Shown: positions 1 through 64,000 of the stretch, in pieces | Layout: every line of letters begins with the position of its first letter | Position numbering within the stretch: the first letter of the stretch is position 1 | NCBI GenBank assembly: GCA_021780535.1 | Contig: JAJXYN010000009.1 | Coordinates: 5,631-69,630, forward strand | Reading direction: 5' to 3' | Source: a bacterium | Lineage (GTDB): Bacteria; Patescibacteriota; Patescibacteriia; JAGPKW01 | Length of the DNA stretch: 64,000 bases | Position numbers and translations under genes: made by a program | Notes under the pieces: model-generated | Told to the model about the DNA's origin: nothing | The model's input: the letters and a program-made list of their open reading frames with translations, nothing else | Databases searched by the model: none

Positions 1-1803
1 TTGTGTCATAGTAACACCTTGCCCAAAAGAGGCTGTTGCAAGATAAATATCACCTCCAGTACCTCCCATTTTATCTAAATTTCTCATATCTCCTTTAGCT
101 TCTGCACCTAATTCAATTCCTGTCTTTTGACCAAATCCAAAATTATTTACATAAGTTTTAAAATTATCCTTACCTACTTTGCTTGCAACATAGTAAGCTC
201 CAAGATTCAAAGATTTATCAAGCACATCAACCATGCCAGTTACGCCATGAGCACCGACTGTTGAATTATCAGCATTACATATAGGCTTTTTCCAATCACC
301 AATTTTAGCACACCCCGTATCTTCATAAGTAGAATACGCATTTATAACTCCTAAATCTATTCCTGCAGACATTGTCATAACTTTCATAACAGAACCGAAT
401 TCTACTTGATCTGAGACTATAGGATTATTATACAAAGACATATCACTAACTTGACCATATTTATTAGCATCAAACGTAGGATTATTACACATAGCTAAAA
501 CATCTCCTGTTTTTGGATTCATTACAAGTATTGATCCACCTTCTGCTTGATAAAGCTTTACAGCATCATCAAGCTCCTTACAAACATCATATTGGATAGA
601 TTTATCTATTGTCAAAACTAAACTAGTTCCATTTTTGGCTTCTTGTACGCTTCTATCTGCTGTTGCTATAAGTTTTCCAGATGAATCATATTTTCCGGTA
701 ATCTTACCGTCTATACCTTTCAAATCTTTATCAAAATATCCTTCTACACCATAAACACCCTCTCCGTATTTATCAGATTTTATTGAACCATCTTGTAATG
801 TGGTTTCTTTTTCTTTTATTTTTAAAAATCCTGTTATCTGACTAAAAATATTAGAATCCACATACAATCTGCTTTCATTTTTTTCAAATGTTAAAAAATT
901 TTTATAAAAATTTTTTATTTGAGATTCTTTCGTTTGGCTATTTAATGATGAAATATAAGCACTAAATGTACTATAATATAAATCTTGAAAATAACTTGAT
1001 ATCTTTTGCATTTGGTCTTCTTCAATATCTTTTTTTATTACTTCATAACCATTATTTTCTTTTGTTATTTTAGAATATATATCCTCTCTTGCGGTTTTTA
1101 ATAAATCTAAATTTTTTTTGGTTTCATCATCAATTTTTAAAGCCATATTAATACCAAAAAGAGAATCCTCTAAAGTTTTTTTTGTTTTTTGATTTTTTGT
1201 AATTTTAATTTTTTGTTCTGTTTCTGTTTTTTGATCTGATAATGTTTTCAATTTCAATTCTTGATCTTTTAGTTTATATAAATCTGGATATAGAATTTCT
1301 AATAACTTATCCGTTGTCGTGTCTGGATTGTTTAATAAAACTAATTTATTTTCTATTTCTGCTTTTTCTACAACCGTACTATTCCCAAGTATATTAAACA
1401 TTTCATCAGACATTTTACCATAATTATAAAGCATCCGAGGATTAAATATAATATTATATTTATAAACATTTACTGCTATTTTGTCTAATTTATCAATATT
1501 TGATGCATTATAAGTTTTTATTGATTTTAAATCTACATTTTTATCAGAAATAACATATATCTCTCCCCTTTTTGCTGGTATTTTTTCAATCATATCTTGA
1601 TATTGGCTTGCTTCAACTTTATAATCATTATATTTTATTATTTGCATAAAAAATAGCCTTCCTGCAATTACCATAAATATAAATAACAAAAAGACTTTAA
1701 AAACAAGAATTCTATTAATTCCAAAATTAACTTCTATATTTCCAAAAATAGACTCACTATTTTTTTTACTTGATTTTAAAAATGATTTTTTTTGATAATG
1801 CAT
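1..1803 (-). CDS. ftsI: Penicillin-binding protein transpeptidase (FtsI/PBP2-like); the C-terminus runs off the window start
   Basis: Continuous minus-strand frame from ATG at 1803-1801 to position 1 with no stops. Not in the ORF track because it is truncated. Translation has an N-terminal TM anchor and a GSVMK (SxxK) active-site motif, and lies in the mraZ-rsmH-ftsL-ftsI dcw order. Confidence 0.7.
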   Translation of the reverse strand, partial: MHYQKKSFLKSSKKNSESIFGNIEVNFGINRILVFKVFLLFIFMVIAGRLFFMQIIKYNDYKVEASQYQDMIEKIPAKRGEIYVISDKNVDLKSIKTYNASNIDKLDKIAVNVYKYNIIFNPRMLYNYGKMSDEMFNILGNSTVVEKAEIENKLVLLNNPDTTTDKLLEILYPDLYKLKDQELKLKTLSDQKTETEQKIKITKNQKTKKTLEDSLFGINMALKIDDETKKNLDLLKTAREDIYSKITKENNGYEVIKKDIEEDQMQKISSYFQDLYYSTFSAYISSLNSQTKESQIKNFYKNFLTFEKNESRLYVDSNIFSQITGFLKIKEKETTLQDGSIKSDKYGEGVYGVEGYFDKDLKGIDGKITGKYDSSGKLIATADRSVQEAKNGTSLVLTIDKSIQYDVCKELDDAVKLYQAEGGSILVMNPKTGDVLAMCNNPTFDANKYGQVSDMSLYNNPIVSDQVEFGSVMKVMTMSAGIDLGVINAYSTYEDTGCAKIGDWKKPICNADNSTVGAHGVTGMVDVLDKSLNLGAYYVASKVGKDNFKTYVNNFGFGQKTGIELGAEAKGDMRNLDKMGGTGGDIYLATASFGQGVTMTQ

Positions 1804-2143
1804 AATCTAAAAACAAAAGCTAAAACATTTTGTATTAATTAATTGTTAGTTTATTTTATCACATTATACACATCTGCGAAACCCTCCTTTGCCAAATTAT
1901 TTGCATGAAGTTTTGGATATTAAAAAATATTTTAGCAATAAAAATAAAAACACCAAGGGACAAACTTGATGTTTTTGGCACGACAAACGTAAATTAAGCT
2001 ATTTTTAATATCTACTTTTATAATTTAATATAAAAATACATTTGTATTACTTTTTGTTTTGGTTAGATATGTAAATTAGCTTTTAAAGAGAGATTAAACT
2101 TTTTAAAGAAATTAATCTCCTACTAAAAACAAATTACTTTTAA

Positions 2144-2458
2144 TTATTTCATAGCAACACTTGGCATTGAATCTATGTAATCTATTTTATCAACCTTGAC
2201 CATTTTTTTTGCTTCTCCAAATTGCTCTATAGATGCCATATTTGTAACATTTGATAATTCAAGTGTTAATTTTTTATTTTCTTCTTCTAATGTTTTAATA
2301 TTTTTTTCAACTTCAGATATTTTAAATCCAGAAACTGATAATTTACTCATACTAATCATATATGTTGAAAACCCAATAAATATAAGCACCCACATAAAAA
2401 CCATAACTGTTACTTTTTTACTTAAAATGATTTTTCTATATTTTTCTACTTGATCCAT
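2144..2458 (-). CDS. ftsL: Small bitopic coiled-coil membrane protein, FtsL-like cell division protein
   Basis: 104 aa with a single TM helix (VMVFMWVLIFIGFSTYMI) followed by a lysine/glutamate-rich coiled coil. Sits between rsmH and ftsI as in canonical dcw clusters. Confidence 0.45.
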   Translation of the reverse strand: MDQVEKYRKIILSKKVTVMVFMWVLIFIGFSTYMISMSKLSVSGFKISEVEKNIKTLEEENKKLTLELSNVTNMASIEQFGEAKKMVKVDKIDYIDSMPSVAMK

Positions 2459-2478
2459 TTTTTTTTATTAGCTTTTTG

Positions 2479-3417
2479 TTATATTTTTTCTATAATTCTT
2501 AACTTAGAACTTCTAGATCTTGGATTATCTTTTATTTCTTCGTCGCTTGGAATTATAGGTTTTTTATTTACTAATTTTATTTTCTTTTTGTGATTACATA
2601 TACATATCGGAATATCTGGATCACACAAACAGTCTGTAGATTCTTTTTTAAAGAAATTTTTTACTATCCTATCTTCTAGAGAATGGAATGTTATTATGGC
2701 TAATCTACCACCACTCTTTAGAGAATTTATTGCGTCTGGCAATACATTTTCTAGATTCTCAAGTTCATGATTAACTTCTATTCTTAAAGATTGAAATACT
2801 TTAGTTGCTGGATGTATTTTATCTTTAGATGTTCTTTTTTTTGCTTTTAGTATTACCCTTACCAAATCATCTGTCGTTTTAATTTGTTTTATTTTTCTTT
2901 CTTCAATGATTTTTTTTGCTATATAATATGCTTTTTCTTCCTCTCCATAATCCCTAAATATTTTTATTAATTCTTCAATAGAATAATTATTAACTATATA
3001 TTCAGCATTAAATTTTTCTTTTCCAGAAAAAGACATATCTAATGGATTATTCCCCTTGAAACTAAACCCTCTAGTCTCATCATCTAACTCATAAGACGAT
3101 AATCCTAAATCCATTAATACCCCATCAACCTCTTTTATTTTAATATTTTCTAAATTTTCTTTTAAATTTACAAAGTTGTCATTAATTAAAATATAATCTT
3201 TTTGTTCTTTGTAATCAGCTAAAATCTTTTTTGCATTTTTGATTGAAGCTGGATCAAGATCAAAAGCTATCAACTTTCCTTTTGGTGAAATATTATCCAA
3301 AATTGCTTTTGAATGACCAGCCCCACCAAGAGTACAGTCAACTATCTTTTGTCCTTGCTTCAAATTCAATCCCTCTATACATTCATTAAATAATACCGAA
3401 ATGTGTTTGTATTCCAT
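2479..3417 (-). CDS. rsmH: 16S rRNA (cytosine1402-N4)-methyltransferase RsmH/MraW
   Basis: GGAGHS motif (TLGGAGHSKAIL), SAM-MTase fold, immediately downstream of mraZ. Confidence 0.9.
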   Translation of the reverse strand: MEYKHISVLFNECIEGLNLKQGQKIVDCTLGGAGHSKAILDNISPKGKLIAFDLDPASIKNAKKILADYKEQKDYILINDNFVNLKENLENIKIKEVDGVLMDLGLSSYELDDETRGFSFKGNNPLDMSFSGKEKFNAEYIVNNYSIEELIKIFRDYGEEEKAYYIAKKIIEERKIKQIKTTDDLVRVILKAKKRTSKDKIHPATKVFQSLRIEVNHELENLENVLPDAINSLKSGGRLAIITFHSLEDRIVKNFFKKESTDCLCDPDIPICICNHKKKIKLVNKKPIIPSDEEIKDNPRSRSSKLRIIEKI

Positions 3418-3461
3418 AATTATTTATCTGGACACATTATAATGTGTCCTTATATTATTTA

Positions 3462-3893
3462 TTAAATGCCTAAACCTTCCATTGATTCTGCTATTTCTTC
3501 TGTTTTACCAGACATTTCTTTTTCGTGTTTATTCCATATTACTTCATCCCATATTTCTATTCTTTCAGCAACACCAGCCACTACAACATTTTTTTCCAAC
3601 TTAGCAAATTCTCTTAAATATTCTGGCAATATTACTCTTCCTTGGCCATCAATTTCTAAATCCATAGCTCCACTTGTCATATGTCTTTTAAATTCTCTAG
3701 CGTTCTTATTTGTAAGAGGAAGAGAATTTAATTTTATAGACATTTTCTCCCATTCTGAGTTTGTATAAATAAATAAACAACCATCAAGTCCCTTTGTAAT
3801 CACCAAACCTTTTTCAAGTTCGCCTCTAAATTTTTTTGGAACAGAGAGACGTCCCTTTTCGTCAATTGTATGATGATATTCACCAATAAACAT
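3462..3893 (-). CDS. mraZ: Transcriptional regulator MraZ
   Basis: 143 aa with two MraZ/SpoVT-AbrB-like repeats (MFIGEYHHTIDEKGRLSVPKKFR ... ). First gene of the dcw cluster. Confidence 0.9.
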   Translation of the reverse strand: MFIGEYHHTIDEKGRLSVPKKFRGELEKGLVITKGLDGCLFIYTNSEWEKMSIKLNSLPLTNKNAREFKRHMTSGAMDLEIDGQGRVILPEYLREFAKLEKNVVVAGVAERIEIWDEVIWNKHEKEMSGKTEEIAESMEGLGI

Positions 3894-3918
3894 TGCTTTT
3901 TGTTAATTATTTAATTTC

Positions 3919-3948
3919 CCACTTTTTACCACCTTTTACCACATTGGT
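3919..3948 (-). promoter_or_regulatory. Putative MraZ operator: three GTGG(G/T) direct repeats at 10-bp spacing upstream of mraZ
   Basis: On the mraZ sense strand this reads tGTGGtaaaagGTGGtaaaaaGTGGGaaa, 26-55 bp upstream of the mraZ ATG. It matches the known 10-bp-spaced GTGGG direct-repeat architecture bound by MraZ in E. coli and other bacteria. Confidence 0.5.
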
Positions 3949-4103
3949 TCCATTATACTACTTTTTTAGCATCATAACAACACATATAATCCACAATTTT
4001 TATAATTTTACACAATAAAAAAATACCTAATAATAGGCATTTTTAATTTAATTGTTACTAAATTGTTATTAAAAAAGTGACTTTTCTGTGGATAACTTCA
4101 ATT

Positions 4104-7100
4104 TTACGCCCCGATTCCCCTGTTATTTGATTTTTCTTTTTTATGAAAATACCTCATTACATCACCATATCTTTTTGATTCTTTATATCTCTTTATTAGA
4201 TCAATATTTTCTAGAAATTTTGTTATTTCAATATAATCAGATTTTTCTTTATAATTAACCATTGACACTATTGTTTTAAAAAATCCTTCAAAATCTTCTT
4301 TAGCCGATCTGGTATATTCTTGATCTTCTGGTAATTTTCTCGCTAATGCGAGCATCCCCCATAGTAGTCCCATTATTACATTATCTTGTTTTTTAACTAT
4401 TGGTGGAGATGCTAAAATACCAGTTGCTATAAGATTTTTATTTGTTCCATATGTTGTTATTCCTGAATCTTTGTATCTTATTTCGTCTATCCATGTCTTA
4501 CCATCTTGATTTGTCATATAGACTATTTCTACTGGTTTATCGTCTAACATCGTAAGAAATGTTTCTGATATTATTTTTCCAAAATATGAAGTATCTTCAA
4601 ACACATCTCTACTAACAAAGTCTGATTTAAAATTAGGGATTAAAGAATTTGGGCATTTTAGTTTATCAAGTCTAAGAATGTTAAAAATATTTACTTTAAA
4701 TTCTTCAAGTGTTTTAACAATACCAATTTCATCTAATCTTTTTTTCCAATGAATCATTGCTTCTGTATCAAAATACCAAAATGATGAAATACTTGACGGA
4801 CTATCTATTTTTATTTCTTGTTCAATAGTATAAGAACCTAGCGTATATGGGTTTTGTTTTTTGGTTTTAACGTCAACTAAGCTAAATAGGTTATTTATAA
4901 CATCTCCTACTAAATCACCACTTAAATCTTCTTCATAACTTATATCTTCCACTTCTTGTTTTTTTATTTCTTCTATTTTACTTAATATTTTTGGATGTAA
5001 TTTTTCTATTTGGACACCTTCTGTTACTTCCAAGCTAGCCTCATCACCTTCTATTTTTAATAACCCTTTCCCAAAAAATTTTGTTTCTTTTGAAATATAT
5101 GCCCTAAATCTATCAACCCCTATTTCGTTTATAGATATTAATCTTGGATATACATTTTTTCCATCATCAACATAACACAAAATAATATCGTCTTTTCCTT
5201 TTTCTTTTAATAAACTAGAAAAATAAAATATTTTCCCATCAATCTCTAAAGAAGAAGTTGGTTTAAGAACTTCACTAGAAGATAACAATTGAAAGGTTTG
5301 AACATTTTGCCTAAAAGATATTAAATTTTTAGAAATATCACTTAATCTTTGAAATAGAGTCTTATAATTATTATCAAAACTATATGTTGAAATTCTATCT
5401 ATACAAAATTCTGAATAATTTTTGAGAAGATTTTTATCATTTAAAAAGTCTAATTGCCCCATTGAATTGTCTAAAAACGGACCAGCTACAACCTCCTCGA
5501 CTATGTCTTTAGTTTCGCTCTCTACTACCTCTATCGTGCTCTCTTTTTTCTTAGCTACGTCTTCTTTTTTTGTTGCTTTAATTTTTTCTATTATTTCATT
5601 ATACAAAGCCTCATTAATAATACTTTTTTTATCAATTTTAATAAGCATTCCTCTTATTTTTATAATTCCATTTGCTTTTAGCTTATCCATAAATTCTTTA
5701 TCAAATTCTGGATATTTTTCTCCAAATAAAGAAATAAAAAATACCTTACCATCTCCTGTGTAATTTATATATCCATCAAATCCGTTACAAATTAATAAAT
5801 CTGTCAAACTTTTAGTAAAAGGAGTATTTTTTTGTACAAAAATCTTCCCAAAATTATCTGAATTAATTATGTTTTCTGGCTTAATTTTATATTTTTCAAA
5901 TTGTTTTATTAATTCATTATGTTCAATAAATAATTGAATCTTTCTACTTTTGCTAATTAACCAACCTAAACCAGTTCTTTTTTCTAATTCTAATTGAATG
6001 TCTCTAGCATTTAATCCAGATTGTTTTAGTTTTAATTTTTCTTCAAAATATACTTCTTCTAATCTAATAATATAATCTGGAAATATTACATCTCTTCCTT
6101 CTAATTCTGTTTCAAATTGTTTCTTATACTGTAAAATTAGATCATTATCTGTAATATTTATTAATCCAATTTCTATCAATTCTTCATCTGTTAGTTCTAT
6201 AAATTCTAAAGGTATTCTTGGATTGTTATGAAAATATTTTTCTTTAAGACTATTACAATTTAAAATTTTTTCTAAATTATTTGGATTAATAAATTTTGTA
6301 TATCCGTATAATTTTTTGTGCGATATGTTAAAATCATGGGGAGACATTTTAAAATCACCGTAATCTTCAAATTTATAATATTTATCGTCTTCTCTATTTA
6401 TGAATCTAACAATTTCTTTAATGAATGCAAAATTCTTTTTTGTTAATATATTCACTCCTTCATATTTTAATGGATTTTCTTTTTTTAATTTATCCAAATC
6501 ATTTATTAACCCCAATTTCAACATAAGAGAGAACATTTGTCTTGTAGCACAATTGCCTTTTGTTGATTCTTGACCATGATGATCTAATGTTGACATCATA
6601 TATTTTGAGTCATATCTTGGCCCAGTTGTCTTAAAAATATTTAATCCATCCATTTGAGATAAATCTGAAACTAAAACTTTTGGCAAATTTGCCAAGACGT
6701 CTTCATTTATACTACCATCTTCATTCAAATATTTTGTAAAATTATTTTTGTAAAAAATACTTCCATCATCTGTTTTATTTTCACCTTTTTCATTTATTTG
6801 TTCATAATTAAACTTTGAAAAATTTAATCCTACTATTTTACATAAAAATAAAACACCTTTTGCATCTAAATCCATTTTTTCATGGACAGCAATACCAGTG
6901 AACGCTTCTTTTATCTCATCCATAAAAGCTTTTCTTCTTTCTCTTTTTGGCAATTTTGAAATATTTTTTAAATGATCTTCATATTTTTTTCTTTCTTCTG
7001 GATCTTTTATGGTCTTTGCCTTTTGCTGAAATAAAAATATTGCAAATTCAAAAGGAGCAAATTTAGATTTAATAATTTCAAACTTCCCAAATTCTTCTTT

Positions 7101-7985
7101 TTTTTCTAACTTTTCAGACTCAATTGGAGTTTCTTTAGGAATTTCTTTATCTTTTTTTAAATCATTATCAACCACTATAGATAACGACATTAATTCTTTT
7201 TCTAGTTTATCTTTTAATTCTTTTTTTGGATTTCCAGCTAATACTACTTTTCCAATTTTTGTTTTTTTTAATTCCAATATTAAAAGATCTATCTCTTTGT
7301 CTTCAAAATCTTCTAAATTTAATTTTATAATAAAACCCGCCTTATCAATTATGCTCAAATAATTTTTTAAAAAACTAAAAATCCCTCTAGCTTCTTTTTC
7401 TTCATTGGTTTTTTTATCTTTAAACTTATATTTTTTACAAAAATAACTAAGATCAATCTTATTTAATTTTGATTCTTGTATTAATTTTATAAGTAAATTT
7501 TTTACATCTGGCCCAATATCCCTCTTTTTAGTATTTTTTATGTAATCTATAACAAAAAAATCGTCTTCTATATGTGATTTAAAAATATTTTTTCCACTAA
7601 TCTTACCATCTAGCCCATATTTCTTTATTAGATCTTCAATATTTTCTTTATTTTCTTTTATAGATTCTTCTTTTTTACTTGTATCATCCGGTATTTCTCC
7701 GTCATATTCATATATGTATCCAGAAACTTTATTTATTTTATAATTTTTTGGCTTTTCTTGAATATTATCTTTTTTTTCTTCTTGTTCAACATTAATACCA
7801 TACCTTTCTATAAAAGTATTTTTTAAATTGTCTGTCTCTATTCTATCTATTTTAGAACCTATCACTCTGCCTACAGCAGTTTCTATACCACCTGCTTTTT
7901 CTAAATCTATTGATAGTCTATCTAATTCTGACATGCCAGAATATTTTTCTTTTTTTGAATTTTTTTTAAAAAAATCTAAACCCAT
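4104..7985 (-). CDS. Giant (1293 aa) lysine/glutamate-rich soluble protein, function unknown
   Basis: Single uninterrupted ORF with no TM helices or signal peptide. No motif I can assign to a known family, only a possible cysteine-centred motif (TKGNCATRQ). Confidence 0.75.
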   Translation of the reverse strand: MGLDFFKKNSKKEKYSGMSELDRLSIDLEKAGGIETAVGRVIGSKIDRIETDNLKNTFIERYGINVEQEEKKDNIQEKPKNYKINKVSGYIYEYDGEIPDDTSKKEESIKENKENIEDLIKKYGLDGKISGKNIFKSHIEDDFFVIDYIKNTKKRDIGPDVKNLLIKLIQESKLNKIDLSYFCKKYKFKDKKTNEEKEARGIFSFLKNYLSIIDKAGFIIKLNLEDFEDKEIDLLILELKKTKIGKVVLAGNPKKELKDKLEKELMSLSIVVDNDLKKDKEIPKETPIESEKLEKKEEFGKFEIIKSKFAPFEFAIFLFQQKAKTIKDPEERKKYEDHLKNISKLPKRERRKAFMDEIKEAFTGIAVHEKMDLDAKGVLFLCKIVGLNFSKFNYEQINEKGENKTDDGSIFYKNNFTKYLNEDGSINEDVLANLPKVLVSDLSQMDGLNIFKTTGPRYDSKYMMSTLDHHGQESTKGNCATRQMFSLMLKLGLINDLDKLKKENPLKYEGVNILTKKNFAFIKEIVRFINREDDKYYKFEDYGDFKMSPHDFNISHKKLYGYTKFINPNNLEKILNCNSLKEKYFHNNPRIPLEFIELTDEELIEIGLINITDNDLILQYKKQFETELEGRDVIFPDYIIRLEEVYFEEKLKLKQSGLNARDIQLELEKRTGLGWLISKSRKIQLFIEHNELIKQFEKYKIKPENIINSDNFGKIFVQKNTPFTKSLTDLLICNGFDGYINYTGDGKVFFISLFGEKYPEFDKEFMDKLKANGIIKIRGMLIKIDKKSIINEALYNEIIEKIKATKKEDVAKKKESTIEVVESETKDIVEEVVAGPFLDNSMGQLDFLNDKNLLKNYSEFCIDRISTYSFDNNYKTLFQRLSDISKNLISFRQNVQTFQLLSSSEVLKPTSSLEIDGKIFYFSSLLKEKGKDDIILCYVDDGKNVYPRLISINEIGVDRFRAYISKETKFFGKGLLKIEGDEASLEVTEGVQIEKLHPKILSKIEEIKKQEVEDISYEEDLSGDLVGDVINNLFSLVDVKTKKQNPYTLGSYTIEQEIKIDSPSSISSFWYFDTEAMIHWKKRLDEIGIVKTLEEFKVNIFNILRLDKLKCPNSLIPNFKSDFVSRDVFEDTSYFGKIISETFLTMLDDKPVEIVYMTNQDGKTWIDEIRYKDSGITTYGTNKNLIATGILASPPIVKKQDNVIMGLLWGMLALARKLPEDQEYTRSAKEDFEGFFKTIVSMVNYKEKSDYIEITKFLENIDLIKRYKESKRYGDVMRYFHKKEKSNNRGIGA

Positions 7986-7993
7986 TTTATTTT

Positions 7994-9331
7994 TTAATCT
8001 CTTAACACTTCCAATAATTCTTTTATATTGTTTACTTCTATTATCTTATCATTTTTTTCATTTTTATTTAATTTTGTTTTGGGGATAATTATTTTTGAAA
8101 ATCCCATTTTATTTATTTCTTTTATTCTAGATTCCATACTTGGCACCGATCTTATTTCTCCAGATAATCCTATCTCTCCAAATATACATATATTGCTAGC
8201 TATTTCTTTATTTAAATAGGCAGACATAATAGCTGAACAAACTGCTAGATCTATACCTGTGTCTTTCGGATTAACACCCCCTACAACATTTATATAGATA
8301 TCAAAATTAAATAACTCCAATCCTATTTTTTTGGTAAGAACCGCAATAATAACCTCTAATCTATTCATAGAAAATCCTGAAGTTGTTCTCTTTGGATATC
8401 CAAATGCTGTTTTTGAAATAAGAGCTTGTACTTCTATTAAAAATGGCCTCGTACCTTCTTGAATACAAGTTACTATATTGCCTTTTTCTTGGTTTTCTTT
8501 ATCCATAAATATTTCCATCGGATTTAAAACTTCGGATAATCCAGTTTCTTCCATAGAAAATATTCCAACTTCATTTGTATTGCCAAATCTATTTTTTATA
8601 GATCTTAATATTCTAAAATTTTTATATTTCTGAGCTTCAAAATATAAAACAACGTCAACCATATGTTCTAACATCTTCGGCCCACCAATCCCACCATCTT
8701 TTGTTATGTGCCCTATTATTATTATTGATATATTTAATCTTTTTGAAACTTCTAAAATCTTAGATGTGCATGCTTTTATTTGATTTGTAGAGCCAAGACT
8801 ATTATCTATTTCATTTGAGTATATTGTTTGTATAGAATCTATAATGACTAGCTTTGGTAAATTTTTTTCTATTGTTGCTATTATGTTTTCAACTACAATA
8901 TCGCCAGAAAATTTAATATTATCCGATTTGCAATCAAGTCTATCTAATCTACCTTTTATTTGTTCTTTTGTTTCCTCTCCTGAAACATACAAAACAAAAT
9001 CTTCATTTATTTTTGAAGCTATTTGCATAACAAGAGTTGACTTGCCTATTCCTGGTTGACCAGCTAGTAATATAAGAGACCCGGGCACTATGCCACCTCC
9101 AAAAACTAAATCAACTTCGTTTATATTTGTTTTTATTCTTTTTAAACTAGAAGAGTTGACTGTGGATAAATCTATAAGATCGGAAACTTTACTTTTTATA
9201 TCAGTTCCTTTTTTAGACCCTGTTGGTATTTTAGAAACTTCTTCTACCTCTGACAATTCCCAATTTCCACACTCATTACATCTTCCTTGCCATTTTTTAT
9301 ATTGGTAGCCACATTTTGTACATTCAAACAT
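7994..9331 (-). CDS. radA: DNA repair protein RadA/Sms
   Basis: N-terminal C4 zinc finger (CTKCGYQYKKWQGRCNECGNW), Walker A (GQPGIGKSTL), C-terminal Lon-protease-like domain. Confidence 0.9.
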   Translation of the reverse strand: MFECTKCGYQYKKWQGRCNECGNWELSEVEEVSKIPTGSKKGTDIKSKVSDLIDLSTVNSSSLKRIKTNINEVDLVFGGGIVPGSLILLAGQPGIGKSTLVMQIASKINEDFVLYVSGEETKEQIKGRLDRLDCKSDNIKFSGDIVVENIIATIEKNLPKLVIIDSIQTIYSNEIDNSLGSTNQIKACTSKILEVSKRLNISIIIIGHITKDGGIGGPKMLEHMVDVVLYFEAQKYKNFRILRSIKNRFGNTNEVGIFSMEETGLSEVLNPMEIFMDKENQEKGNIVTCIQEGTRPFLIEVQALISKTAFGYPKRTTSGFSMNRLEVIIAVLTKKIGLELFNFDIYINVVGGVNPKDTGIDLAVCSAIMSAYLNKEIASNICIFGEIGLSGEIRSVPSMESRIKEINKMGFSKIIIPKTKLNKNEKNDKIIEVNNIKELLEVLRD

Positions 9332-9424
9332 AAAAAAATGAGTTAAATTATTAAACTTAAACTATTTTACTTAATATTATTTTATATTTTATCATTTTTT
9401 AATTATTATTAATAATTAAAAATC

Positions 9425-9462
9425 CCCCAAAAACAATCAAATGTTTTTAGGGGGTATGCAGG
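9425..9462 (-). terminator. Rho-independent terminator after the 288-aa ORF (minus strand)
   Basis: Minus-sense CCCCCUAAAAACA...UGUUUUUGGGGG stem followed by AUUUUUAAUU. Confidence 0.5.
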
Positions 9463-9465
9463 CTC

Positions 9466-10332
9466 TTAGCTAGGCTTTTGCTTTACACTAAGAACCAACA
9501 TCTCTCTTTCTTTTAAAGATAAGGCACTTTGTAACCGTAATATTTCTTCATCTTTTTTCATAATTTCCCTTCTCATGTCGCTTATCTCTTTTTCTTTTTG
9601 AGAGGAAGAAATAATTATTCTGATAAAATCTATTTTATCATTATAAAATTTCTCTTTTACTAATAAATCTTTAATTATACTATCCCCTATATCTTTTGGG
9701 AAAAGTATTAAATCCCAGAAATTTATTGATTTTTGTGTGACGGCAGACTTTAAATAGAATGTTATTTGATTAATCAGTTGATCAGCATTAATTTTATAAC
9801 TAAATATATTCCCATTATTTTTCATTTCAAATACGTCATTCTTATTTTCTCCCAAATCTCCTAAATCAACACGAATAGAGTCCAAATAAGTAAAAGCTAC
9901 TGATTTGCTCACTCTTATTTTTGATCTAAGATTTTTATTACTTACAACATCTATTAACTTTTCTTTTGACAAACTTAAAATATTAAATATTCTCGTTGCT
10001 AATTGAAATTCCGCTAATTGGTTACTCGCTATCCTATCCTTTATTATTTTAACATTAATGTCATTCAAAAAATTGATTGATTTTCCAATTATCGCCAATA
10101 GACATTTGTAGAATAAAAATGGTTCGAAAAAAACAGCCACTTTATCGTGCATAACTCTTGACGAAATATCATTAAAAAATGAATATGAATTAAATATTGA
10201 TATATTTATAAAACCGTCAGGAGTGGCTGTCACTTCTATTCTTTGGTAGTCATCGGGATCGATCTCTGCCATACTCCCTCCTTTCAAAGAGTTTTTAGGA
10301 ACAAAAATATTAGTTGCTTTATTTAACAACAA
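9466..10332 (-). CDS. Hypothetical protein with C-terminal coiled coil
   Basis: 288-aa ORF. An internal ATG (MAEIDPDDYQ, near 10272) is preceded by AGGAGGGAG and may be the true start. No recognised domain. Confidence 0.55.
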   Translation of the reverse strand: MLLNKATNIFVPKNSLKGGSMAEIDPDDYQRIEVTATPDGFINISIFNSYSFFNDISSRVMHDKVAVFFEPFLFYKCLLAIIGKSINFLNDINVKIIKDRIASNQLAEFQLATRIFNILSLSKEKLIDVVSNKNLRSKIRVSKSVAFTYLDSIRVDLGDLGENKNDVFEMKNNGNIFSYKINADQLINQITFYLKSAVTQKSINFWDLILFPKDIGDSIIKDLLVKEKFYNDKIDFIRIIISSSQKEKEISDMRREIMKKDEEILRLQSALSLKEREMLVLSVKQKPS

Positions 10333-10351
10333 ATTTAATAAAAAGTCAATT

Positions 10352-10750
10352 TTATAATGTTTTTCTTACTGAATATTCTGGTGTTATTATTTGAGAGTAT
10401 TTTTTGTTTTTTGTTTTTTCTATTCCTATTTTTATAAAATCCTCATTCGTTTCAAATTCGGTAGATAATACTCCAATTATTGGAATATTTAACTTATAAG
10501 CTATTGCATTTGCTATTATTATTCCTATTCTGAAATTCATGTTTATTCCTAAACCATTACAAACAACTAGATATTTTATAGTTGATATATCTAATTTAAA
10601 ATCTAAAATAAAATTATTTAATAATTCTAAAATCTTTTGAGAATCTTTAAAGTCTATTATATTTATTTTTGAAAACAAAATCTTACCATATTCATCTGAT
10701 ATGAAAAATTTTATTTCTTCTTTTGAATTTGTGTTGATAAATAGAACCAT
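10352..10750 (-). CDS. tsaB: TsaB/YeaZ-like protein (short, N-terminal domain only) of the tRNA t6A machinery
   Basis: 132 aa. ...VVCNGLGINMNFRIGIIIANAIAYKLNIPIIGVLSTE resembles the GPGSFTGLRIG...P..GV core of the YeaZ/TsaB N-domain. Confidence 0.45.
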   Translation of the reverse strand: MVLFINTNSKEEIKFFISDEYGKILFSKINIIDFKDSQKILELLNNFILDFKLDISTIKYLVVCNGLGINMNFRIGIIIANAIAYKLNIPIIGVLSTEFETNEDFIKIGIEKTKNKKYSQIITPEYSVRKTL

Positions 10751-10766
10751 AAATTATTATTACTGC

Positions 10767-10866
10767 AATAAATCTAACTATAATATTTTCTTTTCATGGT
10801 GTTCCGCTCAATTGAGATATCAAGCGAGCTTCACAAATGAAAGAAAATATTATAGTTAGATTTATT
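10767..10866. repeat. About 30-bp near-perfect inverted repeat flanking a 39-nt GC-richer spacer that contains the 10-bp perfect palindrome CTCAATTGAG
   Basis: Arms aataaatctaactataatattttc(t)tttcat / atgaaagaaaatattatagttagatttatt with one bulged T. Intergenic between the rfbC stop and the tsaB start. Confidence 0.65.
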
Positions 10867-10905
10867 AAAAAATATATTAGAAAACATTCTTAAATTAATC
10901 ATATT

Positions 10906-11469
10906 TTATTCAAAAAGTTTTACATCCTTGAAAAATGGTAATTCTAGATCTTTTTGAGATACTATTGGCGTTACCCCTAGGCTTGTTATAACTAAATTTA
11001 ATTCTGGATCATCATATCTTATTCCTGCTTCATGTTCTTTGGAATACTCATTAGAGCATTTATAATTAAATATTGTATCATCTTCCAATACTACAAAACC
11101 ATGGGCGAATCCGACTGGCACATAAAACATTTTATTATTATTTTCTGATAATTCTACTGAAAAAACTTTTTTAAAAGTTGGAGAAGATTTTCTTATATCA
11201 ATTGCAAAATCTAAAACCTTACCTTTTATAACTGAGCATAATTTTGCTTGAGCTTTTGGATTTAATTGATAATGCATTCCCCTCACGCTACCCTTTTTTG
11301 AACATGATAAATTATCTTGGACAAAATCAACATTAATACCATTAGATATAAATTCTGATTTTTTAAAAGTTTCAGTAAAAAAACCTCTATCATCTGTAAA
11401 TGATTTTTTTTCTATTATTATTGGGTATTCTAAATTTGAATCTTCTAATTTATTGAATATAAAAGGCAT
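10906..11469 (-). CDS. rfbC: dTDP-4-dehydrorhamnose 3,5-epimerase
   Basis: Cupin with RGMHYQ motif (SVRGMHYQLNPKAQAKL), 187 aa. Confidence 0.9.
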   Translation of the reverse strand: MPFIFNKLEDSNLEYPIIIEKKSFTDDRGFFTETFKKSEFISNGINVDFVQDNLSCSKKGSVRGMHYQLNPKAQAKLCSVIKGKVLDFAIDIRKSSPTFKKVFSVELSENNNKMFYVPVGFAHGFVVLEDDTIFNYKCSNEYSKEHEAGIRYDDPELNLVITSLGVTPIVSQKDLELPFFKDVKLFE

Positions 11470-11473
11470 AATT

Positions 11474-12496
11474 TTATTTTACACATTTATTAAGTTCGTT
11501 TTCTTTATTTTTTTCTATATTTTCAACCCATTCTTTATTGTTTATATACCATTCAACCGTTTCTTTTAGTCCTTCTTTGAAATTTTCTTTTGTATAAATA
11601 GGTTTCCACCCCATAGATTTTATTTTACTTGAATCTATAGCATATTTTCTATCATGCCCTGGTCTATCTTTAACATATTCTATACTATTTTCATCTTTAC
11701 CCATTAATTCTAAGATGGCTTTTGTTATATCAATATTTTTAATTTCATTATCTGAACCTATATTATAAGTTTCTCCATCAACTCCTTTGTGTAATAATAA
11801 ATCTAAGGCATTAGAATGGTCTATAGCATGAATCCAATCTCTAACATTAAGACCATCTCCATAAACTGGAATTTTTTCATTTTTTAATAATTTCAAAACA
11901 AAAAACGGAATCATTTTTTCTGGGAATTGATATGGTCCATAGTTATTTGAACAATGCGTAACTATAACTGGTAAATGGAATGTTTTTACATAAGCTCTAC
12001 AAAATAAATCAGAACTAGCTTTTGAAGCTGCATATGGAGAATTTGGTTTAAAATTACTTGATTCTGTAAATCTATCTTTTCCATCAAGCTCTAAAGAGCC
12101 ATAAACCTCATCCGTAGAAACATGAACAAGTCTTTTTATTTGTTCTTTATTATTTTTAACAATTTCTAATATTGTTTGAGTACCTAAAACATTTGTTATT
12201 ATGAAATCTTTTGCAAAACCATGAATCGATCTATCAACGTGTGATTCTGCTGCAAATGCAATTATATAATCTATATTCTCTGTTTTTATTGTATTTTCTA
12301 ATAATTCATAATCACAAATATCCCCTTTTACAAATTTATAATTAGAATTATCTTCTAAATCTTTTAAATTATCTAAATTCCCTGCATATGTTAATTTATC
12401 ATAATTTATTATTTTATAATTTGGATATTTTTTTATCATGTAATGAATAAAATTTGAGCCTATAAAGCCGGCTCCGCCCGTTACTAGTAAGTTCAT
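11474..12496 (-). CDS. rfbB: dTDP-glucose 4,6-dehydratase
   Basis: N-terminal Rossmann TGGAGFIGSNF, catalytic YAASKASSD (YxxxK) motif, 340 aa. Confidence 0.9.
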   Translation of the reverse strand: MNLLVTGGAGFIGSNFIHYMIKKYPNYKIINYDKLTYAGNLDNLKDLEDNSNYKFVKGDICDYELLENTIKTENIDYIIAFAAESHVDRSIHGFAKDFIITNVLGTQTILEIVKNNKEQIKRLVHVSTDEVYGSLELDGKDRFTESSNFKPNSPYAASKASSDLFCRAYVKTFHLPVIVTHCSNNYGPYQFPEKMIPFFVLKLLKNEKIPVYGDGLNVRDWIHAIDHSNALDLLLHKGVDGETYNIGSDNEIKNIDITKAILELMGKDENSIEYVKDRPGHDRKYAIDSSKIKSMGWKPIYTKENFKEGLKETVEWYINNKEWVENIEKNKENELNKCVK

Positions 12497-12511
12497 ATTT
12501 ATATTTATTAT

Positions 12512-13363
12512 TTATATAACCTTTAGAAATTCTGCCAAAGCTTCCTTCCAATTTCTCATTTTTGGTTCTATTTTTGTATTTATTAGTATACTGTATTTTG
12601 GTCTTCTTGCTTTTGTTGGATATTTTTCTGATTTTATTGGATTTACTATTGTTGTTATTTTTTTTAATCTGAATATTTCTTTTGCAAAATCATACCATGT
12701 TGTAGATCCTTCGTTTGTTGTATGATATATTCCTTTTTCTAATTTTTTTTCTAAAATATACCTTGTTCTTTTTGCTACATCTACGGTATATGTTGGGTTT
12801 CCATGTTGATCATTTATTACATTTATCTCTGATTTTGTTTTGGATAATTCTAACATTGTTTTCACAAAATTCTTGCCTTCTTTCCCATAAAGCCAAGATA
12901 CTCTTAGTATATAATATTGAAATTTATAATTTTGGTTTTCTATCCTTAGAATATTCTGTTCTCCTATATATTTTGAATATCCATAATAATTAACTGGACC
13001 CATTGTTTTATTATCCTCTTTATACCCATCTATACTTTCTCCATCAAATACATAATCTGTTGAATAATGGACAAATATTATGTTACTCCTAGAGCAGGCT
13101 TCTGCTAAATATAAGACACTTTCTGCATTTAATTTTAATACTAGTTCTCTTTGATCTTCATCTTCTGCATTATCAACCGCCGTATAAGCTGCTGCATTTA
13201 TTAAAATTTCTGGATTTGTGCTTTTAATAAAATTATCTATATGTTCTTTGTTTGTTATATCTAGAGTTTCTTTATCTGTTAATATTAATTCATTATCTTT
13301 TTTTAATTCTTCTATTAAATCGTGAGCTAGCATACCTTTTGACCCTGTTATTAATATTTTCAT
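12512..13363 (-). CDS. rfbD: dTDP-4-dehydrorhamnose reductase
   Basis: MKILITGSKGMLAHDL N-terminus, about 283 aa short-chain reductase typical of RfbD, in rfbDBC order. Confidence 0.85.
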   Translation of the reverse strand: MKILITGSKGMLAHDLIEELKKDNELILTDKETLDITNKEHIDNFIKSTNPEILINAAAYTAVDNAEDEDQRELVLKLNAESVLYLAEACSRSNIIFVHYSTDYVFDGESIDGYKEDNKTMGPVNYYGYSKYIGEQNILRIENQNYKFQYYILRVSWLYGKEGKNFVKTMLELSKTKSEINVINDQHGNPTYTVDVAKRTRYILEKKLEKGIYHTTNEGSTTWYDFAKEIFRLKKITTIVNPIKSEKYPTKARRPKYSILINTKIEPKMRNWKEALAEFLKVI

Positions 13364-13380
13364 AGATTTTTTGTTATTTA

Positions 13381-14907
13381 TTATTTTGAATAAATTTTCC
13401 CTGTTTTATTCTCTAAATATTTTATAACACCATTCTTTGTTTTAATCTTTCCTTCTAAAAATAAATTACTCATTTCGTTTATTATCTGAGAAGAAACTTG
13501 CCCTTCTTTTATTTCAAAATCTTTTAATATTTCCGGAGTTATTATTTCTGATATTTTTATTTTATCTTGCAATAAATCATTGTATATATTTATAAATTCT
13601 AACAATTTTGATGAAATTTCTTTTTCAATTAATGATTCATCATCATATTCTGCTATTAAAAATACAAAATTTAATATCAATAATTTTACAAAATTATTAT
13701 TAAAAGCAAATTTCTTTTTATCTACAATATTTGAATCTAATAATTCATTTAATTTTGAATCATGATTTATTATTAACCAAGAGATTTCCTCTTTCAATTC
13801 CTTATTAAACCCATATCTCTTCATTATATCCATAGATATACTTAGGGACATTGTTTCATGATCTTTAAAATATATTTTTTTTAGTCCATTCTCTAATTCT
13901 ATATATTCTGGGTTTAATTTACCTATTTCATGAAAAAGACAACTCCATAATACGCCTGTGCCATATTTATCAATTATACAGTCCTTAATGTCTTTTGTAT
14001 TTTGTAGATCTCCAAAATCTTTGAATAAATATTTTTTTAATAAATTGAATAATATTTTATTAGAAAAAGCCTTTATACAATTTAATGTAAAAACGTATAT
14101 ATCTGAATTTGAATTATCATTTACTTTATAAATTATACCCTGTGTCTTTTTAATCTCTGGCAAAAGATATTCTAGTATCTTAAATTTATCTAATTCATAA
14201 AACACACTATTTATGTTTGTCAAAGACAAAATTTCATCAAGTTCTATTTTTATTCTTTCTTTTGATATCTTTTCTAAATTTTTACCATACTGTTTGATTA
14301 AATTTATATCTTTATCTTTAGAAATTAAACCGTATTTATTCTTAAATCTAATATATCTCAATATCCTTAAATAATCTTCTTTTATTCTCTTTTCTGTTTT
14401 GCCTATAAATTTTATCTTTTCTTTTTTAATATCTTTTATACCTCCATTAAAGTCTGTTATGGTTTTTAAAAAAGGATTAAAATAAAGAGCATTCATTGTA
14501 AAATCCCTTCTTTTTGAGTCTTTTTTTATTGAGTTCAAAAATTTTATAGAAGATGGTCTTCTTCCGTTAGATACTTTTCCATCTTTTCGCAAAGAAGCTA
14601 CTTGAAAATTAAACCCATTGAATAAAACTGAATAAACCCCAAAAACTTCATTTAATATTTTATATTCAATATTTTTTGATTCAAAAAACTCTTTTATATC
14701 TTTTTTGTTTTTACGTTTTATAGCAATATCAATATCTTTTATTATATTTTTTTTATTTAAAAATTTATACATCAATAAATCCCTTGGGTAGCCACCAACG
14801 AAATAACATTCTGAATATTCATTTAATATTTTTAAAAAATCAACTGCAGAGGATTCTATTTGTGTTTTTGGAGAATAATCTTCTATTTTTATAATTTTTT
14901 TTAACAT
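13381..14907 (-). CDS. cca: tRNA nucleotidyltransferase / poly(A) polymerase family enzyme (CCA-adding enzyme-like)
   Basis: Pol-beta-type head motif GGYPRDLL...DIDIAI at the N-terminus, 508 aa with a long C-terminal helical region. Confidence 0.7.
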   Translation of the reverse strand: MLKKIIKIEDYSPKTQIESSAVDFLKILNEYSECYFVGGYPRDLLMYKFLNKKNIIKDIDIAIKRKNKKDIKEFFESKNIEYKILNEVFGVYSVLFNGFNFQVASLRKDGKVSNGRRPSSIKFLNSIKKDSKRRDFTMNALYFNPFLKTITDFNGGIKDIKKEKIKFIGKTEKRIKEDYLRILRYIRFKNKYGLISKDKDINLIKQYGKNLEKISKERIKIELDEILSLTNINSVFYELDKFKILEYLLPEIKKTQGIIYKVNDNSNSDIYVFTLNCIKAFSNKILFNLLKKYLFKDFGDLQNTKDIKDCIIDKYGTGVLWSCLFHEIGKLNPEYIELENGLKKIYFKDHETMSLSISMDIMKRYGFNKELKEEISWLIINHDSKLNELLDSNIVDKKKFAFNNNFVKLLILNFVFLIAEYDDESLIEKEISSKLLEFINIYNDLLQDKIKISEIITPEILKDFEIKEGQVSSQIINEMSNLFLEGKIKTKNGVIKYLENKTGKIYSK

Positions 14908-14909
14908 TT

Positions 14910-15602
14910 TTATATTTTATTATTGGAATTTGAAGTATCTTTCAACATGTTTTCTGCCATATATTTATTCAAACCTTCCGATATTTCATCTTTTACTACT
15001 ATTTTTTTGCATTCTAATATTTTATATAAAAATTTGTCTATTAAATTTAATCTATGGATAAATTCGTCCCTATCCATAACTGTATAATTCAACTCTCTTC
15101 CTACCATTTTTTCTAATTCTGAAACAAAAGATAGAACCTTTTCACTATCAAAAGTACCAATAGCTAATATATCTGTTGGTGAATCTGAATTTGTAAAATA
15201 ACCCGTTAATATAAAATAACCTATACCTTCTATAGTTTTTATTTTCTCTTTTATTTCATTTTCTGATATTATCTCTGATTTCAAAAACAAAGCTTTTAAT
15301 TCATTAAAATAAGAAAAGTCTTGATTTGTTTGATAATATTTTTTTTGGATTTTCCCACTTGATTTTGTAGAGATGGTATTTTCTGTATCACTATCTTCAT
15401 TATCAAGAGATCCGAGATCACTTTCTCCTACGCATTTTATTAATTCTATACTTTCTAGATTTGAGAGTTCTCTACGAATAGAATTTAAATGCTCATCTAA
15501 AAGCCTTGTAAGTTCCCGAACAAAAAATTTTTTTTCTGGATTAAAAAGAAAAAGTTTTAATAATTTTACCCTAGTATTAGAACTAAATAATTGATGTAAC
15601 AT
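14910..15602 (-). CDS. Winged-helix (ArsR-like) domain fused to a minimal nucleotidyltransferase-like domain
   Basis: N-terminal RVKLLKLFLFNPEKKFFVRELTRLL HTH. C-terminal GYFTNSDSPTDILAIGTFD resembles the G[SG]...D-h-D NTase motif. Immediately upstream of, and overlapping, the cca start. Confidence 0.4.
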   Translation of the reverse strand: MLHQLFSSNTRVKLLKLFLFNPEKKFFVRELTRLLDEHLNSIRRELSNLESIELIKCVGESDLGSLDNEDSDTENTISTKSSGKIQKKYYQTNQDFSYFNELKALFLKSEIISENEIKEKIKTIEGIGYFILTGYFTNSDSPTDILAIGTFDSEKVLSFVSELEKMVGRELNYTVMDRDEFIHRLNLIDKFLYKILECKKIVVKDEISEGLNKYMAENMLKDTSNSNNKI

Positions 15603-15818
15603 TTTGATTGAATAAGTTAACTATTATTATTGTTATAATTTATTTATTTCAGTGTATAACATTTTTGTTCTATCATCAAGAAGCTGAATAAAAATTTTAT
15701 TTTATCAAATTTTAGCTAATTTAATTTATTATACTCTTTTTAACTGTTAACAATTTATTCTAAATAAAATCTTATTATGCTATTATACTAATATAAGATT
15801 TTTAATCTTCTTAATATT

Positions 15819-18050
15819 ATGTCTGAAAATTTAGAAATATCAGTAAAAAGCTTTCATATCAACAGTCATGATAAAAATTCATTTGTTGATGTTTTAATAT
15901 CTTCACCTTCTCCCGTTCAAAAAAGAACTCTCGGAAAACTTGTTATAATAACGCAAATAAACTCTGAGATCCAAACAAAAAATTTAATCAATATTATAAA
16001 TGAGAATATTAGGAGTAATTATTATTCAAATATAAATGCTAATATTGAATTTTCATTAGAATCAACACTTTCTGACTTTAATAAAAAAATAAAAGAAATA
16101 GAAAAGATAGAAAAGATAAAAGATTTGAAATCTAAACTATCTACTTGCGTTATAATAATAAAAGATAACTCCGTTTATTTCACCCAACATGGCGATATTT
16201 CTAGCCTTCTACTACATAAAACTAAAATTATAAATATAGTAGAAGATAATGTAGTGGAAGATAATCCAGAAAAGATTTTTTCTAATATTATTATTGGGAA
16301 AATTACAAAAGGAAGTACATTATTATTCTCTACAAATAGTTTATTTGATTATACAGAACAAGAAAAAATATCAAATCATCTAGAAAATTCTAATATAGAA
16401 AACACAACTGAATTTATTAGAAAAAGCTTAGATGCTAAAGAAGATATTTCTTATGGGATAGGATGTGTTTTGATTGGAGAAAAAAAGATACTAGAAGAAG
16501 AGATTGCAAATGAAGATGATGACGTCTCTTACGAAGATAGAAATAATATGGAACAAAATATAATACCTCAATTAATTGGTAATATAAATAAGCCATTAGG
16601 ATTTTTTAAAGACTTCTCAAATTTTGTATCATCAAAAATGAAATCATTATCTGAAAATAAAAAATTAAATGATTTTATTAATAGCACTAAAAAAAATAGT
16701 AAAGAAGCTATAACTATAATATCAGAAAAAAGCAAAGAAAATATCAAAAAAGGTGGAGAAAGTATATCTAAAAAAATGAAAGTATTTTTCACATCAATAC
16801 CATCCACAGTTAAAACCGCTATTGAAAAAACTAAAAAAATAAATGAAGAAATAGCAAAAGAAACTCCAAAAGAAAGATTTGCAAGATATGAAAATAATAT
16901 AAAAACTTGGTACAAGGAACTTACTTTAGCTAAAAAAATAGTATTTGTTTCAATAATTGTTGTAATATTTTCATCTTTAATTACATATAGAATATGGCAA
17001 CAAAACGAAAAAGCTAAAATAGCTGAAAACGAATATCAAGATAGTCTAAATTATATAAAATCTATACAAAACGAATCCACATCTTCTTTATTATATAACA
17101 ACATACCAAAAGCTAAAGAGCTTATATCAAATGCTGAATACTTAATATCAAATTTAAAAACGGACTCTAAAACTAGACAAGAAAATAAATTAAAATTAGA
17201 AGAAGAAAATAAAAATATATTGAATAAGGTCTATAAAATAATTAACATTACAAATCCTACTGTATTATCTGATTTATCTTCAAATAATCCAGCTGTTACT
17301 GTTAATATTAATAAAATATTATTCTTTAAAAATTCTTTATATGCTTTTGATTATAAAAATAAAGGTTTTTATAATATAGACAATGCTAGTAAAAACGTAA
17401 TTAAAATCACTACTGATGCGAATCTCAATGAAATAAAAGCTATGAATATTGTATCTAGCGAAAATGGTAATATTTTATTCATAGATTCTAGTAATAATAT
17501 GTACACTTTTGATGGAACATCAATAAACAGAATAACATTAAAAGATAGTTACCAAACCGAACTAAACAAATACTCTATTAGTGATATAAACTCATATAGT
17601 CAAACATTATATCTATTAGATACTAACAAACAAGATATACTTACTATAAAAAAAGGTACAAAAGACTATGGTAATGTTTATTCTTGGCTAAAATCTTCTT
17701 GGGATTTTAAAGATGTTACATCTATGACTATAGATGGATACATATATACAGCAAAGTCTAATGGCTTAGTTGAAAAATTTTATAGAGGTTATAACAGAGC
17801 CTTTACTCTTGATGAAATAAACCCTAAATTACAAAATATTGTTAAAATATATACGGATGATAGTACTAATAATATTTATATACTAGATGCTCAGGGAAAA
17901 AGATTTGTTGTTTTTAATAAAAATACTGGCTCACTTGTTGGACAATATATATCTACAAGCTTTGATAAGTTAAAAGATTTTTATGTAGATTCAAAAGCCA
18001 ATAAAGCTTACATATTAAATGATAATAAAATTTTTGAAATATCTTTATAA
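15819..18050 (+). CDS. Hypothetical single-pass membrane protein with a C-terminal beta-propeller-like repeat region
   Basis: 743 aa. One TM helix around residue 370 (IVFVSIIVVIFSSLITYRIW). The C-terminal 350 aa has recurring Y..D / G..Y blade-like segments. Confidence 0.55.
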   Translation: MSENLEISVKSFHINSHDKNSFVDVLISSPSPVQKRTLGKLVIITQINSEIQTKNLINIINENIRSNYYSNINANIEFSLESTLSDFNKKIKEIEKIEKIKDLKSKLSTCVIIIKDNSVYFTQHGDISSLLLHKTKIINIVEDNVVEDNPEKIFSNIIIGKITKGSTLLFSTNSLFDYTEQEKISNHLENSNIENTTEFIRKSLDAKEDISYGIGCVLIGEKKILEEEIANEDDDVSYEDRNNMEQNIIPQLIGNINKPLGFFKDFSNFVSSKMKSLSENKKLNDFINSTKKNSKEAITIISEKSKENIKKGGESISKKMKVFFTSIPSTVKTAIEKTKKINEEIAKETPKERFARYENNIKTWYKELTLAKKIVFVSIIVVIFSSLITYRIWQQNEKAKIAENEYQDSLNYIKSIQNESTSSLLYNNIPKAKELISNAEYLISNLKTDSKTRQENKLKLEEENKNILNKVYKIINITNPTVLSDLSSNNPAVTVNINKILFFKNSLYAFDYKNKGFYNIDNASKNVIKITTDANLNEIKAMNIVSSENGNILFIDSSNNMYTFDGTSINRITLKDSYQTELNKYSISDINSYSQTLYLLDTNKQDILTIKKGTKDYGNVYSWLKSSWDFKDVTSMTIDGYIYTAKSNGLVEKFYRGYNRAFTLDEINPKLQNIVKIYTDDSTNNIYILDAQGKRFVVFNKNTGSLVGQYISTSFDKLKDFYVDSKANKAYILNDNKIFEISL

Positions 18051-18061
18051 AAATAAAAAAT

Positions 18062-18094
18062 GGCGGGATTCAGAACGAATCTCGCCTTTTTGTT
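18062..18094 (+). terminator. Rho-independent terminator
   Basis: GGCGGGATTC-agaac-GAATCTCGCC, a 10-bp stem with one G-U, followed by TTTTTGTT. Confidence 0.7.
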
Positions 18095-18115
18095 ATATAT
18101 ATACATAACATTGAG

Positions 18116-18661
18116 TTAACCCTTATTTTTCGAGATTAACCCCATAATGAACCTTACCAATTTTGAAAGATCGTTATAGAATTCTTCTTCATGGATACAC
18201 CCTATAACGTTTTTGGCAGCTTCATCACTCATAAAATCAACAATTTCTCCTGTGCCATAATGATTTTCTGGCTTTCTAATTGTGATTAATATGATGTTTA
18301 GACCATTACAGTCCCTTGATAGAAAAAGATCTTTCCGGCGTGGACTATTATCAAAAGCCGAGAGATCATCTTCATGAATAACTATAATAGATCCTTTTCT
18401 GTCCCCCAATCTAATCTCATCAAAAGACAATACTTCAATGATTTTTTGGTTACCAGGAAAGATAGATGTAAGAGACTGCACAATAAGATACAACTTATCT
18501 TTCGAGCTACCTAATGCTTGTTTTCTTAACTTGGAATTCCTCGGGACCACTAGAACAATCTTGTCTACCATTGAAATATCAAGCTTCTTCATGTATTTTG
18601 CCTCCTGTAAATTCAAAATTGTATTCAGTGTATTTTTATCATATTTTTTATTTTTTTGCAA
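18116..18661 (-). CDS. Hypothetical protein (181 aa) with locally elevated GC
   Basis: ORF tightly coupled to the upstream 760-aa membrane protein gene, whose stop adjoins this start. GC about 35-45% in sampled windows against about 25% background. Confidence 0.5.
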   Translation of the reverse strand: MQKNKKYDKNTLNTILNLQEAKYMKKLDISMVDKIVLVVPRNSKLRKQALGSSKDKLYLIVQSLTSIFPGNQKIIEVLSFDEIRLGDRKGSIIVIHEDDLSAFDNSPRRKDLFLSRDCNGLNIILITIRKPENHYGTGEIVDFMSDEAAKNVIGCIHEEEFYNDLSKLVRFIMGLISKNKG

Positions 18662-18663
18662 CC

Positions 18664-20946
18664 TTACCGTTCCATAAATATCTTAACATCACCGATATCT
18701 TTATTTGATTTAAAAATCTTTAAAAGATTCACATATTTTTGATGTATTTCTATAAAATTTATCTTATCCCAATACGCACTTCTAATATAATCATCCTTTA
18801 ATAATAAAAAACATTTGCTAGCCCCTGTTATTTCTTTAGCCTTCTCTAATACGTCTTTACTTGGGGTTTTTATCATACTATTAAATACATCCACTCTTTC
18901 TTTTTGAGAAAATTCCAAGCCTTGTGGAAAGCCACCAGTAACTATTCTGCCACCACTTTCATATTCCATAGCTAAAAGTGGCCACGTATTCCCTATTATA
19001 CAGAATTTTTTATCATTTTTTATTTGTGAAAACAACCATTTTGCAGCTTTAAAATCATTTTCTGTAGCATTTTGCATAATCGGACCAGAAAATAAAGTTG
19101 ATACCGAGAATAAAGAATAAAATAAAACAATGGAAATAATTAAAATATTGTAATATTTAGATGTTGAGAAATTGAGAGATTTTTCTTCTACTTTTTCTAT
19201 CAAAAACAATATTCCATATGCAAAAAATAAAAGCAGTAATATTGATATAAATATTTCTATTCTCTTAGCAAATATTCTTACCCCACTAAAACATAAAAAT
19301 GATATTAAATAACTTAAAAACAATGATAAAAATGAAAATACTACAAATCTATATTTATCTTGTTTTTTATAAAAATATATTATCCCTATTATCACAATTA
19401 ATATAAAAATTATAGAAAAAAGAGGAGCAAAACTCACAATCCAAGGGACATTTAATTTATCAGTATCAAATATTGTTTTGAAATAAATAAAATTTCTAGA
19501 AGATTCATATATATTACTTGAATAATTTGATAAAGAAAATAAATTACTAAAAAATATACCTATTTTTTGAAAAAAATCTAACAAACTTTGCTTTATTAAA
19601 AAACTTTGCGCTGATACTATATCCAATATTAATATTGGCAATGACAATATTGGTATAAATAAAAATTTAAACTTAGTATTAATTTTATTAAATAAAATAT
19701 AAAAACTAACAAATATTATAAAAATAATAAGAAAAACTATATAATTAAAGTATAAAAGTAAAAAACAAAAAGTAAAAAACAAAAGAAAAGATTTTAACGA
19801 GAAATCATTATTTTTTATTTTATTAAAAAATAAAGTTATTATAAACAAAAATAGCAATAAACCAAAACCTCTTGGATCACCTTGGGATCCCTCTATTAAT
19901 AACGGGCTCAACAAAAGAGAACTCAAAGAAAAAAGAAGAATAAGATTTTCTTTATTTGTAAAATTTTTAAATATATTAATAAAAAATATTGGCACAAATA
20001 TTGACCAAAAAATAAAGACAAAATATTTATCTACAAATAAAACATCCTTATTTATAATCCAAGAAATAAAAATATCTGACGCCCATTTATTACCATAACT
20101 TTGCTTATTACCTACTACCAAAACTTCTGGAATAACCAAACCACCAATATTTTTCATTGTTACATTTTCTTTCGTACCAAAAAGTGATGGAGTTATTATA
20201 TTCCCTTGTTGTAAAGACTTTTCTATCCCAGCATGTCTTAATCTATCCCCACCAAAGCCAGATTTATATAAAACAGGGAGAGTTGAGTGGAATATAAAAG
20301 ATGTGAAGATTATTAGAAGAAGTGATAGTGTAAAATATGAGAATGAACGAGAAGGAATGAGAAGGGTTGAATTTTTGCTATTTTCTTCTGATTTAAATTT
20401 AAATATATAAATTAAAACAAAACTTATCAAGGCTACAAACAATAGCCATAATAACGGGAATGTTTTACTGAATTGATATATATTATAATCACCAGAACGT
20501 GCTTGAAAAAGATAGAATAAAATCAAAAGACTAAAACTGAAAAAACCAAAAACCAAAACTGAAAAATTTATATTAAAATATGGAAATATTGAAACATTCA
20601 AAAGCTTTTTTATGTTTGAATATTTTAATGTTTCAGTTTTTATTTTTATGAAAAATAATGGCAGTAATGTTGTTAATATTAGTGAAGTTATAAAAAATAT
20701 CGGGGTTATTTTATATAAGACTATAAATATTGAACCATAAAAACATAATAGATAAAAAGATATAAAAATACCTAACAAATAAGAAAATGTTAAGTTTTTA
20801 AAATACTTGTTTAATAATTCTCTATAAGAGTATCCCGTTATCAATAACCACAAAATTAAAACAATTACACCTATATATGTATTTTTTAAAAAGAATGTAT
20901 TTAGAATTAGCAAAATCAATGAAATTGCATTTAATATTATTATCAT
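18664..20946 (-). CDS. Large polytopic membrane protein (about 16 or more TM helices) with a C-terminal soluble domain; putative glycosyltransferase/polysaccharide polymerase-like
   Basis: 760 aa, very hydrophobic with many predicted TM segments and a 170-aa hydrophilic C-terminus. Lies near polysaccharide genes. No diagnostic motif recognised. Confidence 0.5.
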   Translation of the reverse strand: MIIILNAISLILLILNTFFLKNTYIGVIVLILWLLITGYSYRELLNKYFKNLTFSYLLGIFISFYLLCFYGSIFIVLYKITPIFFITSLILTTLLPLFFIKIKTETLKYSNIKKLLNVSIFPYFNINFSVLVFGFFSFSLLILFYLFQARSGDYNIYQFSKTFPLLWLLFVALISFVLIYIFKFKSEENSKNSTLLIPSRSFSYFTLSLLLIIFTSFIFHSTLPVLYKSGFGGDRLRHAGIEKSLQQGNIITPSLFGTKENVTMKNIGGLVIPEVLVVGNKQSYGNKWASDIFISWIINKDVLFVDKYFVFIFWSIFVPIFFINIFKNFTNKENLILLFSLSSLLLSPLLIEGSQGDPRGFGLLLFLFIITLFFNKIKNNDFSLKSFLLFFTFCFLLLYFNYIVFLIIFIIFVSFYILFNKINTKFKFLFIPILSLPILILDIVSAQSFLIKQSLLDFFQKIGIFFSNLFSLSNYSSNIYESSRNFIYFKTIFDTDKLNVPWIVSFAPLFSIIFILIVIIGIIYFYKKQDKYRFVVFSFLSLFLSYLISFLCFSGVRIFAKRIEIFISILLLLFFAYGILFLIEKVEEKSLNFSTSKYYNILIISIVLFYSLFSVSTLFSGPIMQNATENDFKAAKWLFSQIKNDKKFCIIGNTWPLLAMEYESGGRIVTGGFPQGLEFSQKERVDVFNSMIKTPSKDVLEKAKEITGASKCFLLLKDDYIRSAYWDKINFIEIHQKYVNLLKIFKSNKDIGDVKIFMER

Positions 20947-20993
20947 AAAACTATTTATAACAAAAAAAGAAGGCTTAAGTCAAGCCAATCTTT

Positions 20994-22190
20994 TTATATT
21001 TTTCCTAAAATTAGAAGAAAACCCATTATTAATAGAACAATACCCGCAAACAATCTCATGTACTTTTTATATTTTTCTTGACCTACTGCAAGTTTTTCAC
21101 CATTTTTTATTTTATCTGAAGACATAAAAACAGTTAACACTATAATTGTTGAAGGCACTATAAATGCTAAATTATATATCAATAAAGTTAAAAGTACATT
21201 TATACTATCTTTTGTAGCTGCTATATATGTTAATGGTATTCCAATGGCACAAGGAGAAGCTACTAATGAAGAAAATATTGCTAATATAAACGCACTTAAA
21301 TACGTTCCTCTTCTACCTATTAATTCTATTATAGGTTTAGCAAATTTTGGTATTCTTAATGTTAGCCCTTGACCATAGAAAAAGAAATCTTTTATTTCTA
21401 ACGCTGCAAAAAACAATGCCAACACGCCTATTATTACTTTAAACACGCCAACATAAGGTAATATGACTGACATATTAAATAATAAATTATGCAAACCAAA
21501 CATTACTGAATAGTAAAATATAAATACAGTAGAAACAAATATTAAACCAGATATAATTACTTTTCTTTTTGATCCTATTGATATTAAATGTGTTAATAAA
21601 AATATTAATACCCCAAACATACATGGGTTAATACCATCTACTACACCTAGTATAACACCGAAAACAATTGGACCCACGTCTTTTAACTTAACTCCACCCA
21701 ATATAGACACATCTTCTGTTTTTGTTTGACCATATTTTATAATATTTGGATCTATTTGACCGCTTTTTTCATAATTCAATAAAATTTGATAAGGATCTAT
21801 ATACTCTGTTTGTGCTCCATATTTTTTTATTAATTGTTCTGTTGATTCTAAATTTTCTCCAAAAACATATTCATACCCAACTATAGTCACCGGAACACCA
21901 TTAAAATTTGCATTATATGCTTTTGCAAATCTACCCATTAAATCTTGGTTGTTTTTATCATAATATACTTCGTATTTTTTTAATTCAAAGTTATATTTTT
22001 GAGATAATGTATCTAAATATCCTAATTCTTTCTTACAATGAGGACATGTTTCTCCATGAAATATATAAACAGTTATTAGGTTTCCTTCTTTTGCATTTAC
22101 CACAAATGGATTAAAAAAGGTAAGAAACAAAAAGCAAGAAACAAAAACAACGGAAAAGTAACTTATTATTTTTTTTATATTTATATTCAT
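20994..22190 (-). CDS. Thioredoxin-like domain fused to a CcdA/DsbD-type thiol:disulfide transporter membrane domain
   Basis: N-terminal signal/TM then CPHC (HGETCPHCKKELGYL). The TM domain carries conserved Cys in INPCMFGVL and SPCAIG, typical of CcdA/DsbD. Confidence 0.7.
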   Translation of the reverse strand: MNINIKKIISYFSVVFVSCFLFLTFFNPFVVNAKEGNLITVYIFHGETCPHCKKELGYLDTLSQKYNFELKKYEVYYDKNNQDLMGRFAKAYNANFNGVPVTIVGYEYVFGENLESTEQLIKKYGAQTEYIDPYQILLNYEKSGQIDPNIIKYGQTKTEDVSILGGVKLKDVGPIVFGVILGVVDGINPCMFGVLIFLLTHLISIGSKRKVIISGLIFVSTVFIFYYSVMFGLHNLLFNMSVILPYVGVFKVIIGVLALFFAALEIKDFFFYGQGLTLRIPKFAKPIIELIGRRGTYLSAFILAIFSSLVASPCAIGIPLTYIAATKDSINVLLTLLIYNLAFIVPSTIIVLTVFMSSDKIKNGEKLAVGQEKYKKYMRLFAGIVLLIMGFLLILGKI

Positions 22191-22256
22191 ATTGTTTTTT
22201 TATTTTTATCCATTCAAATATATTAACAATAAAATGTTTATAATTCAATCACATTA

Positions 22257-22538
22257 TTAACAGAAGTCACATATTTCATCTTGTTTTATTTCTTTTCCGT
22301 TAAATATGTCTTTTATTTCTTGCTCTGTTAAAGCTTGCCCTGTTGATTTTATAATTCCATTTATCAAAAGAGCTGGACTAAATACTACTCCTCTTTTTAT
22401 TATTTCTACCAATTCTGTTGTTTTAGAATAACCTATATTAATATTCAATTCTTCTAATACTTTTTTTAGATTACTTTCTAAAATTATACATTTTTTACAA
22501 TTTGTTCCCAATATTTCTATTTTTTGTAGTTCTATCAT
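22257..22538 (-). CDS. Small thioredoxin-family redox-active disulfide protein
   Basis: 93 aa with CxxC (TNCKKC) near the N-terminus and CDFC at the C-terminus. Fits a glutaredoxin/thioredoxin_3-like fold. Confidence 0.65.
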   Translation of the reverse strand: MIELQKIEILGTNCKKCIILESNLKKVLEELNINIGYSKTTELVEIIKRGVVFSPALLINGIIKSTGQALTEQEIKDIFNGKEIKQDEICDFC

Positions 22539-22600
22539 TGTTGCTGTTGTTTATTTATTTATATTTTGTATAATGGATTTATATTGTTAGATATAAAAAT

Positions 22601-23314
22601 ATGAATTTATTATACAAATTTTTTGAAAAGATATTAGGTAAAAGCACTTTATATTATCCTGGTTGTTTTACTAAAAATATATTACCTGGTATAGAAAAAA
22701 ATTATGAAGAAATACTAAATAATCTTGGTGTTAATTTTATAAAACTTAAAGATCTAGAATACTGCTGTGGTAGCCCTGTTTTGCGGGCTGGAATGAAGAA
22801 TGATTTTGAAGAAATTAAAAATAAAAACATAGAAATATTTAAAAATCATAACGTGGGTTTAATAATAACAAATTGCCCAGCTTGTTTCAATATGTTTAAA
22901 TTTGAATATAAATTAAGTGAGCAAGGGATTGAGGTTGAACACATTACTCAAACGATAAATAGAAAAAGTCCAAAATTACAAGTTTTAAATTTAAAAGATA
23001 TTTTCTATCATGATCCGTGCCATCTTGGTAGATTATCAAATATATATGACGAGCCACGTGATATATTACGTAACAATGGCTACAATGTTTGTGAATTTTC
23101 AAAAAACAGAGAAAACTCTTTTTGTTGTGGAGGAGGTGGTGGTTTAGTTAATAACAACCCCGAATTATCTAAAAATATTGCTGAAAAATGTTTATCTGAA
23201 TTACTTAAAGATTCTACAATTACTAGCCCTTGCCCTATGTGTTTTTATCAATTTAAAAACAATTCTGACAGTATTGATGTTAAGGAATTTTCCGAAATTA
23301 TTTTAGATAAATAG
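22601..23314 (+). CDS. Cys-rich CCG-domain protein (HdrB/GlcF C-terminal/LutA-like)
   Basis: Two CCG motifs (YCCGSPV and FCCGGGGG) with surrounding conserved Cys. Confidence 0.7.
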   Translation: MNLLYKFFEKILGKSTLYYPGCFTKNILPGIEKNYEEILNNLGVNFIKLKDLEYCCGSPVLRAGMKNDFEEIKNKNIEIFKNHNVGLIITNCPACFNMFKFEYKLSEQGIEVEHITQTINRKSPKLQVLNLKDIFYHDPCHLGRLSNIYDEPRDILRNNGYNVCEFSKNRENSFCCGGGGGLVNNNPELSKNIAEKCLSELLKDSTITSPCPMCFYQFKNNSDSIDVKEFSEIILDK

Positions 23315-23327
23315 ATTACTTCGATTT

Positions 23328-23708
23328 ATGAATAATAATTCTAATCAAAATTTGAAATGTACTAATTGTGGTTTATGTAGAAATGTCTGCCCTGCTTTTA
23401 GTGTTCTTAAGGATGAATTCGTTTCTCCTAGATCTAAAAATAATTTAATTGATGAATTTATTAAAGGTGAAATTAAAGTTGATGGTAAATATTTCTACGA
23501 TTTCTGTAATGGTTGTCTGGCTTGTAAAACCGCATGCCCTATTGGTATTGGATTTGATGTTATTGAGGCCAGAAGTAAACTTGTTGAAAATGGATTTATT
23601 TCTGATGAAAATAAAACTATGGTAGAAAATATTAAAAATTTTAGAACACCATTTGGGGATAGAGAAGATATTAAAGAAAGTTCTGAAGCTAAACTTTATT
23701 GTTGTTAA
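23328..23708 (+). CDS. 2x[4Fe-4S] ferredoxin-domain protein (HdrC/GlcF N-terminal-like)
   Basis: CTNCGLCRNVCPA and CNGCLACKTACP cluster-binding motifs. Confidence 0.7.
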   Translation: MNNNSNQNLKCTNCGLCRNVCPAFSVLKDEFVSPRSKNNLIDEFIKGEIKVDGKYFYDFCNGCLACKTACPIGIGFDVIEARSKLVENGFISDENKTMVENIKNFRTPFGDREDIKESSEAKLYCC

Positions 23709-23732
23709 AAAATAATTCAATTTTAAAACACT

Positions 23733-24887
23733 GTGATAAAAAAATCTGACAATATCTACAAATATATATATTCTATTGACGCTTCACATTTAGAAGCTCC
23801 TATTTGTGATTCTATTTATTTTCCTGAATCTAAAAATGATATTTTTGATATTTTAAAAATTGCTATCACTGAAAATAAAAAAATTTCTTTACGTGGTGCT
23901 GGAACAAATCTTGTTGGTAATTGTCTTCCTAGTGATAATTCTATAATAATTGATTTTTCTAAATTAAATAAAATTAATTTTGAAAATAATAATTTAATCG
24001 TAGAATCTGGAGTTGTATTAGATGACTTAAATTTATTTTTAGAAAAATATAATTTATTTTTTCCTGTTGTACCTGGTAGTCATTCTAATTGCTTAATTGG
24101 TGGGATGATGGCTACAAATGCTGTTGGTATGAGGGGTTTTAAATATGGGAAAATGATAGATTGGATAAATTCTGCTGAAATTATCTATATTGATGAAAAT
24201 AAAAATATAATTGAAAAAAATATTTCTGGAGATGAATTAAAATATTTTTGTGGCACTGAGGGATTTTCTGGAATTATTCTAAAAGCTAATTTAAAAACTT
24301 CTATTAAACCTAAAAATATTTCTTTAGATTTTTTTAATTTTGATAATGTGAATGATTTGATTAATAAAGTTTATGAAATAAAAAAAAATCAGAAAGTTTC
24401 TGCTATTGAATTTATTGATAAAGAAGTTTCTACTTTTATTAATCTTGAAGAAAAATTTTATTTATTAATTGAATATGAAAATGAAATTGGAAATATAAAA
24501 AATCTTGAAGAAATAAAAAAAATATGGGACTTAAGAGATGCTTGCTACCCAACATGTGCTGCTAATGGTTTTATTTTAATTGAAGATCCTCAAATTGAAA
24601 ATGAAGAAAATTTAATTAAATTAATTAATTGGCTTTGTGAAAATAATATCCCAATTTTCGGGCATATTGGTTTAGGAATTATTCATCCTCATTTTAAAAT
24701 AGATCAAAATACTTTAATAGATGAGATGTATAAATTTGTTAAAGAGCTTGACGGTAAGGTTTCTGGTGAACATGGTATTGGTATTAAAAAAAATAAATTT
24801 TTATCACAAGATGAAAAAAATTATTTTATTGAACTCAAGAAAAAATTTGATCCTTTGTGTTTTTTTAGTGTGAATAATATTATTTAA
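23733..24887 (+). CDS. FAD-linked oxidase (GlcD / D-lactate dehydrogenase family)
   Basis: PCMH-type FAD-binding motif (LRGAGTNLVGNCLP). 384 aa. GTG start as given by the ORF track. Confidence 0.75.
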   Translation: MIKKSDNIYKYIYSIDASHLEAPICDSIYFPESKNDIFDILKIAITENKKISLRGAGTNLVGNCLPSDNSIIIDFSKLNKINFENNNLIVESGVVLDDLNLFLEKYNLFFPVVPGSHSNCLIGGMMATNAVGMRGFKYGKMIDWINSAEIIYIDENKNIIEKNISGDELKYFCGTEGFSGIILKANLKTSIKPKNISLDFFNFDNVNDLINKVYEIKKNQKVSAIEFIDKEVSTFINLEEKFYLLIEYENEIGNIKNLEEIKKIWDLRDACYPTCAANGFILIEDPQIENEENLIKLINWLCENNIPIFGHIGLGIIHPHFKIDQNTLIDEMYKFVKELDGKVSGEHGIGIKKNKFLSQDEKNYFIELKKKFDPLCFFSVNNII

Positions 24888-24940
24888 AATTACTTTATAA
24901 GTATATTTATTTTTTGTATTAACCATTTATTACTATTATA

Positions 24941-26041
24941 CTATCTAAAAATTTTAATTAATTCATCAACCACTTTCTCCCAATTATATTTTTCTTTTAT
25001 TGAATCAATGCAATTTATTTGCATTTTTTTATATTCTTCCTGATTATTAAAATATATTTCTAATATTTTTTCTATTTGTTGTTTTAATGATTCTACACTA
25101 TTTGGTTCACATAAAAATCCTCTATCACCTACTACTGACCTTACTCCTGCTATATTAGATGCTATAACTGGTGTGCCACATGCAAATGATTCTATTAAAA
25201 CCAACCCGAATGCTTCTCCCTTATCTATTGATGGAGCTATTTCACATATAGACTTTTGATATTCTTGTTTTAATTCTTCATCACCACAATTTGAAATAAA
25301 TTCTATTAAAGAATTATTCGAAATATTTTTATAATAATCCAACATTTCTCCATTCCCAATTATTTTTAATTTTACATTATTTATATTATTTATTTTTGAA
25401 AATGCTTTTATAAGATTTTCTAACCCTTTAAAATAATGTTGCTTATCTAATTTTGCTACAAATAATATTTGATTTTGTTTTTCTATATTTTCGTCATAAT
25501 TAAATTTTTCTGTATCTACACCAAACGGTATTTCTATAGATTTATTTTCTTTTGACTGCAAAATATATTTTGTAGCTACTGAATTTTCTCCATAATCTTT
25601 TGTAGAAAAAATTATTTTATCTGATTTTTTTAATATTAATGGTAATATAAATTTATTATGCAATGCAAAAAATATTTTTCTTAATATATCCCCACCAATA
25701 ACATCCATATGATACCTAATAATTATTTTTGCTTTTATTTTTTTTGACAACAACAATTCGGCAAGACCATAAGCTGGATAATGCAAATAAATTATATCAA
25801 AATTCCCTTCACTTATTTTTTTTATTAAATCAAAACAAAGTGCTCCAAAACCTATTTGTAAGTTTGGTTTTAAATATTCTAACTCATAATTTATTTCTAT
25901 CTTTTTACCATAGTCTGGAACAAATACTTTAAATTCTATATTTCTTTTTTTTAATTCGTTTGCTTCAAAATCTAGAACGCGACCCATTCCACCGTGATAT
26001 GGCAATACTCCTGATATTATTGCTATTTTCATATTTACCAT
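24941..26041 (-). CDS. Glycosyltransferase family 4 (GT-B)
   Basis: C-terminal EAFGLVLIESFACGTPVIASNIAGV (the E-x7-E region typical of GT4). Confidence 0.8.
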   Translation of the reverse strand: MVNMKIAIISGVLPYHGGMGRVLDFEANELKKRNIEFKVFVPDYGKKIEINYELEYLKPNLQIGFGALCFDLIKKISEGNFDIIYLHYPAYGLAELLLSKKIKAKIIIRYHMDVIGGDILRKIFFALHNKFILPLILKKSDKIIFSTKDYGENSVATKYILQSKENKSIEIPFGVDTEKFNYDENIEKQNQILFVAKLDKQHYFKGLENLIKAFSKINNINNVKLKIIGNGEMLDYYKNISNNSLIEFISNCGDEELKQEYQKSICEIAPSIDKGEAFGLVLIESFACGTPVIASNIAGVRSVVGDRGFLCEPNSVESLKQQIEKILEIYFNNQEEYKKMQINCIDSIKEKYNWEKVVDELIKIFR

Positions 26042-27135
26042 CTAATTATTAATTTTAAAAATTTATAATATATTTTTAATAATCCATTTGCAAACATGTC
26101 TAACAATGGACTTTTTATACTATCAAATTGTATTATGTCTGCCATTTCTAATATTAGATCTCTGTCTGTTATTTTTCTTATTTTTTGTATTTCTTTTCTA
26201 TATTTTAATATTTTTGGCAATCCTTTAAAAAAATCAAAGTATGATTTCATTTTTAATTTAAACCATTTTGTCATTATAGAATAAATAATCATTCCACCTT
26301 CCATCATTATAAACATTGGCAATATTGCTATTATAGTTCTCCATTTATAAAAAGTTATTATATTCCAAAATCTATTTCTTTCTGTAAAATAAAATTTATA
26401 AGTTCCGGAGCTTGGACCAAATTTATAATCATGATCTACAAGTGGTTCATTTATAAGATTTACTGTATAGCCTAAATACTTCATCTTCAATTGTATTTGA
26501 CTATCTTCATGATACATTTCATATTCTTCTGGGAATAAACCAACCTCTTTTAATACAGAGACTCTAAACATACACCCTGCACCCATTGCATAATTTATAT
26601 TTTCTCCATTTTTGTAGTTTTCTTGCTTATATTCTTTATTAAAATCTCTACAAAATCCTATGCTTAAATAATTTAAAGAAACTCCACTGCTGTTTATTTT
26701 CTCTGTTTCTTTAACCATTATTATAGGTTGAGAACTTGCACATTTTGGATTTTCATCCATAAATTTTTCTATTTTTTCTAATCCTCCTTCTCTCAAAAAT
26801 GCATCTTGATTCAATAAAAATATATACTCACTATTATTAGAAATCGCTTTTTCCATTCCTATATTATTACCTTTTGCAAAATATGTATTTTTACTTGAAA
26901 GATATAAATAAGTATTTTTTAAATGAGTACTAACCCATATATCATTTGGTGTTGAATTTACAATATCATCACAAAGTAGTTTTCTAAATATTTCTGCAGT
27001 TCTATCTGTTGATTTATTTTCTACTATTAAAAGTTCTATATCTTCTCTTGAATCTAAAATTGGTTTTATTTTTTCAAAAAATTCATTAAACCATTTTTCA
27101 AAATTATATGTTACTAATATTATAGAAGTTTTCAT
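26035..27135 (-). CDS. Glycosyltransferase family 2 (GT-A)
   Basis: N-terminal SIILVTYNFEKW...ENKSTDRT GT2 signature. 7-bp overlap with the downstream GT4 gene. Confidence 0.75.
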   Translation of the reverse strand: MKTSIILVTYNFEKWFNEFFEKIKPILDSREDIELLIVENKSTDRTAEIFRKLLCDDIVNSTPNDIWVSTHLKNTYLYLSSKNTYFAKGNNIGMEKAISNNSEYIFLLNQDAFLREGGLEKIEKFMDENPKCASSQPIIMVKETEKINSSGVSLNYLSIGFCRDFNKEYKQENYKNGENINYAMGAGCMFRVSVLKEVGLFPEEYEMYHEDSQIQLKMKYLGYTVNLINEPLVDHDYKFGPSSGTYKFYFTERNRFWNIITFYKWRTIIAILPMFIMMEGGMIIYSIMTKWFKLKMKSYFDFFKGLPKILKYRKEIQKIRKITDRDLILEMADIIQFDSIKSPLLDMFANGLLKIYYKFLKLIIRW

Positions 27136-27182
27136 TTTATTAGATTCAGTATTTATATATAAATATTACCATTTTTCTTATA

Positions 27183-27216
27183 AAAGTAAATAAAAACAGG
27201 GCCCGTTTGGACCCTC
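27183..27216 (-). terminator. Rho-independent terminator for the 27225..28067 gene
   Basis: Minus sense: AGGGUCC-aaac-GGGCCCU, a 7-bp stem with one G-U, then GUUUUUAUUUAC. A second small hairpin CUUUGAG/CUCAAAG overlaps the stop codon. Confidence 0.55.
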
Positions 27217-27224
27217 TTTGAGGT

Positions 27225-28067
27225 TTAACTCTCAAAGTATCTATAAACTAGTGCTTTAGTTCTATGAAGCATATTACTCGCTAGCAGAATGCTTTTTCTC
27301 CTGCTTAGAAAATTGAACTTTGGGTTATATTCTATTATTATAGTTAGTTTACTTTCCCCATATATTCCTTCTTCGAAATTTATTTTCATGATCTGCAACA
27401 GGTGTCTGAATATTTGTATTTCTCTCAGACTCGCCCAATCATAATTTTCATGAACCGAATCAATATTGGTGGTTTTTCTAATAAACTCGTCAATATCAAT
27501 TACTGGCTGAAAATGAATCACTGGAGCAAAATTGCGTCTTAATTCATACACAACATCTTCTGCTTTCACTTGCTCCAACTTTTCATAATCGATCAAATGC
27601 CTTGTGTCTGCAACTAAAATTTGCCTACTTTCACAAGCATCTTTCAATACTTCTAGCGATACAACTGACAAGTTTGGAGAAATTTCGACAAGAGTATTTT
27701 CATACTCATCTTGTACTAAATCAATGAATTCGTGTGATATATGAGTTATTCTTCTTCTTGTGTGATTATCTACAACCATTTGTGCTGCTTTTTCTTTTTT
27801 GAAGAGCAAAAATAATTGCAGAATATCATCAAAAGCCCTACTTGCATCTATTTGCCAAAAATGTTGAAGTTCCGGTCTCCACACATCCTCATAACAAATT
27901 GTATCTTCCTCTAGCCCTGTTATTCCATTTTTCAATGGTAGGGCTTGGAAACCGTCGTATCCAACTCTTTTAGCGTCTTTTCTTGTATCATTAGCAGATC
28001 TCCCAATTTGCATGATGGAAATGTCACTAACGCCATATTCTATGGTTGTTTCCATGTTGCCCTCCAT
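27225..28067 (-). CDS. Hypothetical protein in a GC-elevated island; possibly a xylose-isomerase-like TIM-barrel (sugar phosphate isomerase/epimerase) family member
   Basis: 280 aa, GC about 35-43% against about 25% background. AKRVGYDGFQALPL resembles the (A)KELGFDGVEL start of AP-endonuclease-2/xylose isomerase-like TIM barrels. The second ATG (28055, METT...) has a GGAGGG SD and may be the real start. Family call is low confidence. Confidence 0.5.
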   Translation of the reverse strand: MEGNMETTIEYGVSDISIMQIGRSANDTRKDAKRVGYDGFQALPLKNGITGLEEDTICYEDVWRPELQHFWQIDASRAFDDILQLFLLFKKEKAAQMVVDNHTRRRITHISHEFIDLVQDEYENTLVEISPNLSVVSLEVLKDACESRQILVADTRHLIDYEKLEQVKAEDVVYELRRNFAPVIHFQPVIDIDEFIRKTTNIDSVHENYDWASLREIQIFRHLLQIMKINFEEGIYGESKLTIIIEYNPKFNFLSRRKSILLASNMLHRTKALVYRYFES

Positions 28068-28174
28068 TTGTTTGTAATTTTAAAATAACACATTATTTAT
28101 AAAAAATCAATTATTAAATTGACTTTTATAACTTTTTGTTTTATTATATAAAAAATATTTGAGGAGGTATTTTT

Positions 28175-28762
28175 GTGAAAACTGACATCCTGCTAGTAAT
28201 TTCAAGGTGAGTCTTACCAATTGATATTATTGATAGGCACACGAAAAAAAATTGTACTGCGGCACTTGCCTTTGCAATTCAAAAATATAAATCAGAAAAC
28301 AAGTTCTCATTCTTTACTGTTGGTGGTGTTTTTCAGCCAGACAATATACAAAAAACAGCAATTGCAATTCTTATGAAAAGATTTTTAGAAAGTTGTTGTT
28401 TTGCAACAGCTCGACATTATAAAACTATATTTGAGAACCAATCTCTTGATACATGGCAAAATATTGAAAATTTTAAGAAAATTATTTTGGAAAATAAAAT
28501 TGATGTTGGTAATATATATGTTTTTGCTGATAGCTTTCACTCAATAAGAGTTTCATTGTTATTAAAATATCATGGATTTATAAATATTTTTAAAACACAC
28601 TCTTATATCAAACTTGACCTAAGGGAAAAAATAAAGGAAATCATTCTCATTGTTATGACCTTTATTGATCCTTCTGGCACTAAAAACCCCATTATTAAAC
28701 GGGTACTTGAAAAAGAGAGAAAACTTAGATCTTCTGGCAATACTTATCTTAAATATTCTTAG
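28175..28762 (+). pseudogene. DUF218 (YdcF/SanA/ElyC-like) gene interrupted by a single in-frame TGA 11 codons after a GTG start that has a strong SD
   Basis: GAGGAGG (28161-28167) sits 7 nt upstream of GTG 28175. The frame reads VKTDILLVISR-TGA(28208)-VLPIDIIDRHTKK...FTVGGVF...VFADSFHS... and continues without other stops to 28762. The ORF track only reports the internal-Met fragment 28373..28762. DUF218-like features: ILLV..(G) core and SGG-like TVGG. Confidence 0.5.
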
Positions 28763-28765
28763 GAA

Positions 28766-28800
28766 CAAAAAAGCGACCATAAGGTCGCAATTTTTATTTT
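28766..28800. terminator. Bidirectional rho-independent terminator between the DUF218 gene (+) and the flavodoxin gene (-)
   Basis: AAAAAA-GCGACC-ataa-GGTCGC-AATTTTTATTTT. A-run and T-run on either side. Confidence 0.6.
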
Positions 28801-29279
28801 ATAATAACGCTATTTAACCATTCGTCTACTTCTTTTATTATCTCTTCTTTTCTGCTTTTAACATTTTTAAACGCTTTTTCTGATGTTATATGGTTATCTT
28901 TCAAGAAAGATGTCATTTCTTTAAAAACCTTACCAAAAGAAACCTCGTGCGTTGCAAAAAGATACATATCTTTATCCTTCATCTTGTTTTTCTCTAAAAA
29001 TGTTCTTATTGGTGGTGTCATTGTAAACGCCCAAACCGGCGTGCCCAAAAAGATGTTTTCATAGTCTTCTAAATTTACATTAATCTTCTCTATTTCTGGT
29101 TTGGATTTCATGATAACATGTCTTCCTAACCAAAAATATTTCATAAGACCATTCCCGCCTTTTAGTTCTTTTATTGGTTTTATTTCAAAGATATCAACTT
29201 CTAGCTTTTTACTAATAAGCTCCGCTACAAATCTAGTACTCCCTTCATTAGAATAGTATAAAACTAATGTTTTTCCCAT
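28794..29279 (-). CDS. Flavodoxin-like protein
   Basis: MGKTLVLYYSNEGSTRFVAE N-terminus, a flavodoxin-type FMN phosphate-binding loop. 161 aa. Confidence 0.65.
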   Translation of the reverse strand: MGKTLVLYYSNEGSTRFVAELISKKLEVDIFEIKPIKELKGGNGLMKYFWLGRHVIMKSKPEIEKINVNLEDYENIFLGTPVWAFTMTPPIRTFLEKNKMKDKDMYLFATHEVSFGKVFKEMTSFLKDNHITSEKAFKNVKSRKEEIIKEVDEWLNSVIIK

Positions 29280-29328
29280 TTATATTATTATTATTAATTA
29301 TCTTCTACATTATAATACGAAAATGAAA

Positions 29329-30042
29329 TTATTTGTATATATATTTTTTAAAGACTCTTATCAATATTTTAAACCTCTTTGCGAATAAGTGTTTTAAATT
29401 CATCCATCCATCTTTAAACGCATTTAATTTGGTTTTTCCCGTCCTCTCATAATATTCTATATTATATTCACCAAATTTTATATTTTTATTCAAAACTGCC
29501 TCCATTTTTATTTCTTGAGAAAGTGGCATTCCATCTGATTTTAAAATAATTCTGTCTAAAATTTTCATTTTAAAAACCCACATTCCAGTTTGAGAATCTT
29601 TAATATGTCTAAATGTTAATATATTAAACCACGCTGTTAGCCCCCAATTACCAACTTTATTTAACCAATACATTGATTTTTTATCTTTCAATGGAAACCT
29701 TGAACAATTTATAAAATCATAGTTATCGTCAATAAGCATATCTAATATTTTATTTAAATCATTCATTCCGTAAGTACCATCTGCATCGCAAGTAACTATA
29801 ATATCTGTATCTTCTGGAAAACTTCTAAATCCTTTTTTATAAGCGCTACCATAACCTGGTTTTTCTTCATCAACCACAATAAAACCAAAATTTTCAGCAA
29901 CCTCCTTTGTTTTATCTATTGAATTATTATTAACAGCAACAACGTGGTCTATATACGTTGGAATTAATTTTTGAGTTGCAACTAAACCTTCTTCTTCATT
30001 ATAACAAGGCATTATAACTGTAATGACTTTATTTTTATACAT
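29329..30042 (-). CDS. GT2 glycosyltransferase, polyprenol-phosphate mannose/glucose synthase (Dpm1-like)
   Basis: VITVIMPCYNEEEGL...DADGTY motifs. 237 aa with no TM extension. Confidence 0.75.
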   Translation of the reverse strand: MYKNKVITVIMPCYNEEEGLVATQKLIPTYIDHVVAVNNNSIDKTKEVAENFGFIVVDEEKPGYGSAYKKGFRSFPEDTDIIVTCDADGTYGMNDLNKILDMLIDDNYDFINCSRFPLKDKKSMYWLNKVGNWGLTAWFNILTFRHIKDSQTGMWVFKMKILDRIILKSDGMPLSQEIKMEAVLNKNIKFGEYNIEYYERTGKTKLNAFKDGWMNLKHLFAKRFKILIRVFKKYIYK

Positions 30043-30145
30043 TTTTTTGTTTTGACTTATTATTTTTCTACCTTATTTTTACTATATTTTTACGATTATG
30101 TCTATAATTTGTTAATAACAACAAAATCATATATTATATTAATAT

Positions 30146-30221
30146 GCCATTATAGCTCAGTTGGTAGAGCGTCTCCCTCGTAAAGAGAAGGTCAAGAGTT
30201 CGATTCTCTTTAATGGCTCCA
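30146..30221 (+). tRNA. tRNA-Thr (anticodon CGU) with genomically encoded CCA
   Basis: Manual fold: acceptor GCCATTA/TAATGGC, D-arm GCTC/GAGC, anticodon stem TCTCC/AGAGA with one 31-39 mismatch, loop CTCGTAA (U33, anticodon CGT, A37), 5-nt variable loop, T-arm AAGAG-TTCGATT-CTCTT, discriminator T, then CCA. Confidence 0.85.
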
Positions 30222-30227
30222 AAAATT

Positions 30228-30253
30228 AAAAATCCAGCTTTTACTGGATTTTT
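30228..30253. terminator. Bidirectional terminator between tRNA-Thr (+) and lysS (-)
   Basis: AAAAATCCAG-ctttta-CTGGATTTTT, a perfect 10-bp stem with A/T runs on both sides. Confidence 0.6.
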
Positions 30254-30256
30254 AAT

Positions 30257-31816
30257 TTATTCTCTTGGTCTCATTAATGGGAAAAATATGCAATCTCTCA
30301 AATTATCTTGTTTTAATAATAATGTTATAAATCTGTCTAACCCTAGACCAACTCCTGATATTGGTGGCATTCCATATCCCATTGCTTCTATATAATCATT
30401 ATCTCCTTGCATAGCTTCCTCATCACCTGTTTTTGCAGCTTTTTCTTGTTCTTGGAATCTTTCTTTTTGATCTATTGGGTCAACTAACTCTGAATATCCT
30501 TTTACAAGTTCCCAGCCATTAATTACTAATTGAAACTGATCAACCATATCTTTATTATCATCATTAACTCTAGCAAGTGGTTGCAATGCTTTTGGATAAT
30601 TATACAAGAATACTGGACCTATTAATTTTGGTCTAGAAACTTTTTTATAAAGATAGTCTATAGCTGTTGCAAGACTCATCTTGTCTATCCCATCTATTTT
30701 TATATTTTTAGATTTTAATTCTTTAACAAAAGAAACCCTATCTTCTTCTGTATTTTTAATATAATTTAATATGTTTATATCACAATCTTTTTTAATTAAT
30801 TCTACATAATCTAATCTTTCCCATTTTTTCAAGAAATCTACTTCTTTTATATTCCCTTCTTTATCTTTTATTGGTACTACTCTATCTAAATTTAACTTCT
30901 CAAAAACATTCTTAATCATTTTTTCTACATAATCCATATTTTCTTTATAACTCCAATATGCTGCATACCACTCAAAATGTGTATGCTCTGGAAGATGTGA
31001 TGGATCAATTCCTTCATTTCTAAATACCTTTCCTATTTCAAAAATTTTTTCATAACCACCTATTATTATTTTTTTATGTGGTAATTCATGAGAAATTCTA
31101 AGAACTAAATCTATATCTAATGCATTATTATGTGTATAATATGGCTTTGCTGCTGCCCCTGTTGCTTTTTGCTCTAGTGTTGGAGTTTCTACTTCTATAA
31201 AATTATTAGCCCACATAAATTCTCTAATTGTTTTTATAACATTAGATCTAAAAATAAATCTTTTTCTTACATCTTCATCTGTTAGTGTTTGTATATACCT
31301 TTGTCTTAAAACAACTTCTTCATCTACTATCCCGTGAAATTTTTCTGGCATTGGAGTAAGACATTTTCCTAAAAATGTTAATTCGTCAACTAAAACAGTT
31401 AATTCACCGTGATGGGTTTTGAATAATTCTCCCTCTACTCCTATATAATCACCTATATCAAGAAGTTTTTCTGTAAATTTGTATGAGTCCATTAAATCTG
31501 AATTTAATCCACTTACTTTTACAGTATCTTTTATAAAAGAGATCTGAATTCTTCCATCTTCATCTTGAAGTTGTGCAAAAGCTAATTTTCCATGTGTTCT
31601 ATAAATCATCATTCTACCTGCAACTTTTATTTTATTTTTAAATCCTGCTTTGATTTCTTCGGGTGTTCTTAATATTGTATTTTCTCCTATTTTTTTAGCT
31701 TCTGTACTTGAAATTTTCCCTAAATAATTTTCTGGGTATGTATTTATTCCTAATTCTTTGATTTTATTTAATTTTTCTAATCTTACTACTTTTTCGTCTA
31801 ATGAATTTATTTCCAT
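30257..31816 (-). CDS. lysS: Lysyl-tRNA synthetase, class II
   Basis: 519 aa. N-terminal OB anticodon-binding region. Class II motifs (FRNEGIDPSHLPEHT..., GGYEKIFEIGKVFRNEG). Typical LysS start MEINSLDEKVVRLEKL. Confidence 0.92.
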   Translation of the reverse strand: MEINSLDEKVVRLEKLNKIKELGINTYPENYLGKISSTEAKKIGENTILRTPEEIKAGFKNKIKVAGRMMIYRTHGKLAFAQLQDEDGRIQISFIKDTVKVSGLNSDLMDSYKFTEKLLDIGDYIGVEGELFKTHHGELTVLVDELTFLGKCLTPMPEKFHGIVDEEVVLRQRYIQTLTDEDVRKRFIFRSNVIKTIREFMWANNFIEVETPTLEQKATGAAAKPYYTHNNALDIDLVLRISHELPHKKIIIGGYEKIFEIGKVFRNEGIDPSHLPEHTHFEWYAAYWSYKENMDYVEKMIKNVFEKLNLDRVVPIKDKEGNIKEVDFLKKWERLDYVELIKKDCDINILNYIKNTEEDRVSFVKELKSKNIKIDGIDKMSLATAIDYLYKKVSRPKLIGPVFLYNYPKALQPLARVNDDNKDMVDQFQLVINGWELVKGYSELVDPIDQKERFQEQEKAAKTGDEEAMQGDNDYIEAMGYGMPPISGVGLGLDRFITLLLKQDNLRDCIFFPLMRPRE

Positions 31817-31980
31817 AACGGTTAATAATTATAAATTAAGCTTTGATTTATGACTTGCTGAAATAATCATAAATTCAATAATACTGTTTTCTTCCTGGTG
31901 ATTTTCAATTATTTTATCATCAAAAATCTTTAAAATCAATTTATTTTTGATATTTTACTAAAAAATGGTAAAATATTGAT

Positions 31981-32307
31981 ATGAAAAAAATATTTTTATT
32001 TATTACAACTTTACTTTTTTTGCCACTCACAACCAATGCTGTTGTTAATGATTATAATCTTAGTTCTGAAATCGGTGGTTTTTCTGGCCTTAACTTCAAT
32101 TCTCCCATTATGATTATTGTAAACATAGTAGCGGCAATTATTATGATTTTTTCTATAATAAATTTAATGGTTGGATATACTAGATGGCGTTATTTAGCTT
32201 CTGGCAATGTTGAAGAAATGAAAAAAGCAAAAAAAACATTAACTGATTCTATTACTGGTTTTGCAATATTAATAATAGTATTATTAATAGACATTCTTAT
32301 AAAATAA
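31981..32307 (+). CDS. Small secreted/membrane protein, possibly a VirB2/TrbC-like pilin
   Basis: 108 aa with a signal peptide (…LPLTTNA), two hydrophobic helices and a short basic loop. The architecture resembles conjugative pilins. No sequence motif confirmation. Confidence 0.35.
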   Translation: MKKIFLFITTLLFLPLTTNAVVNDYNLSSEIGGFSGLNFNSPIMIIVNIVAAIIMIFSIINLMVGYTRWRYLASGNVEEMKKAKKTLTDSITGFAILIIVLLIDILIK

Positions 32308-32342
32308 TATAATAACATATTATTGACTTTTTGTAAAAAATA

Positions 32343-32633
32343 ATGTATAGTACAAAAAATTTATACATTATTTTTATTTATAAAGATATGGTTACAAAAA
32401 ATCAAATGGACTTTGTAAGACACTTTTTTGGAATATTTTTATTATTTATTGGATTAATAGGCATAATATTACCTATAATGCCTGGTTTAATTTTCTTAGG
32501 CATAGGACTTACTCTTCTTGAAGATATAATATTCTTTAAAAATTTGAAAAATAAAATAGAATACAATATTAAATCTGCACTTCCTATATCATTTAAAGAT
32601 ATTAGGAGACAAAAAAAAGAAATTCTTACATAA
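32343..32633 (+). CDS. YbaN/DUF454-family small inner-membrane protein
   Basis: GLIGIILPIMPGLIFLGIGL matches the G-x-x-G-x-x-LP-x-LP-(T/G)-x-x-FL core of DUF454. Confidence 0.5.
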   Translation: MYSTKNLYIIFIYKDMVTKNQMDFVRHFFGIFLLFIGLIGIILPIMPGLIFLGIGLTLLEDIIFFKNLKNKIEYNIKSALPISFKDIRRQKKEILT

Positions 32634-32670
32634 AAAATATCAGACGCTTTACAGTGCCTGATATTTTTTT
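32632..32670 (+). terminator. Terminator hairpin after the ybaN-like gene
   Basis: AAAAAATATCAG-(14-nt loop)-CTGATATTTTTT, a 12-bp perfect stem plus T-run. Confidence 0.5.
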
Positions 32671-32902
32671 ATAAAACTTTTAAAATGTTTGACTAAAAAC
32701 CTTAAAGAAAGCGATGTTGCGAGAAAAAGGTTTGTAAAACTCGAACAACATCATTTTGAGAGATCAAAAACTCTTTAAAGCAGTAATCAAACAATTTAAA
32801 AATTTTATTTTATTTTTATTGTGATAAAACACTATCACAAGTAGTACTCCTTGTCAATATTGTCAAAAAAAACAACTCAAATTAATGAATTGTTTTTTAT
32901 TA

Positions 32903-33589
32903 TTATTGAATAGAAACTTTTATACCAGGCCCCATTGTTGAATTTATAGAAATTGTTTTCAAGTATGATCTTTTTATAGTTTCTGGTTTAGCGGCTTTTA
33001 TTGCTTCCATTATAGTATTAAAATTTTCAAGCAATTGTTTTTCTGTAAAATCAGATTTACCTATAACTTGATGAACTATACCGGTTTTATCATTTTTAAA
33101 AGCAACCTTACCTGCCTTTTGTTCTAATACTGCCTTCGCAACATCTGTTGTTACTGTACCAACTTTTGGATTTGGCATAAGCCCTTTTGGTCCAAGTATT
33201 CTAGCTAATTTAGACAATTTAACCATCATAGATGGTGTTGCTATAGCTACATCAAAATTTATCGTTCCAGATTTTGCTATATCATCTATCAAATCTTCAG
33301 CTCCAATAAAATCTGCTCCTGCTTTTTTAGCTGCATCTGCATCATTTCCTTCTGCAAATACTGCAACTTTTTTAGTTTTACCTGTACCATGTGGTAATAC
33401 CACAGATCCTCTAATTTGTTCATCTGTTTTTTTCAAATTCATATTTAATCTAATATGAACTTCTATTGAAGGAGTAAATTTTGCTTTTGATGCTTTTTTT
33501 ACTAATTCCATAGCTTCTTCTGGTGTATAGATTTTGTTCTTATCAACCATTTTTGCTAATTCGTTGTATCTTACTGATCTTTTTTCCAT
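32903..33589 (-). CDS. rplA: 50S ribosomal protein L1
   Basis: 228 aa. Conserved L1 sequence blocks (…VAVFAEGNDADAAKKAGADFIG…, …LGPKGLMPNPKVGTVT…). Confidence 0.92.
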   Translation of the reverse strand: MEKRSVRYNELAKMVDKNKIYTPEEAMELVKKASKAKFTPSIEVHIRLNMNLKKTDEQIRGSVVLPHGTGKTKKVAVFAEGNDADAAKKAGADFIGAEDLIDDIAKSGTINFDVAIATPSMMVKLSKLARILGPKGLMPNPKVGTVTTDVAKAVLEQKAGKVAFKNDKTGIVHQVIGKSDFTEKQLLENFNTIMEAIKAAKPETIKRSYLKTISINSTMGPGIKVSIQ

Positions 33590-33679
33590 ATTATTTATAT
33601 TACGATTATTTTATTATTAATCTCCCTCTATTTAGTTTAGCTAGTTGAGTTAGTTAAATTGAGGTAATTTTTATTATTA

Positions 33680-34198
33680 TTATATTTCATTATAATCCTT
33701 ACTTCTTCTTATATCTCTAACAATTATAAACCAATGTATAAGATATATTGGGAAACCCACTATTATCATAGACAAAGCGTTTGCCATATCTCTATCTCTA
33801 TTTTCTTTTACGTAATCTCTTTTTGATTCTACTTCTTGTCTTTGCTTTTCAGAATCGCTATAAGCTTTGTAATCACTTAGCCATGTTCCCAATGTTTGCA
33901 ATTGGTCATCTGTTAGTTGCTTATTTTCTGGTGTTGCTGTTTCTTCTTTTGTTTTTAATTTTTCAATTGTGGTCTTTGTATTATTTACATCAGTATTTAT
34001 CGTTGATGCAAATTTAGGATCCATCGCAGTTGGTTGTGCTATATAATAATTATTATAATTATAGTCAGCGCTTTTAAAGACATATGTTTTTAAAAGATTA
34101 TTTACTATAATGACACCACCAACTATTGTTAAAACTAAACCAACTAGAGCAAATAGATATAAATACACTGTTCTAATTACGTTTTTTGTTGTAGACAT
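33680..34198 (-). CDS. Hypothetical membrane protein inserted between rplK and rplA
   Basis: 172 aa. N- and C-terminal TM helices flank a charged coiled/low-complexity middle. No known family. Confidence 0.55.
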   Translation of the reverse strand: MSTTKNVIRTVYLYLFALVGLVLTIVGGVIIVNNLLKTYVFKSADYNYNNYYIAQPTAMDPKFASTINTDVNNTKTTIEKLKTKEETATPENKQLTDDQLQTLGTWLSDYKAYSDSEKQRQEVESKRDYVKENRDRDMANALSMIIVGFPIYLIHWFIIVRDIRRSKDYNEI

Positions 34199-34231
34199 TT
34201 TGTAAAGTTAGTTATTAAAATAAAAAACTTA

Positions 34232-34642
34232 TTAGTCAACTATTTCAACCCCCATCTGTCTTGCTGTACCAGAAACTATTTTCATAGCTTGTTCAACATT
34301 TTCTGTATTTAGATCTGGCATTTTTATCTCAGCAATTGTTTTAAGATCTGCTTTTGATAAATTACCTACTTTTTTGAGTAAAGCGCTGCCTGATCCTTTT
34401 TGAATTTTTGCGTATTTCTTAATAAGTTCTGATGCTGGAGGAGTGTGGAATACTAATGTATACGTCTTATCATCTGCCACTATTATCTCAACAGGGATAA
34501 TTCCTTCTTTTCCATTTGTAGCAGCGTTGAATTTTAAACAAAATTCTTGGATATTTAATCCTGCTTGACCTAACGCTGGTCCAACTGGAGGAGCTGGGTT
34601 AGCTTTTCCGGCCATTATTTGTAATTTTATTACTTTTGCCAT
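34232..34642 (-). CDS. rplK: 50S ribosomal protein L11
   Basis: MAKVIKLQIMAGKANPAPPVGPALGQAGLNIQEFCLKFNA... canonical L11 N-terminus. 136 aa. Confidence 0.92.
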   Translation of the reverse strand: MAKVIKLQIMAGKANPAPPVGPALGQAGLNIQEFCLKFNAATNGKEGIIPVEIIVADDKTYTLVFHTPPASELIKKYAKIQKGSGSALLKKVGNLSKADLKTIAEIKMPDLNTENVEQAMKIVSGTARQMGVEIVD

Positions 34643-34945
34643 ATTTAAATTTTAAATTTATTAGTAGCGCAAATTATTAATTTGCTCACAAAATTAAAAT
34701 CTACAAATTAAAGTTATTAATTATTTAACTTTAATAGAAGCTGTAAAAATTAATATAAGTATTTTAGGTTATTTTAAGGAAAAAATCAAGAGTACCTGGT
34801 GTAAAATTATGAAATGCTTATCTTACGTTCCGAGTTATTTTTTCATCTTACATTTTTTAAAGGTTTTTCATTATCATTCAAAACCTTAAAAATGAAGCAT
34901 AAAAAAACACAATTTATGTATTATAAAAATAAACTATAAATAAAA

Positions 34946-34978
34946 AATCCTGAATATTTCATCAGAATTTTTTAATAT
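34946..34978 (-). terminator. Terminator after nusG (minus strand)
   Basis: Minus sense: AAAAAAUUCUGAUGAAAUAUUCAGGAUUUUUU, an imperfect hairpin with a U-run, immediately after the nusG stop. Confidence 0.4.
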
Positions 34979-35524
34979 TTAATCTAATTTTTTAACTTGT
35001 AATAAGTCTAGCTCTACTGGAGTCTCTCTTCCAAAAATAGAAACCAAAACTTTTATCTTTCCCTTTTCTGTATCTATACTACTTACATTTCCTTCAAAAT
35101 CTTTAAATGGTCCGTCTGATATCTTAACTAATTCTCCAACTTCAACATTAACAACATATTTTGGTACTTCAACACCCATTTTCTTCATTAATGTATCTAT
35201 TTCTTCTTTTGAAACTGGGGTAGGAGTAACCCCTGAACCTATAAAACCTGTTACGTTTGGAGTGTTTCTAACCACGTACCAAGATTCATCTGTTAATTCC
35301 ATTTCTACAAATACATATCCTGGAAATATTTTCTCAACAACAACATTTCTTTTTCCGGATTTGATTTTTATTTTCTTTTCTGTTGGAATTAAAACTGAAA
35401 AAATCTTATCTTCCATATCCATTGATTCTATTCTTTGTTCTAGACTTTTTTTTACATTTTCTTCATACCCTGAATATGTATGAATAACATACCAACTTCT
35501 TCCTTCCCCTTTTTGTTTAGACAT
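34979..35524 (-). CDS. nusG: Transcription termination/antitermination factor NusG
   Basis: NGN domain (RSWYVIHTYSGYEENV) and a C-terminal KOW motif (VEVGELVKISDGPFKDFEGNV). 181 aa, between secE and rplK. Confidence 0.9.
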   Translation of the reverse strand: MSKQKGEGRSWYVIHTYSGYEENVKKSLEQRIESMDMEDKIFSVLIPTEKKIKIKSGKRNVVVEKIFPGYVFVEMELTDESWYVVRNTPNVTGFIGSGVTPTPVSKEEIDTLMKKMGVEVPKYVVNVEVGELVKISDGPFKDFEGNVSSIDTEKGKIKVLVSIFGRETPVELDLLQVKKLD

Positions 35525-35589
35525 AAAATATTATTATTATTTAGGTGTTACACGATGCAACACTTACAATTTAATTAATTATTTATAAT

Positions 35590-35802
35590 TTATTTTAATG
35601 AAATCATCCATTCTACTAAATGTGTTAAACCAAAATCTAATGATCCTAAAAAGATAGCCATAAATATACATATTAATATAACTAATATTGTATGATTAAC
35701 TGCTTCGTCTCTAGTTGGCCACTTTACTTTTTTTAATTCTTCTATTGCTGAACTAAAATATGTAGATATTTTATTTTGTTTTTTATTTACATCTTCTGCC
35801 AT
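35590..35802 (-). CDS. secE: Preprotein translocase subunit SecE
   Basis: 70 aa, single C-terminal TM (…KVKWPTRDEAVNHTILVILICIFMAIFLGSLD…), upstream of nusG. Confidence 0.8.
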   Translation of the reverse strand: MAEDVNKKQNKISTYFSSAIEELKKVKWPTRDEAVNHTILVILICIFMAIFLGSLDFGLTHLVEWMISLK

Positions 35803-35888
35803 TTTGTTCTTTTTATTCTATCTTAAAAAGACCATTTATAGGTCCTTCTAAGATAATAACATTTTATAAATAAAAAATCAAGAAATTT

Positions 35889-35914
35889 AAAAACAGGTTT
35901 TAACCTGTTTTTAA
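35889..35914. terminator. Bidirectional terminator downstream of the pilin gene
   Basis: AAAAACAGGTT-ttaa-CCTGTTTTT perfect hairpin with flanking A/T runs. Confidence 0.6.
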
Positions 35915-35920
35915 GAGTTA

Positions 35921-36370
35921 CTAATTGATACCATCTTGAGTTGCTGTATGAGCACCTGAAGTGTAAGATCCTGTTGAGTCTTCCAAAGAAAAACCTATAT
36001 TGAAAGTTGTAGCTGTTCCTGTGTAAGAATAATTAGAACCATTTGGTAATGGATTAGCAGGAACTATACCCATATAAATTTTTCCACAGCCCGTTGTTGT
36101 ATCTTGGAAACCGGCAGCAGTATCACACAAAACCTTATGAGTAGCATCTCCTAATGTTATAGCAGTAGTTGCAACTGGGTAAGCATTTTTATCATTAAAA
36201 TATAATTCTAATGCTGTTTGGAGTTGTCTTATATCTCCAACTCTTTTTGCATCTCTACCTTTTTGTCTAGCGCCATTTAAGGCTACAATAGATATAGTTG
36301 CCAACAAACCTATAATTGCAATAACTATTAATAATTCTATTATCGTGAAACCCTTCTTATCTTGTAACAT
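35921..36370 (-). CDS. pilA: Type IV pilin (major pilin/pseudopilin) with class III signal peptide
   Basis: MLQDKKGFTIIELLIVIAIIGLLATISIVALNG. Canonical prepilin cleavage/methylation motif (G|FTxIELL). Confidence 0.85.
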   Translation of the reverse strand: MLQDKKGFTIIELLIVIAIIGLLATISIVALNGARQKGRDAKRVGDIRQLQTALELYFNDKNAYPVATTAITLGDATHKVLCDTAAGFQDTTTGCGKIYMGIVPANPLPNGSNYSYTGTATTFNIGFSLEDSTGSYTSGAHTATQDGIN

Positions 36371-36449
36371 TTTATGTTAATTAAAATTTAATTAAATCTT
36401 TATCTATATATTTTACATCAAAATATAAAAGCACACAAATTTTAAAAGA

Positions 36450-36917
36450 CTACTTTTCAACAGATAACCCTGCAACACTCAACTTAAAAGTACAACCTTT
36501 TTTATTTTCATTTTTTGTATGAATACAACCTAGCTCTGCACTATCATAATTCGTAGTAAATCTAATAGAATAATCTAACCCACTTGAATTTTTTTCATAT
36601 ACAAAGTCATTACCATATTGTTTAAACAATAAAATGTTTTTATCACAATTATTACTATTATTTTGAAATGAATAATTACATAAATATAATCCGTTTAGCA
36701 TAATATCATTGTTTGATTTTGGATACTCTCCATATTGAAGATGATATTTACTTAAAATTGATCTTATATCTGATGTTTCTGACAATAAAACCAATCCTTT
36801 TGTTTGTATATCATTTTTATTGAAAGATATTACCGAAAGATAAATATAAAAAAATAAGACTATGGCAATTGTAATAATGATAAATATTTTAAATAATTTT
36901 TTGTTTTTTAATTTCAT
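36450..36917 (-). CDS. Hypothetical signal-anchored, Cys-containing secreted protein in the pilus cluster
   Basis: 155 aa. N-terminal TM but no G-F-T-x-E prepilin motif. Two Cys pairs (CNYSF…NCDKN and CIHTK…GCTF). Confidence 0.45.
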   Translation of the reverse strand: MKLKNKKLFKIFIIITIAIVLFFYIYLSVISFNKNDIQTKGLVLLSETSDIRSILSKYHLQYGEYPKSNNDIMLNGLYLCNYSFQNNSNNCDKNILLFKQYGNDFVYEKNSSGLDYSIRFTTNYDSAELGCIHTKNENKKGCTFKLSVAGLSVEK

Positions 36918-36926
36918 ATTTTAATT

Positions 36927-38015
36927 TTATATTTGACTTGATAAAGAATACATAGGAAGAAGAACGGCTGCCACTATTAATGCAACTACTATACCAAGAA
37001 AGACCATTATTACTGGTTCTATAAGACTTGATATAGAATCTGTAATATTTTTTAATTCTCTTATATAAAAACTTGATATTTTTTCTAAGACGTAGTCTAA
37101 TTTTCCAGTTTTTTCACCTATTGAAATCATCCCTGTAAACATTATAGGAATTTCTTTATATTCTGCAAATGATGAAGATATTTTGTCTCCATTTTTTATT
37201 TTTTCAGTTGCTTCCCTTATTATATCTTCATAAACTTTATTACCAACTATTTCTGCTGTTATATTTAAACAATCAATAAGCGGAACACTACTTCTTATTA
37301 ATACATATAAATTTTTTGACATTCTTGCAATATATATTTTTTGAAATACCTTCCCAAATATTGGAATTTTTAATAATAAAGAATGAAAAAACTTTTTACC
37401 TTTATCTGTATTATAGTATTTTATACATAAAAAAGATATTAAAGCCGTCCCCAATATTATAAGTATTGTATTATCAACAAAAAATTTAGATACTGATAAT
37501 AATATTCTGGTTACAAGTGGTAATTGACCACCAGTTTCTGATAAAACTTCTGTCATTTTTGGTATTACATACGTAACTATAATACCAACAACCCCTACCA
37601 TCGTTATTAATATAAATATTGGATATGTCAGAGCGCTTTTTAATTTATTTAATGTATCATAATTATTTTCTAACTCCTCTGCTAAAAAATTTAAAGACTC
37701 ATCTAAATTTCCAGTCACTTCTCCTGGTTTTAATATATTAATATAATATTTATTAAAAACTTTTGGATGAAATGCCATTGCTTCTGACAATTTATAACCA
37801 TTTTCTATTTTATTCAATAGATCTTCTATAATGTTTTTTAATTTACTATCTCCTTGATTTAAAAGTATTTTAAAAATATCTGCTATTTGAACATTTGCAG
37901 AAAACATAATAGCAAGCTGTCTGAAAAATACTGTTAAATCTTTTATCTTTATTTTTTCTGAAAAGATATCACCAATATTAAAATCTTTATTTAAAAAATC
38001 TTTTATTTTATTCAT
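36927..38015 (-). CDS. pilC: Type IV pilus assembly platform protein PilC (GspF family)
   Basis: 362 aa with the two-repeat GspF architecture and 3 TM segments. Gene overlaps pilB. Confidence 0.85.
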   Translation of the reverse strand: MNKIKDFLNKDFNIGDIFSEKIKIKDLTVFFRQLAIMFSANVQIADIFKILLNQGDSKLKNIIEDLLNKIENGYKLSEAMAFHPKVFNKYYINILKPGEVTGNLDESLNFLAEELENNYDTLNKLKSALTYPIFILITMVGVVGIIVTYVIPKMTEVLSETGGQLPLVTRILLSVSKFFVDNTILIILGTALISFLCIKYYNTDKGKKFFHSLLLKIPIFGKVFQKIYIARMSKNLYVLIRSSVPLIDCLNITAEIVGNKVYEDIIREATEKIKNGDKISSSFAEYKEIPIMFTGMISIGEKTGKLDYVLEKISSFYIRELKNITDSISSLIEPVIMVFLGIVVALIVAAVLLPMYSLSSQI

Positions 38016-39729
38016 CTATACTATTAAAACAATCTTCTAAAGTTATTAATCCTTTTAATGATTTAATAATCCCATCATCCATCATAGATATAAAACCTTG
38101 TTTATTTAATTCCGTTTCAATATTTTTTACTGGCTTATTCGCTTCCACCATTTTTTCAATATCATCTGTTATTTTTATTGCTTCTACTATTGCTATTCTA
38201 CCTTTATGACCAGTATTAGAACAATGAGCACAACCCTTACCTTTATAAAATTTTAAACTATTAATATTAATTTTATTTTTCTTCAAGATATCTGGATTAA
38301 CTTTTTTTAATCTATTAGAAATATCATCAACTATTTTTTGATCCATTATTAATTCTGTTTTACATTGATCACAAATCTTTCTAACTAATCTTTGAGATAT
38401 TATCAAATTAAGAGAAGATGCTAACAAAAATGGTTCTACTTTCATATCAAAAAGACGAGGTATGGCACCTATTGCACTGTTTGTATGCAAAGTTGTTAAA
38501 ACTAAATGCCCGGTTAAACTAGCATGTACACAAAGTTCTGCTGTTTCATTATCTCTAATTTCTCCAACCATAATAACGTCTGGATCTTGTCTTAAAAAAG
38601 ATCTAATACCACTTGCAAAAGTGTAACCTATTTCTGGTCTAACTTGGGAATGGTTAACTCCTTGTATCATATATTCTACTGGATCTTCTAATGTGACAAT
38701 ATTAACATTATCTTTATTTAAAATAGAAAGTATTGAAAATAGTGTAGTAGATTTACCCGAACCGGTTGGCCCACAAATTATTATCATACCAGAATTTGAT
38801 TTTAACTCTGTTTTTATAACTTCTAAATTTCTAGAATCTATACCCAGATCTTCAAAAGTAGGAGCTTTTTTTGACGTGTCTAAAATACGCATAACTATTT
38901 TTTCTCCGTCTGATATTGGAATTATTGAAATACGAAAATCATAAAAATGACCATCAACATTTAATCTTACTCTCCCATCTTGAGGAATTCTATTTTCATC
39001 TATTTTTAATCCAGCTACAACTTTTATTCTTGTAACAATAGAATTATGTGTATATTTTGGGAGCCTTACTGATGTATATAATTCTCCATCTACTCTATAT
39101 CTAATTCTAACATCTTCTCTGGTTGGCTCTATGTGTATATCTGAAGCACCTTCTTCAATAGCATGTTTAATGACAGTTGAAACCATTTTTGAAACTGGCG
39201 AATTTGCTATATTATCTGAAGATAAATTCAAACTATCCTCTATAAAATTTTCTTCTATTTTTATATTTACATTATCTATTGCTTTTGCAACTTCTGAATC
39301 AATATTAGAATATTGCTTTAAAGCATACTCAATACTGGCTATTGTTGTAACAAAATATGTTATAGAATATTGAGATTTTCTTATAATATATTCTACTGCT
39401 TCTTTTGCACTATAATTCAATGGATCAACCATTGCCATGCTAATATTTTCTCCATCTTTGTTAAAAACTATAACCTTATAATTATCTGCTAATTCTTTTG
39501 TAACAATATTTAAAACATCTTTTTTAATTTCTTTTCCAAATAAACTAATATTTGGCAAATTGAATAATTTTGATTTTATTTCTAAAAGAGAACTATCTTG
39601 TAATATTCTTCTACTTAATAAAATACTCTCAATCAATTCACCTGTTTTTTTTGATTGATCTTCTATTTCTAAAGCTTCTGCTTCAGTGATTAAATTATTT
39701 TCAGATAAATAGTTTAAAATTTTATCCAT
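38008..39729 (-). CDS. pilB: Type IV pilus assembly ATPase PilB (GspE family)
   Basis: Walker A GPTGSGKSTTL, Asp box, His box and a C-terminal tetracysteine (CDQC…CAHC). Confidence 0.9.
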   Translation of the reverse strand: MDKILNYLSENNLITEAEALEIEDQSKKTGELIESILLSRRILQDSSLLEIKSKLFNLPNISLFGKEIKKDVLNIVTKELADNYKVIVFNKDGENISMAMVDPLNYSAKEAVEYIIRKSQYSITYFVTTIASIEYALKQYSNIDSEVAKAIDNVNIKIEENFIEDSLNLSSDNIANSPVSKMVSTVIKHAIEEGASDIHIEPTREDVRIRYRVDGELYTSVRLPKYTHNSIVTRIKVVAGLKIDENRIPQDGRVRLNVDGHFYDFRISIIPISDGEKIVMRILDTSKKAPTFEDLGIDSRNLEVIKTELKSNSGMIIICGPTGSGKSTTLFSILSILNKDNVNIVTLEDPVEYMIQGVNHSQVRPEIGYTFASGIRSFLRQDPDVIMVGEIRDNETAELCVHASLTGHLVLTTLHTNSAIGAIPRLFDMKVEPFLLASSLNLIISQRLVRKICDQCKTELIMDQKIVDDISNRLKKVNPDILKKNKININSLKFYKGKGCAHCSNTGHKGRIAIVEAIKITDDIEKMVEANKPVKNIETELNKQGFISMMDDGIIKSLKGLITLEDCFNSIDE

Positions 39730-39744
39730 TTGTTTAATTGTTTA

Positions 39745-40068
39745 CTATTTTTGTGCTGTTATTGGTTCTTTATAAAAAATATCTTCTCTACCTTTTTCTA
39801 TTTTTGTACTGAAATTATAATCTTTAAATTTTGAAAATAGATTTGATTTTAATATTTTATCATCTATTCCATAATCTTTGAAATCTTGCTTAGACAATTC
39901 AACTTCTTTTTTTATAAACGAATCTATTTCTAAATCTCTAGATGCTATTTTTATTGTAGATTGTATTGTTGATGATAAATAAAATATTGCTATCAAAAAT
40001 ACTGATAGTATTGAGATTATTATTAATTTTGAATATATTTTTTTCATCATATGTTCTTGTAGTAGCAA
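39745..40068 (-). CDS. Small TM protein in the pilus cluster
   Basis: 107 aa with an N-terminal TM. Overlaps the pilO-like gene end. Confidence 0.4.
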   Translation of the reverse strand: MLLQEHMMKKIYSKLIIISILSVFLIAIFYLSSTIQSTIKIASRDLEIDSFIKKEVELSKQDFKDYGIDDKILKSNLFSKFKDYNFSTKIEKGREDIFYKEPITAQK

Positions 40069-40643
40069 GTAATATTGAACGTATATTTATTAAAATCATT
40101 AGTAACGTAAAAATTATTTATATTAAACAATCTTACATTTGATTCTATTTCTGACATAAAATTTTTAAATGTTTTATAATCTTTTCCGTTTTTTACATTT
40201 ACAGAAAAATTTATTTTTTTAAGCTTATTATTTATATTATTACTATCAGTTGAGGTTTCGTCTGTTTTTTCTTCTTCAAAAATTATTTTTTCTATATCAA
40301 CTCCCGTATTTTTTGATATTTGCCCTATTTCATTTATAATACTAGCCATATCTGGGCTATATGGTAGTATTTTTTTTATTTTTTCTAAATTTTTATTATC
40401 AATAAGATTAAAATCGTATTCATACTCTTTTAATTTTTTAAGATGATTTATTTTTAATTCTGAGTATTGATTTTCAAGACTTAGTGCTGTATCTATTTCA
40501 ACTTTCATACTTTCATAATTTGGCATTATTAAATATAAAAAACCTGAAACAAATATTAATGGTAATAAAAGCAATACTATTAAATAAAAATAATTTTTTA
40601 ATATATAATCAATATTTATTTTCTTAAATAATTTATTATTCAT
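40047..40643 (-). CDS. pilO: PilO-like inner-membrane pilus assembly protein
   Basis: N-terminal TM, coiled coil, C-terminal alpha/beta domain. Position after the pilN-like gene. Confidence 0.45.
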   Translation of the reverse strand: MNNKLFKKINIDYILKNYFYLIVLLLLPLIFVSGFLYLIMPNYESMKVEIDTALSLENQYSELKINHLKKLKEYEYDFNLIDNKNLEKIKKILPYSPDMASIINEIGQISKNTGVDIEKIIFEEEKTDETSTDSNNINNKLKKINFSVNVKNGKDYKTFKNFMSEIESNVRLFNINNFYVTNDFNKYTFNITCYYKNI

Positions 40644-41418
40644 TTTTTAATAAAAAATTACTATCTATTTCTAATAATAACTTAAAATTCACATTATATA
40701 CTGGGTCACTAGATTCTGTTTTATCTGCTTCGTTAATTGATATTTTTTTTACTATATTTGGAAAGCTTTGAAATACAGTAATTTGTTTTGATATGTTTTC
40801 ATAATCATTTGTTTTGAAACTTATTATCAAATTACCGTCAGACTCTGCAAACATATCTTTAACATACACGTCTTTAATAATATTTTTTTCTAAAAAAGAA
40901 GTAAAATTACTCCAATATATATGTTTACTATAAATATTTACTATATCCGCCAAATCGTCGTTAGCCGACTTTATTATTTTTAAATTATTTTTTTCCTCTG
41001 CATAAATATTATCTAAATTTTTATTATTATCTATTAAACTAATTATTTCTGCATTATATGAATTTCTATAAAAAAATAAACCAATAAAACAAAAAATTAT
41101 AGATAAAAATGACAGAGAAGATATTATCAACAACATTATTTTTTTTGTTGTCTGATTTGGTATCGTATCTATTTCTTGTGGTATGAAATTTAAATCTGAT
41201 TCTTTTGTTCTTTTTTGTTTATTATATATTTCATCAAAATTGATTCTATCAGATTCTTTTTTGTTTATTGAAAATTTTTTATATAATTTATCACTTGATA
41301 CTTTCTTTATTTTTTTTATTTTTGTAACTGGCTTTTCAAGGACGCCTAAAATATCAGAATTTTCTTCTGATACTTTTTTTGTTGATTTATTTTTTTTAAC
41401 AACCTTTTTTTGAACCAT
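40636..41418 (-). CDS. pilN: PilN-like bitopic protein with a lysine-rich N-terminal extension
   Basis: TM helix (MLLIISSLSFLSIIFCFIGLFFY) followed by a periplasmic domain. Immediately downstream of pilM. Confidence 0.45.
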   Translation of the reverse strand: MVQKKVVKKNKSTKKVSEENSDILGVLEKPVTKIKKIKKVSSDKLYKKFSINKKESDRINFDEIYNKQKRTKESDLNFIPQEIDTIPNQTTKKIMLLIISSLSFLSIIFCFIGLFFYRNSYNAEIISLIDNNKNLDNIYAEEKNNLKIIKSANDDLADIVNIYSKHIYWSNFTSFLEKNIIKDVYVKDMFAESDGNLIISFKTNDYENISKQITVFQSFPNIVKKISINEADKTESSDPVYNVNFKLLLEIDSNFLLKNE

Positions 41419-41419
41419 T

Positions 41420-42478
41420 TTATTTTTCAGCTTCTTTTTGAGCTAACCCTATTGATATAGAAAACTTTGGTCCGATTTCTTGTAATATAGGAAATAATTC
41501 TTCTGGATAATCTACCCTAGCCCAAGGATTACCTAAAAATGTTCTTTTATTAAATTTATTTGATATGAAATTTGAAAGTCCTGATAATTGAGCTGTCCCA
41601 CCTGTTAAAATTATTTTTTCAACCACATCGCTTGATTGATTTTGAAAAATATTTAAAGCATATTTAATTTCATCAATTATTGGTTGAAGACTATTTGCAA
41701 TTATTTTTGATATTCCACCTTCTAAATCTCCCGCCAAACCTTGATCTTTTTTAAATTGTTCCGCTTGTTTAATATCAATATTTAAAACTTTTGAAATATT
41801 TTGAGTAATTCTACTTCCACCAAAATCTATACTTCTATTAACTATTGGAATTCCTTCTTTTACTACCAAAACAGAAGATATAGAATCACCAATATTACAA
41901 ATCATAGAAACAGAATTATCGTTTCCAATTAATGATCTTATCATTGCAAATGATTCTACGTCTAACGTCATTAATTCTAAACCAGAGGCTTTAAATATAT
42001 TTACAAATTTTGTAACTATATTTTTTGGAGCTGCCGTCAATAATATTTTATAGTTATTTATTTTTTCTTCTTTATTTAATGAACCTATAGGAGAATCTCC
42101 TAGTATTTGCCAGTTTAGAACAACTTCGGAAAGTGGCACTGGAATAAATTTTTTAGCTTCTATGTGTATAGCTTCTGTTAAATCTTTTTTATTAAGAGCT
42201 GAGATGTTTATAACAGAACTAAAAACAGAGTAGTTTGGCAAAGAAGCAACTACTTTACTACTTAAAGCTTTTGATTTTCTCATTATGAATTTTATAGCTT
42301 CTACTGTTTTATCAAAATCTTCTTCTTTTTCGCTTCTAACTATATCTAGTTCATGGTCTATATAACCATAAGTTCTAAGTCTTGATATGTGATTATCATT
42401 AATAAGCTCAATAAGCTTTATACTATTAACACCAATATCTATACCTAAAAAACTTTTTTTAGATGAATCAAAAAACAT
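41420..42478 (-). CDS. pilM: Type IV pilus assembly protein PilM (actin-like ATPase)
   Basis: MFFDSSKKSFLGIDIGVNSIKLIEL N-terminal phosphate-1 motif, 352 aa actin/FtsA-like. Confidence 0.8.
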   Translation of the reverse strand: MFFDSSKKSFLGIDIGVNSIKLIELINDNHISRLRTYGYIDHELDIVRSEKEEDFDKTVEAIKFIMRKSKALSSKVVASLPNYSVFSSVINISALNKKDLTEAIHIEAKKFIPVPLSEVVLNWQILGDSPIGSLNKEEKINNYKILLTAAPKNIVTKFVNIFKASGLELMTLDVESFAMIRSLIGNDNSVSMICNIGDSISSVLVVKEGIPIVNRSIDFGGSRITQNISKVLNIDIKQAEQFKKDQGLAGDLEGGISKIIANSLQPIIDEIKYALNIFQNQSSDVVEKIILTGGTAQLSGLSNFISNKFNKRTFLGNPWARVDYPEELFPILQEIGPKFSISIGLAQKEAEK

Positions 42479-42578
42479 GTTTTTATTTTTAACCTTTTTA
42501 TACTAGTTTTATTATATCATAAAGGTTTAATATTAAAAAGTTGAAAAGAATATTATATTTTTTTACAATTCTTACCCC

Positions 42579-43055
42579 CTATAATGAATTTTCGTGTTTT
42601 AATAACCACTCTTTTTTATCTAGTCCGCCTGCATATCCTACTAATTTTTTATTCTTTCCTATTACTCTATGGCATGGGACTATTATTGCTATTGAATTTT
42701 TGTTATTTGCCCCACCTACTGCTCTTGATGCTTTTTTATTTCCTATTTTCTCTGCTATGTCTATATATGATAATGTTTCTCCGAATTTTATTTTTAATAA
42801 TTCTTTCCAAACTTTTTTCTGGAATTCTGTTCCTTCTAATTTATATTTTACTGTAAATATTTTTCTTTCTCCTTTAAAATATTCTTCTAATTCTTTTTCT
42901 ACTTGTTCTGTAATTTTATTTTTATTTTCTTCTAGTTTTTTATTACAAAAATCTAAACCTAAAAGATAATCATCGTCAGCGATTATTTTTAAATATCCTA
43001 TTGGAGACTTGTAATATGAAATATATTTTCTTATTTTATTCTGGATGTATTTCAT
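42579..43055 (-). CDS. ogt: Methylated-DNA-protein-cysteine methyltransferase (Ogt/MGMT)
   Basis: Active-site PCHRV motif (IVPCHRVIGKN). 158 aa. Confidence 0.85.
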   Translation of the reverse strand: MKYIQNKIRKYISYYKSPIGYLKIIADDDYLLGLDFCNKKLEENKNKITEQVEKELEEYFKGERKIFTVKYKLEGTEFQKKVWKELLKIKFGETLSYIDIAEKIGNKKASRAVGGANNKNSIAIIVPCHRVIGKNKKLVGYAGGLDKKEWLLKHENSL

Positions 43056-45135
43056 TTTCTTTTATTTTTATTTTTTCTTTCAACCCTTTTAATGTATTTA
43101 ATTCTGGATCTTCTTTTATTATTTCCTCTGCCTCTTTTTTTGCATTTAACATTATGCCAACATCAAATATGTTTGCTATTTTTAAATCTGGAATATTTCC
43201 TGATTGTATTAACCCATACATATCTCCTGCTCCTCTTGTTTTCATATCTATTTCTGCAAGTTCAAATGATGATTTTGCTCTTATTATTGAATCTAATCTA
43301 TTTAACACTTTTTCTGTTTTACTTTTTGTATATAAAAAACAGTATGATTGTGCATCGCTTCTCCCAACTCTTCCTCTTAATTGATATAAACTCGCTAATC
43401 CAAATTTTTCTGATCCTAATATTACTATTGTGTTTGCATTTGGGACATCTACCCCCACCTCTACTACTGACGTTGATATTAATATGTTTATTTTTCCATC
43501 GCTAAATTCTTTTTCTACTTTATTTTTTTCTGTTGATTTTAATTTTCCATGCAATATTTCTATGTTGTATTTTTCAAATGGTTTTAATTTTTTGAAATGT
43601 TCAAATACTGATTTTGCTGACTTTATTTCTAATTCAAATTCTGTTTCTGATTCTGTTTCTTCTATTAATGGACATATTATGTATATTTGTTTTTTTTGTT
43701 TTAATTCTTTTAATAAAAATAAATATACTTCTTTTAATTCTGTTACTATTTTTGTTTCTATTGGTTTTCTATTTAATGGTTTTTCATCTAATACTGATAA
43801 ATCTAAGTCCCCATAAAATGCCAAGGCTAATGTTCTTGGTATTGGTGTTGCAGTTACTGATAAAAAATGTGGATATATTTCATTATCTGTATTTATATTT
43901 TCATGAGTTAATAGATGTCTTTGTTTTACCCCAAATCTGTGTTGTTCATCTATTACTACGAATGCTAGATTTTTTATTTTTATATTTTCTTGAACTAGTG
44001 CATGTGTTCCAACTATTATATTTATTTCATTATTTTTTATTTTTTCTTCTAATTTTTTCTTTGTAATTTTTTCATTATTTAATAAACATTCTGATCCTGT
44101 GAGTAATGCTATGTTTATGTTTTTTATATATTCTTTATCTAAAAATAGACTGCATATTTTTCTATAATGTTGTGCTGCTAATATTGAAGTTGGCACCATT
44201 ATTGCTGAATTATACCCACTTAAAAATACATTTAATACTGATATTAAAAATATTACCGTTTTGCCAGATCCTACATCACCCTCTAACAATCTATTTGATG
44301 GTATATTATTTTCTACATCTTTTAATATTTGCCAAGTAACTTTTTTTTGTTTTTCTGTTAAATTAAATCCTAAATTGTTTATAAATAACTTTGTTTCTTC
44401 TTCAAAGAATTTTACTTTATATGATCTTCTGTTTTGAAATTTATATTTTCTTCTTTCGTTTAGTAATTGTAAAAAAAATAACTCATCAAATTTTAATCTT
44501 TCTTTTGATATTTCTAATAATTTTTGATCTGTTGGGTAATGTAAATTTTTTAAAGCACTTTGGATGTTTTGATAATGATATTTTTCTTTTATTTTTTCTG
44601 GTAAATAATCTTTTATTACTATATCTTTCTCAAATATTTTCTTCCCTATATTTCTTAATATATTTTGCTTTAATGTTTTTGTTGTTCTATATATTGGATT
44701 TATTAAATCTGATTTGAATTCTTTTTTTGGATTATATTTTCTATACAACGGATTTATTAATTCTATGATTCCATAATTTTCTGTTGTTTCCCCTATGAAA
44801 TAATAAAGCTCTCCTTGAATCAAAGAATCCTTAACCCAAGCATTATTAAACCACACTGCTTCTACTTTCCCTGTGTCATCTTTTAATATTGCTTTTGTAA
44901 AATTTGCTCTTTTTATATAACTTCTTTTTGAGTCAACCAATTCTACCCTAGCTAAGAAAATACATTTTTCGCCAATTAATATATCTTTTATTTTTAATTT
45001 ATTTTTAAATATTTCGTATCTAAACGGATAATGAAAAATAAAATCTTCAACAGTTGCAAGACCTATTTTTTTTAATTTTATTAATGTCTTATCACCTATT
45101 CCTGATATTGATTTTAAGCTATCCTTAATATCCAT
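43036..45135 (-). CDS. recG: ATP-dependent DNA helicase RecG
   Basis: N-terminal wedge domain, helicase motifs GDVGSGKT (Walker A), DEQHRFGV (DEQH), QLRGRVGR. 699 aa. Confidence 0.9.
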   Translation of the reverse strand: MDIKDSLKSISGIGDKTLIKLKKIGLATVEDFIFHYPFRYEIFKNKLKIKDILIGEKCIFLARVELVDSKRSYIKRANFTKAILKDDTGKVEAVWFNNAWVKDSLIQGELYYFIGETTENYGIIELINPLYRKYNPKKEFKSDLINPIYRTTKTLKQNILRNIGKKIFEKDIVIKDYLPEKIKEKYHYQNIQSALKNLHYPTDQKLLEISKERLKFDELFFLQLLNERRKYKFQNRRSYKVKFFEEETKLFINNLGFNLTEKQKKVTWQILKDVENNIPSNRLLEGDVGSGKTVIFLISVLNVFLSGYNSAIMVPTSILAAQHYRKICSLFLDKEYIKNINIALLTGSECLLNNEKITKKKLEEKIKNNEINIIVGTHALVQENIKIKNLAFVVIDEQHRFGVKQRHLLTHENINTDNEIYPHFLSVTATPIPRTLALAFYGDLDLSVLDEKPLNRKPIETKIVTELKEVYLFLLKELKQKKQIYIICPLIEETESETEFELEIKSAKSVFEHFKKLKPFEKYNIEILHGKLKSTEKNKVEKEFSDGKINILISTSVVEVGVDVPNANTIVILGSEKFGLASLYQLRGRVGRSDAQSYCFLYTKSKTEKVLNRLDSIIRAKSSFELAEIDMKTRGAGDMYGLIQSGNIPDLKIANIFDVGIMLNAKKEAEEIIKEDPELNTLKGLKEKIKIKENEIHPE

Positions 45136-45177
45136 ATTATATAAATAAATATGGACGCATAATTATGCGCCCTTATA

Positions 45178-45771
45178 TTATAATTTTAATAATCTCTCTA
45201 TTTGATCTGATAAATGTTCATATTTTCTAACAGTATTTTCTGGTATATATTGGTTTAATGTTTCTCTTATTAGTAAAGGATTTTCTTTTTCTAAATCTAC
45301 TCCAACACTAGGAGCTGTTAATGCTTTTAACAAGAAATAAATTTTTTTAACATTTCTTTCTGGTTCATATATTATATAATATTCTTTTATTTGTTCCCAT
45401 TTATAAAACATGTCTTCTAATTTTATCCCGTCTTCATATATTGAGAATGTTAATAAATCTGGTTTTTTAAATTTAAACATAACTATAAATAATGACGACA
45501 TTATTATAATTACTAAAAATAAAAAATTTTTAGTTGAAACGCAATATATAGACATAAAAATTATAAATAACCCAGCAACTATATACCAAAGTCTGCCTCT
45601 TGTATGATCTAAATGTTCATAAAAAGACCATTCATGCAATAATTCTCCATGGTATTCTTCTACTGTTTCATCTGTATTATTATTTTTTGATGTATAATAG
45701 CCATCATCATTATTGTTCTCTGCATTACTTTCTTGACTGTTTTTTATTATGTTATATTTAATATCTGGCAT
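45178..45771 (-). CDS. Hypothetical membrane protein (2 TM plus cytosolic PH-like domain?)
   Basis: 197 aa. Acidic N-terminus, two TM helices, conserved-looking C-terminal domain. Confidence 0.5.
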   Translation of the reverse strand: MPDIKYNIIKNSQESNAENNNDDGYYTSKNNNTDETVEEYHGELLHEWSFYEHLDHTRGRLWYIVAGLFIIFMSIYCVSTKNFLFLVIIIMSSLFIVMFKFKKPDLLTFSIYEDGIKLEDMFYKWEQIKEYYIIYEPERNVKKIYFLLKALTAPSVGVDLEKENPLLIRETLNQYIPENTVRKYEHLSDQIERLLKL

Positions 45772-46005
45772 ATTTTTAGTTTAACTAGTTTAACTAGTTT
45801 AGTTGATTGAGTTAATTATTCAACTAAACAAAATAATTTAAATTAATTATATCACAATATAAAAAAATATTATAAAAATTATTTTATTTAATTTTAGCTG
45901 TTTTTTGTATTAATTAACATTTTTACACAATATTGACCTAATTTTAAAGTTATAGTATTATATTTAACATTGATTTTCATAAGTCAATGCAATATATCAT
46001 ATCTT

Positions 46006-46090
46006 GGAGAGCTGGCAGAGTGGTCGAATGCGACAGTCTTGAAAACTGTTATACCGCAAGGTATCAGGGGTTCGAATCCCTTGCTCTCCG
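46006..46090 (+). tRNA. tRNA-Ser (anticodon UGA), class II with long variable arm; CCA not encoded
   Basis: Manual fold: acceptor GGAGAGC/GCTCTCC, anticodon stem ACAGT/ACTGT, loop CTTGAAA (anticodon TGA), long variable arm TATACCGCAAGGTATC, T-loop TTCGAAT, discriminator G. Confidence 0.85.
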
Positions 46091-46136
46091 CCGTCAGGGG
46101 CGACCCCGAAGCGTCTATACGCTTTGTGGTGCTCAC

Positions 46137-46180
46137 AAAAAACAAAAAAACTATCAGATTTGATAGTTTTTTTGTTTTTT
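46137..46180. terminator. Long perfect AT-rich hairpin (20-bp stem), bidirectional terminator downstream of tRNA-Ser
   Basis: AAAAAACAAAAAAACTATCA-gatt-TGATAGTTTTTTTGTTTTTT. Confidence 0.7.
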
Positions 46181-46268
46181 ATTTCTCTAAGGTTCCTCAA
46201 TAAATTTTATCAAAATTTCTCGATATTCGAAATCTAGAAAATGCATAAAAATAAGAATAATTTATAAG

Positions 46269-47093
46269 TTAAAAATCTCTAAATCTTCTATTTTTATGAA
46301 TATGAAAAGAAAGATTAATTCCAGACTCTTTGCATAGATTTGAAAAAATATTTAATACCTCACTCCTTGTTAAATCAAACCAATCCACCAAGTCTCTGTT
46401 ATTTATGCAATAAGATTGTCTATCTTTGTTAAATGTATTATTGATATGTATTTCGTTGTTTTGTATAGCTAAAAAATATCTTTCTCTTATTGATCTTAAT
46501 AATTCGACAATAACTTCTAACTTACTTCTCCATATATCATTCTTTATATAAGATTTGCCATGTAATTGTTTTAGAATATTATTATCTCTATCTCTTTGAA
46601 CTCCAGTATTCAATGCAATTATAGTGTCTTCTATTGCTTTATCAAAAGCTTCCATAGACCCTTCTTGTTGAAAAACATCTTGGAATACTGGTCTATCAAA
46701 ACAGTCTGCATAAAATTTAATAAGCTCAATATCGTTGGTTATAATGTTATTTTTTGCATTTTCAATTTCATGCAATACCTTTTCTTCTGATATAATTTTC
46801 CATTTTTTTATTTCTTTTTCTGTATATCTTTTCTCGTCCCTATCTATCATAGAAGCACAATTAGAGCATAACCAGATACCATTTTCAAATGATTTACGTT
46901 CTTTTGAAGTTAGACTTTTATTATATCTTTTACCTCCTGGTGATGCTGCTGAAATATGAGAAGCTATACCAATGTTTGTAGTTTTGTCCGTAGATGGCCC
47001 TATTGTTAGTTTTTCACAACCAGGATTAGAACACCTATAACCAACTCTTTTTGCTAGTAGCTCTTTTGTTTTTTGGTTGAAATCATCTCTCAT
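46269..47093 (-). CDS. HNH-nuclease-domain protein (N-terminal HNH, C-terminal unknown domain)
   Basis: GYRCSNPGCEK … GIASHISAAS … ENGIWLCSNCASMIDRD: a Cx2C…H…N…Cx2C HNH-like zinc-finger nuclease motif, with the final His position replaced. 274 aa. Confidence 0.55.
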   Translation of the reverse strand: MRDDFNQKTKELLAKRVGYRCSNPGCEKLTIGPSTDKTTNIGIASHISAASPGGKRYNKSLTSKERKSFENGIWLCSNCASMIDRDEKRYTEKEIKKWKIISEEKVLHEIENAKNNIITNDIELIKFYADCFDRPVFQDVFQQEGSMEAFDKAIEDTIIALNTGVQRDRDNNILKQLHGKSYIKNDIWRSKLEVIVELLRSIRERYFLAIQNNEIHINNTFNKDRQSYCINNRDLVDWFDLTRSEVLNIFSNLCKESGINLSFHIHKNRRFRDF

Positions 47094-47183
47094 ATAAGTA
47101 TAATTTATTTACTGTTTTATTATATCATTTATTTTTTACTTGTGATATTTTTTAAATAATAAATAAACACTTAACTAAAAAAT

Positions 47184-47441
47184 ATGCAAAAAAATAAAGA
47201 TCATATTGCACTTAAATTTTTAACTGGCTCTAAAAACAATTTAGTAGATCAAAGCGAAATTTATGGTGGAGTTGAAATGAATGGTGAAAGTAATAAGATT
47301 AAAAGATCCAAAATAGATATTAAAAAAACAATACAAGAACATCCTATTAAAACTATTATTATAGGTTCAATAATAACTCTTACAATAACTATTATTGGAT
47401 CAGTTATTGGATTAATTATAGAATATACTTTTTTCAAATAA
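47184..47441 (+). CDS. Small tail-anchored membrane protein
   Basis: 85 aa, hydrophilic N-terminus, single C-terminal TM (IIIGSIITLTITIIGSVIGLII). Confidence 0.4.
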   Translation: MQKNKDHIALKFLTGSKNNLVDQSEIYGGVEMNGESNKIKRSKIDIKKTIQEHPIKTIIIGSIITLTITIIGSVIGLIIEYTFFK

Positions 47442-47585
47442 AATTAAACCTTTACTAAATTTATTTTCTTATACTTTATAATAAATTTATTTTATACTTA
47501 AAATGAAAACATTAATGCGACACTGGTTTCTCTTGATATGAAAATCTTCATCGTTTCTTCATTTTAATTTGATATAATTTTTAAT

Positions 47586-48164
47586 TTGCAAAATATGAAC
47601 TCTGATAAATATTTTATATCTCAAATAAAACCTGATGGGACAATAATTTCTCCAAATGATTGGTTAAAGAAAGTTGGGGCTTTTGTTGAAAATAGACAAT
47701 TAGCTTTACCACATGAATGTATACTCATTCCTTTATCTGCAGCAAGCAGAGCTGTTGAAATTTTTAATACAAGTACTGAATACACTCAAAAATTAGAATC
47801 TGCATTATTAATAGCTTTATCCGTAAGAGTTGCAGAAACTGCTTTTTATAATAAATTTGCTAAATGGTTCGAAGTTCAATCTCAAACAAAAATGTGTGAT
47901 CATTGCATAAGAAATAGTAAGGTTTTTAATAATGATGAAGTAAAAAAATACAGAAAACTTTGTAATGAAAAAATAATTCATGTAATGGAAAATCAATCTA
48001 TGATAAATCCTAATGATTTAATTTATGCAATAAATTATTACGATGAAGTTTTAAAATTACCACTTATAGATCCTATAAAAATTACTAGTGAATTTAAAAT
48101 AACTGTTTGCGATAAATGTTTAGTAAAAAATGGAATAATAAAACAAGATAAAAAAAAGAATTAA
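47586..48164 (+). CDS. Hypothetical Cys-pair (zinc-ribbon-like) protein
   Basis: 192 aa with CDHC and CDKC pairs about 60 residues apart. No family assignment. Confidence 0.45.
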   Translation: MQNMNSDKYFISQIKPDGTIISPNDWLKKVGAFVENRQLALPHECILIPLSAASRAVEIFNTSTEYTQKLESALLIALSVRVAETAFYNKFAKWFEVQSQTKMCDHCIRNSKVFNNDEVKKYRKLCNEKIIHVMENQSMINPNDLIYAINYYDEVLKLPLIDPIKITSEFKITVCDKCLVKNGIIKQDKKKN

Positions 48165-48370
48165 TTCTTAATTAAATTAATTTTTTTATCCTTCATAATA
48201 AATTTATTTTTAAACATACTCATAAATTCTCTTCTCTCATTTATTGAACCATGATTTAAAATAAATTTTGCATAATCTATTAAATCTACTTTTTTATCAT
48301 CCATATTTCTTTCTACATTATTTATTTTTACAATAAACATCTTTTGATCTTCTGCATCCATAATAAACAT
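48161..48370 (-). CDS. Small hypothetical protein (69 aa)
   Basis: ORF only. Directly downstream of the cyclase-like gene on the same strand. Confidence 0.3.
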   Translation of the reverse strand: MFIMDAEDQKMFIVKINNVERNMDDKKVDLIDYAKFILNHGSINERREFMSMFKNKFIMKDKKINLIKN

Positions 48371-48388
48371 ATTTACTGTGTATTACTA

Positions 48389-49246
48389 TTATTTATTATC
48401 ACTTTCTAATGCAAATTTCGCAACGATATCTTCAAAAGAATTAAAATCTATAGGCTTTCTAGGAATTAACTCATTATCATATCTAGGACACAAATTATTC
48501 TCATCATATATTGTTTTTAATAATTTTAAGGTATTTATATATTTCTCTGTTACAGCCTTTTTTGTTGGATCTTCTAAAATTTGATTGCATTTTTCACAAA
48601 ATAATAAAAACGAATCATTAAACGTTGCTCTTTCAGTTGGGTTTATAACATACCCCTTAATTGTGCCTTCATGTAATGGAATATTATATTCAACTATATG
48701 CTTTGACTTCTCAAGATTATAAAATGCATTTGGAAAATTTTTTTTAAATAACTCACCCATTTCGCTAGTAAAAGAAATGGCTATCCAAGATTGCTTACTT
48801 TCTAAATCATGTGCATCTAAGATAGCTTGGCCAACAATAAAATTAATATTTTTCGCAACGATTGGATTTCTGTTAACAACTTGTGTTGATATATCTCCTT
48901 TATGCCAGGAATATTCTCCAAAAGAAATTGCTCCTCTTATTGGGATTGGATTAAAGCCTGGTATTTGACATTTATAAAAATATTGATGATTTATTAACTG
49001 TATTGCCATTATGAAATTATAAAACCCTTTTTCACTATTTTCTATTAATCTTATTGCAATTGTATCAGAGTAGACCATAAACTCTAATTTTTCTTTCATA
49101 ACATCTGCAGTGAAAAACGAAGAAGTTATAACATGTGCATATTCATCTATCACAGATTGAATAGTGTTTAATTTTACATAATCCTTAAAACCTAACATGT
49201 CTAGAACTGCAATCGGTCCATTGTAAATTGGGATTGAGTTATTCAT
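48389..49246 (-). CDS. Class III nucleotidyl-cyclase-like (palm-domain) protein with a C-terminal Cys-containing extension
   Basis: IAVLDMLGFKDY resembles the V-L-F-A-D-I-x-G-F-T first metal-binding strand. YSDTIAI lies about 45 aa later (the GDxY-equivalent second Asp). PIRGAISFGEYSW aligns with R-I-G-I-H-T-G-x-V-x-x-G, and NFIVGQAILDAHDLES with G-D-T-V-N-x-A-x-R-x-E-S. The spacing of these blocks fits the adenylyl/guanylyl cyclase palm fold. Confidence 0.45.
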   Translation of the reverse strand: MNNSIPIYNGPIAVLDMLGFKDYVKLNTIQSVIDEYAHVITSSFFTADVMKEKLEFMVYSDTIAIRLIENSEKGFYNFIMAIQLINHQYFYKCQIPGFNPIPIRGAISFGEYSWHKGDISTQVVNRNPIVAKNINFIVGQAILDAHDLESKQSWIAISFTSEMGELFKKNFPNAFYNLEKSKHIVEYNIPLHEGTIKGYVINPTERATFNDSFLLFCEKCNQILEDPTKKAVTEKYINTLKLLKTIYDENNLCPRYDNELIPRKPIDFNSFEDIVAKFALESDNK

Positions 49247-49365
49247 TTTATTTTATTAATTAAAAAAATTAATTCCTATTAAACACTAATTAAATTGTAC
49301 CATAAAAAATTTAATTAGCATGAATAAAAATAATTGGGCTTTAGCTCAATTATTTTTATTTATAT

Positions 49366-50526
49366 TTAATCACCTTCCTCCGTATTATTATCCTCATTTC
49401 TATGTGAATCTTTATTGTTATTATTATCATTATTAACATTATCTAGACTTTGAACATTATTATCCTGACTCTGTTGATTGTTTTTTATTTCTTGTTGTTG
49501 CGCTTGCACGTTATCTGTATTTGTTTCTTGTTTTTTATTTTGTGCATTTTCTTGTGTCTTGTCTGTATTTTTTATTGTAGTAGAATTGTCGTTTTGATTA
49601 TTACTTTCTCCATTGTCTTGCTTGTTTGTTTTTTTAGTATCTTCTGACTTTATATCTTCTGGCTTTACATCTTCTTTTTTAACATTTTCTTGTTTATTAA
49701 TATTTTCATTTTTTATATCTTCTTGTTTTTTATCAATATTTTGTTTTTCTGGACTATTATTTTCTACATTACTATCAATATTTTCTTGTTTATTGTCTGG
49801 ATTATTTTCAATATTTTTATCTGAATTTATTGTGTTGTTATTTTCTGTAATACTAGGCTCTATCTGATCTATAACTTTCAATGTTTCTTTTAGAATATCT
49901 TGATTAATCTTTTTATCTCCACTTAAAATCTTTTTTTCTTCTTTTATTTTATTAAATACTTCTTTTTGTATTGTTTTTTTTGTTTCAAATATTTTTGTAG
50001 CTTCTTTTTTTTGTTCTATATTTGTTATATTTACTATTTCTTTTTGTATTTTATTATTTATTTTTGATATTTCTAATATTGTATTTGCTATTGCAGAATT
50101 GTATTTTGTCGTATTATCGTCTGCATATGCCACATTTATCAAAGAAAATTGTTGATCTATCTTATTAAAATTTTTTGATTTTAAATATTCTATTTCTGCT
50201 ACTCTTTTGTCTAATAATACAGAATAATATTTTACTTTTGACAAACCTGTTTTTGTTCCAGAGATAAAATTTTCTAAACCTGTTTTTACTCCATAAAGAG
50301 CACTCCCATATACTACTGAACTTGAATTATATGAATATGCAGTAACTGATGTTAATGTAAAAATCAAAGCAAAACTAACCATGGCTGGCTTTAAAATATA
50401 ATTTAATTTAAAAATATTCAAATGCTTAAAATACAATCTAAATAATATCCTAAGACTTCTTATTGGACTTAGATTTTTTTTTGATATTTTATTTAATTTT
50501 TCTATTAACTCAATTTCTTGTTTCAT
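49366..50526 (-). CDS. Putative anti-sigma factor: single-TM protein with a long Asn/Gln/Lys/Glu-rich low-complexity tail
   Basis: Overlaps the end of the ECF sigma gene by 17 nt. TM helix (AMVSFALIFTLTSVTAYSY). The C-terminal 150 aa is extreme low complexity (N, Q, K, E, D). Confidence 0.45.
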   Translation of the reverse strand: MKQEIELIEKLNKISKKNLSPIRSLRILFRLYFKHLNIFKLNYILKPAMVSFALIFTLTSVTAYSYNSSSVVYGSALYGVKTGLENFISGTKTGLSKVKYYSVLLDKRVAEIEYLKSKNFNKIDQQFSLINVAYADDNTTKYNSAIANTILEISKINNKIQKEIVNITNIEQKKEATKIFETKKTIQKEVFNKIKEEKKILSGDKKINQDILKETLKVIDQIEPSITENNNTINSDKNIENNPDNKQENIDSNVENNSPEKQNIDKKQEDIKNENINKQENVKKEDVKPEDIKSEDTKKTNKQDNGESNNQNDNSTTIKNTDKTQENAQNKKQETNTDNVQAQQQEIKNNQQSQDNNVQSLDNVNNDNNNNKDSHRNEDNNTEEGD

Positions 50527-51043
50527 TTTTATTGTTAATAATTTCTTTCAATTTTGTTAATGCTCTAGATATTCCAGTTCTTATTGATGTTTTGTTTTTC
50601 CCTAATATTGCTTCCATCTCTTCATAATCTAGATCATCAAAAAATTTTAAAGCTATTAAATATTGATCTGTTTTGTTTAATTCTTTTATGCTTTTTTTTA
50701 TGTCTTCTGATCTTATTTTAGAGTCTATTAAATTATTTAGAAATTCTTTATTGTCTGCTATTGTTATTTTACTATCTATAGCTTCTTCTAAATCATCTAT
50801 TATTAATAACTCTTTATTTTTTCTGAAATAGTCAATTAAATGATTGTGCGCTATTCTATATATCCACACTTTAAGATTACCCTCATTTTCTAAGGAATCT
50901 ATTTTTTCTATTACTTTTTCAAAGATGTCTTCTGTTAAATCTTCTGATAATTCTTTATCAAAATTTGTTCTGAATAAAAAATAATTAAATATTTTATCTT
51001 TGAATGTATTATATATTTCTGTAAATTTAGAGAAATCAGACAT
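50510..51043 (-). CDS. ECF-type sigma-70 family RNA polymerase sigma factor
   Basis: Region 2 (VWIYRIAHNHLIDYFRK) and region 4 HTH (DLDYEEMEAILGKNKTSIRTGISRALTKLK). Confidence 0.8.
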   Translation of the reverse strand: MSDFSKFTEIYNTFKDKIFNYFLFRTNFDKELSEDLTEDIFEKVIEKIDSLENEGNLKVWIYRIAHNHLIDYFRKNKELLIIDDLEEAIDSKITIADNKEFLNNLIDSKIRSEDIKKSIKELNKTDQYLIALKFFDDLDYEEMEAILGKNKTSIRTGISRALTKLKEIINNKNETRN

Positions 51044-51309
51044 AATTATTTTTTCTTAAATTAAGAGACGTATTACTTAATACTTTATTACATTTTTGTA
51101 TAAAAATCTACTGCTGTGTAATATATTTTTAAATTAATCGTCTCTATATATACAAAAATAAAAAATTGCTTGCTTAATAATAGGTTTGCAATATAAGCTC
51201 GTAAAGAGCTTTTTTAATTTATGTATTTTAAAAATGTAACACTTTTTTAAAATATACGTCTCTATATAAGTAAGAATTAAATAACTAAATAAATATTAAT
51301 CATAAATAT

Positions 51310-52524
51310 ATGAGTAAAAAATTACCTGTCATATTATCATCTATGGCATTATTGGCTTCAACAACTTCTGTCCCATTTGTATTTGCTAGTACAAACTATA
51401 CTGATGGCTCATACTCTGCAGATGGATCATACAATAGCCCAAAAGGACTTGAAAACGTTAATTTATCAGTAAAATTATTAAGCAATAAAATAACTGATGC
51501 AACTTTTACAGCAAATGCTAGCAATGGAACAAGTCAATACTATGATGATTTGTTTATAAAAGGATTTAAAGATCAAGTTGTTGGTAAAAATATTGATGAG
51601 GTTAACTTAAGTGTTGTAAATGGTGCATCTCTAACACCAATTGGCTTTAATGATGCTTTATCAAAAATAAAACAACAAGCTTTAGTTGGAGGAGCTACTA
51701 CTACAAGCACAACAAGCACTAATACCTCTAATACGTCCACAGCCACTACAGTAGATACTAGTACTAACACTAGCACTAATACTAATACCGATATAAATAA
51801 AGAAGGAGAAGATGGCTCTGATAGTGAGGATAATAATAATAGAGAGAGTAATAGAGAAAGTGAGAAAAAACAAAAAGAGAGTAATAGAGAAAGTGAGAAA
51901 AAACAAAAAGAGAGTGACAAAGAGAATTTAAAACAAGAACAAGAACAAGAACAAAATAATGAACAAGAACAACAAGATAATGAAGATAAAAATATTACAT
52001 CTCAATTAAATAGTGTAAATAATTTTGATTATATTAAATCTATAAAAATACAAAACAATGATATTAATAAATATAGTGATGTTGTTACAGTATTGAATAG
52101 TTTTAAAGATGCTTTGACAAAAATAAAAGATGCTGCAAATGTACAAGCTACTGATACATCTACACTAACAGACACCGAAAAAGCTTTATTAAATAAATTA
52201 GTATCTCAAAATAAAAACAATTTTGATACTACAAGTAAAAACATAGATGAATTAAATTCTTATATTGACCAATATGTAACATTATTAACACCACTTGCTG
52301 ATGCTAATATATCAAAATATATAAAAGGATTTTTAATTTCTGAATTAAATAATATAAAAGATTCTATAAAATCTGAACAAGATTTGGTTAAAGAAGCTAT
52401 AAATTCTGTAATTTATACACCTATACCTTCTCCAGTAATCACAACTCCAACTAGTACAACAACTCCAACTAGTACAGCAACTCCAACTAGTACAGCAACT
52501 CCAACTAGTACAGCAACTAATTAA
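51310..52524 (+). CDS. Secreted protein with an N-terminal FMN-binding (FMN_bind)-like domain and Ser/Thr-rich and charged tandem-repeat regions
   Basis: Signal peptide. DGSYSADGSY…VNLSVKLLSNKITDATF…VVNGASLTPIGFNDALSKIKQQAL matches the DGxYxG…GKI…V.GAT.T..A FMN_bind pattern. Then T/S-rich linker, RESNRESEKKQKES x2 and TPTSTA x4 repeats. Confidence 0.5.
   Translation: MSKKLPVILSSMALLASTTSVPFVFASTNYTDGSYSADGSYNSPKGLENVNLSVKLLSNKITDATFTANASNGTSQYYDDLFIKGFKDQVVGKNIDEVNLSVVNGASLTPIGFNDALSKIKQQALVGGATTTSTTSTNTSNTSTATTVDTSTNTSTNTNTDINKEGEDGSDSEDNNNRESNRESEKKQKESNRESEKKQKESDKENLKQEQEQEQNNEQEQQDNEDKNITSQLNSVNNFDYIKSIKIQNNDINKYSDVVTVLNSFKDALTKIKDAANVQATDTSTLTDTEKALLNKLVSQNKNNFDTTSKNIDELNSYIDQYVTLLTPLADANISKYIKGFLISELNNIKDSIKSEQDLVKEAINSVIYTPIPSPVITTPTSTTTPTSTATPTSTATPTSTATN
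51843..51915 (+). repeat. 36-bp tandem duplication inside the surface-protein gene (encodes ESNRESEKKQKE x2)
   Basis: gagagtaatagagaaagtgagaaaaaacaaaaa appears twice in tandem. An 18-bp x4 array (actccaactagtacagca) also lies at 52444..52518. Confidence 0.7.
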
Positions 52525-52545
52525 TAAATAAGTACAAATAAATAT

Positions 52546-53016
52546 ATGAAAAAAATTTTAGCTACATTAATCATCCCAGCATTTCTATTTTCTTCATCTG
52601 CATTTGCACTTGGTAGTACTGCAAATACAAATAATACAACAACGCAAACAAAAACTGCAGTGAATGAAAAAGTTTTAAAAACAGAACTATTAAAACTTGG
52701 AAAAACTGGAGTAGTGATTAAAAAAGATATTAAAAAAGATTTGACAAATACTAAAACACAGAACATAAAGAACAAACAAAAGAAAAATATTATTGCAAAG
52801 CAACAAAAAGTTAAAGCAACAAAAAAAACCAGTAATGTAAAAGCTTCTACAAACACAAAGCAACAAAAAGTTAAAGCAACAAAGAAAACCAGTAATGTAA
52901 AAGCTTCTACAAACACAAAGCAACAAAAAGTTAAAGCAACAAAGAAAACCAGTAATGTAAAAGCTTCTACAAACAAATCTGTAAATAAAAAAATTACTCC
53001 TGTTATTAAAAAATAA
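52546..53016 (+). CDS. Secreted lysine-rich protein with three perfect 20-aa tandem repeats
   Basis: Signal peptide (…SSAFALG) then KQQKVKATKKTSNVKASTNT x3. Highly basic. Confidence 0.5.
   Translation: MKKILATLIIPAFLFSSSAFALGSTANTNNTTTQTKTAVNEKVLKTELLKLGKTGVVIKKDIKKDLTNTKTQNIKNKQKKNIIAKQQKVKATKKTSNVKASTNTKQQKVKATKKTSNVKASTNTKQQKVKATKKTSNVKASTNKSVNKKITPVIKK
52798..52975 (+). repeat. 60-bp x3 near-perfect tandem repeat (coding)
   Basis: Units aligned at 52801/52861/52921 with one substitution (aaaaaaaacc versus aagaaaacc). Confidence 0.85.
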
Positions 53017-53066
53017 TTTCATTAAAAAATAAAAATATCCATAATAGCTATGGATATTTTTTATTA

Positions 53067-54653
53067 CTAAATTTCTATTAAATAAGTTTCCCCGTCTGTG
53101 AAAAATTCATCTCCAGCAAGATTTTTCCCAAGTGTTGGTGATACAAATGGCTGTTTACTATATTTTTTTATAAGCCCAGAATTATTTAAATCATTAAATA
53201 AAAACTCTCTTTCTGTGTCTATATCTGGAGCTATCTTATGAGTAATACCCATTTTAACACCAACATCAAAACTTGCTGTTCCCATATATGCCATTTTACC
53301 ATCTATAATAATATTGGTTTTCCAAAATCTGGCATGATGCCTTTGTCTTGCTGTATTTTTTATTGTAGCTTTTTCAAATCCAAAGTCATGAACTTGTGTA
53401 TTCCAGAACGATGGAGTCATTGGCCCAGTTGAGTCTGGTTGATTTTTTAATGCAGCATCAGCAACTGTTAACAGTGACTTTATGTTAGGTTTTCTAGCTA
53501 ATTGCCAACCGGACTTATCAAATAAATTTAATAAATCATTGTCATTATTAGCTAATACAATGAAAGATATTGGCTCTTGAATTGATCCAGATAATTTTTC
53601 TGAATATTTTGGAATATTGTTATTATCAAATTCTTTATACAAGCCAGAATCTACATATTGAATATTAATATTATTTGCAAAAGATATGTGTGATAAATTT
53701 AATTTATGTTTAAATATTAGAGTAAACAACACCTCTAGTATTAAAAATGTTATATAAAAAATATGACATTTTTTAAAATTACACACTATTTTTTCTTTGT
53801 CTTCTTTAATAAAAAATATTTCTGTAATAGCTATTGATAAGAATAATGCAAACAATCCAAGTAAAAGACCACCCATTACATCACTTAAATAGTGGGCTCC
53901 TAGATATATTCTACTAAAACCAACTATTAATGCTAATATTATAGTAAAAAATATAATTATAATTTTATTTTTTATTTTTTCTATATTTCTAATTAAAAAA
54001 TATGCTATAAATCCATAGAATGCTATTACTATAGTAGAATGTCCACTTGGAAATGAAAAACCGTGTTCTACGTAAACACCCACGTCTGGTCTTGGTCTTT
54101 CAAATATATTTTTTATAATATAATCAGAAACTGAAGCAAAACCTATTGATACAAAAAATGGGATTATATAATTTTTCTTTTTATTTACAACTAAAAATCC
54201 TAGGAACAATGAAACAGCAATAATAATCATTTTAGGATCTGCAAAATTTGTAATAAAAGTGAATAATTTTATCATTTCACTATCTCTAAGAAAGAAAAAC
54301 AAATTTTTTACTCTAATATCAAACTGAAACATTAATTCTTTATGTATGTAGTTATTTCCTATTGATACAAAATAAATAGCTGAAATAATTAATACGGCTA
54401 AAATAAATGTTAATCTAAGACCATATACATTTTTTAAATCAAATCTTGCTTTTATAAAATCTCTAATTTTATAATGCTTGTCAAAAAAAGCTTTTATATG
54501 TTTATTGTTTATTATCGTATTAAAAATGGCTTTAATTACATCTTTTAGAAGAATATAAAATTCATATAAAAAGTTTTTTATTTTTTTTCTAAAAACTATA
54601 AGTAAAACAATTAATGCAACCACGGAAACCAATATAATTAAAAATTTCTCCAT
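53067..54653 (-). CDS. PAP2-family membrane phosphatase with a 230-aa C-terminal extension (possibly LssY_C-like)
   Basis: PAP2 motifs KNIFERPRPD (KxxxxxxRP), FPSGHS, SRIYLGAHYLSDV. Six TM helices. The C-terminal soluble domain is not firmly assigned. Confidence 0.7.
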   Translation of the reverse strand: MEKFLIILVSVVALIVLLIVFRKKIKNFLYEFYILLKDVIKAIFNTIINNKHIKAFFDKHYKIRDFIKARFDLKNVYGLRLTFILAVLIISAIYFVSIGNNYIHKELMFQFDIRVKNLFFFLRDSEMIKLFTFITNFADPKMIIIAVSLFLGFLVVNKKKNYIIPFFVSIGFASVSDYIIKNIFERPRPDVGVYVEHGFSFPSGHSTIVIAFYGFIAYFLIRNIEKIKNKIIIIFFTIILALIVGFSRIYLGAHYLSDVMGGLLLGLFALFLSIAITEIFFIKEDKEKIVCNFKKCHIFYITFLILEVLFTLIFKHKLNLSHISFANNINIQYVDSGLYKEFDNNNIPKYSEKLSGSIQEPISFIVLANNDNDLLNLFDKSGWQLARKPNIKSLLTVADAALKNQPDSTGPMTPSFWNTQVHDFGFEKATIKNTARQRHHARFWKTNIIIDGKMAYMGTASFDVGVKMGITHKIAPDIDTEREFLFNDLNNSGLIKKYSKQPFVSPTLGKNLAGDEFFTDGETYLIEI

Positions 54654-54714
54654 ATTATCTGCTTATTTTTATTAATCTCTACATTTTATACTATTTTAAA
54701 AAGAAAACAATATC

Positions 54715-55293
54715 TTATTGTTTTCTTTTTTTTAATTCTTCTAATACATCTTGAATTCCAATATTTTTTTTTGTTGAAAATTGAACAATCTTATGTTCAC
54801 CTATTAACTTAGCATTATTCTCTAATTTATTTTTATATTCTGATTTTTTTATCTTATCAATCTTATTAGCAATAATTACAATATCTTTTCCATATTCTTC
54901 TAACTTGTGTATCATGTTTATATCATCTTTAGTTGGGCCTATTTCGGCATCAATAATCAAAAAGACCTTTTTTTGTTCATAGTCTGATACAAAAAAATAC
55001 CAATTAATAAGTTCTTTAATTCTGTTTCTAACTTTTTCTGGAGCTTTAGCATACCCATAACCAGGCAAATCAATAAGATAAAAAGAATTATTTATTAAAA
55101 ATAAGTTTATTTGTTGTGTTCTACCGGGAAAAGAGCTTGTAATAGCTAAGTTTTTTTTACCAGTTAAAGAATTTATAATACTTGACTTGCCAACATTGGA
55201 ACGACCAATAAAAGCAAACTGAGTTTTGTTCCCTTCTAAGGCTTCATCTTGCTCTGTTATTCCTTTTATAAATTCTGCTGTATTAATTTTCAT
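54715..55293 (-). CDS. engB: Ribosome biogenesis GTP-binding protein YihA/YsxC (EngB)
   Basis: G1 FIGRSNVGKSSIIN, G3 DLPGYG, G4 NKID. 192 aa. Confidence 0.85.
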   Translation of the reverse strand: MKINTAEFIKGITEQDEALEGNKTQFAFIGRSNVGKSSIINSLTGKKNLAITSSFPGRTQQINLFLINNSFYLIDLPGYGYAKAPEKVRNRIKELINWYFFVSDYEQKKVFLIIDAEIGPTKDDINMIHKLEEYGKDIVIIANKIDKIKKSEYKNKLENNAKLIGEHKIVQFSTKKNIGIQDVLEELKKRKQ

Positions 55294-55369
55294 AATATAT
55301 AAAAATAGTGATTTTTATTATTTTTATATCATAGCACAAGAATTGTAAATATTATAGCAAATTATTTTA

Positions 55370-55885
55370 TTGACTATGCTTTTCATTAATGTTAATATTT
55401 TCATCATCACTTATCTTAATCAGGAGGGCTACATGAAACATGGTTTTAAGTACACAAAAATTGGTGACATGGAAATTATGAATAATGTTACCATAACAGA
55501 CCCTTTTATTACTATTTCTGCATGGTATGATAAAAATGGTAATAGAATTGGTCTTGGAGAATTAAGTTTAAAAGATTTAAAATTAATTTCAGAAAATTTA
55601 AAATATGATGAATTATTTATTATTGTTAATATAGACGACTCGTTCTGGTGTTTCATATCAGGGAAAAAACCCGAGAGAAACCTCGATCTCGATGAAAATG
55701 TTTCAAAAGATTTTTTGTATAATAATTCTATAATTATAATTGCAAAAAATAAAATGTATATCGTGGATTATTTAAATAGAGAAAACGCAACCACTAATAT
55801 ATATATCAGAAAAGGCTTTGTTGTTAATAAAAATTTCTACGATTTTAAAATATTGCCCGCAAACAGCCTTCCAAACTTGTTTTAA
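55370..55885 (+). CDS. Hypothetical protein; likely true start at ATG 55433 (MKHGFKY…)
   Basis: AGGAGGG at 55422-55428 sits 5 nt before ATG 55433. No known domain. Mildly GC-elevated. Confidence 0.45.
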   Translation: MTMLFINVNIFIITYLNQEGYMKHGFKYTKIGDMEIMNNVTITDPFITISAWYDKNGNRIGLGELSLKDLKLISENLKYDELFIIVNIDDSFWCFISGKKPERNLDLDENVSKDFLYNNSIIIIAKNKMYIVDYLNRENATTNIYIRKGFVVNKNFYDFKILPANSLPNLF

Positions 55886-55905
55886 AGATAAATCAGTATT
55901 TTGTC

Positions 55906-55952
55906 TTACTATTTAGTAAGAAATAAGCACCCTTGGGTGCTTTATTTATTTC
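55906..55952 (+). terminator. Tandem hairpins; the second (AAGCACCC-tt-GGGTGCTT plus T-rich) is a rho-independent terminator
   Basis: CTTACTA-tt-TAGTAAG followed by AAGCACCCTTGGGTGCTTTATTTATTT. Confidence 0.55.
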
Positions 55953-55984
55953 TATATTAGATATAAAATACAAAAAAACATAAA

Positions 55985-56989
55985 ATGAAAAAACTAAAAA
56001 TATTTATAATTTTCTTAATTATTCTTATATTACTTATACCAATATTTTTAAGTAATAATGTTTTTTATTTTAATGAAGTGAAAAATATTGAAAAACAAAA
56101 AGAAATCAATATGATATTTTTTGGTGATATTATGCTTGGAAGAAATATTGAAACTTTATCAAAAGATAATAATAATTATCCATTTTTAAAAATTGATAAA
56201 AATTTAACTTCAAATAAAGATATTGTTTATGCTAATTTAGAAGGACCAATTATGGAACCGCATTATAAAACCAAAAATGGTTCAACTGTTTTTTCATTTC
56301 CTGAATACTCTATAAATGTTTTAAAAGATAATAAATTTAATCTATTATCACTTGCTAATAATCACATGCAAGATTATGGATTTAATGGATACAATCAAAC
56401 TCAAAATTTTTTAAAAAATAATAATATAAATTATCTTGGTGATTATTACAATAAAGATAATTTATATATCAAAAAAAATATAAAAGGAAAAGAATTTGTG
56501 TTTTTTGGAATAAACATGATTAATAAAAATTTTGAAAAAAATTTAGATGAAAATAAAAAATATGTTTTAGAAGAAATCACAAAAATTAAAAAAGAAAACC
56601 CTAATTCATTTGTTATTCTATTTATCCATTGGGGCAATGAATACAAAATTAAGTCCAATACAATCCAACAAACATTTGCACACAAATTGATAGATGATGG
56701 AGTTGATTTGATAATCGGTAGTCACCCTCACGTAGTTGAAGAATATGAAATTTATAAAAATAAATATGTATTTTATTCTTTAGGAAATTTTGTTTTTGAT
56801 CAATATTTTTCAACAGAAACTCAAGAAATGATTAGTGTTAAATTAAATATTACATGTAATGAAGAAAAAGATTGTAAAAATAATTTTGAAATTATACCGA
56901 TAAAAAGTATTAATAGTCAACCAGAAATTATTATAGACGAAAAAGAAAAAAAAGCATTTCTGAACAAATATAATTTGAATATAAACTAA
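55985..56989 (+). CDS. CapA/PgsA-family metallophosphatase (poly-gamma-glutamate/capsule biosynthesis-like)
   Basis: N-terminal TM, then FFGDIMLGRNIE…, SLANNHMQDYGF, GSHPHVVEEYEIY metallophosphoesterase motifs characteristic of CapA. Confidence 0.7.
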   Translation: MKKLKIFIIFLIILILLIPIFLSNNVFYFNEVKNIEKQKEINMIFFGDIMLGRNIETLSKDNNNYPFLKIDKNLTSNKDIVYANLEGPIMEPHYKTKNGSTVFSFPEYSINVLKDNKFNLLSLANNHMQDYGFNGYNQTQNFLKNNNINYLGDYYNKDNLYIKKNIKGKEFVFFGINMINKNFEKNLDENKKYVLEEITKIKKENPNSFVILFIHWGNEYKIKSNTIQQTFAHKLIDDGVDLIIGSHPHVVEEYEIYKNKYVFYSLGNFVFDQYFSTETQEMISVKLNITCNEEKDCKNNFEIIPIKSINSQPEIIIDEKEKKAFLNKYNLNIN

Positions 56990-57039
56990 TTGTGCTATAA
57001 TTAAAATATATTTAATATCTAAGTTTTAATAATAAAAAT

Positions 57040-57429
57040 ATGACTCAATTAAATCAAGTTTATAGATGTGCTATTTGTGGCAACATAATAGAAGTTGTTC
57101 ACGCAGCTGGCGGTGAATTAGTTTGCTGTGGACACGTAATGGAATTGCAAGAAGAAAAAACCGAACATCAAGAATTCTCTACAGAAAAACATATTCCTCA
57201 AATAGAGAAAACTGAAAATGGTTACAAAATAAAAATAGGATCTATCGCACACCCAATGGAAGATGCTCATTATATAGAGTTTGTAGAAATATTTACAAAA
57301 GATGGAAAAGTAGGAAAAAAATTTTTAAAACCAGGCGATTTACCAGAAGTTGAATTTAATACAAAATCTGAAATTATACTTGTAAGAGAATATTGCAATA
57401 TTCATGGATTATGGATTAAAAAAATATAA
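57040..57429 (+). CDS. dfx: Desulfoferrodoxin (2Fe superoxide reductase)
   Basis: N-terminal desulforedoxin site (CAICGN…CCGH). C-terminal SOR centre (H…HPMEDAHYIEF…CNIHGLW). 129 aa. Confidence 0.85.
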   Translation: MTQLNQVYRCAICGNIIEVVHAAGGELVCCGHVMELQEEKTEHQEFSTEKHIPQIEKTENGYKIKIGSIAHPMEDAHYIEFVEIFTKDGKVGKKFLKPGDLPEVEFNTKSEIILVREYCNIHGLWIKKI

Positions 57430-57458
57430 TTTGGTTCGACAAAAAATAATTTTAATTT

Positions 57459-58145
57459 ATGCAAAAAAAAGAAATTATAGTTTTCTCTATAGGTGGATCT
57501 TTAATTGTTCCAAATAAAATTGATACTAACTTTTTAAAAAATTTTAGAAAACTAATCCTAAAATTAATAAATAATAATAAAAAAATTATTATTATTGCTG
57601 GTGGTGGCAAAACTGCTAGAGATTATATGAACGCAGCTAGTTCCATTATTAAGATAAAAGAAAATGATAAAGATTGGCTTGGTATTCATGCAACTAGACT
57701 TAATGCCCACCTTCTTAAAACTATCTTTTTTAAAGAAGCTCATGCTAATGTTATAAAAAATCCAAATTCTAAAATTAATTTTGAAGAAGATATTTTAATA
57801 GCCTCTGGATGGGAACCTGGATGTTCTACTGATTATGATGCTGTACTAATTGCGAAAAATTTAGGTGCTAAAAAATTAGTAAATCTTTCTAATATTGATT
57901 ACGTTTATAATAAAGATCCTAATAGATTTAAGGATGCTAAAAAAATAAAAGAAATAAATTGGAAAGAGTTTAGAAAATTATTACCAAAAAAATGGTCTCC
58001 TGGATTAAATTCCCCGTTTGATCCTGTTGCTGCTAAAGAATCTGAAAAAATAAATTTAGAAGTTGCAATATTAAATGGTAAAAAAATGAAAAATTTAGAA
58101 AATTATTTAGAAAATAGAAAATTTAATGGAACTATTATAAAATAA
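57459..58145 (+). CDS. pyrH: Amino-acid-kinase-fold enzyme, most likely UMP kinase (archaeal-type PyrH)
   Basis: IVFSIGGSLIVPN…IIIIAGGGKTARDYMNAASS…WLGIHATRLNAHLL matches the UMPK glycine-rich and substrate-binding blocks. 228 aa. Confidence 0.6.
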   Translation: MQKKEIIVFSIGGSLIVPNKIDTNFLKNFRKLILKLINNNKKIIIIAGGGKTARDYMNAASSIIKIKENDKDWLGIHATRLNAHLLKTIFFKEAHANVIKNPNSKINFEEDILIASGWEPGCSTDYDAVLIAKNLGAKKLVNLSNIDYVYNKDPNRFKDAKKIKEINWKEFRKLLPKKWSPGLNSPFDPVAAKESEKINLEVAILNGKKMKNLENYLENRKFNGTIIK

Positions 58146-58179
58146 AAAGAATTGGATCTAGGCCAATTCTTTTTATTTT
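58146..58179 (+). terminator. Rho-independent terminator after the pyrH-like gene
   Basis: AAGAATTGG-atctagg-CCAATTCTT plus TTTATTTTT. Confidence 0.55.
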
Positions 58180-58467
58180 TAAAGAAACAATCTTATTACT
58201 GATAAATTTTTTAGATATAATAAACAAAATGAGATCATCGTAAATCAGAGAGACTATTATTTCTTTTAAAGATGTTGTAGAATTGTACTAGAAAATGGTT
58301 TATTTTGATTTAGTTAAGTAAAATTTAAATAATAATATTTTTTCCGCCATATTCCGCACCAATTTTGATATCAAAGGAGCTTCATAAGGACTACAAAAAT
58401 ATTATTATTTAAATTTACTAAAAAATATATTACCAAAAAACACTATTTAGCTATTAATATAATAACT

Positions 58468-59454
58468 ATGAAAAAAAGAATATTTTCTGGTATTCAGCCT
58501 TCTGGCAATCTTCATATCGGTAATTATCTTGGCTCTATTTATAACTGGGTTAATCTTCAAAATGATTTTGATTGTCTTTTTTGTATTGTTAATTTACATG
58601 CTATAACAGTTAACCAAGATCCTAAAACTTTAAGAGACAAGACCAAAGAAATAGCCGCTATTTATTTGGCGTGTGGAATCGACCCAGTTAAATCTCATAT
58701 TTTCATTCAATCAGATGTTAAAGAACATGCGGAACTTATGTGGCTTCTTAATACTCAAGCTTATTTTGGAGAACTTTCCCGCATGACTCAATTTAAAGAC
58801 AAGAGTGATAAATTTAAAAATGAAAATATTCCTCTTGGTATTTTTAATTACCCTATTTTAATGGCTGCTGATATCTTACTTTACAATACTGAGCTTGTAC
58901 CTGTTGGTGAAGACCAAAAACAACACGTTGAATTAACTAGAGATTTAGCTAAAAGATTTAATAATAAATTTGGCGAAACTTTTAAAGAACCTGAGCCTTA
59001 TATATTAAAAGATGGAGCAAAAATTATGGGACTTGATAATCCTGATAAAAAAATGAGTAAATCTGCAGAATCTGCATACAACTATATTTCTTTAATTGAT
59101 TCTGATGATGATATTATTAGAAAGATTAAGAAAGCGGCTACCGATTCTGAAAATGGTATTAAATTTGATAAGAACAGAAAGGGCTTGCATAATCTTTTAA
59201 CTATTTACAAAATGTTCTCTTTGAAATCTGAAAAGGAAATTGAAAAAGAATTTGAAAATAAAGGATATGGCGATTTTAAAAAAGCTTTAGCTGAAGAAAT
59301 TATTGAAAATATTTCTCCAATTAGAGAAAAGATTAAAGAAATATTAAAGGAAAAAAAATATCTTGATAAAATTTTAGAAGATGGTGCTAATTATGCTAGG
59401 AATATTGCTGAGAAAAAAATTATAGAAGTTAAAAAGAAAATGGGAATAATATAA
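58468..59454 (+). CDS. trpS: Tryptophanyl-tRNA synthetase
   Basis: Class I motifs: HIGN (GNLHIGNYLG) and KMSKS. TrpS-specific GIQPSG start. 328 aa. Confidence 0.92.
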   Translation: MKKRIFSGIQPSGNLHIGNYLGSIYNWVNLQNDFDCLFCIVNLHAITVNQDPKTLRDKTKEIAAIYLACGIDPVKSHIFIQSDVKEHAELMWLLNTQAYFGELSRMTQFKDKSDKFKNENIPLGIFNYPILMAADILLYNTELVPVGEDQKQHVELTRDLAKRFNNKFGETFKEPEPYILKDGAKIMGLDNPDKKMSKSAESAYNYISLIDSDDDIIRKIKKAATDSENGIKFDKNRKGLHNLLTIYKMFSLKSEKEIEKEFENKGYGDFKKALAEEIIENISPIREKIKEILKEKKYLDKILEDGANYARNIAEKKIIEVKKKMGII

Positions 59455-59493
59455 AAAATAGCAGATTTTAATGATCTGCTATTTTATTTTTTT
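59455..59493. terminator. Hairpin terminator between trpS (+) and the methyltransferase gene (-)
   Basis: AAAATAGCAGAT-tttaatg-ATCTGCTATTTT plus T-run. Confidence 0.5.
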
Positions 59494-60290
59494 AATATTG
59501 AAATTATATTTCTTGCTTCTAAAATATTTTTATCATCAGTAAGTTTGTTTTCTAAAATTTCAAAACTGTTTTTTACAAATAGATTTCTAAGCTCTATTTT
59601 ATTAAATGCATAATAATATCTTTTTGAAAGTAATTCCCCTTTACTATTTTTCCATGGTATAAAGGTGTCTTTTAGATTGAAACTAAAGTTATCCAACCAA
59701 TTAAATTTTTCTTTTTTTATATCGCTAATTGATCTCTGATTTATATTTTTATATTTATTAACATCAAACAAATACTTTATGTATTTTAATTGAAACAAAT
59801 TCCAACTTGTCATCATAAGTAACCCTTCTTTTTTTAATACTCTGTAAATATTTTTTAACCCTTTGTTTCTTGTTTCTTTTGATGGTAAATGATGAAATAT
59901 TGCTATACAAAAAACTATATCAAATTCTTCTTCTTTAAAATTTGATAAATTTAAAATATCACCCATTTCAAAATGAATTGAATTTTTTTTATTAACGCGA
60001 TTTGCTTCTGTATTTTTCAATGCTTCATTTATCTGGCCTTCTGAGTTGTCTATTCCTTTATACTCATAATTTATGCCTAGCAATTTTAAAAAATTTATTA
60101 ATCTACCATTACCACAACCTATATCTAAAACTTTTAATTTGTAATTTTTTGGTTTTAAAAATAAATATTCAAGAATATATTTTTTAAATAAATCAAATTC
60201 TCTCCAATCATTCTGACGAGTTACATTAAAATTTGAAGATATTATATTATAATCATTTTTTACTTTTTCGAGTATTTCTTTTTCTTTCAT
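59484..60290 (-). CDS. Class I SAM-dependent methyltransferase
   Basis: Motif I VLDIGCGNGRL. 268 aa. Substrate unknown. Confidence 0.7.
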   Translation of the reverse strand: MKEKEILEKVKNDYNIISSNFNVTRQNDWREFDLFKKYILEYLFLKPKNYKLKVLDIGCGNGRLINFLKLLGINYEYKGIDNSEGQINEALKNTEANRVNKKNSIHFEMGDILNLSNFKEEEFDIVFCIAIFHHLPSKETRNKGLKNIYRVLKKEGLLMMTSWNLFQLKYIKYLFDVNKYKNINQRSISDIKKEKFNWLDNFSFNLKDTFIPWKNSKGELLSKRYYYAFNKIELRNLFVKNSFEILENKLTDDKNILEARNIISILKK

Positions 60291-60425
60291 GTTATTTTAA
60301 TATTTCTTCTTTTATATTTTTTTATATTAATTCTATACCAGAACAATTATATACAAAAACTCAAATAAACACTACTTGATTTTTTATATTTTTTATGATA
60401 TTTATTATTATAAGGAGTTTACAGA

Positions 60426-60718
60426 TGACTAAGCATGAGCTAAGGTTTCCCAACCCCGACAACGAGAACGACGTCTATACTGTTGAATGCGACGAACAAC
60501 TGTTCGACAGAATGATGCTCGGGCTAGAGTATTCCCCACTAAATACTGGGGGATTTGGATTTTTTGCCTCATTTACTACTCACTTCTCAAAATATAACGA
60601 GAATGAGGATCTCTATTGGATGGAAGTATCCCTAAAACGAGAAGTGGATTTCCAACCCGGAGAGCTGGAAGTATTTCTCCAAATGCTTCTCCATACTGGA
60701 TGGAGAATCGTAAACTAA
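60426..60718 (+). CDS. Orphan 97-aa acidic protein encoded by a strongly GC-elevated cassette (likely true start ATG 60426; the ORF track gives 60395)
   Basis: TAAGGAG about 9 nt upstream of ATG 60426 (MTKHELRFPNPDNENDVYTVECDEQLFDRMM…). GC about 45-48% in sampled 60-nt windows against about 25% for neighbours. Own terminator. Confidence 0.5.
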
Positions 60719-60733
60719 GTCATTGTCATATAT

Positions 60734-60760
60734 GACCGCGAAACAAAGCGGTCTTTTTTA
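60734..60760 (+). terminator. Rho-independent terminator of the GC-rich cassette
   Basis: GACCGC-gaaacaaa-GCGGTC plus TTTTTTA. Confidence 0.65.
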
Positions 60761-60801
60761 TTCTCTTTCATTTTTGATTTTATTTTGTTATTATTTACTC
60801 T

Positions 60802-62451
60802 ATGAGCTTAACAAGAAACCAACAACTTACATTAGAATTATATAATAATCTAAACAACATAAGTACTGTTGAGGATTTTGTATTAGCAAAAAAAAAGATT
60901 TTTGGCCAAGACAAAATAGACCCCCCATCTAATTCTGACACACTAAAAATATATAATGAATTATTGGATTTAAAAATTATTAGCTCTAATGATAAATTTG
61001 AAAAATTTTGTAAAAAACATAAAGTTAGAACTCTTTCTGGTGTTTCTGTTATTGCTATTTTAACAGAAGAAAGACCTTGTCCTGGAAATTGTGCGTTTTG
61101 CCCGACCGAACCAGATATGCCGAAAAGCTATCTTTCTAATGAGCCAGCCGTAATGAGAGCTATAAAATGTAATTTTGATGCTTATGCCCAAATTAGAGCA
61201 AGATTGCATGCTCTTAAAATTAATGGCCATGATACTTCCAAAAATGAAATTATTATAATGGGCGGAACGTGGTCATATCTTGAACATGAATATCAAGAAA
61301 GATTTATTTTAGGAATGTTCCAAGGGTTAAATGAAGGAATAAGAATGGATGATAACAACCTTCTGCCAATAAGAATGGATGAGAAATTAATTAAAAAAAT
61401 AAAACTAGAACAGCAAAAAAATGAAATTAGTGATAATAGATGTGTTGGGCTAACTCTTGAAACTAGACCTGATTATATAGATGAAAGAGAATTAATAAGA
61501 ATGAGAGAATTTGGATGCACAAGAATTGAAATAGGTGTCCAGACAATATTTGATGATATTGCTATATTAAATAAAAGAGGTCATTTGGTTGATAAAACAA
61601 TAAAAGCAACAAAATTAATGAAAGATGCTGGGTTTAAAATCTGTTATCACATGATGCCAAATTTGCCAGGTTCAACAATAGAAAAAGATATAAAAATGTT
61701 TGATGAATTATATAATAATTCTGATTTTAAACCTGATATGGTAAAAATCTATCCTTGTGTTGTTGTAAAAAATGCTGAGATATATAAATGGATGCTTGAT
61801 GGCACTTATACACCATATACAGATCAGGAATTGTCTGACTTATTAATTGAAGTAAAAAAAATAACACCTTATTGGGTTAGAATTAATAGACTAATAAGAG
61901 ATATACCGTCAACTTCAATAGAGGGTGGAAACAAAATACCAAATCTTAGAGAAGTTGTTCTTAGAAAAATGCAAAAATCTGGATTAAAATGTAACTGCAT
62001 AAGATGTAGAGAAATTAGAGATAAGGACTTTGATATTGATGATGTAGATTTATTTATAGAAGAATATAAAGCAAGTGATGGAATAGAATACTTTTTAAGC
62101 TTTGAAGATAAATCTAGAAATAATATATTTTCATTTTTAAGATTAAGGATTCCCTCTCAATACTTTTCCCACGAAAAACACTTTATAAAAGAATTAGAAA
62201 ATGCAGCGATTATAAGAGAAATTCATACATATGGAGAAGTCGTTTCTATAAATGATAAAAATAAAAAAGAAGATACTCAACATATTGGTTTTGGAAGAAA
62301 ATTAATTTCTGCAGCTTTTGAAATAATTAAAGAAAAATATCCTTCAATAAAAAATATTGCTGTTATTTCTGGTGTTGGTGTTCGTAGCTATTATAAAAAG
62401 AATGGATTTGAACTTGTTGGAACTTATATGATAAAAAAAATAGAAAATTAA
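60802..62451 (+). CDS. elp3: Elp3-family radical SAM plus GNAT acetyltransferase (tRNA U34 modification enzyme homologue)
   Basis: Radical-SAM Cys cluster (RPCPGNCAFCP), central TIM-like region, C-terminal GNAT with HIGFGRKLISAAFEI. 549 aa. Confidence 0.8.
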   Translation: MSLTRNQQLTLELYNNLNNISTVEDFVLAKKKIFGQDKIDPPSNSDTLKIYNELLDLKIISSNDKFEKFCKKHKVRTLSGVSVIAILTEERPCPGNCAFCPTEPDMPKSYLSNEPAVMRAIKCNFDAYAQIRARLHALKINGHDTSKNEIIIMGGTWSYLEHEYQERFILGMFQGLNEGIRMDDNNLLPIRMDEKLIKKIKLEQQKNEISDNRCVGLTLETRPDYIDERELIRMREFGCTRIEIGVQTIFDDIAILNKRGHLVDKTIKATKLMKDAGFKICYHMMPNLPGSTIEKDIKMFDELYNNSDFKPDMVKIYPCVVVKNAEIYKWMLDGTYTPYTDQELSDLLIEVKKITPYWVRINRLIRDIPSTSIEGGNKIPNLREVVLRKMQKSGLKCNCIRCREIRDKDFDIDDVDLFIEEYKASDGIEYFLSFEDKSRNNIFSFLRLRIPSQYFSHEKHFIKELENAAIIREIHTYGEVVSINDKNKKEDTQHIGFGRKLISAAFEIIKEKYPSIKNIAVISGVGVRSYYKKNGFELVGTYMIKKIEN

Positions 62452-62474
62452 CATGATTTTCTATTTTTTATTTT

Positions 62475-62681
62475 TTAATGAACTAATAAATAAAATATGT
62501 AATCTATATTCATAAATATCCATATACCCAATACTCCAAATATAGCTAATAATATACTTTGTATTATACTTTGTGGACTAACCGTTGCTTTATAAATTAT
62601 TAAAATAAGCGCTATTATTATAATAACCCTCATAAACTCATTTTGATTCATAAACATTGTCATACTATCTTGCCAGCCCAT
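62475..62681 (-). CDS. Small two-TM hypothetical membrane protein
   Basis: 68 aa, two hydrophobic helices. Confidence 0.35.
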   Translation of the reverse strand: MGWQDSMTMFMNQNEFMRVIIIIALILIIYKATVSPQSIIQSILLAIFGVLGIWIFMNIDYIFYLLVH

Positions 62682-62906
62682 ATATTTTTAGCTTATATAT
62701 GCATAATATTTATCATAAAAAACACAATAAGTCAACCCACTATCACAAAAGTTATGATAATAAAAACAAAAAAAGACCGAAACCTTTTTTATAGAAGTTG
62801 TTTCTAAAAACTAATTTAATAATTTTTAGGAATAACCCCTATAATATAGAAACGGTCTTTTCTTAATTGAATTAGTGCTAATATTTTCATATCAGATTTG
62901 TGAATA

Positions 62907-63049
62907 CTCATTCAACCAAGAATTGTTAATACTAGGCTTTTAATCTAGTAAGAACAATTCTTGGTTGAACCAAAGCGTTAAATAAATAACGTCTTCACTA
63001 TATTGCGGATATTATTCGCAATATTGCTCATTCAACTAAGAATTGTTCC
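62907..63049. repeat. Iteron-like cluster: 17-21-bp motif TCAAC(C/T)AAGAATTGTT in forward, reverse and forward copies, plus additional short palindromes
   Basis: ctcattcaaccaagaattgtt (62907), aacaattcttggttgaac (62953, reverse), ctcattcaactaagaattgtt (63029). ATATTGCG/CGCAATAT palindrome at 63001-63025. Lies in a 580-bp non-coding stretch. Confidence 0.55.
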
Positions 63050-63279
63050 TTCTAGATTGCTTTTGTATTAATGCTAAATTTTTTAATGTTCTAACTTTAT
63101 TACATTTAGTATTATAGCATTTTTTTGACTTTATGTCTATAATATTACTCTACTAAACATAAAAATAGCTCAAATTGGCTATTTTTTTAGAACACAATTT
63201 TTGAACAATAATACAATTTCTTCGATTTATGATGTGCTAAAACAAACAACAAACTCAATAATATTATTTTACACTATTA

Positions 63280-63762
63280 TTATCCCTCCATTATATGATG
63301 TTTTCTATATTCTAATATTGTTAAATAAACTATTATAATATCAATTATTATCAATATCAATATAGAAAAAGAATGACCCACAAAAAGTTTATAAACTTCA
63401 TATAATAAAAATAGTATAAATACTGCTATTGCTATTGGATATATTTTATATTGTCTTTTAAAAAGAAAGCCTACTAAAATTATCTTTATTATACCGTGTG
63501 ATAATAGATAAAAAATCCAAAATGTGTTTGCGCTTATTGAGTACCCATGAGATGCTTTAATTAAAAAATTAGCTATTATATCTTTTGGATCTTCTGTTAT
63601 CTCTTGGCTTGTAAAAACTGATATTAATTTTATAATTTGTTCTGGTTTTATTATTATTAGTAATAAGCCAGAAAATATCTCTAATACTGCATTTAAACTT
63701 TTTAAAACTAGAGCTACACCAAATAATCTATCTAGATTTAATTTATTTATATTAATCTTCAT
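63280..63762 (-). CDS. Hypothetical polytopic membrane protein (DUF2127-like?)
   Basis: 160 aa, 4 predicted TM helices. Confidence 0.5.
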   Translation of the reverse strand: MKININKLNLDRLFGVALVLKSLNAVLEIFSGLLLIIIKPEQIIKLISVFTSQEITEDPKDIIANFLIKASHGYSISANTFWIFYLLSHGIIKIILVGFLFKRQYKIYPIAIAVFILFLLYEVYKLFVGHSFSILILIIIDIIIVYLTILEYRKHHIMEG

Positions 63763-63880
63763 ATTTATATATTATTTTTCATTATTTAATATTATATATT
63801 ACGTTTGACTTATTATTAAACTTCTTCTGTTAATAAGTTTGTGATATATTTAAAAGCAAGATAATTAATACACACAACAC

Positions 63881-64000
63881 CATGTTTAAAACAGAACCAC
63901 TTAAGAATGCTGATAAGGAAATTTTTGCTTTAATAAATAAAGAAACAGAGAGACAATTAGAAACTATACGTTTAATTCCATCTGAGAATTATGCTAGTAC
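63881..64000 (+). CDS. glyA: Serine hydroxymethyltransferase, N-terminal fragment (runs off the window end)
   Basis: MFKTEPLKNADKEIFALINKETERQLETIRLIPSENYAS matches the SHMT N-terminus (D-x-E-I-…-E-x-x-R-Q-…-L-I-A-S-E-N). Not in the ORF track because it is truncated. Confidence 0.75.

Follow-up and report, generated by a model that had tools for sequence, protein, structure and literature searches.

Why does a GC-rich patch lie within the glycosyltransferase locus of an AT-rich genome, and does it mark a recent arrival of foreign DNA? The window, which is the whole 64-kb stretch of DNA analysed here, has a mean GC content of 25.3%. An initial annotation described a block of 1.6 kb, located between a flavodoxin gene and a GT2 glycosyltransferase gene, as compositionally foreign and as a self-contained acquired cassette. 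The patch does exist, but it amounts to little more than a single gene, here termed X. The X open reading frame (27225..28067) has a GC content of 34.8%, the highest of all 843-bp stretches of the 64 kb (z=3.4; reached by 0.1% of windows). Windows of 60 nt across X range from 28 to 42% GC with a median of 33%, so that the raised GC is confirmed, although the previously given range of 35-43% was slightly high. The codon choice is indeed shifted towards GC-ending codons, with a GC3 of 0.28-0.29 against 0.10-0.19 in the adjacent glycosyltransferase and LysRS genes. The G-ending and C-ending codons are each increased 2-3 fold, and the GC content is raised at all three codon positions. Translational selection was ruled out as the source of this high GC3, because the increase in G and C at the third position is absent from the genes for ribosomal proteins.

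The anomaly does not extend over 1.6 kb. The second gene of the block, a DUF218-family gene, has 26-29% GC and a GC3 of 0.19-0.21, and is thus not compositionally foreign, whereas the intergenic part between the two genes has only 12% GC. The entire block averages 31.3% GC (z=2.8). Oligonucleotide composition gave a different picture from GC content, as both the dinucleotide delta* (z=0.17) and the tetranucleotide-profile correlation (z=-0.17) are typical of the host and carry no atypical signature. Moreover, the GC3 of X (0.28) exceeds the mean of 0.16, but a similar or higher GC3 is found in three other open reading frames of the window (18116..18661, 55370..55885 and 60395..60718) and in the flavodoxin gene.

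Gene X (27225..28055, minus strand; 34-35% GC, GC3 of 0.28) encodes a protein of 276 residues. An open reading frame tool places the start at 28067, which would give 280 residues, whereas gene callers give 276; a GGAGG motif at 28065..28061 precedes the ATG at 28055 by 5 nt, and this ATG is probably the true start. The gene is followed on the minus strand by an intrinsic terminator hairpin at 27198..27215 (AGGGTCCAAACGGGCCCT, then a T-run), confirming the terminator noted earlier at the left edge. A hairpin is found at this position in all four X-bearing loci with differing stem sequences, and the DNA similarity to relatives restarts directly past it, at the promoter of the GT2 gene (GT2a). 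A non-coding RNA was rejected as an explanation for X, since Rfam yields nothing at gathering thresholds and the reading frame is conserved as protein; at E<=1, Rfam gives sub-threshold matches only, two of them overlapping terminator hairpins.

Upstream of X lies a divergent AT-rich promoter region (28068..28174, 12% GC). On the side of X, the promoter-like sequence and the ribosome-binding site are conserved across all four loci that carry the gene. Facing the DUF218 gene on the plus strand is a promoter-like TTGACT-17-TATTAT at 28119..28147, followed by GAGGAGG at 28161..28167. At the right edge, a bidirectional terminator hairpin (28773..28788; GCGACCATAAGGTCGC) separates the DUF218 and flavodoxin genes, which converge on it. 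The terminator scan that located both hairpins found four terminator-like sites versus 0.7 expected. The right-hand hairpin had been counted as a boundary of the block, but it is shared with flavodoxin: it is conserved in the related loci L003 and L018, and in loci where both genes are missing flavodoxin is followed by one corresponding hairpin. This hairpin is part of the conserved flank and not of the island.

The edges of the island emerge from comparison with relatives. By blastn, the similarity to relatives (about 80-83% at the DNA level) stops at 27196-27199 on the left and at 28764/28794 on the right. A search for target-site duplications or convincing flanking repeats found none beyond chance level, and the block contains no integrase, transposase or other mobility gene, in agreement with the initial annotation. 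A weak 32-nt inverted repeat (27188-27219 and 28768-28799, 72% complementary) was considered as the terminal inverted repeats of a mobile element and ruled out, as it consists of the two terminators, hairpins with their A/T runs, the right one being that of flavodoxin. The nearest tRNA gene, tRNA-Thr (30146..30221), lies 1.3 kb off and has a separate variable slot of its own.

The divergently transcribed DUF218-like gene is present, as annotated, but interrupted by a stop codon. Reading-frame alignment with relatives places it at 28175..28762 on the plus strand with a GTG start and a TGA at codon 12 (28208..28210). Over its whole length, the frame can be aligned with the intact 168-residue gene of L003. 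The remaining open part, a 129-residue C-terminal reading frame at 28373..28762, reaches the Pfam threshold of PF02698 (28.5 bits, cut-off 27.6), the family of E. coli SanA, ElyC and YdcF. SanA and ElyC are envelope proteins of the DUF218 family. The gene is a probable pseudogene, because L003 and L018 have glycine at codon 12. An alternative code reading TGA as glycine or tryptophan was ruled out: the genome uses the standard code, with TGA ending only 2 of 60 open reading frames and never occurring in frame within the long genes. A nonsense mutation is therefore preferred. Elsewhere the gene is wholly deleted (L004, L009, L016, L017 and L020).

What does X encode? It is intact in the window and keeps all residues conserved in its family. 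An AlphaFold2 model built from a 51-sequence alignment (pLDDT 91.7, pTM 0.90) contains eight beta-alpha units, and X is confidently predicted to be a (beta/alpha)8 barrel. Every Foldseek match in the PDB is a TIM barrel, the best TM-scores (0.43-0.50) belonging to UlaE, a C-glycoside deglycosidase and L-rhamnose isomerase; by E-value, however, xylose-isomerase-like structures score no better than unrelated TIM barrels. Across the 51 family members, Glu128, His157 and Glu246 are invariant, and Gln41, Pro44, Glu60, Trp63, His112, Asp154, His185 and Pro249 are nearly so. In the model, the conserved acidic and histidine residues are located at or just past the predicted strand ends, with the set of Glu128, Asp154/His157, His185 and Glu246 at the predicted ends of strands 5 to 8. 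Even at E<=1, Pfam yields no match for the window protein, which does not reach the PF01261 (AP_endonuc_2) gathering score of 31.1 bits, and PDB sequence and profile searches gave nothing at E<0.1. Sub-threshold PF01261 signals are found in 6 of the 51 family members (best E of 8.8e-4; 18.2 bits for the member P0009, for example).

Similar to members of the PF01261 superfamily, such as UlaE (L-xylulose-5-phosphate 3-epimerase, PDB 3cqj), ketose 3-epimerases, L-rhamnose isomerase and the C-glycoside deglycosidase DgpB/C, X is predicted to be an eight-stranded barrel of about 270 residues, and its conserved Glu, Asp-x-x-His, His and Glu may correspond to the metal-binding set typical of such barrels. 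It is, however, just 9-13% identical to the superfamily structures, and differs from them in its conserved Gln41, Pro44, Glu60, Trp63 and His112 and in an extended insert that separates strands 7 and 8. The top PDB profile match is the endonuclease IV (Nfo/APN1) structure 10nh_A, an APN1, at a non-significant E of 0.12. This one weak alignment covers the DTxH motif, the strand-7 histidine and the strand-8 glutamate, and it is through it that the Glu/Asp/His/Glu set is matched to known metal ligands. In addition, strand 3 of X carries an acidic residue and strand 4 a histidine, positions that hold metal ligands in endonuclease IV, but X lacks counterparts of the residues that bind the third zinc in that enzyme (Asp229 and His231, E. 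coli numbering). No DNA-repair context was found around X. We propose that X is a metal-dependent, xylose-isomerase-like TIM-barrel enzyme, most likely a sugar or sugar-phosphate isomerase or epimerase. The barrel model and the PF01261-like signals thus bear out the fold suggested earlier, with a length of probably 276 rather than 280 residues.

The history of the block was traced through eight related loci, counting the window, whose flank proteins are 70-88% identical. Both genes are present in the window and L003, X alone in L004 and L009, and DUF218 alone in L018. In L016, L017 and L020 the slot is empty, with 80-110 bp and no gene between flavodoxin and the GT2 gene, and no remnant of X is kept there. 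These mixed states identify the block as an optional island. The relatives that carry X hold it at the same place but with different compositions, its GC content being 35% in the window, 38% in L009, 27% in L003 and 22% in L004. While the flank proteins of L003, L004 and L009 are 70-88% identical to those of the window, X is only 35-47% and DUF218 45% identical; between relatives the two proteins range from 31 to 66%. Compared with the syntenic L003, X is 43% identical and the flanks 77-88%. L018 resembles an L003 from which X would have been removed between two TTGATTTTT repeats. In L004, X carries the substitutions D154N, H185F, H112N and E60K. Trees of the flanks unite the window, L003, L004 and L018 in a clade with 100% support, with the empty L016 and L017 outside; the placement of the empty L020 is weak (62-66% support). 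As a cassette, therefore, the block behaves as a self-contained optional unit that is lacking from three relatives, but it is not recent and its genes have been gained or lost separately. Since X and DUF218 each occur alone and are adjacent nowhere else in the X family, the two genes do not form one functional cassette.

The X family has no Pfam model and is small, 1.84 billion proteins yielding about 64 cluster representatives; its sole taxon-labelled member is assigned to a 'Patescibacteria group bacterium'. The closest homologue outside this organism, in L002, is 52% identical and comes from a genome of 24% GC; no closer one was found among 5.8 billion proteins. The L002 flank genes are 63-74% identical to those of the window, and its X stands in a different context. 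In related AT-rich genomes X is found in at least three other genomic contexts. The distant members P0005, P0006, P0009 and P0010 have a GC content of 43-46%, and the remaining sequence of their contigs has 36-44%, with 43-44% in the four of useful length; the L013 contig offers just 486 flanking bases for such an estimate. Genomes of 43-44% GC are thus a plausible source of the extra GC of X. No gene neighbour is conserved across the family to support a role in glycan synthesis. A phage or defence origin was ruled out, as tblastn against 50,697 phage records and searches of PHROG and PADLOC all returned no match. A literature search found nothing specific.

Based on these comparisons, the account that we consider fairly probable is ordinary gene gain and loss, in which an optional two-gene island was gained or retained in one sub-clade and has since been decaying. 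The island occupies the gap from the flavodoxin terminator to the promoter of the downstream GT2 glycosyltransferase in an AT-rich host, with X and DUF218 presumably transcribed divergently from their shared AT-rich promoter region. It may have entered, or survived only in, the sub-clade that includes this genome, possibly from a higher-GC relative; gain is preferred over loss by parsimony (one event versus two). Thereafter it would have been weakly constrained, diverging far faster than its flanks and being lost piecemeal. Two relatives would have lost DUF218 by deletion and the window by the nonsense codon, while X would have been deleted in one relative and stripped of four conserved residues in another. 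The raised GC of X in the window may mean that its composition has not fully adjusted to that of the host, or that a GC-richer allele later replaced the earlier one. Against this account stand the host-typical signatures, and one insertion with uniform adjustment cannot yield a GC3 of 0.38, 0.28, 0.22 and 0.15 in four descendants. In addition, the X genes from AT-rich genomes (the window, L002, L009, L003, L004 and L012) group together in a neighbour-joining tree; if this tree is right, X is older in AT-rich genomes than the present clade, and leftover donor GC should therefore have decayed.

A different history, rather unlikely in our judgement, is allele replacement at a recombination hot spot, where old divergent X and DUF218 alleles are swapped through the conserved flanks as in O-antigen and capsule loci, those of the window and L009 having come later from GC-richer relatives. 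This would explain why the nearest X lies in the more distant L002 rather than in the syntenic L003, and why the GC3 of X varies from 0.15 to 0.38 among relatives. It is also consistent with the flank trees, in which GT2a groups the window with L003 (90%) but GT2a plus GT4 groups L003 with L018 (95%) and the window with L004 (61%), a conflict that suggests recombination within the locus. Synonymous sites point the same way. Between the window and L003, the excess of identity over a shuffled baseline at same-amino-acid codons is 0.01 in X and 0.04 in DUF218, close to chance, against 0.25-0.28 in the flanks, and third bases match at 17 of 55 fourfold-degenerate sites in the two genes versus 197 of 340 flanking ones (Fisher p=2e-4). 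However, the codon contrast amounts to only about 2-2.7 SD and is skewed by the identities that arise by chance where a protein is poorly conserved. As the synonymous sites of the flanks are themselves 70-90% saturated, such dating of evolution in place against replacement is only suggestive. Moreover, the synonymous signal of DUF218 between L003 and L018 (0.27) equals that of the flanks and fits vertical descent, the oligonucleotide signature is host-typical, and no donor nearer than 52% identity is known among the proteins searched. An extended version, in which diversifying surface selection (for example by phage or host attachment) keeps old alleles of a TIM-barrel sugar enzyme in the flavodoxin/GT2 gap, GC-richer alleles are repeatedly imported from other Patescibacteria, and X represents a new envelope-glycan-tailoring family, appears doubtful.

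The resemblance to O-antigen and capsule variable regions is itself partial. Like them, the island lies between conserved glycosyltransferase flanks, is present, absent or very divergent in relatives, is atypical in composition and has intergenic breakpoints. Unlike them, it varies by one or two genes and carries no glycosyltransferases, flippases or polymerases, and the other members of the X family are encoded outside glycan loci. The island is also GC-richer than its host, whereas variable regions of the classical kind usually exceed theirs in AT content.

It is quite improbable that X is native and vertically inherited, its GC arising from the amino-acid composition of the protein, a local mutational bias or GC-biased gene conversion and its distribution from repeated deletion only. 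The promoter, ribosome-binding site and terminator position shared by all X-bearing loci would fit such descent, as would the host-typical signature and the L018 deletion, which is traceable directly to short repeats. The GC12 of X (0.38) is in the range seen for conserved genes, for instance those of ribosomal proteins L11 and L1 (0.40-0.43 in these), and the neighbouring flavodoxin gene likewise has a raised GC3 (0.19-0.28) at nearly every related locus, including the empty ones, with the exception of L004 (0.14). However, the GC3 of X, 0.28 in the window, is 0.15-0.22 in L003 and L004 and 0.13 in L002; therefore the GC excess does not stay with the gene across relatives. The empty loci outside the X-bearing clade, their lack of any X remnant and the other genomic contexts of X also argue against deletion only. 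Finally, that the whole 1.6-kb block was recently inserted into this genome by horizontal transfer is highly improbable. Its GC content, the hairpins at both ends and the weak inverted repeat speak for this first reading, but it is contradicted, given that L003, L004 and L009 hold X at the same place with conserved regulatory DNA, that the DUF218 half is compositionally normal, that the right-hand hairpin is that of flavodoxin, and that mobility genes, target-site duplications and a foreign signature were all searched for without success.

Under the gain-and-loss account, very small AT-rich genomes, probably of a Patescibacteria-like lineage, would have fixed slots where single accessory genes arrive, diverge and vanish, and a patch of raised GC can mark such a slot. 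The island shows no new kind of mobile element or mechanism. X defines a small family whose modelled TIM barrel and candidate catalytic residues make it biochemically testable. As to the lineage, the labelled member of the X family points to Patescibacteria, and a distant relative of GT2a (L005) carries the same label, 'Patescibacteria group bacterium'. PF18895 and DUF5671 are families typical of Patescibacteria, and genes of both adjoin the syntenic locus of L003.

The raised GC content is limited to a single gene, gene X, which encodes a predicted TIM-barrel enzyme and shares the slot between the flavodoxin gene and the glycosyltransferase gene GT2a with a DUF218 gene (PF02698). The ORF of gene X (27225..28067, minus strand) has a GC content of 34.8% against 25.3% for the whole window, and is the most GC-rich 843-bp stretch of the 64 kb (z = 3.4), equalled by 0.1% of sliding windows. 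Its 60-nt windows range from 28 to 42% GC with a median of 33%, the window-wide mean being 25%. The GC3 of X is 0.28-0.29; the adjacent glycosyltransferases and LysRS have values of 0.10-0.19, and 60 ORFs average 0.16. In X, G-ending and C-ending codons are each increased 2-3 fold. Codon adaptation was rejected as the source of these codons, since the ribosomal-protein genes do not share the shift. Further ORFs in the window reach or exceed the GC3 of X. The initial annotation had described a GC-rich block of 1.6 kb; the excess in X is real, but the DUF218 gene has 26-29% GC (GC3 0.19-0.21) and the promoter region between the two genes 12%, resulting in 31.3% GC for the block overall (z = 2.8). 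Once normalised for composition, the signatures of the region are host-typical (dinucleotide delta* z = 0.17, tetranucleotide correlation z = -0.17).

The borders of the block were located well by that annotation (27180-28800), as 27196-27199 and 28764/28794 are the points where the DNA similarity of relatives to the window breaks off. The terminators it placed at both ends were also found, as hairpins at 27198..27215 (minus strand) and 28773..28788 (both directions), in a scan yielding four terminator-like sites against 0.7 expected. The block contains no mobility gene, as had been noted, and no meaningful repeat was found in its flanks. Besides the locus L001, which is 100% identical to the window and thus the same organism, seven loci share the GT2b, flavodoxin, GT2a and GT4 flanks, with proteins 70-88% and DNA about 80-83% identical to those of the window. 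The slot contains X and the DUF218 gene in the window and L003, X only in L004 and L009, and the DUF218 gene only in L018, and it is empty in L016, L017 and L020, where 80-110 bp hold one hairpin followed by the GT2a promoter. Another locus, L019, is rearranged. The X-bearing loci keep the X promoter, the ribosome-binding site, the terminator position and the downstream GT2a promoter, and their terminator stems are unlike in sequence. L018 resembles L003 minus X, with the excision lying between two TTGATTTTT repeats. Trees of the flanks group the window, L003, L004 and L018 in one clade (100% support), which has the empty L016 and L017 as sisters; L020 falls outside, its placement being weak. 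The record of L004 (CAZHKK010000010.1) is titled 'uncultured Gammaproteobacteria bacterium'; it is syntenic with the window at about 80% DNA identity, and the window itself has 25% GC and a Patescibacteria-like look, so this title probably reflects a mistake in binning or taxonomy.

The island genes are highly divergent. The identity of X among the four syntenic loci is 31-48% and that of DUF218 between loci 45-66%, and in X of L004 four residues conserved in the family are replaced (D154N, H185F, H112N and E60K). The best match to the window X (52%) is X of L002. The organism of L002 is more distant, its PAP2 protein and GTPase being 74% and 63% identical to those of the window. At positions with the same amino acid in the window and L003, the excess of codon identity is 0.01 in X and 0.04 in DUF218, equal to the shuffled baseline, and 0.25-0.28 in the flanks. 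The flanks match in the third base at 197 of 340 fourfold-degenerate sites, X plus DUF218 at 17 of 55 (p = 2e-4). These comparisons support a deeper divergence of the island alleles than of the flanks, the contrast being only about 2-2.7 SD because the flanks themselves are near saturation. Between L003 and L018, the codon signal of DUF218 is like that of the flanks.

We favor, with some reservation, a reading in which the intergenic slot is variable and holds an optional island whose genes are under weak constraint. The island probably derives from members of the same broad group with higher GC and would now be decaying piece by piece; X is still intact in the window genome. The slot is an ordinary hot spot of gene gain and loss, of known kind. 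In the more distant members of the X family, GC is 43-46%; four of them lie on contigs of useful length, in matching surroundings of 43-44%. Within the slot, X has 38% GC in L009 (flanks 27%), 35% in the window, 27% in L003 and 22% in L004; in L002, where X lies elsewhere, it has 25%. This spread agrees poorly with a single insertion and uniform adjustment to host composition; it might reflect either unequal residence times, and thus allele replacement, or lineage-specific selection. It is unlikely on the whole that the island is explained by a recombination hot spot at which alleles are replaced. A native X of intrinsically high GC, lost repeatedly, is more doubtful still. With the empty L016 and L017 as sister group, parsimony slightly favors a gain in the stem of the clade over two independent losses. 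The initial annotation took the block for a self-contained, horizontally acquired cassette; a recent insertion into this genome is very improbable, as X is also present in the syntenic L003, L004 and L009, and the two genes, each of which also occurs alone, do not form a functional cassette. In the optional-island reading, decay would already have reached the DUF218 gene of the window.

This gene starts with GTG at 28175, preceded by GAGGAGG, and its codon 12 is an in-frame TGA (28208..28210). A Gly occupies this position in the alignment with L003 and the matching position of the translated N-terminus of L018, and one base change from GGA to TGA would account for the stop. In-frame TGA is absent from the long genes and only 2 of 60 ORFs end in TGA; the genetic code is standard, and the stop would therefore stem from a nonsense mutation that has probably killed the gene. 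Its C-terminal remnant is the 129-aa ORF listed at 28373..28762. L001 is the only other assembly with the TGA and may share a sample with the window, so a sequencing error is possible. The start of X is most likely the ATG at 28055, with GGAGG 5 nt upstream, in agreement with the 276 residues in public gene calls.

The X protein has no match in Pfam, PADLOC or PHROGs (E ≤ 0.01 for PHROGs), and no sequence match in the PDB. A word-indexed search of 5.8 billion proteins yielded six homologues, and an exhaustive profile search of 1.84 billion proteins yielded 64 cluster representatives, the sole source-named member being a hypothetical protein of 'Patescibacteria group bacterium'. The AlphaFold2 model from a 51-sequence alignment (pLDDT 91.7, pTM 0.90) has eight beta-alpha units. 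Glu128, His157 and Glu246 are invariant, and Gln41, Pro44, Glu60, Trp63, His112, Asp154, His185 and Pro249 are at least 90% conserved; the conserved acidic and histidine residues lie at or just past the predicted strand ends. We take them to be the Glu / Asp-x-x-His / His / Glu pattern of xylose-isomerase-like barrels such as UlaE, ketose 3-epimerases and endonuclease IV. Sub-threshold matches to PF01261 occur in 6 of 51 family members, and the best PDB profile match, the endonuclease IV homologue APN1 (E = 0.12), aligns the same motifs. Foldseek gave best TM-scores of 0.43-0.50 for UlaE, C-glycoside deglycosidase and L-rhamnose isomerase, with E-values similar to those of other barrels. These lines are weak but point the same way, and the family is of known kind, a divergent xylose-isomerase-like barrel family.

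No gene neighborhood is conserved across the X family, with tRNA synthetases, thymidylate-synthesis genes and others as neighbors; X lies between PAP2 and GTPase genes in L002 and between Smr and SerRS in L012. Therefore, a link of X to glycan synthesis is local to the clade of the window and unproven. In genomes of 43-44% GC, the X homologue (L010 8001..8651, L011 264..1073) is near a cluster of dCMP deaminase, nucleotide kinase, serine hydroxymethyltransferase and ThyX, which could hint at a role in nucleotide or DNA matters instead.

High GC3 in the window accompanies genes without a known-family match. The most extreme compositional outlier, beyond X, is the 107-aa ORF 60395..60718 (40.7% GC, GC3 0.45), containing a 97-aa ORF (60426..60718, plus strand; G3+C3 0.54) with its own AAGGAG ribosome-binding site, a strong terminator at about 60733..60757 and no Pfam or Rfam match. 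The ORFs 55370..55885 (plus strand) and 9466..10332 (minus strand) have raised GC3 (0.27 and 0.24) and no Pfam match. The ORF 18116..18661 (minus strand; 33% GC, GC3 0.32, no Pfam match) has conserved flanks, and the matching slot of L004 (13831..14331) holds a 167-aa ORF of undetectable similarity, a pattern suggestive of a further hypervariable slot, the second in the window. The slot from the LysRS stop to the 3' end of tRNA-Thr(CGT) (30146..30221) also varies between loci, being empty in the window (30222..30256) and L016, and holding one 170-aa ORF in L003 (5337..5937) and three ORFs of 230, 170 and 118 aa in L018 (919..2862).

Follow-up and report, generated by a model that had tools for sequence, protein, structure and literature searches.

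A single in-frame TGA in a native DUF218 gene of an AT-rich bacterial genome marks a probable young pseudogene

In the 64-kb stretch of DNA analysed here (the window) a DUF218 gene is interrupted at codon 12 by an in-frame TGA, and it is very likely that a recent nonsense mutation inactivated a native gene and left a young pseudogene. We propose that a native chromosomal DUF218 gene, 195 codons long and equipped with a promoter and terminator of its own, a strong Shine-Dalgarno (SD) sequence and a GTG start, suffered one G-to-T transversion that changed the codon for Gly-12, most simply GGA, to TGA. Ribosomes would then begin at the GTG at 28175 and stop once 11 codons had been read. Met67, the following canonical start in this frame, lacks an SD, and a product begun there would be without the GG loop and two of the core strands of the probable Rossmann-like fold. 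We infer that function was lost and that translation does not proceed past the TGA. As a counter-point, the promoter, SD, start codon and downstream conserved residues are intact and the gene is free of SNPs among the four assemblies that carry it, which would also fit a gene that is still in use; however, the lack of SNPs and the intact signals are expected for a very young pseudogene. The case is one of ordinary gene decay and not of an alternative genetic code.

The promoter-like site, the SD and the reading frame of the gene lie on the plus strand. A promoter-like site of the sigma-70 type (TTGACT, a 17-nt spacer and TATTAT; 28119–28147) is the best match of the region (10/12) and probably acts as the promoter; the TTGACT..TATTAT block is kept at the orthologous loci of two related species, sp2 and sp4, and of the contigs encoding the homologues P0004 and P0005. 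It is followed by the SD GAGGAGG (28161–28167), a 7-nt spacer (TATTTTT) and the start codon GTG (28175–28177). Read directly from the sequence, the frame gives 11 codons, VKTDILLVISR (28175–28207), and then the TGA (opal) at 28208–28210, after which it is open for 183 sense codons and ends with TAG at 28760–28762; the rest of the frame (28211–28762) is thus intact and cut off from its start codon, and uninterrupted the gene would count 195 codons. A terminator search placed a bidirectional intrinsic-terminator-like hairpin, GCGACC-ATAA-GGTCGC, at 28773–28788, common to this gene and the convergent flavodoxin gene; three terminator-like sites were found against 0.3 expected from shuffles. The original prediction had described a GAGGAGG separated from GTG 28175 by 7 nt, one in-frame TGA at 28208–28210 and an open frame beyond it, all of which are seen in the sequence. 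It had also called this ribosome-binding site the strongest of the window, and this holds, as the two strands of the 64 kb contain GAGGAGG just three times in all, and the copy at 28161 alone stands before a start codon. A survey outward from SD cores found such motifs to be generally rare at gene starts of the very AT-rich window (25.3% GC), while the SD of the DUF218 gene is strong and a GGAGG-type SD precedes the start of every DUF218 ortholog.

The interrupted frame matches the Pfam family DUF218 (PF02698), scoring 35.5 bits where the gathering score is 27.6 (E = 1.1e-8), over positions 17–109 of the 133-position profile, and the read-through translation and the part after the TGA both score above the gathering score, in line with the DUF218/YdcF-like similarity noticed originally. 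A word-indexed search of 5.8 billion protein clusters (90% identity) returned two matches, the 129-aa ORF of the window itself (P0001) and an intact 191-aa ortholog from sp2 (P0002), for both of which the precomputed domain match is PF02698. P0002 is 53% identical to the read-through query over 99% of the query, and this full-length identity to an intact protein speaks against a chance origin of the long reading frame beyond the TGA. Its N-terminus is MGTNIALVLSRGVTPVD as against VKTDILLVISR*VLPID in the window, where VKTDILLVISR aligns with MGTNIALVLSR. Searched exhaustively with HMMER, 1.84 billion representatives (50% identity) yielded only 69 relatives at E <= 1e-3; this DUF218 subfamily is small and very divergent. 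An alignment of 30 of the 69 relatives has a conserved N-terminal ILLVP strand, and the near-invariant residues of the family are all found in the window frame (G50, G51, Q59, E87, S90, T93, N96, H122, R125, E155, D165, G168 and R182), as are the family motifs, i.e., the GG loop after beta-2, E..S.DT.(E/Q)N and H..R.

An AlphaFold model of P0002 (pLDDT 96.9, pTM 0.92) has a beta-alpha-beta topology, with beta-1 formed by residues 3–8, Gly12 in the loop after beta-1, and Met66/67 in the middle of helix alpha-2. When the model was compared with the PDB by Foldseek only weak matches were obtained, the best by TMq being YdcF (3CA8; 0.50, E = 8e-3). The E. coli YdcF structure is also the only significant PDB sequence match (profile E = 9e-4) and the nearest solved relative. 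According to the homologue alignment and the model, the GTG start and the first 11 codons of the window gene correspond to strand beta-1, and the TGA stands in place of a conserved Gly in the beta-1/alpha-1 loop. The original prediction had left room for the first 11 codons to lie outside the conserved protein; they belong to it, as they align with the ortholog and with the ILLVP strand of the homologues. Since the N-terminal strand is conserved and helix alpha-2 contains Met67, the real gene extends across the TGA.

No in-frame ATG, GTG or TTG occurs between the TGA at 28208–28210 and the ATG at 28373, and for this reason ORF finders report only the 129-aa ORF from Met67 (28373–28762, plus strand; P0001). 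It is very unlikely that this ORF is a real and functional, shortened DUF218 protein. Gene callers have annotated it (P0001, 6 contigs) and a protein of a third related species, sp3 (P0006), is likewise called from an internal Met, but there is no SD core upstream of Met67 while GTG 28175 has the strongest SD of the window. The product would further be predicted to lack beta-1, alpha-1, beta-2 and the near-invariant G50, G51 and Q59, and Met67 is the natural start in none of the 69 homologues except the nonsense-interrupted sp3 copy. Codons 1–66 have 48% protein identity to the ortholog (hand count on the alignment), which argues that they were coding until recently. The 129-aa ORF is more readily seen as a truncated remnant without SD, and the public DUF218 annotation of P0001 should be that of a pseudogene of the 195-codon gene. 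A restart just after the TGA was also considered and rejected: the stop overlaps with an SD-like AGGTGA, but the TTG at 28221, which is the sole canonical start close enough, is out of frame, and the ATT at 28220 that is in frame is non-canonical.

The TGA is not confined to one assembly. The window shares its AGG-TGA-GTC with three other assemblies, GCA_021833805.1 (NCBI MAG), ERZ27236874 (ENA) and SRR13178628 (Logan assembly of an SRA run), and the TGA is the same in contigs L001, L002 and L003. Each of the three further assemblies differs from the window by 3–4 SNPs, three of them common to all three assemblies and one private to each; none of the SNPs among the four assemblies lies inside the DUF218 gene. 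An intact 195-aa allele was found neither among the 5.8 billion 90%-identity clusters nor among the 50%-identity representatives, and the stop appears to be fixed in the sampled population. Because the same TGA is found on different SNP backgrounds in four assemblies, an assembly error is unlikely. It is conceivable that the four assemblies stem from related samples, from one study or from short-read data, and that the true codon is a sense codon, e.g., GGA; even so, repetition of the same substitution error in four differing consensus sequences is improbable and the site lies outside any homopolymer or low-complexity run, and we consider a sequencing or assembly error highly improbable. The original prediction had joined a very recent nonsense mutation and an assembly error in one option, of which the former is supported and the latter is unlikely, given the same TGA in four assemblies.

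The DUF218 gene belongs to a conserved neighbourhood. The order GT4-GT2-DUF218-flavodoxin-GT2...LysRS-pilin is the same in sp2 (L004–L010), sp3 (L011–L013) and sp4 (L036), and in the window and sp2, whose contigs come from different samples, the neighbourhood reads GT4, GT2, DUF218, flavodoxin, GT2, tRNA-Thr, LysRS and pilin. The promoter block and the SD of the window align with those of sp2, and similar TTGACT and GGAGG elements are found before the other orthologs. The GC content of the DUF218 gene is 0.289; that of the sp2 gene is 0.292, and the genes of the window average 0.264 (sd 0.041). Synteny in three related species, the conserved promoter and SD and the host-like GC content all argue that the DUF218 gene is native and not cargo of an island. 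The foreign GC content that the original prediction had ascribed to an island does not extend to it, as the GC-anomalous piece is the adjoining ORF of 280 aa (GC 0.348). An insertion of about 920 bp that contains this ORF is absent from sp2 (L004) and sp3 (L011) and ends upstream of the DUF218 promoter, and the notion that the DUF218 gene is part of a foreign island was rejected since the insertion stops before this conserved promoter.

The 280-aa ORF itself (27225–28067, minus strand; GC about +2 sd) has no Pfam match. Together with its own terminator it makes up the block of about 920 bp, about 27199–28119, between the GT2 gene and the DUF218 promoter. It has only six unnamed relatives, the five non-self ones at 28–52% identity. 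In sp4 a 281-aa ORF of 43% identity (L036 2537–3382) occupies the slot of the window ORF, so that the slot is variable and not the site of a one-off import. Contigs L001–L003 all start inside the 280-aa ORF (at 27876 or 27882), a hint that strains may differ at this place. The surroundings of tRNA-Thr vary as well. In sp2 (L004 8020–9926) the region directly 3' of tRNA-Thr(CGT) contains three additional small ORFs of 118, 166 and 211 aa, none with a Pfam match, which look like a tRNA-adjacent islet; in the window tRNA-Thr (30146–30221) is followed at once by LysRS (30222–30256 compared).

No DUF218 ortholog was found in the GTDB representative genomes, and a metagenome scan added only one further sp2 contig. 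The lineage is poorly sampled; the LysRS of the closest GTDB representative, L017 (CAZHKK010000003.1; GC 0.225), is 74% identical and all others are at most 41% identical.

At the column of the TGA all five close homologues have Gly, encoded by GGC in sp2 and sp4, GGA in sp3 and GGT in P0004 and P0005; P0002 reads LVLSRGVTPVD where the window has LLVISR*VLPID. In the 30-sequence alignment the close relatives that cover the column have Gly (SRGV or SHGV), and among the distant ones Gly is the residue seen most often. None of the five close homologues has a TGA at codon 12 or anywhere else in the gene. The original prediction had proposed to ask whether homologues carry Gly at this position, and they do; the answer is however non-discriminating, as the commonest Gly codon here, GGA, is one G-to-T transversion away from TGA, and Gly in the homologues therefore does not favour recoding. 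The two closest relatives, sp2 and sp4, use GGC and not GGA, from which the path to TGA takes two steps; the ancestral codon for Gly-12 was most simply GGA, as far as can be judged from these sequences.

The genetic code of the host was surveyed in 60 ORFs of the window that are 100 aa or longer and do not overlap one another, 18,055 codons in all. They contain no in-frame TGA, as against 998 off-frame TGAs in the same genes, and their 870 Gly codons are all GGN (GGA 329, GGT 320, GGG 136, GGC 85). Stop codons are TAA in 50 genes, TAG in eight and TGA in two, and were TGA read as sense no other real gene of the window would be altered beyond a few codons. One of the two genes terminated by TGA encodes an ECF-type sigma factor, which ends within four residues of the ends of all its homologues, and the other is a PilO-like gene. 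The host thus does not decode TGA as sense. That it uses TGA as a stop, as stated in the original prediction, is confirmed by these two genes and by the 18,055 codons, and further in-frame TGAs, which the prediction had suggested looking for, are absent from the 60 genes. The tRNAs of the window are tRNA-Thr(CGT) and tRNA-Ser(TGA) only, and no release-factor gene or motif was found within it.

Some further features of the window genes may be recorded. The PilO-like gene (40047–40643, minus strand) ends with a tandem TGA-TGA and overlaps the start of the next gene by 22 nt. For the ECF-type sigma factor gene (50510–51043, minus strand) at least three paralogous factors are recorded, P0077, P0078 and P0086 (74% and 52% identical to the window copy), all with a longest contig of 413,881 bp, which suggests one source contig. 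A full-length bacterial Elp3-type radical-SAM/GNAT tRNA-modification enzyme is encoded at 60802–62451 (plus strand; TIGR01211, E = 6.5e-168). Four large ORFs have no NCBIfam match at E <= 1e-5, namely 4104–7985 (minus strand, 1293 aa), 15819–18050 (plus, 743 aa), 18664–20946 (minus, 760 aa) and 51310–52524 (plus, 404 aa).

Taken together these observations bear on the reading of UGA as Gly, whether because the gene came from a code-25 donor (Gracilibacteria/Absconditabacteria) or because the host is beginning to reassign UGA. Such recoding would agree with the Gly that all close homologues have at the aligned position and with the near absence of TGA as a stop (2/60). It is contradicted by the syntenic ortholog, the conserved promoter and SD and the host-like GC content, by the GC-anomalous insertion that stops upstream of the DUF218 promoter, and by homologues that use TGA neither for this Gly nor anywhere in the gene. 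Sense TGA would be expected to spread under the AT pressure of a genome of 25% GC, yet none of the 870 host Gly codons is TGA. Two genes do terminate at TGA, the sigma factor near the ends of its homologues and the PilO-like gene with TGA-TGA, and a TGA brought in from a donor would in any case act as a stop in a code-11 host. Recoding is in our view exceedingly unlikely, and the code-25 donor entertained originally fails on synteny, on GC content, on the GGN codons of the homologues and on the complete lack of in-frame TGA among the 60 host genes. The case also carries a caution, as Gly in homologues at an in-frame UGA does not indicate code 25 in AT-rich genomes.

UGA is the leakiest stop codon in bacteria, and readthrough by a near-cognate tRNA or through weak RF2 activity might still yield full-length DUF218 protein, possibly keeping its expression low. 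The intact expression signals and conserved residues, the rarity of TGA as a terminator (2/60 genes) and the lack of SNPs in the gene across four assemblies are in keeping with a leaky or programmed UGA. On the other hand the TGA is absent from the five orthologs, which all have GGN, and near-cognate insertion would normally give Trp and not the conserved Gly. The predicted fold of the 101 nt starting at 28200 is no more stable than those of shuffled sequences (z = -0.43; 60 of 200 at least as good), and the only Rfam families in the window are two tRNAs. The sp3 gene is interrupted elsewhere in the frame, by a TAA in place of another, near-invariant residue, and this resembles decay and not a common mechanism. 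We therefore regard readthrough as improbable. Programmed readthrough, the last option of the original prediction, is thus not borne out, since the TGA is not conserved, no downstream structure is found and no Rfam family matches, whereas its remark that no SECIS-like hairpin was obvious agrees with the shuffle-like folding of 28200–28300.

Inactivation by a recent nonsense mutation also agrees with the rates at which the locus has evolved. Between the window and sp2 the flanking proteins are 78–87% identical (dN 0.07–0.14), compared with 53% for DUF218 (dN 0.39, dN/dS 0.25), and the gene is fast-evolving, yet was under purifying selection over most of the divergence of window and sp2. The distance to the outgroup P0004 is 0.99 for the window and 1.08 for sp2, and that to P0005 is 1.16 and 1.28, respectively. 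A single lesion, intact signals and no excess of substitutions on the window branch together point to a recent inactivation. A long-standing pseudogene was considered and is rejected by this relative-rate test and by the single lesion; the original statement that this is not an eroded pseudogene was right insofar as it is a young one.

Related species carry damage in the same gene. The DUF218 gene of sp3 (L011 4812–5411; also L012 and L013) has a single in-frame TAA at codon 56 (L011 4977–4979) and gene calling gives two ORFs there, one of 55 and one of 136 aa. This stop replaces a near-invariant Gln (KDI*TIP as against the consensus IQT.P), most simply by a change of CAA to TAA, and recurs unchanged in three assemblies, of which two are distinguished elsewhere by long-read-type indels. 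As a TAA it cannot be a case of Gly recoding. The neighbouring genes of sp3 are 58–69% identical to those of the window and those of sp4 76–88%. In sp4 the DUF218 protein (L036 3501–4007) is 168 aa long and ends ...LIDPKGKKFK, without the last ~23 codons (the C-terminal helix and basic tail with a near-invariant Arg), and a terminator hairpin follows directly after the stop. Among the four syntenic species the gene is intact in sp2 only, and both nonsense changes, the TGA of the window and the TAA of sp3, are in the GC-to-AT direction. Because sister species have independently damaged the same gene, it appears dispensable and under relaxed constraint in this clade, and the parallel loss of a divergent DUF218 subfamily in a poorly sampled lineage of 25% GC suggests dispensability there. 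Of the sp3 contigs, L012 has an intact MiaB-like radical-SAM gene of 470 aa (6939–8351), which in L011 (6939–8353) is broken up into three ORFs; with 5 indels between these contigs over 10.4 kb, the break-up is probably due to long-read indel errors and not biology.

The repeated lesions may alternatively be due not to neutral decay but to selection for loss or modulation of a surface-glycan function (e.g., escape from phage or host recognition), or the alleles with a stop may still be expressed at a low level via readthrough. This reading draws on a strong SD kept in a genome where SDs are scarce and on the hypervariable ORF slot beside the gene in a glycosyltransferase cluster, and we give it no more than an outside chance.

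Compared with known systems, the in-frame UGA of the window resembles code 25 of the Gracilibacteria/Absconditabacteria only in that it stands where homologues have Gly. In code-25 genomes UGA serves as a Gly codon throughout genes, whereas in the window TGA accounts for 0 of 870 Gly codons and terminates two genes, and the orthologs use GGN. With selenocysteine insertion and programmed UGA readthrough it shares a UGA inside a conserved ORF; it differs in the absence of a SECIS-like hairpin and of any Rfam match beyond the two tRNAs of the window, in the homologous residue, which is Gly and not Cys or Sec, and in the lack of conservation of the UGA. The window gene agrees with the YdcF-SanA-ElyC family in its match to PF02698 and in its GG loop, E..S.DT.(E/Q)N and H..R motifs, and its Rossmann-like alpha/beta likeness to YdcF (3CA8) is a weak structural match (TM-score 0.50); it stands apart as a short, very divergent protein with a single domain of ~190 aa and a basic C-terminal helix, interrupted by a stop. 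The characterised DUF218 proteins ElyC and SanA have roles in envelope and peptidoglycan-precursor metabolism (PMC3879167, PMC12176290), and the position of the window gene among glycosyltransferase genes fits these reported roles and is, by context, consistent with an envelope-glycan role. A parallel is found in the nonsense pseudogenes of reductive, AT-biased genomes, which likewise have a single GC-to-AT stop in an otherwise intact and syntenic gene with its signals remaining. Nothing essential sets the window copy apart from them; it is very young, with one lesion and no acceleration in rate.

Follow-up and report, generated by a model that had tools for sequence, protein, structure and literature searches.

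The small open reading frame (ORF) at the GC peak of the 64,000-nucleotide stretch of DNA analysed here (the window) is probably best explained as an old, vertically inherited, monocistronic orphan gene that is led by a Shine-Dalgarno (SD) sequence and carries a standing GC anomaly. As we picture it, the transcription unit would consist of a sigma-70-type extended -10 promoter, a canonical SD, the 97-codon ORF and an intrinsic terminator (Table 1), and its family would be limited to a single small clade of Patescibacteria with 25% GC. The module would have entered the spacer of an otherwise back-to-back pair, a methyltransferase gene (MT) and elp3, in the ancestor of that clade, would have been inherited vertically ever since, and would have been deleted in at least one lineage (locus L008). 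Its translation would depend on the SD for initiation, whereas nearly all other proteins of the cell are made without one, and the raised GC of the gene would be upheld by some gene-specific force. The product would most likely be an accessory protein of the cytoplasm, SD-translated and dispensable, and would work by binding, not as an enzyme. The family is new and narrowly distributed, and the gene, taken alone, is another lineage-specific orphan.

The feature is real and its compositional anomaly is significant. Mean GC over the 64-kb window is 25.3% (sd 4.2%), and in a composition scan the ORF was the top GC peak (z = +4.2), matched in GC by only 0.06% of windows. The GC content was 42.9% for the ORF, 41.9% for the segment 60410-60760 and 43.5% for the best 294-nt window, so that the 45-48% given in the first-pass annotation was overstated; the start codon likewise lies at 60425, one base earlier than the 60426 assigned there. 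By codon position, the GC of the ORF was 0.53, 0.29 and 0.47, and its third-position value (GC3, 0.469) compares with 0.156 +/- 0.045 in 60 other ORFs of the window, which reach a maximum of 0.32. Given its amino acids, the synonymous codon choice of the ORF lay 12.6 sd off window usage (z = -12.6), with CTN used for 11 of 11 leucines against a background of 75% TTA/TTG, and CCC for three of four prolines against a background of 2%. The deviant composition and atypical codons first described for this segment are thus borne out.

Table 1. Coordinates in the window of the 97-aa gene, its predicted signals, its neighbours and the other SD-led genes.
Feature	Position	Strand	Basis or remarks
Coding sequence, 97 aa, family without description; SD-led	60425-60718	+	ORF; GC 42.9%, GC3 0.47
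Putative -35 box TTGATT	60376-60381	+	Read from the sequence; TTGAnn 17 nt upstream of the TG-extended -10
Putative extended -10 TGATATTTA	60396-60404	+	TG at 60396-60397, hexamer TATTTA at 60399-60404
Shine-Dalgarno AAGGAG	60412-60417	+	7 nt ahead of the ATG
Intrinsic terminator GACCGC-GAAACAAA-GCGGTC (N8 loop), then T6	60734-60759	+	Stem at 60734-60753; consensus scan
Terminator-like hairpin inside the ORF, ATTCCCCA...TGGGGGAT, then T-rich run	60531-60554	+	Consensus scan
Class I SAM-dependent methyltransferase (MT), divergent partner of elp3	59484-60290	-	Pfam Methyltransf_11/25/31
Elp3, radical SAM/GNAT tRNA U34 modification enzyme	60802-62451	+	TIGR01211, 559 bits vs cutoff of 350; Pfam Radical_SAM, Radical_SAM_C
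SD-led gene	18116-18592	-	GC3 0.33
SD-led gene	27225-28055	-	GC3 0.28
SD-led gene	55433-55885		GC3 0.25
SD-led gene	9466-10272	-	GC3 0.24

The signals around the ORF were compared among homologous loci. A TTGAnn-17 nt-TG-n-TAAATa register, judged by eye in the alignment, is common to the window, L004, L064 and L007; the exact -35/-10 pair of the 97-aa gene was not listed by a consensus promoter scan. The -10 position is kept in the orthologues (TGATAAATA in L004 and L064, TGTTAAATT in L007), and we infer that the corresponding stretch of the window acts as the promoter -10. For the SD, the sequence is AAGGAG in L004, L064 and L067 and GGAGGAAG in L007; its presence had been recognised before, with a spacing of 9 nt that is corrected here to 7 nt. 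That the SD has been kept over saturated synonymous distances argues that it is used. The stem of the GC-stem terminator, which had also been proposed from the window copy and is supported here, pairs in 30 of 30 cells over five lineages, with compensatory changes in two of its six pairs (the variants being GACCGC/GCGGTC, GGTCGC/GCGACC and GGCCGC/GCGGCC), and it is followed in the window by a run of six T; slid controls pair in 23-60% of cells. With these signals conserved and the whole unit missing together in L008, the gene can be regarded as a self-contained unit with its own promoter, SD, ORF and terminator.

A canonical SD precedes five of the 59 window genes (all start codons were scanned), and these five rank 1, 2, 4, 5 and 6 in GC3 (0.24-0.47, the remaining genes averaging 0.149; Mann-Whitney p = 1.7e-4). 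Not one of them scored above the Pfam cutoff or fell in any PHROG family, and each has a promoter-like TTGAnn-17-TGnTAnnnT site and a GC-stem terminator of its own. The SD is absent from the core genes of the window, namely those for uL1, uL11, NusG, pilin, LysRS, TrpRS and Elp3. The same split was seen in L004, where six SD genes have GC3 values of 0.18-0.36 and fourteen SD-less genes 0.09-0.19. For the family of the gene at 27225-28055, the SD is found in all three known members, with a GC3 of 0.28 in the window, 0.13 in L065 and 0.38 in L066, and the L065 member lies at a different genomic position. This gene belongs to the 27.2-28.8 kb island whose similar composition had been taken as a hint of a common donor; the likeness holds, in that it shares with the 97-aa gene the SD, the raised GC3, the lack of a family and its own terminator, and the evidence does not extend to a shared donor.

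A rare SD-led gene in a lineage that hardly uses the SD has a precedent in rpsU (bS21) of Bacteroidia. The 97-aa gene resembles it in having a strong, conserved SD amid SD-less core genes, but its product is dissimilar to bS21 and not basic, and it has several unrelated SD-led genes beside it in the window. A broader proposal, which we regard as doubtful, is that the SD-led, GC3-raised, self-terminated orphans make up a set translated apart from the core genes, which have given up the SD in this genome; only ribosomes whose anti-SD is accessible would read them, as has been proposed for rpsU in Bacteroidia, and their GC-rich codons and fast synonymous turnover would be kept by selection or biased conversion instead of being left over from transfer. 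The anti-SD motif was found less often in a Parcubacteria subgroup, and in 48% of Parcubacteria overall (PMC9297842). What we see in this very AT-rich, SD-less genome is a sharp split between core genes without an SD and a few family-less genes that are SD-led, GC3-raised and self-terminated, and should this split stem from a separate way of expressing genes or from an accessory pool in circulation, it would bear on translation initiation and gene gain in reduced symbionts. More than the gene, which is of modest interest, it is the persistent anomaly in GC3 and dS and the SD/GC3 split that deserve following.

The relatives of the Elp3 encoded in the window mark its source as a Patescibacterium. 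All homologues of the 97-aa gene were found on ~25%-GC Patescibacteria contigs, and all five versions lie directly upstream of elp3 on the same strand and downstream of either the divergent MT or an adjacent Zn-ribbon gene. The order of the slot in relatives is MT (-), a 73-aa Zn_ribbon_13 gene (-), the promoter-SD-small ORF-terminator unit and elp3, with the Zn-ribbon gene present in L004, L064, L067 and L007/L062 and absent from the window. The same slot is filled in L004/5/6/63, L064, L067 and L007/L062. Among 54 Elp3 loci fetched from a genome scan (L008-L061, of which L008 and L041 are the two closest), 33 have the divergent MT/Elp3 pair, mostly with a spacer estimated at <50 nt, and no credible family member was found at any of the 54. 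The gene is therefore wedged, as first described, into a pair that stands back-to-back in most other Patescibacteria. Unrelated inserts occupy the spacer elsewhere, such as a membrane protein of 204 aa in L009 and one of 107 aa in L021.

The divergence of the small protein is ordered as that of the flanking genes, at a much higher rate. Between L004 and L067 the small proteins are about 85% identical and Elp3 99%; between L004 and L064 the values are 63% for the small protein, 94% for Elp3 and 99% for the Zn-ribbon protein; and between the window and L004 they are 41% for the small protein, 81% for Elp3 and 83% for MT. This congruence rests on few taxa (five versions), the deeper comparisons having reached a plateau at 35-44% identity. 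The closest GTDB species representative, L008 (Elp3 79.5% identical), has an empty MT-elp3 spacer of 169 nt, both ends of which align with the sequences flanking the unit in L004, and it has neither promoter, ORF and terminator nor the Zn-ribbon gene. The site is empty too in the more distant L041 (Elp3 64%). The outgroup by MT identity, L062 (67-70% vs 77-83% within the group), carries the gene, and because it does, the empty site of L008 is best read as a loss. The search for an empty site recommended in the first-pass annotation thus had a positive outcome in L008, although the idea that such a site is ancestral is not supported, deletion being more parsimonious. Judging from this synteny, the insertion is old and preceded the split of at least four lineages.

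Kti11/Dph3, Kti12 and Trm112 assist Elp3 and Trm9 in eukaryotes and archaea, and the position of the 97-aa gene, directly 5' of elp3 in every version, next to an MT/Elp3 pair that is strongly conserved in Patescibacteria and with a small Zn-ribbon gene in the same spacer in four of five lineages, might suggest an accessory factor or regulator of the tRNA wobble-uridine module, working with Elp3 and/or MT. We consider this unlikely. Like Kti11/Dph3 and Trm112, the protein is small and encoded beside wobble-uridine modification enzymes, but it lacks their Zn-binding Cys motif and matches them in neither sequence nor fold; only one of its cysteines is conserved, which leaves no metal-binding Cys motif in the family. 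The gene is predicted to be transcribed separately, with its own promoter and a conserved terminator between it and elp3, it evolves far faster than elp3, and most organisms with Elp3 do without it: it is absent from L008, L041 and about 50 other Elp3 loci, in all of which Elp3 is intact. Guilt by association is weak here because other lineages hold unrelated genes in the same spacer, and the association with Elp3 appears to be positional only. As for MT, we tried the assignment to Trm9 and set it aside as conjecture, since the protein matches only generic class I methyltransferases.

A recent horizontal acquisition of a GC-richer foreign cassette, perhaps from the same donor as the 27.2-28.8 kb island, had been the original reading of this locus, and it accounts for the strongly atypical composition and codon use, for an SD that looks foreign in an SD-less genome and for the empty site in so close a relative as L008. 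The window allele is moreover the GC-richest and least Lys/Ile-rich of the family, and the relocated L065 member of the 27225-28055 family indicates that such genes move. We nevertheless judge a recent transfer quite unlikely. The identical slot is filled in four other lineages including the outgroup, divergence scales with that of the flanking genes, and neither 1.84 billion representative proteins nor viral, phage and plasmid collections yielded a donor. No integrase or transposase adjoins the gene and no tRNA lies near it, and the sole flanking direct repeat is a weak one of 31 nt, AT-rich and 71% identical. A fresh cassette is hard to reconcile with homologues of 37-44% identity in the same slot of at least three other lineages.

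Phage morons and small genomic islets are autonomous promoter-ORF-terminator modules of deviating GC. The 97-aa gene is like them in being self-contained, off-composition and present or absent among close relatives, but unlike morons it lies outside any prophage or mobile element, has no viral, phage or plasmid relative that we could find, and has kept one chromosomal slot through several speciations.

We think that the GC spike probably belongs to the gene permanently, in each of its lineages, and does not mark a recent transfer. The GC3 of the family is 0.47 in the window, 0.40 in L067, 0.38 in L007, 0.36 in L004 and 0.32 in L064, against 0.10-0.16 in flanking genes. Synonymous sites are saturated between lineages (pS 0.73-0.95), and the G/C state at aligned third positions is barely shared (permutation p 0.03-0.74), from which it follows that the excess is not simply the remnant of one ancient import. 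That the anomaly persists in orthologues with saturated synonymous sites implies that something besides history upholds it, and the gene is in this respect a counter-example to the usual inference of recent transfer from a GC spike and odd codons. A relic of one old, still ameliorating transfer is also unlikely on a rough decay estimate, by which the window copy would need an ancestral GC3 of >1.

In an unsaturated comparison, L004 with L067, dS was 0.96 for the small gene, 0.31 for the first 160 codons of elp3 and 0.08 for the Zn-ribbon gene, which places the synonymous divergence of the small gene at 3-12x that of its neighbours. G/C sites are more mutable under AT-biased mutation, and part of the raised substitution rate is expected to be due to this mutability. 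When the L004/L067 changes were polarised by L064, 27 AT-to-GC changes were counted vs 7 GC-to-AT; we did not use these counts because L064 as an outgroup is saturated and AT-rich, which biases towards that very result. Translational selection of the kind seen in highly expressed genes was rejected as a general cause, since uL1, uL11, NusG and pilin have ordinary GC3 values (0.13-0.20) and no SD. Candidate causes would be selection on the mRNA or codon use of this particular gene, biased gene conversion at a recombination-prone locus, or repeated allele replacement via the conserved flanks from an unsampled GC-richer pool. At every codon position the window copy (GC1 0.53) has more GC than its orthologues, and its product contains less Lys and Ile than theirs; a rough amelioration calculation leaves some room for a more recent replacement of its allele by a GC-richer one.

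The orphan status claimed for the protein stands: it matched nothing in Pfam, PHROG, PADLOC or NCBIfam, nothing in phage and plasmid records at the DNA or protein level, nothing among IMG/VR viral contigs, nothing among PDB sequences searched with the family profile, and nothing in Foldseek below E = 0.1. An exhaustive phmmer search of the 1.84 billion representative proteins returned two further real clusters at 39% identity, and a profile search added one more version of the family, for a total of five versions known out of about 1.8 billion representative proteins. A fourth, weak phmmer match (P0004, 321 aa), consisting of four identical tandem units, was taken as a translated DNA repeat and rejected. 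The AF2 model of the 97-aa protein has a pLDDT of 72 and the order b-b-a-b-b-b-a, and the sequence contains no signal peptide or membrane segment. The product is probably soluble and of the alpha/beta type, ~90-100 aa in length, and its family is undescribed.

Two further ideas about the protein were tried and rejected. An internal duplication of a b-b-a-b unit was not supported by BLASTP (E = 1.3), hhalign (E = 0.58) or Smith-Waterman comparison (z <= 1.7); the hint of it had come from NEN-D-x-Y motifs in both halves and from the DNA repeats D1 and D5. A target of a diversity-generating retroelement was dismissed likewise, since no stretch of the gene recurred when the 64-kb window was searched by sensitive blastn.

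Small acidic immunity or anti-restriction proteins include barstar, DNA mimics of the Ocr/ArdA type and anti-CRISPRs. With these the 97-aa protein shares its similar size, orphan status and fast change, together with, in the window copy, its acidity (pI 4.47). The description of the product as small and acidic is accurate for this copy and does not extend to the family, in which the pI spans 4.4-7.8. A role in conflict, whether as an immunity, antitoxin or anti-defence protein, as the first-pass annotation had suggested, or as an episymbiont host-interaction effector in an arms race, would suit its patchy presence among close relatives and an amino-acid divergence ~3-25x that of its neighbours, yet we hold it to be very unlikely. 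Unlike the proteins named above, it is encoded with no toxin or other partner gene adjoining and outside any defence, phage or mobile context, its neighbours being MT and Elp3, and the searches of PADLOC and PHROG gave noise only (E = 0.03-0.13), with no match to Pfam Barstar. An exported effector would also be at odds with the absence of a signal peptide or membrane segment. Its dN/dS of 0.08-0.17 is that of a protein under purifying selection, and dS is equally raised; a low dN/dS with a raised dS means that its speed comes from the substitution rate and not from positive selection.

GC islands within AT-rich genomes are often RNA genes, and an RNA-level element (a structured RNA, a dual-function RNA, or a translated leader controlling terminator read-through into elp3) would agree with the fold of the whole unit (z = -3.05) and with an ORF packed with genome-rare codons just 5' of a terminator and elp3, but it is exceedingly improbable. 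Rfam gave no match at gathering or even at E = 10, and the fold z-scores of the coding region in four orthologues (-2.1, -1.2, 0.0 and -3.2) are inconsistent and overlap those of control segments from neighbouring genes (+0.25 to -1.95). The codon classes that are enriched differ from orthologue to orthologue. For a leader, the distance of 15-21 nt from stop codon to stem means that a terminating ribosome would leave the stem uncovered, and no alternative pairing was seen. A structured non-coding RNA was accordingly rejected, third positions being unconstrained.

By the pattern of substitution, 60425-60718 is a protein-coding gene. The five versions align with 17 invariant residues and with indels in frame, the ORF, SD and reading frame being kept, and the protein is conserved among orthologues whose third codon positions vary almost freely. 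The dN/dS, as gene-wide values, was 0.17 between the window and L004 and 0.083 between L004 and L067, and a copy at 98% identity differs by three synonymous and two non-synonymous changes. Covariation was confined to the terminator stem. The terminator-like hairpin inside the ORF falls in codons 36-44, the least conserved and lowest-pLDDT segment and a variable loop of the protein, and may be due to chance.

A canonical Shine-Dalgarno (SD) site was found in only 5 of the 59 genes of the window, the small gene upstream of elp3 among them, and these five genes rank 1, 2, 4, 5, and 6 in GC3. All five carry a promoter-like site and a GC-stem terminator of their own, and none gave a Pfam match over the cutoff or any PHROG match. 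The upstream regions of all core genes of the window, including those for uL1, uL11, NusG, LysRS, TrpRS, and Elp3, consist of A and T only. The same split between genes with and without an SD was present in L004, a relative's locus with the small gene in the same slot between methyltransferase and elp3.

For the SD-bearing gene 27225-28055, both homologues, in L065 (52% identity) and L066 (47% identity), retained the SD. The L065 homologue occupies another genomic position, with a PAP2/LssY_C gene on one side and a GTPase gene on the other, and has an ordinary GC3 of 0.13; that of L066 adjoins a flavodoxin gene, a neighbour it shares with the window copy, and has a GC3 of 0.38.

Coordinates of the features discussed, by locus
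Feature	Locus	Coordinates	Strand
SD-bearing gene	window	9466-10272	-
SD-bearing gene	window	18116-18592	-
SD-bearing gene	window	27225-28055	-
Homologue of 27225-28055	L065	4217-5020	
Homologue of 27225-28055	L066	1167-2033	
SD-bearing gene	window	55433-55885	+
SD-bearing gene (small gene)	window	60425-60718	+
Second terminator-like hairpin	window	60531-60554	
Shortened region 5' of elp3	window	60760-60804	
Methyltransferase/Elp3 divergent pair	window	59484-62451	methyltransferase -, Elp3 +
Methyltransferase/Elp3 divergent pair	among L008-L059		methyltransferase -, Elp3 +
Zn_ribbon_13 (DUF2082) gene	L004	9656-9877	-
Zn_ribbon_13 (DUF2082) gene	L064	118-339	-
Zn_ribbon_13 (DUF2082) gene	L007	548-769	-
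Zn_ribbon_13 (DUF2082) gene	L062	1069-1290	-
Empty methyltransferase-elp3 spacer	L008	2548-2716	
Methyltransferase-elp3 spacer	L046	2760-2950	

The class I methyltransferase and Elp3 form a divergent pair in 33 of the 54 fetched Elp3 loci, most with a spacer near zero, and no such pair was detected in fetched loci with archaeal-labelled records. This pairing suggests that Elp3 and the methyltransferase belong to one tRNA U34 pathway, the methyltransferase perhaps at a Trm9-like step, a role that stays conjecture because its database matches are to generic methyltransferase only.

In L008, from the closest species representative, the spacer is an empty 169 nt. Because both of its ends align to the flanks of the small gene's unit in L004, the two loci, as aligned, differ by a clean presence or absence of the predicted promoter, ORF, and terminator. 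In four lineages, the small gene is separated from the methyltransferase by a gene for a strongly conserved 73-aa Zn_ribbon_13 protein (77-99% identity); this Zn_ribbon_13 gene is missing from the window and from L008. The roughly 200-nt spacer of L046, from a more distant Patescibacterium, appears GC-rich, judged solely by the abundance of Arg, Gly, Ala, and Pro in its translated short ORFs, none of which was convincing, and could be a small RNA or repeat.

The small protein weakly matched P0004, a 321-aa database 'protein' of four identical 80-aa tandem units, which probably represents a translated DNA repeat array rather than a relative.

Within the small ORF, the second terminator-like hairpin (an 8-pair stem, then a T-rich run) coincides with the protein loop that has the lowest conservation and the lowest model confidence. 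Just 5' of the elp3 ATG, the window is about 20 nt shorter than L004, L064 (another locus with the small gene), and L008, so that a TATTAT/TATTTA box comes to within a few bases of that ATG. The elp3 gene of the window has no SD there, and its transcript may have little or no leader.
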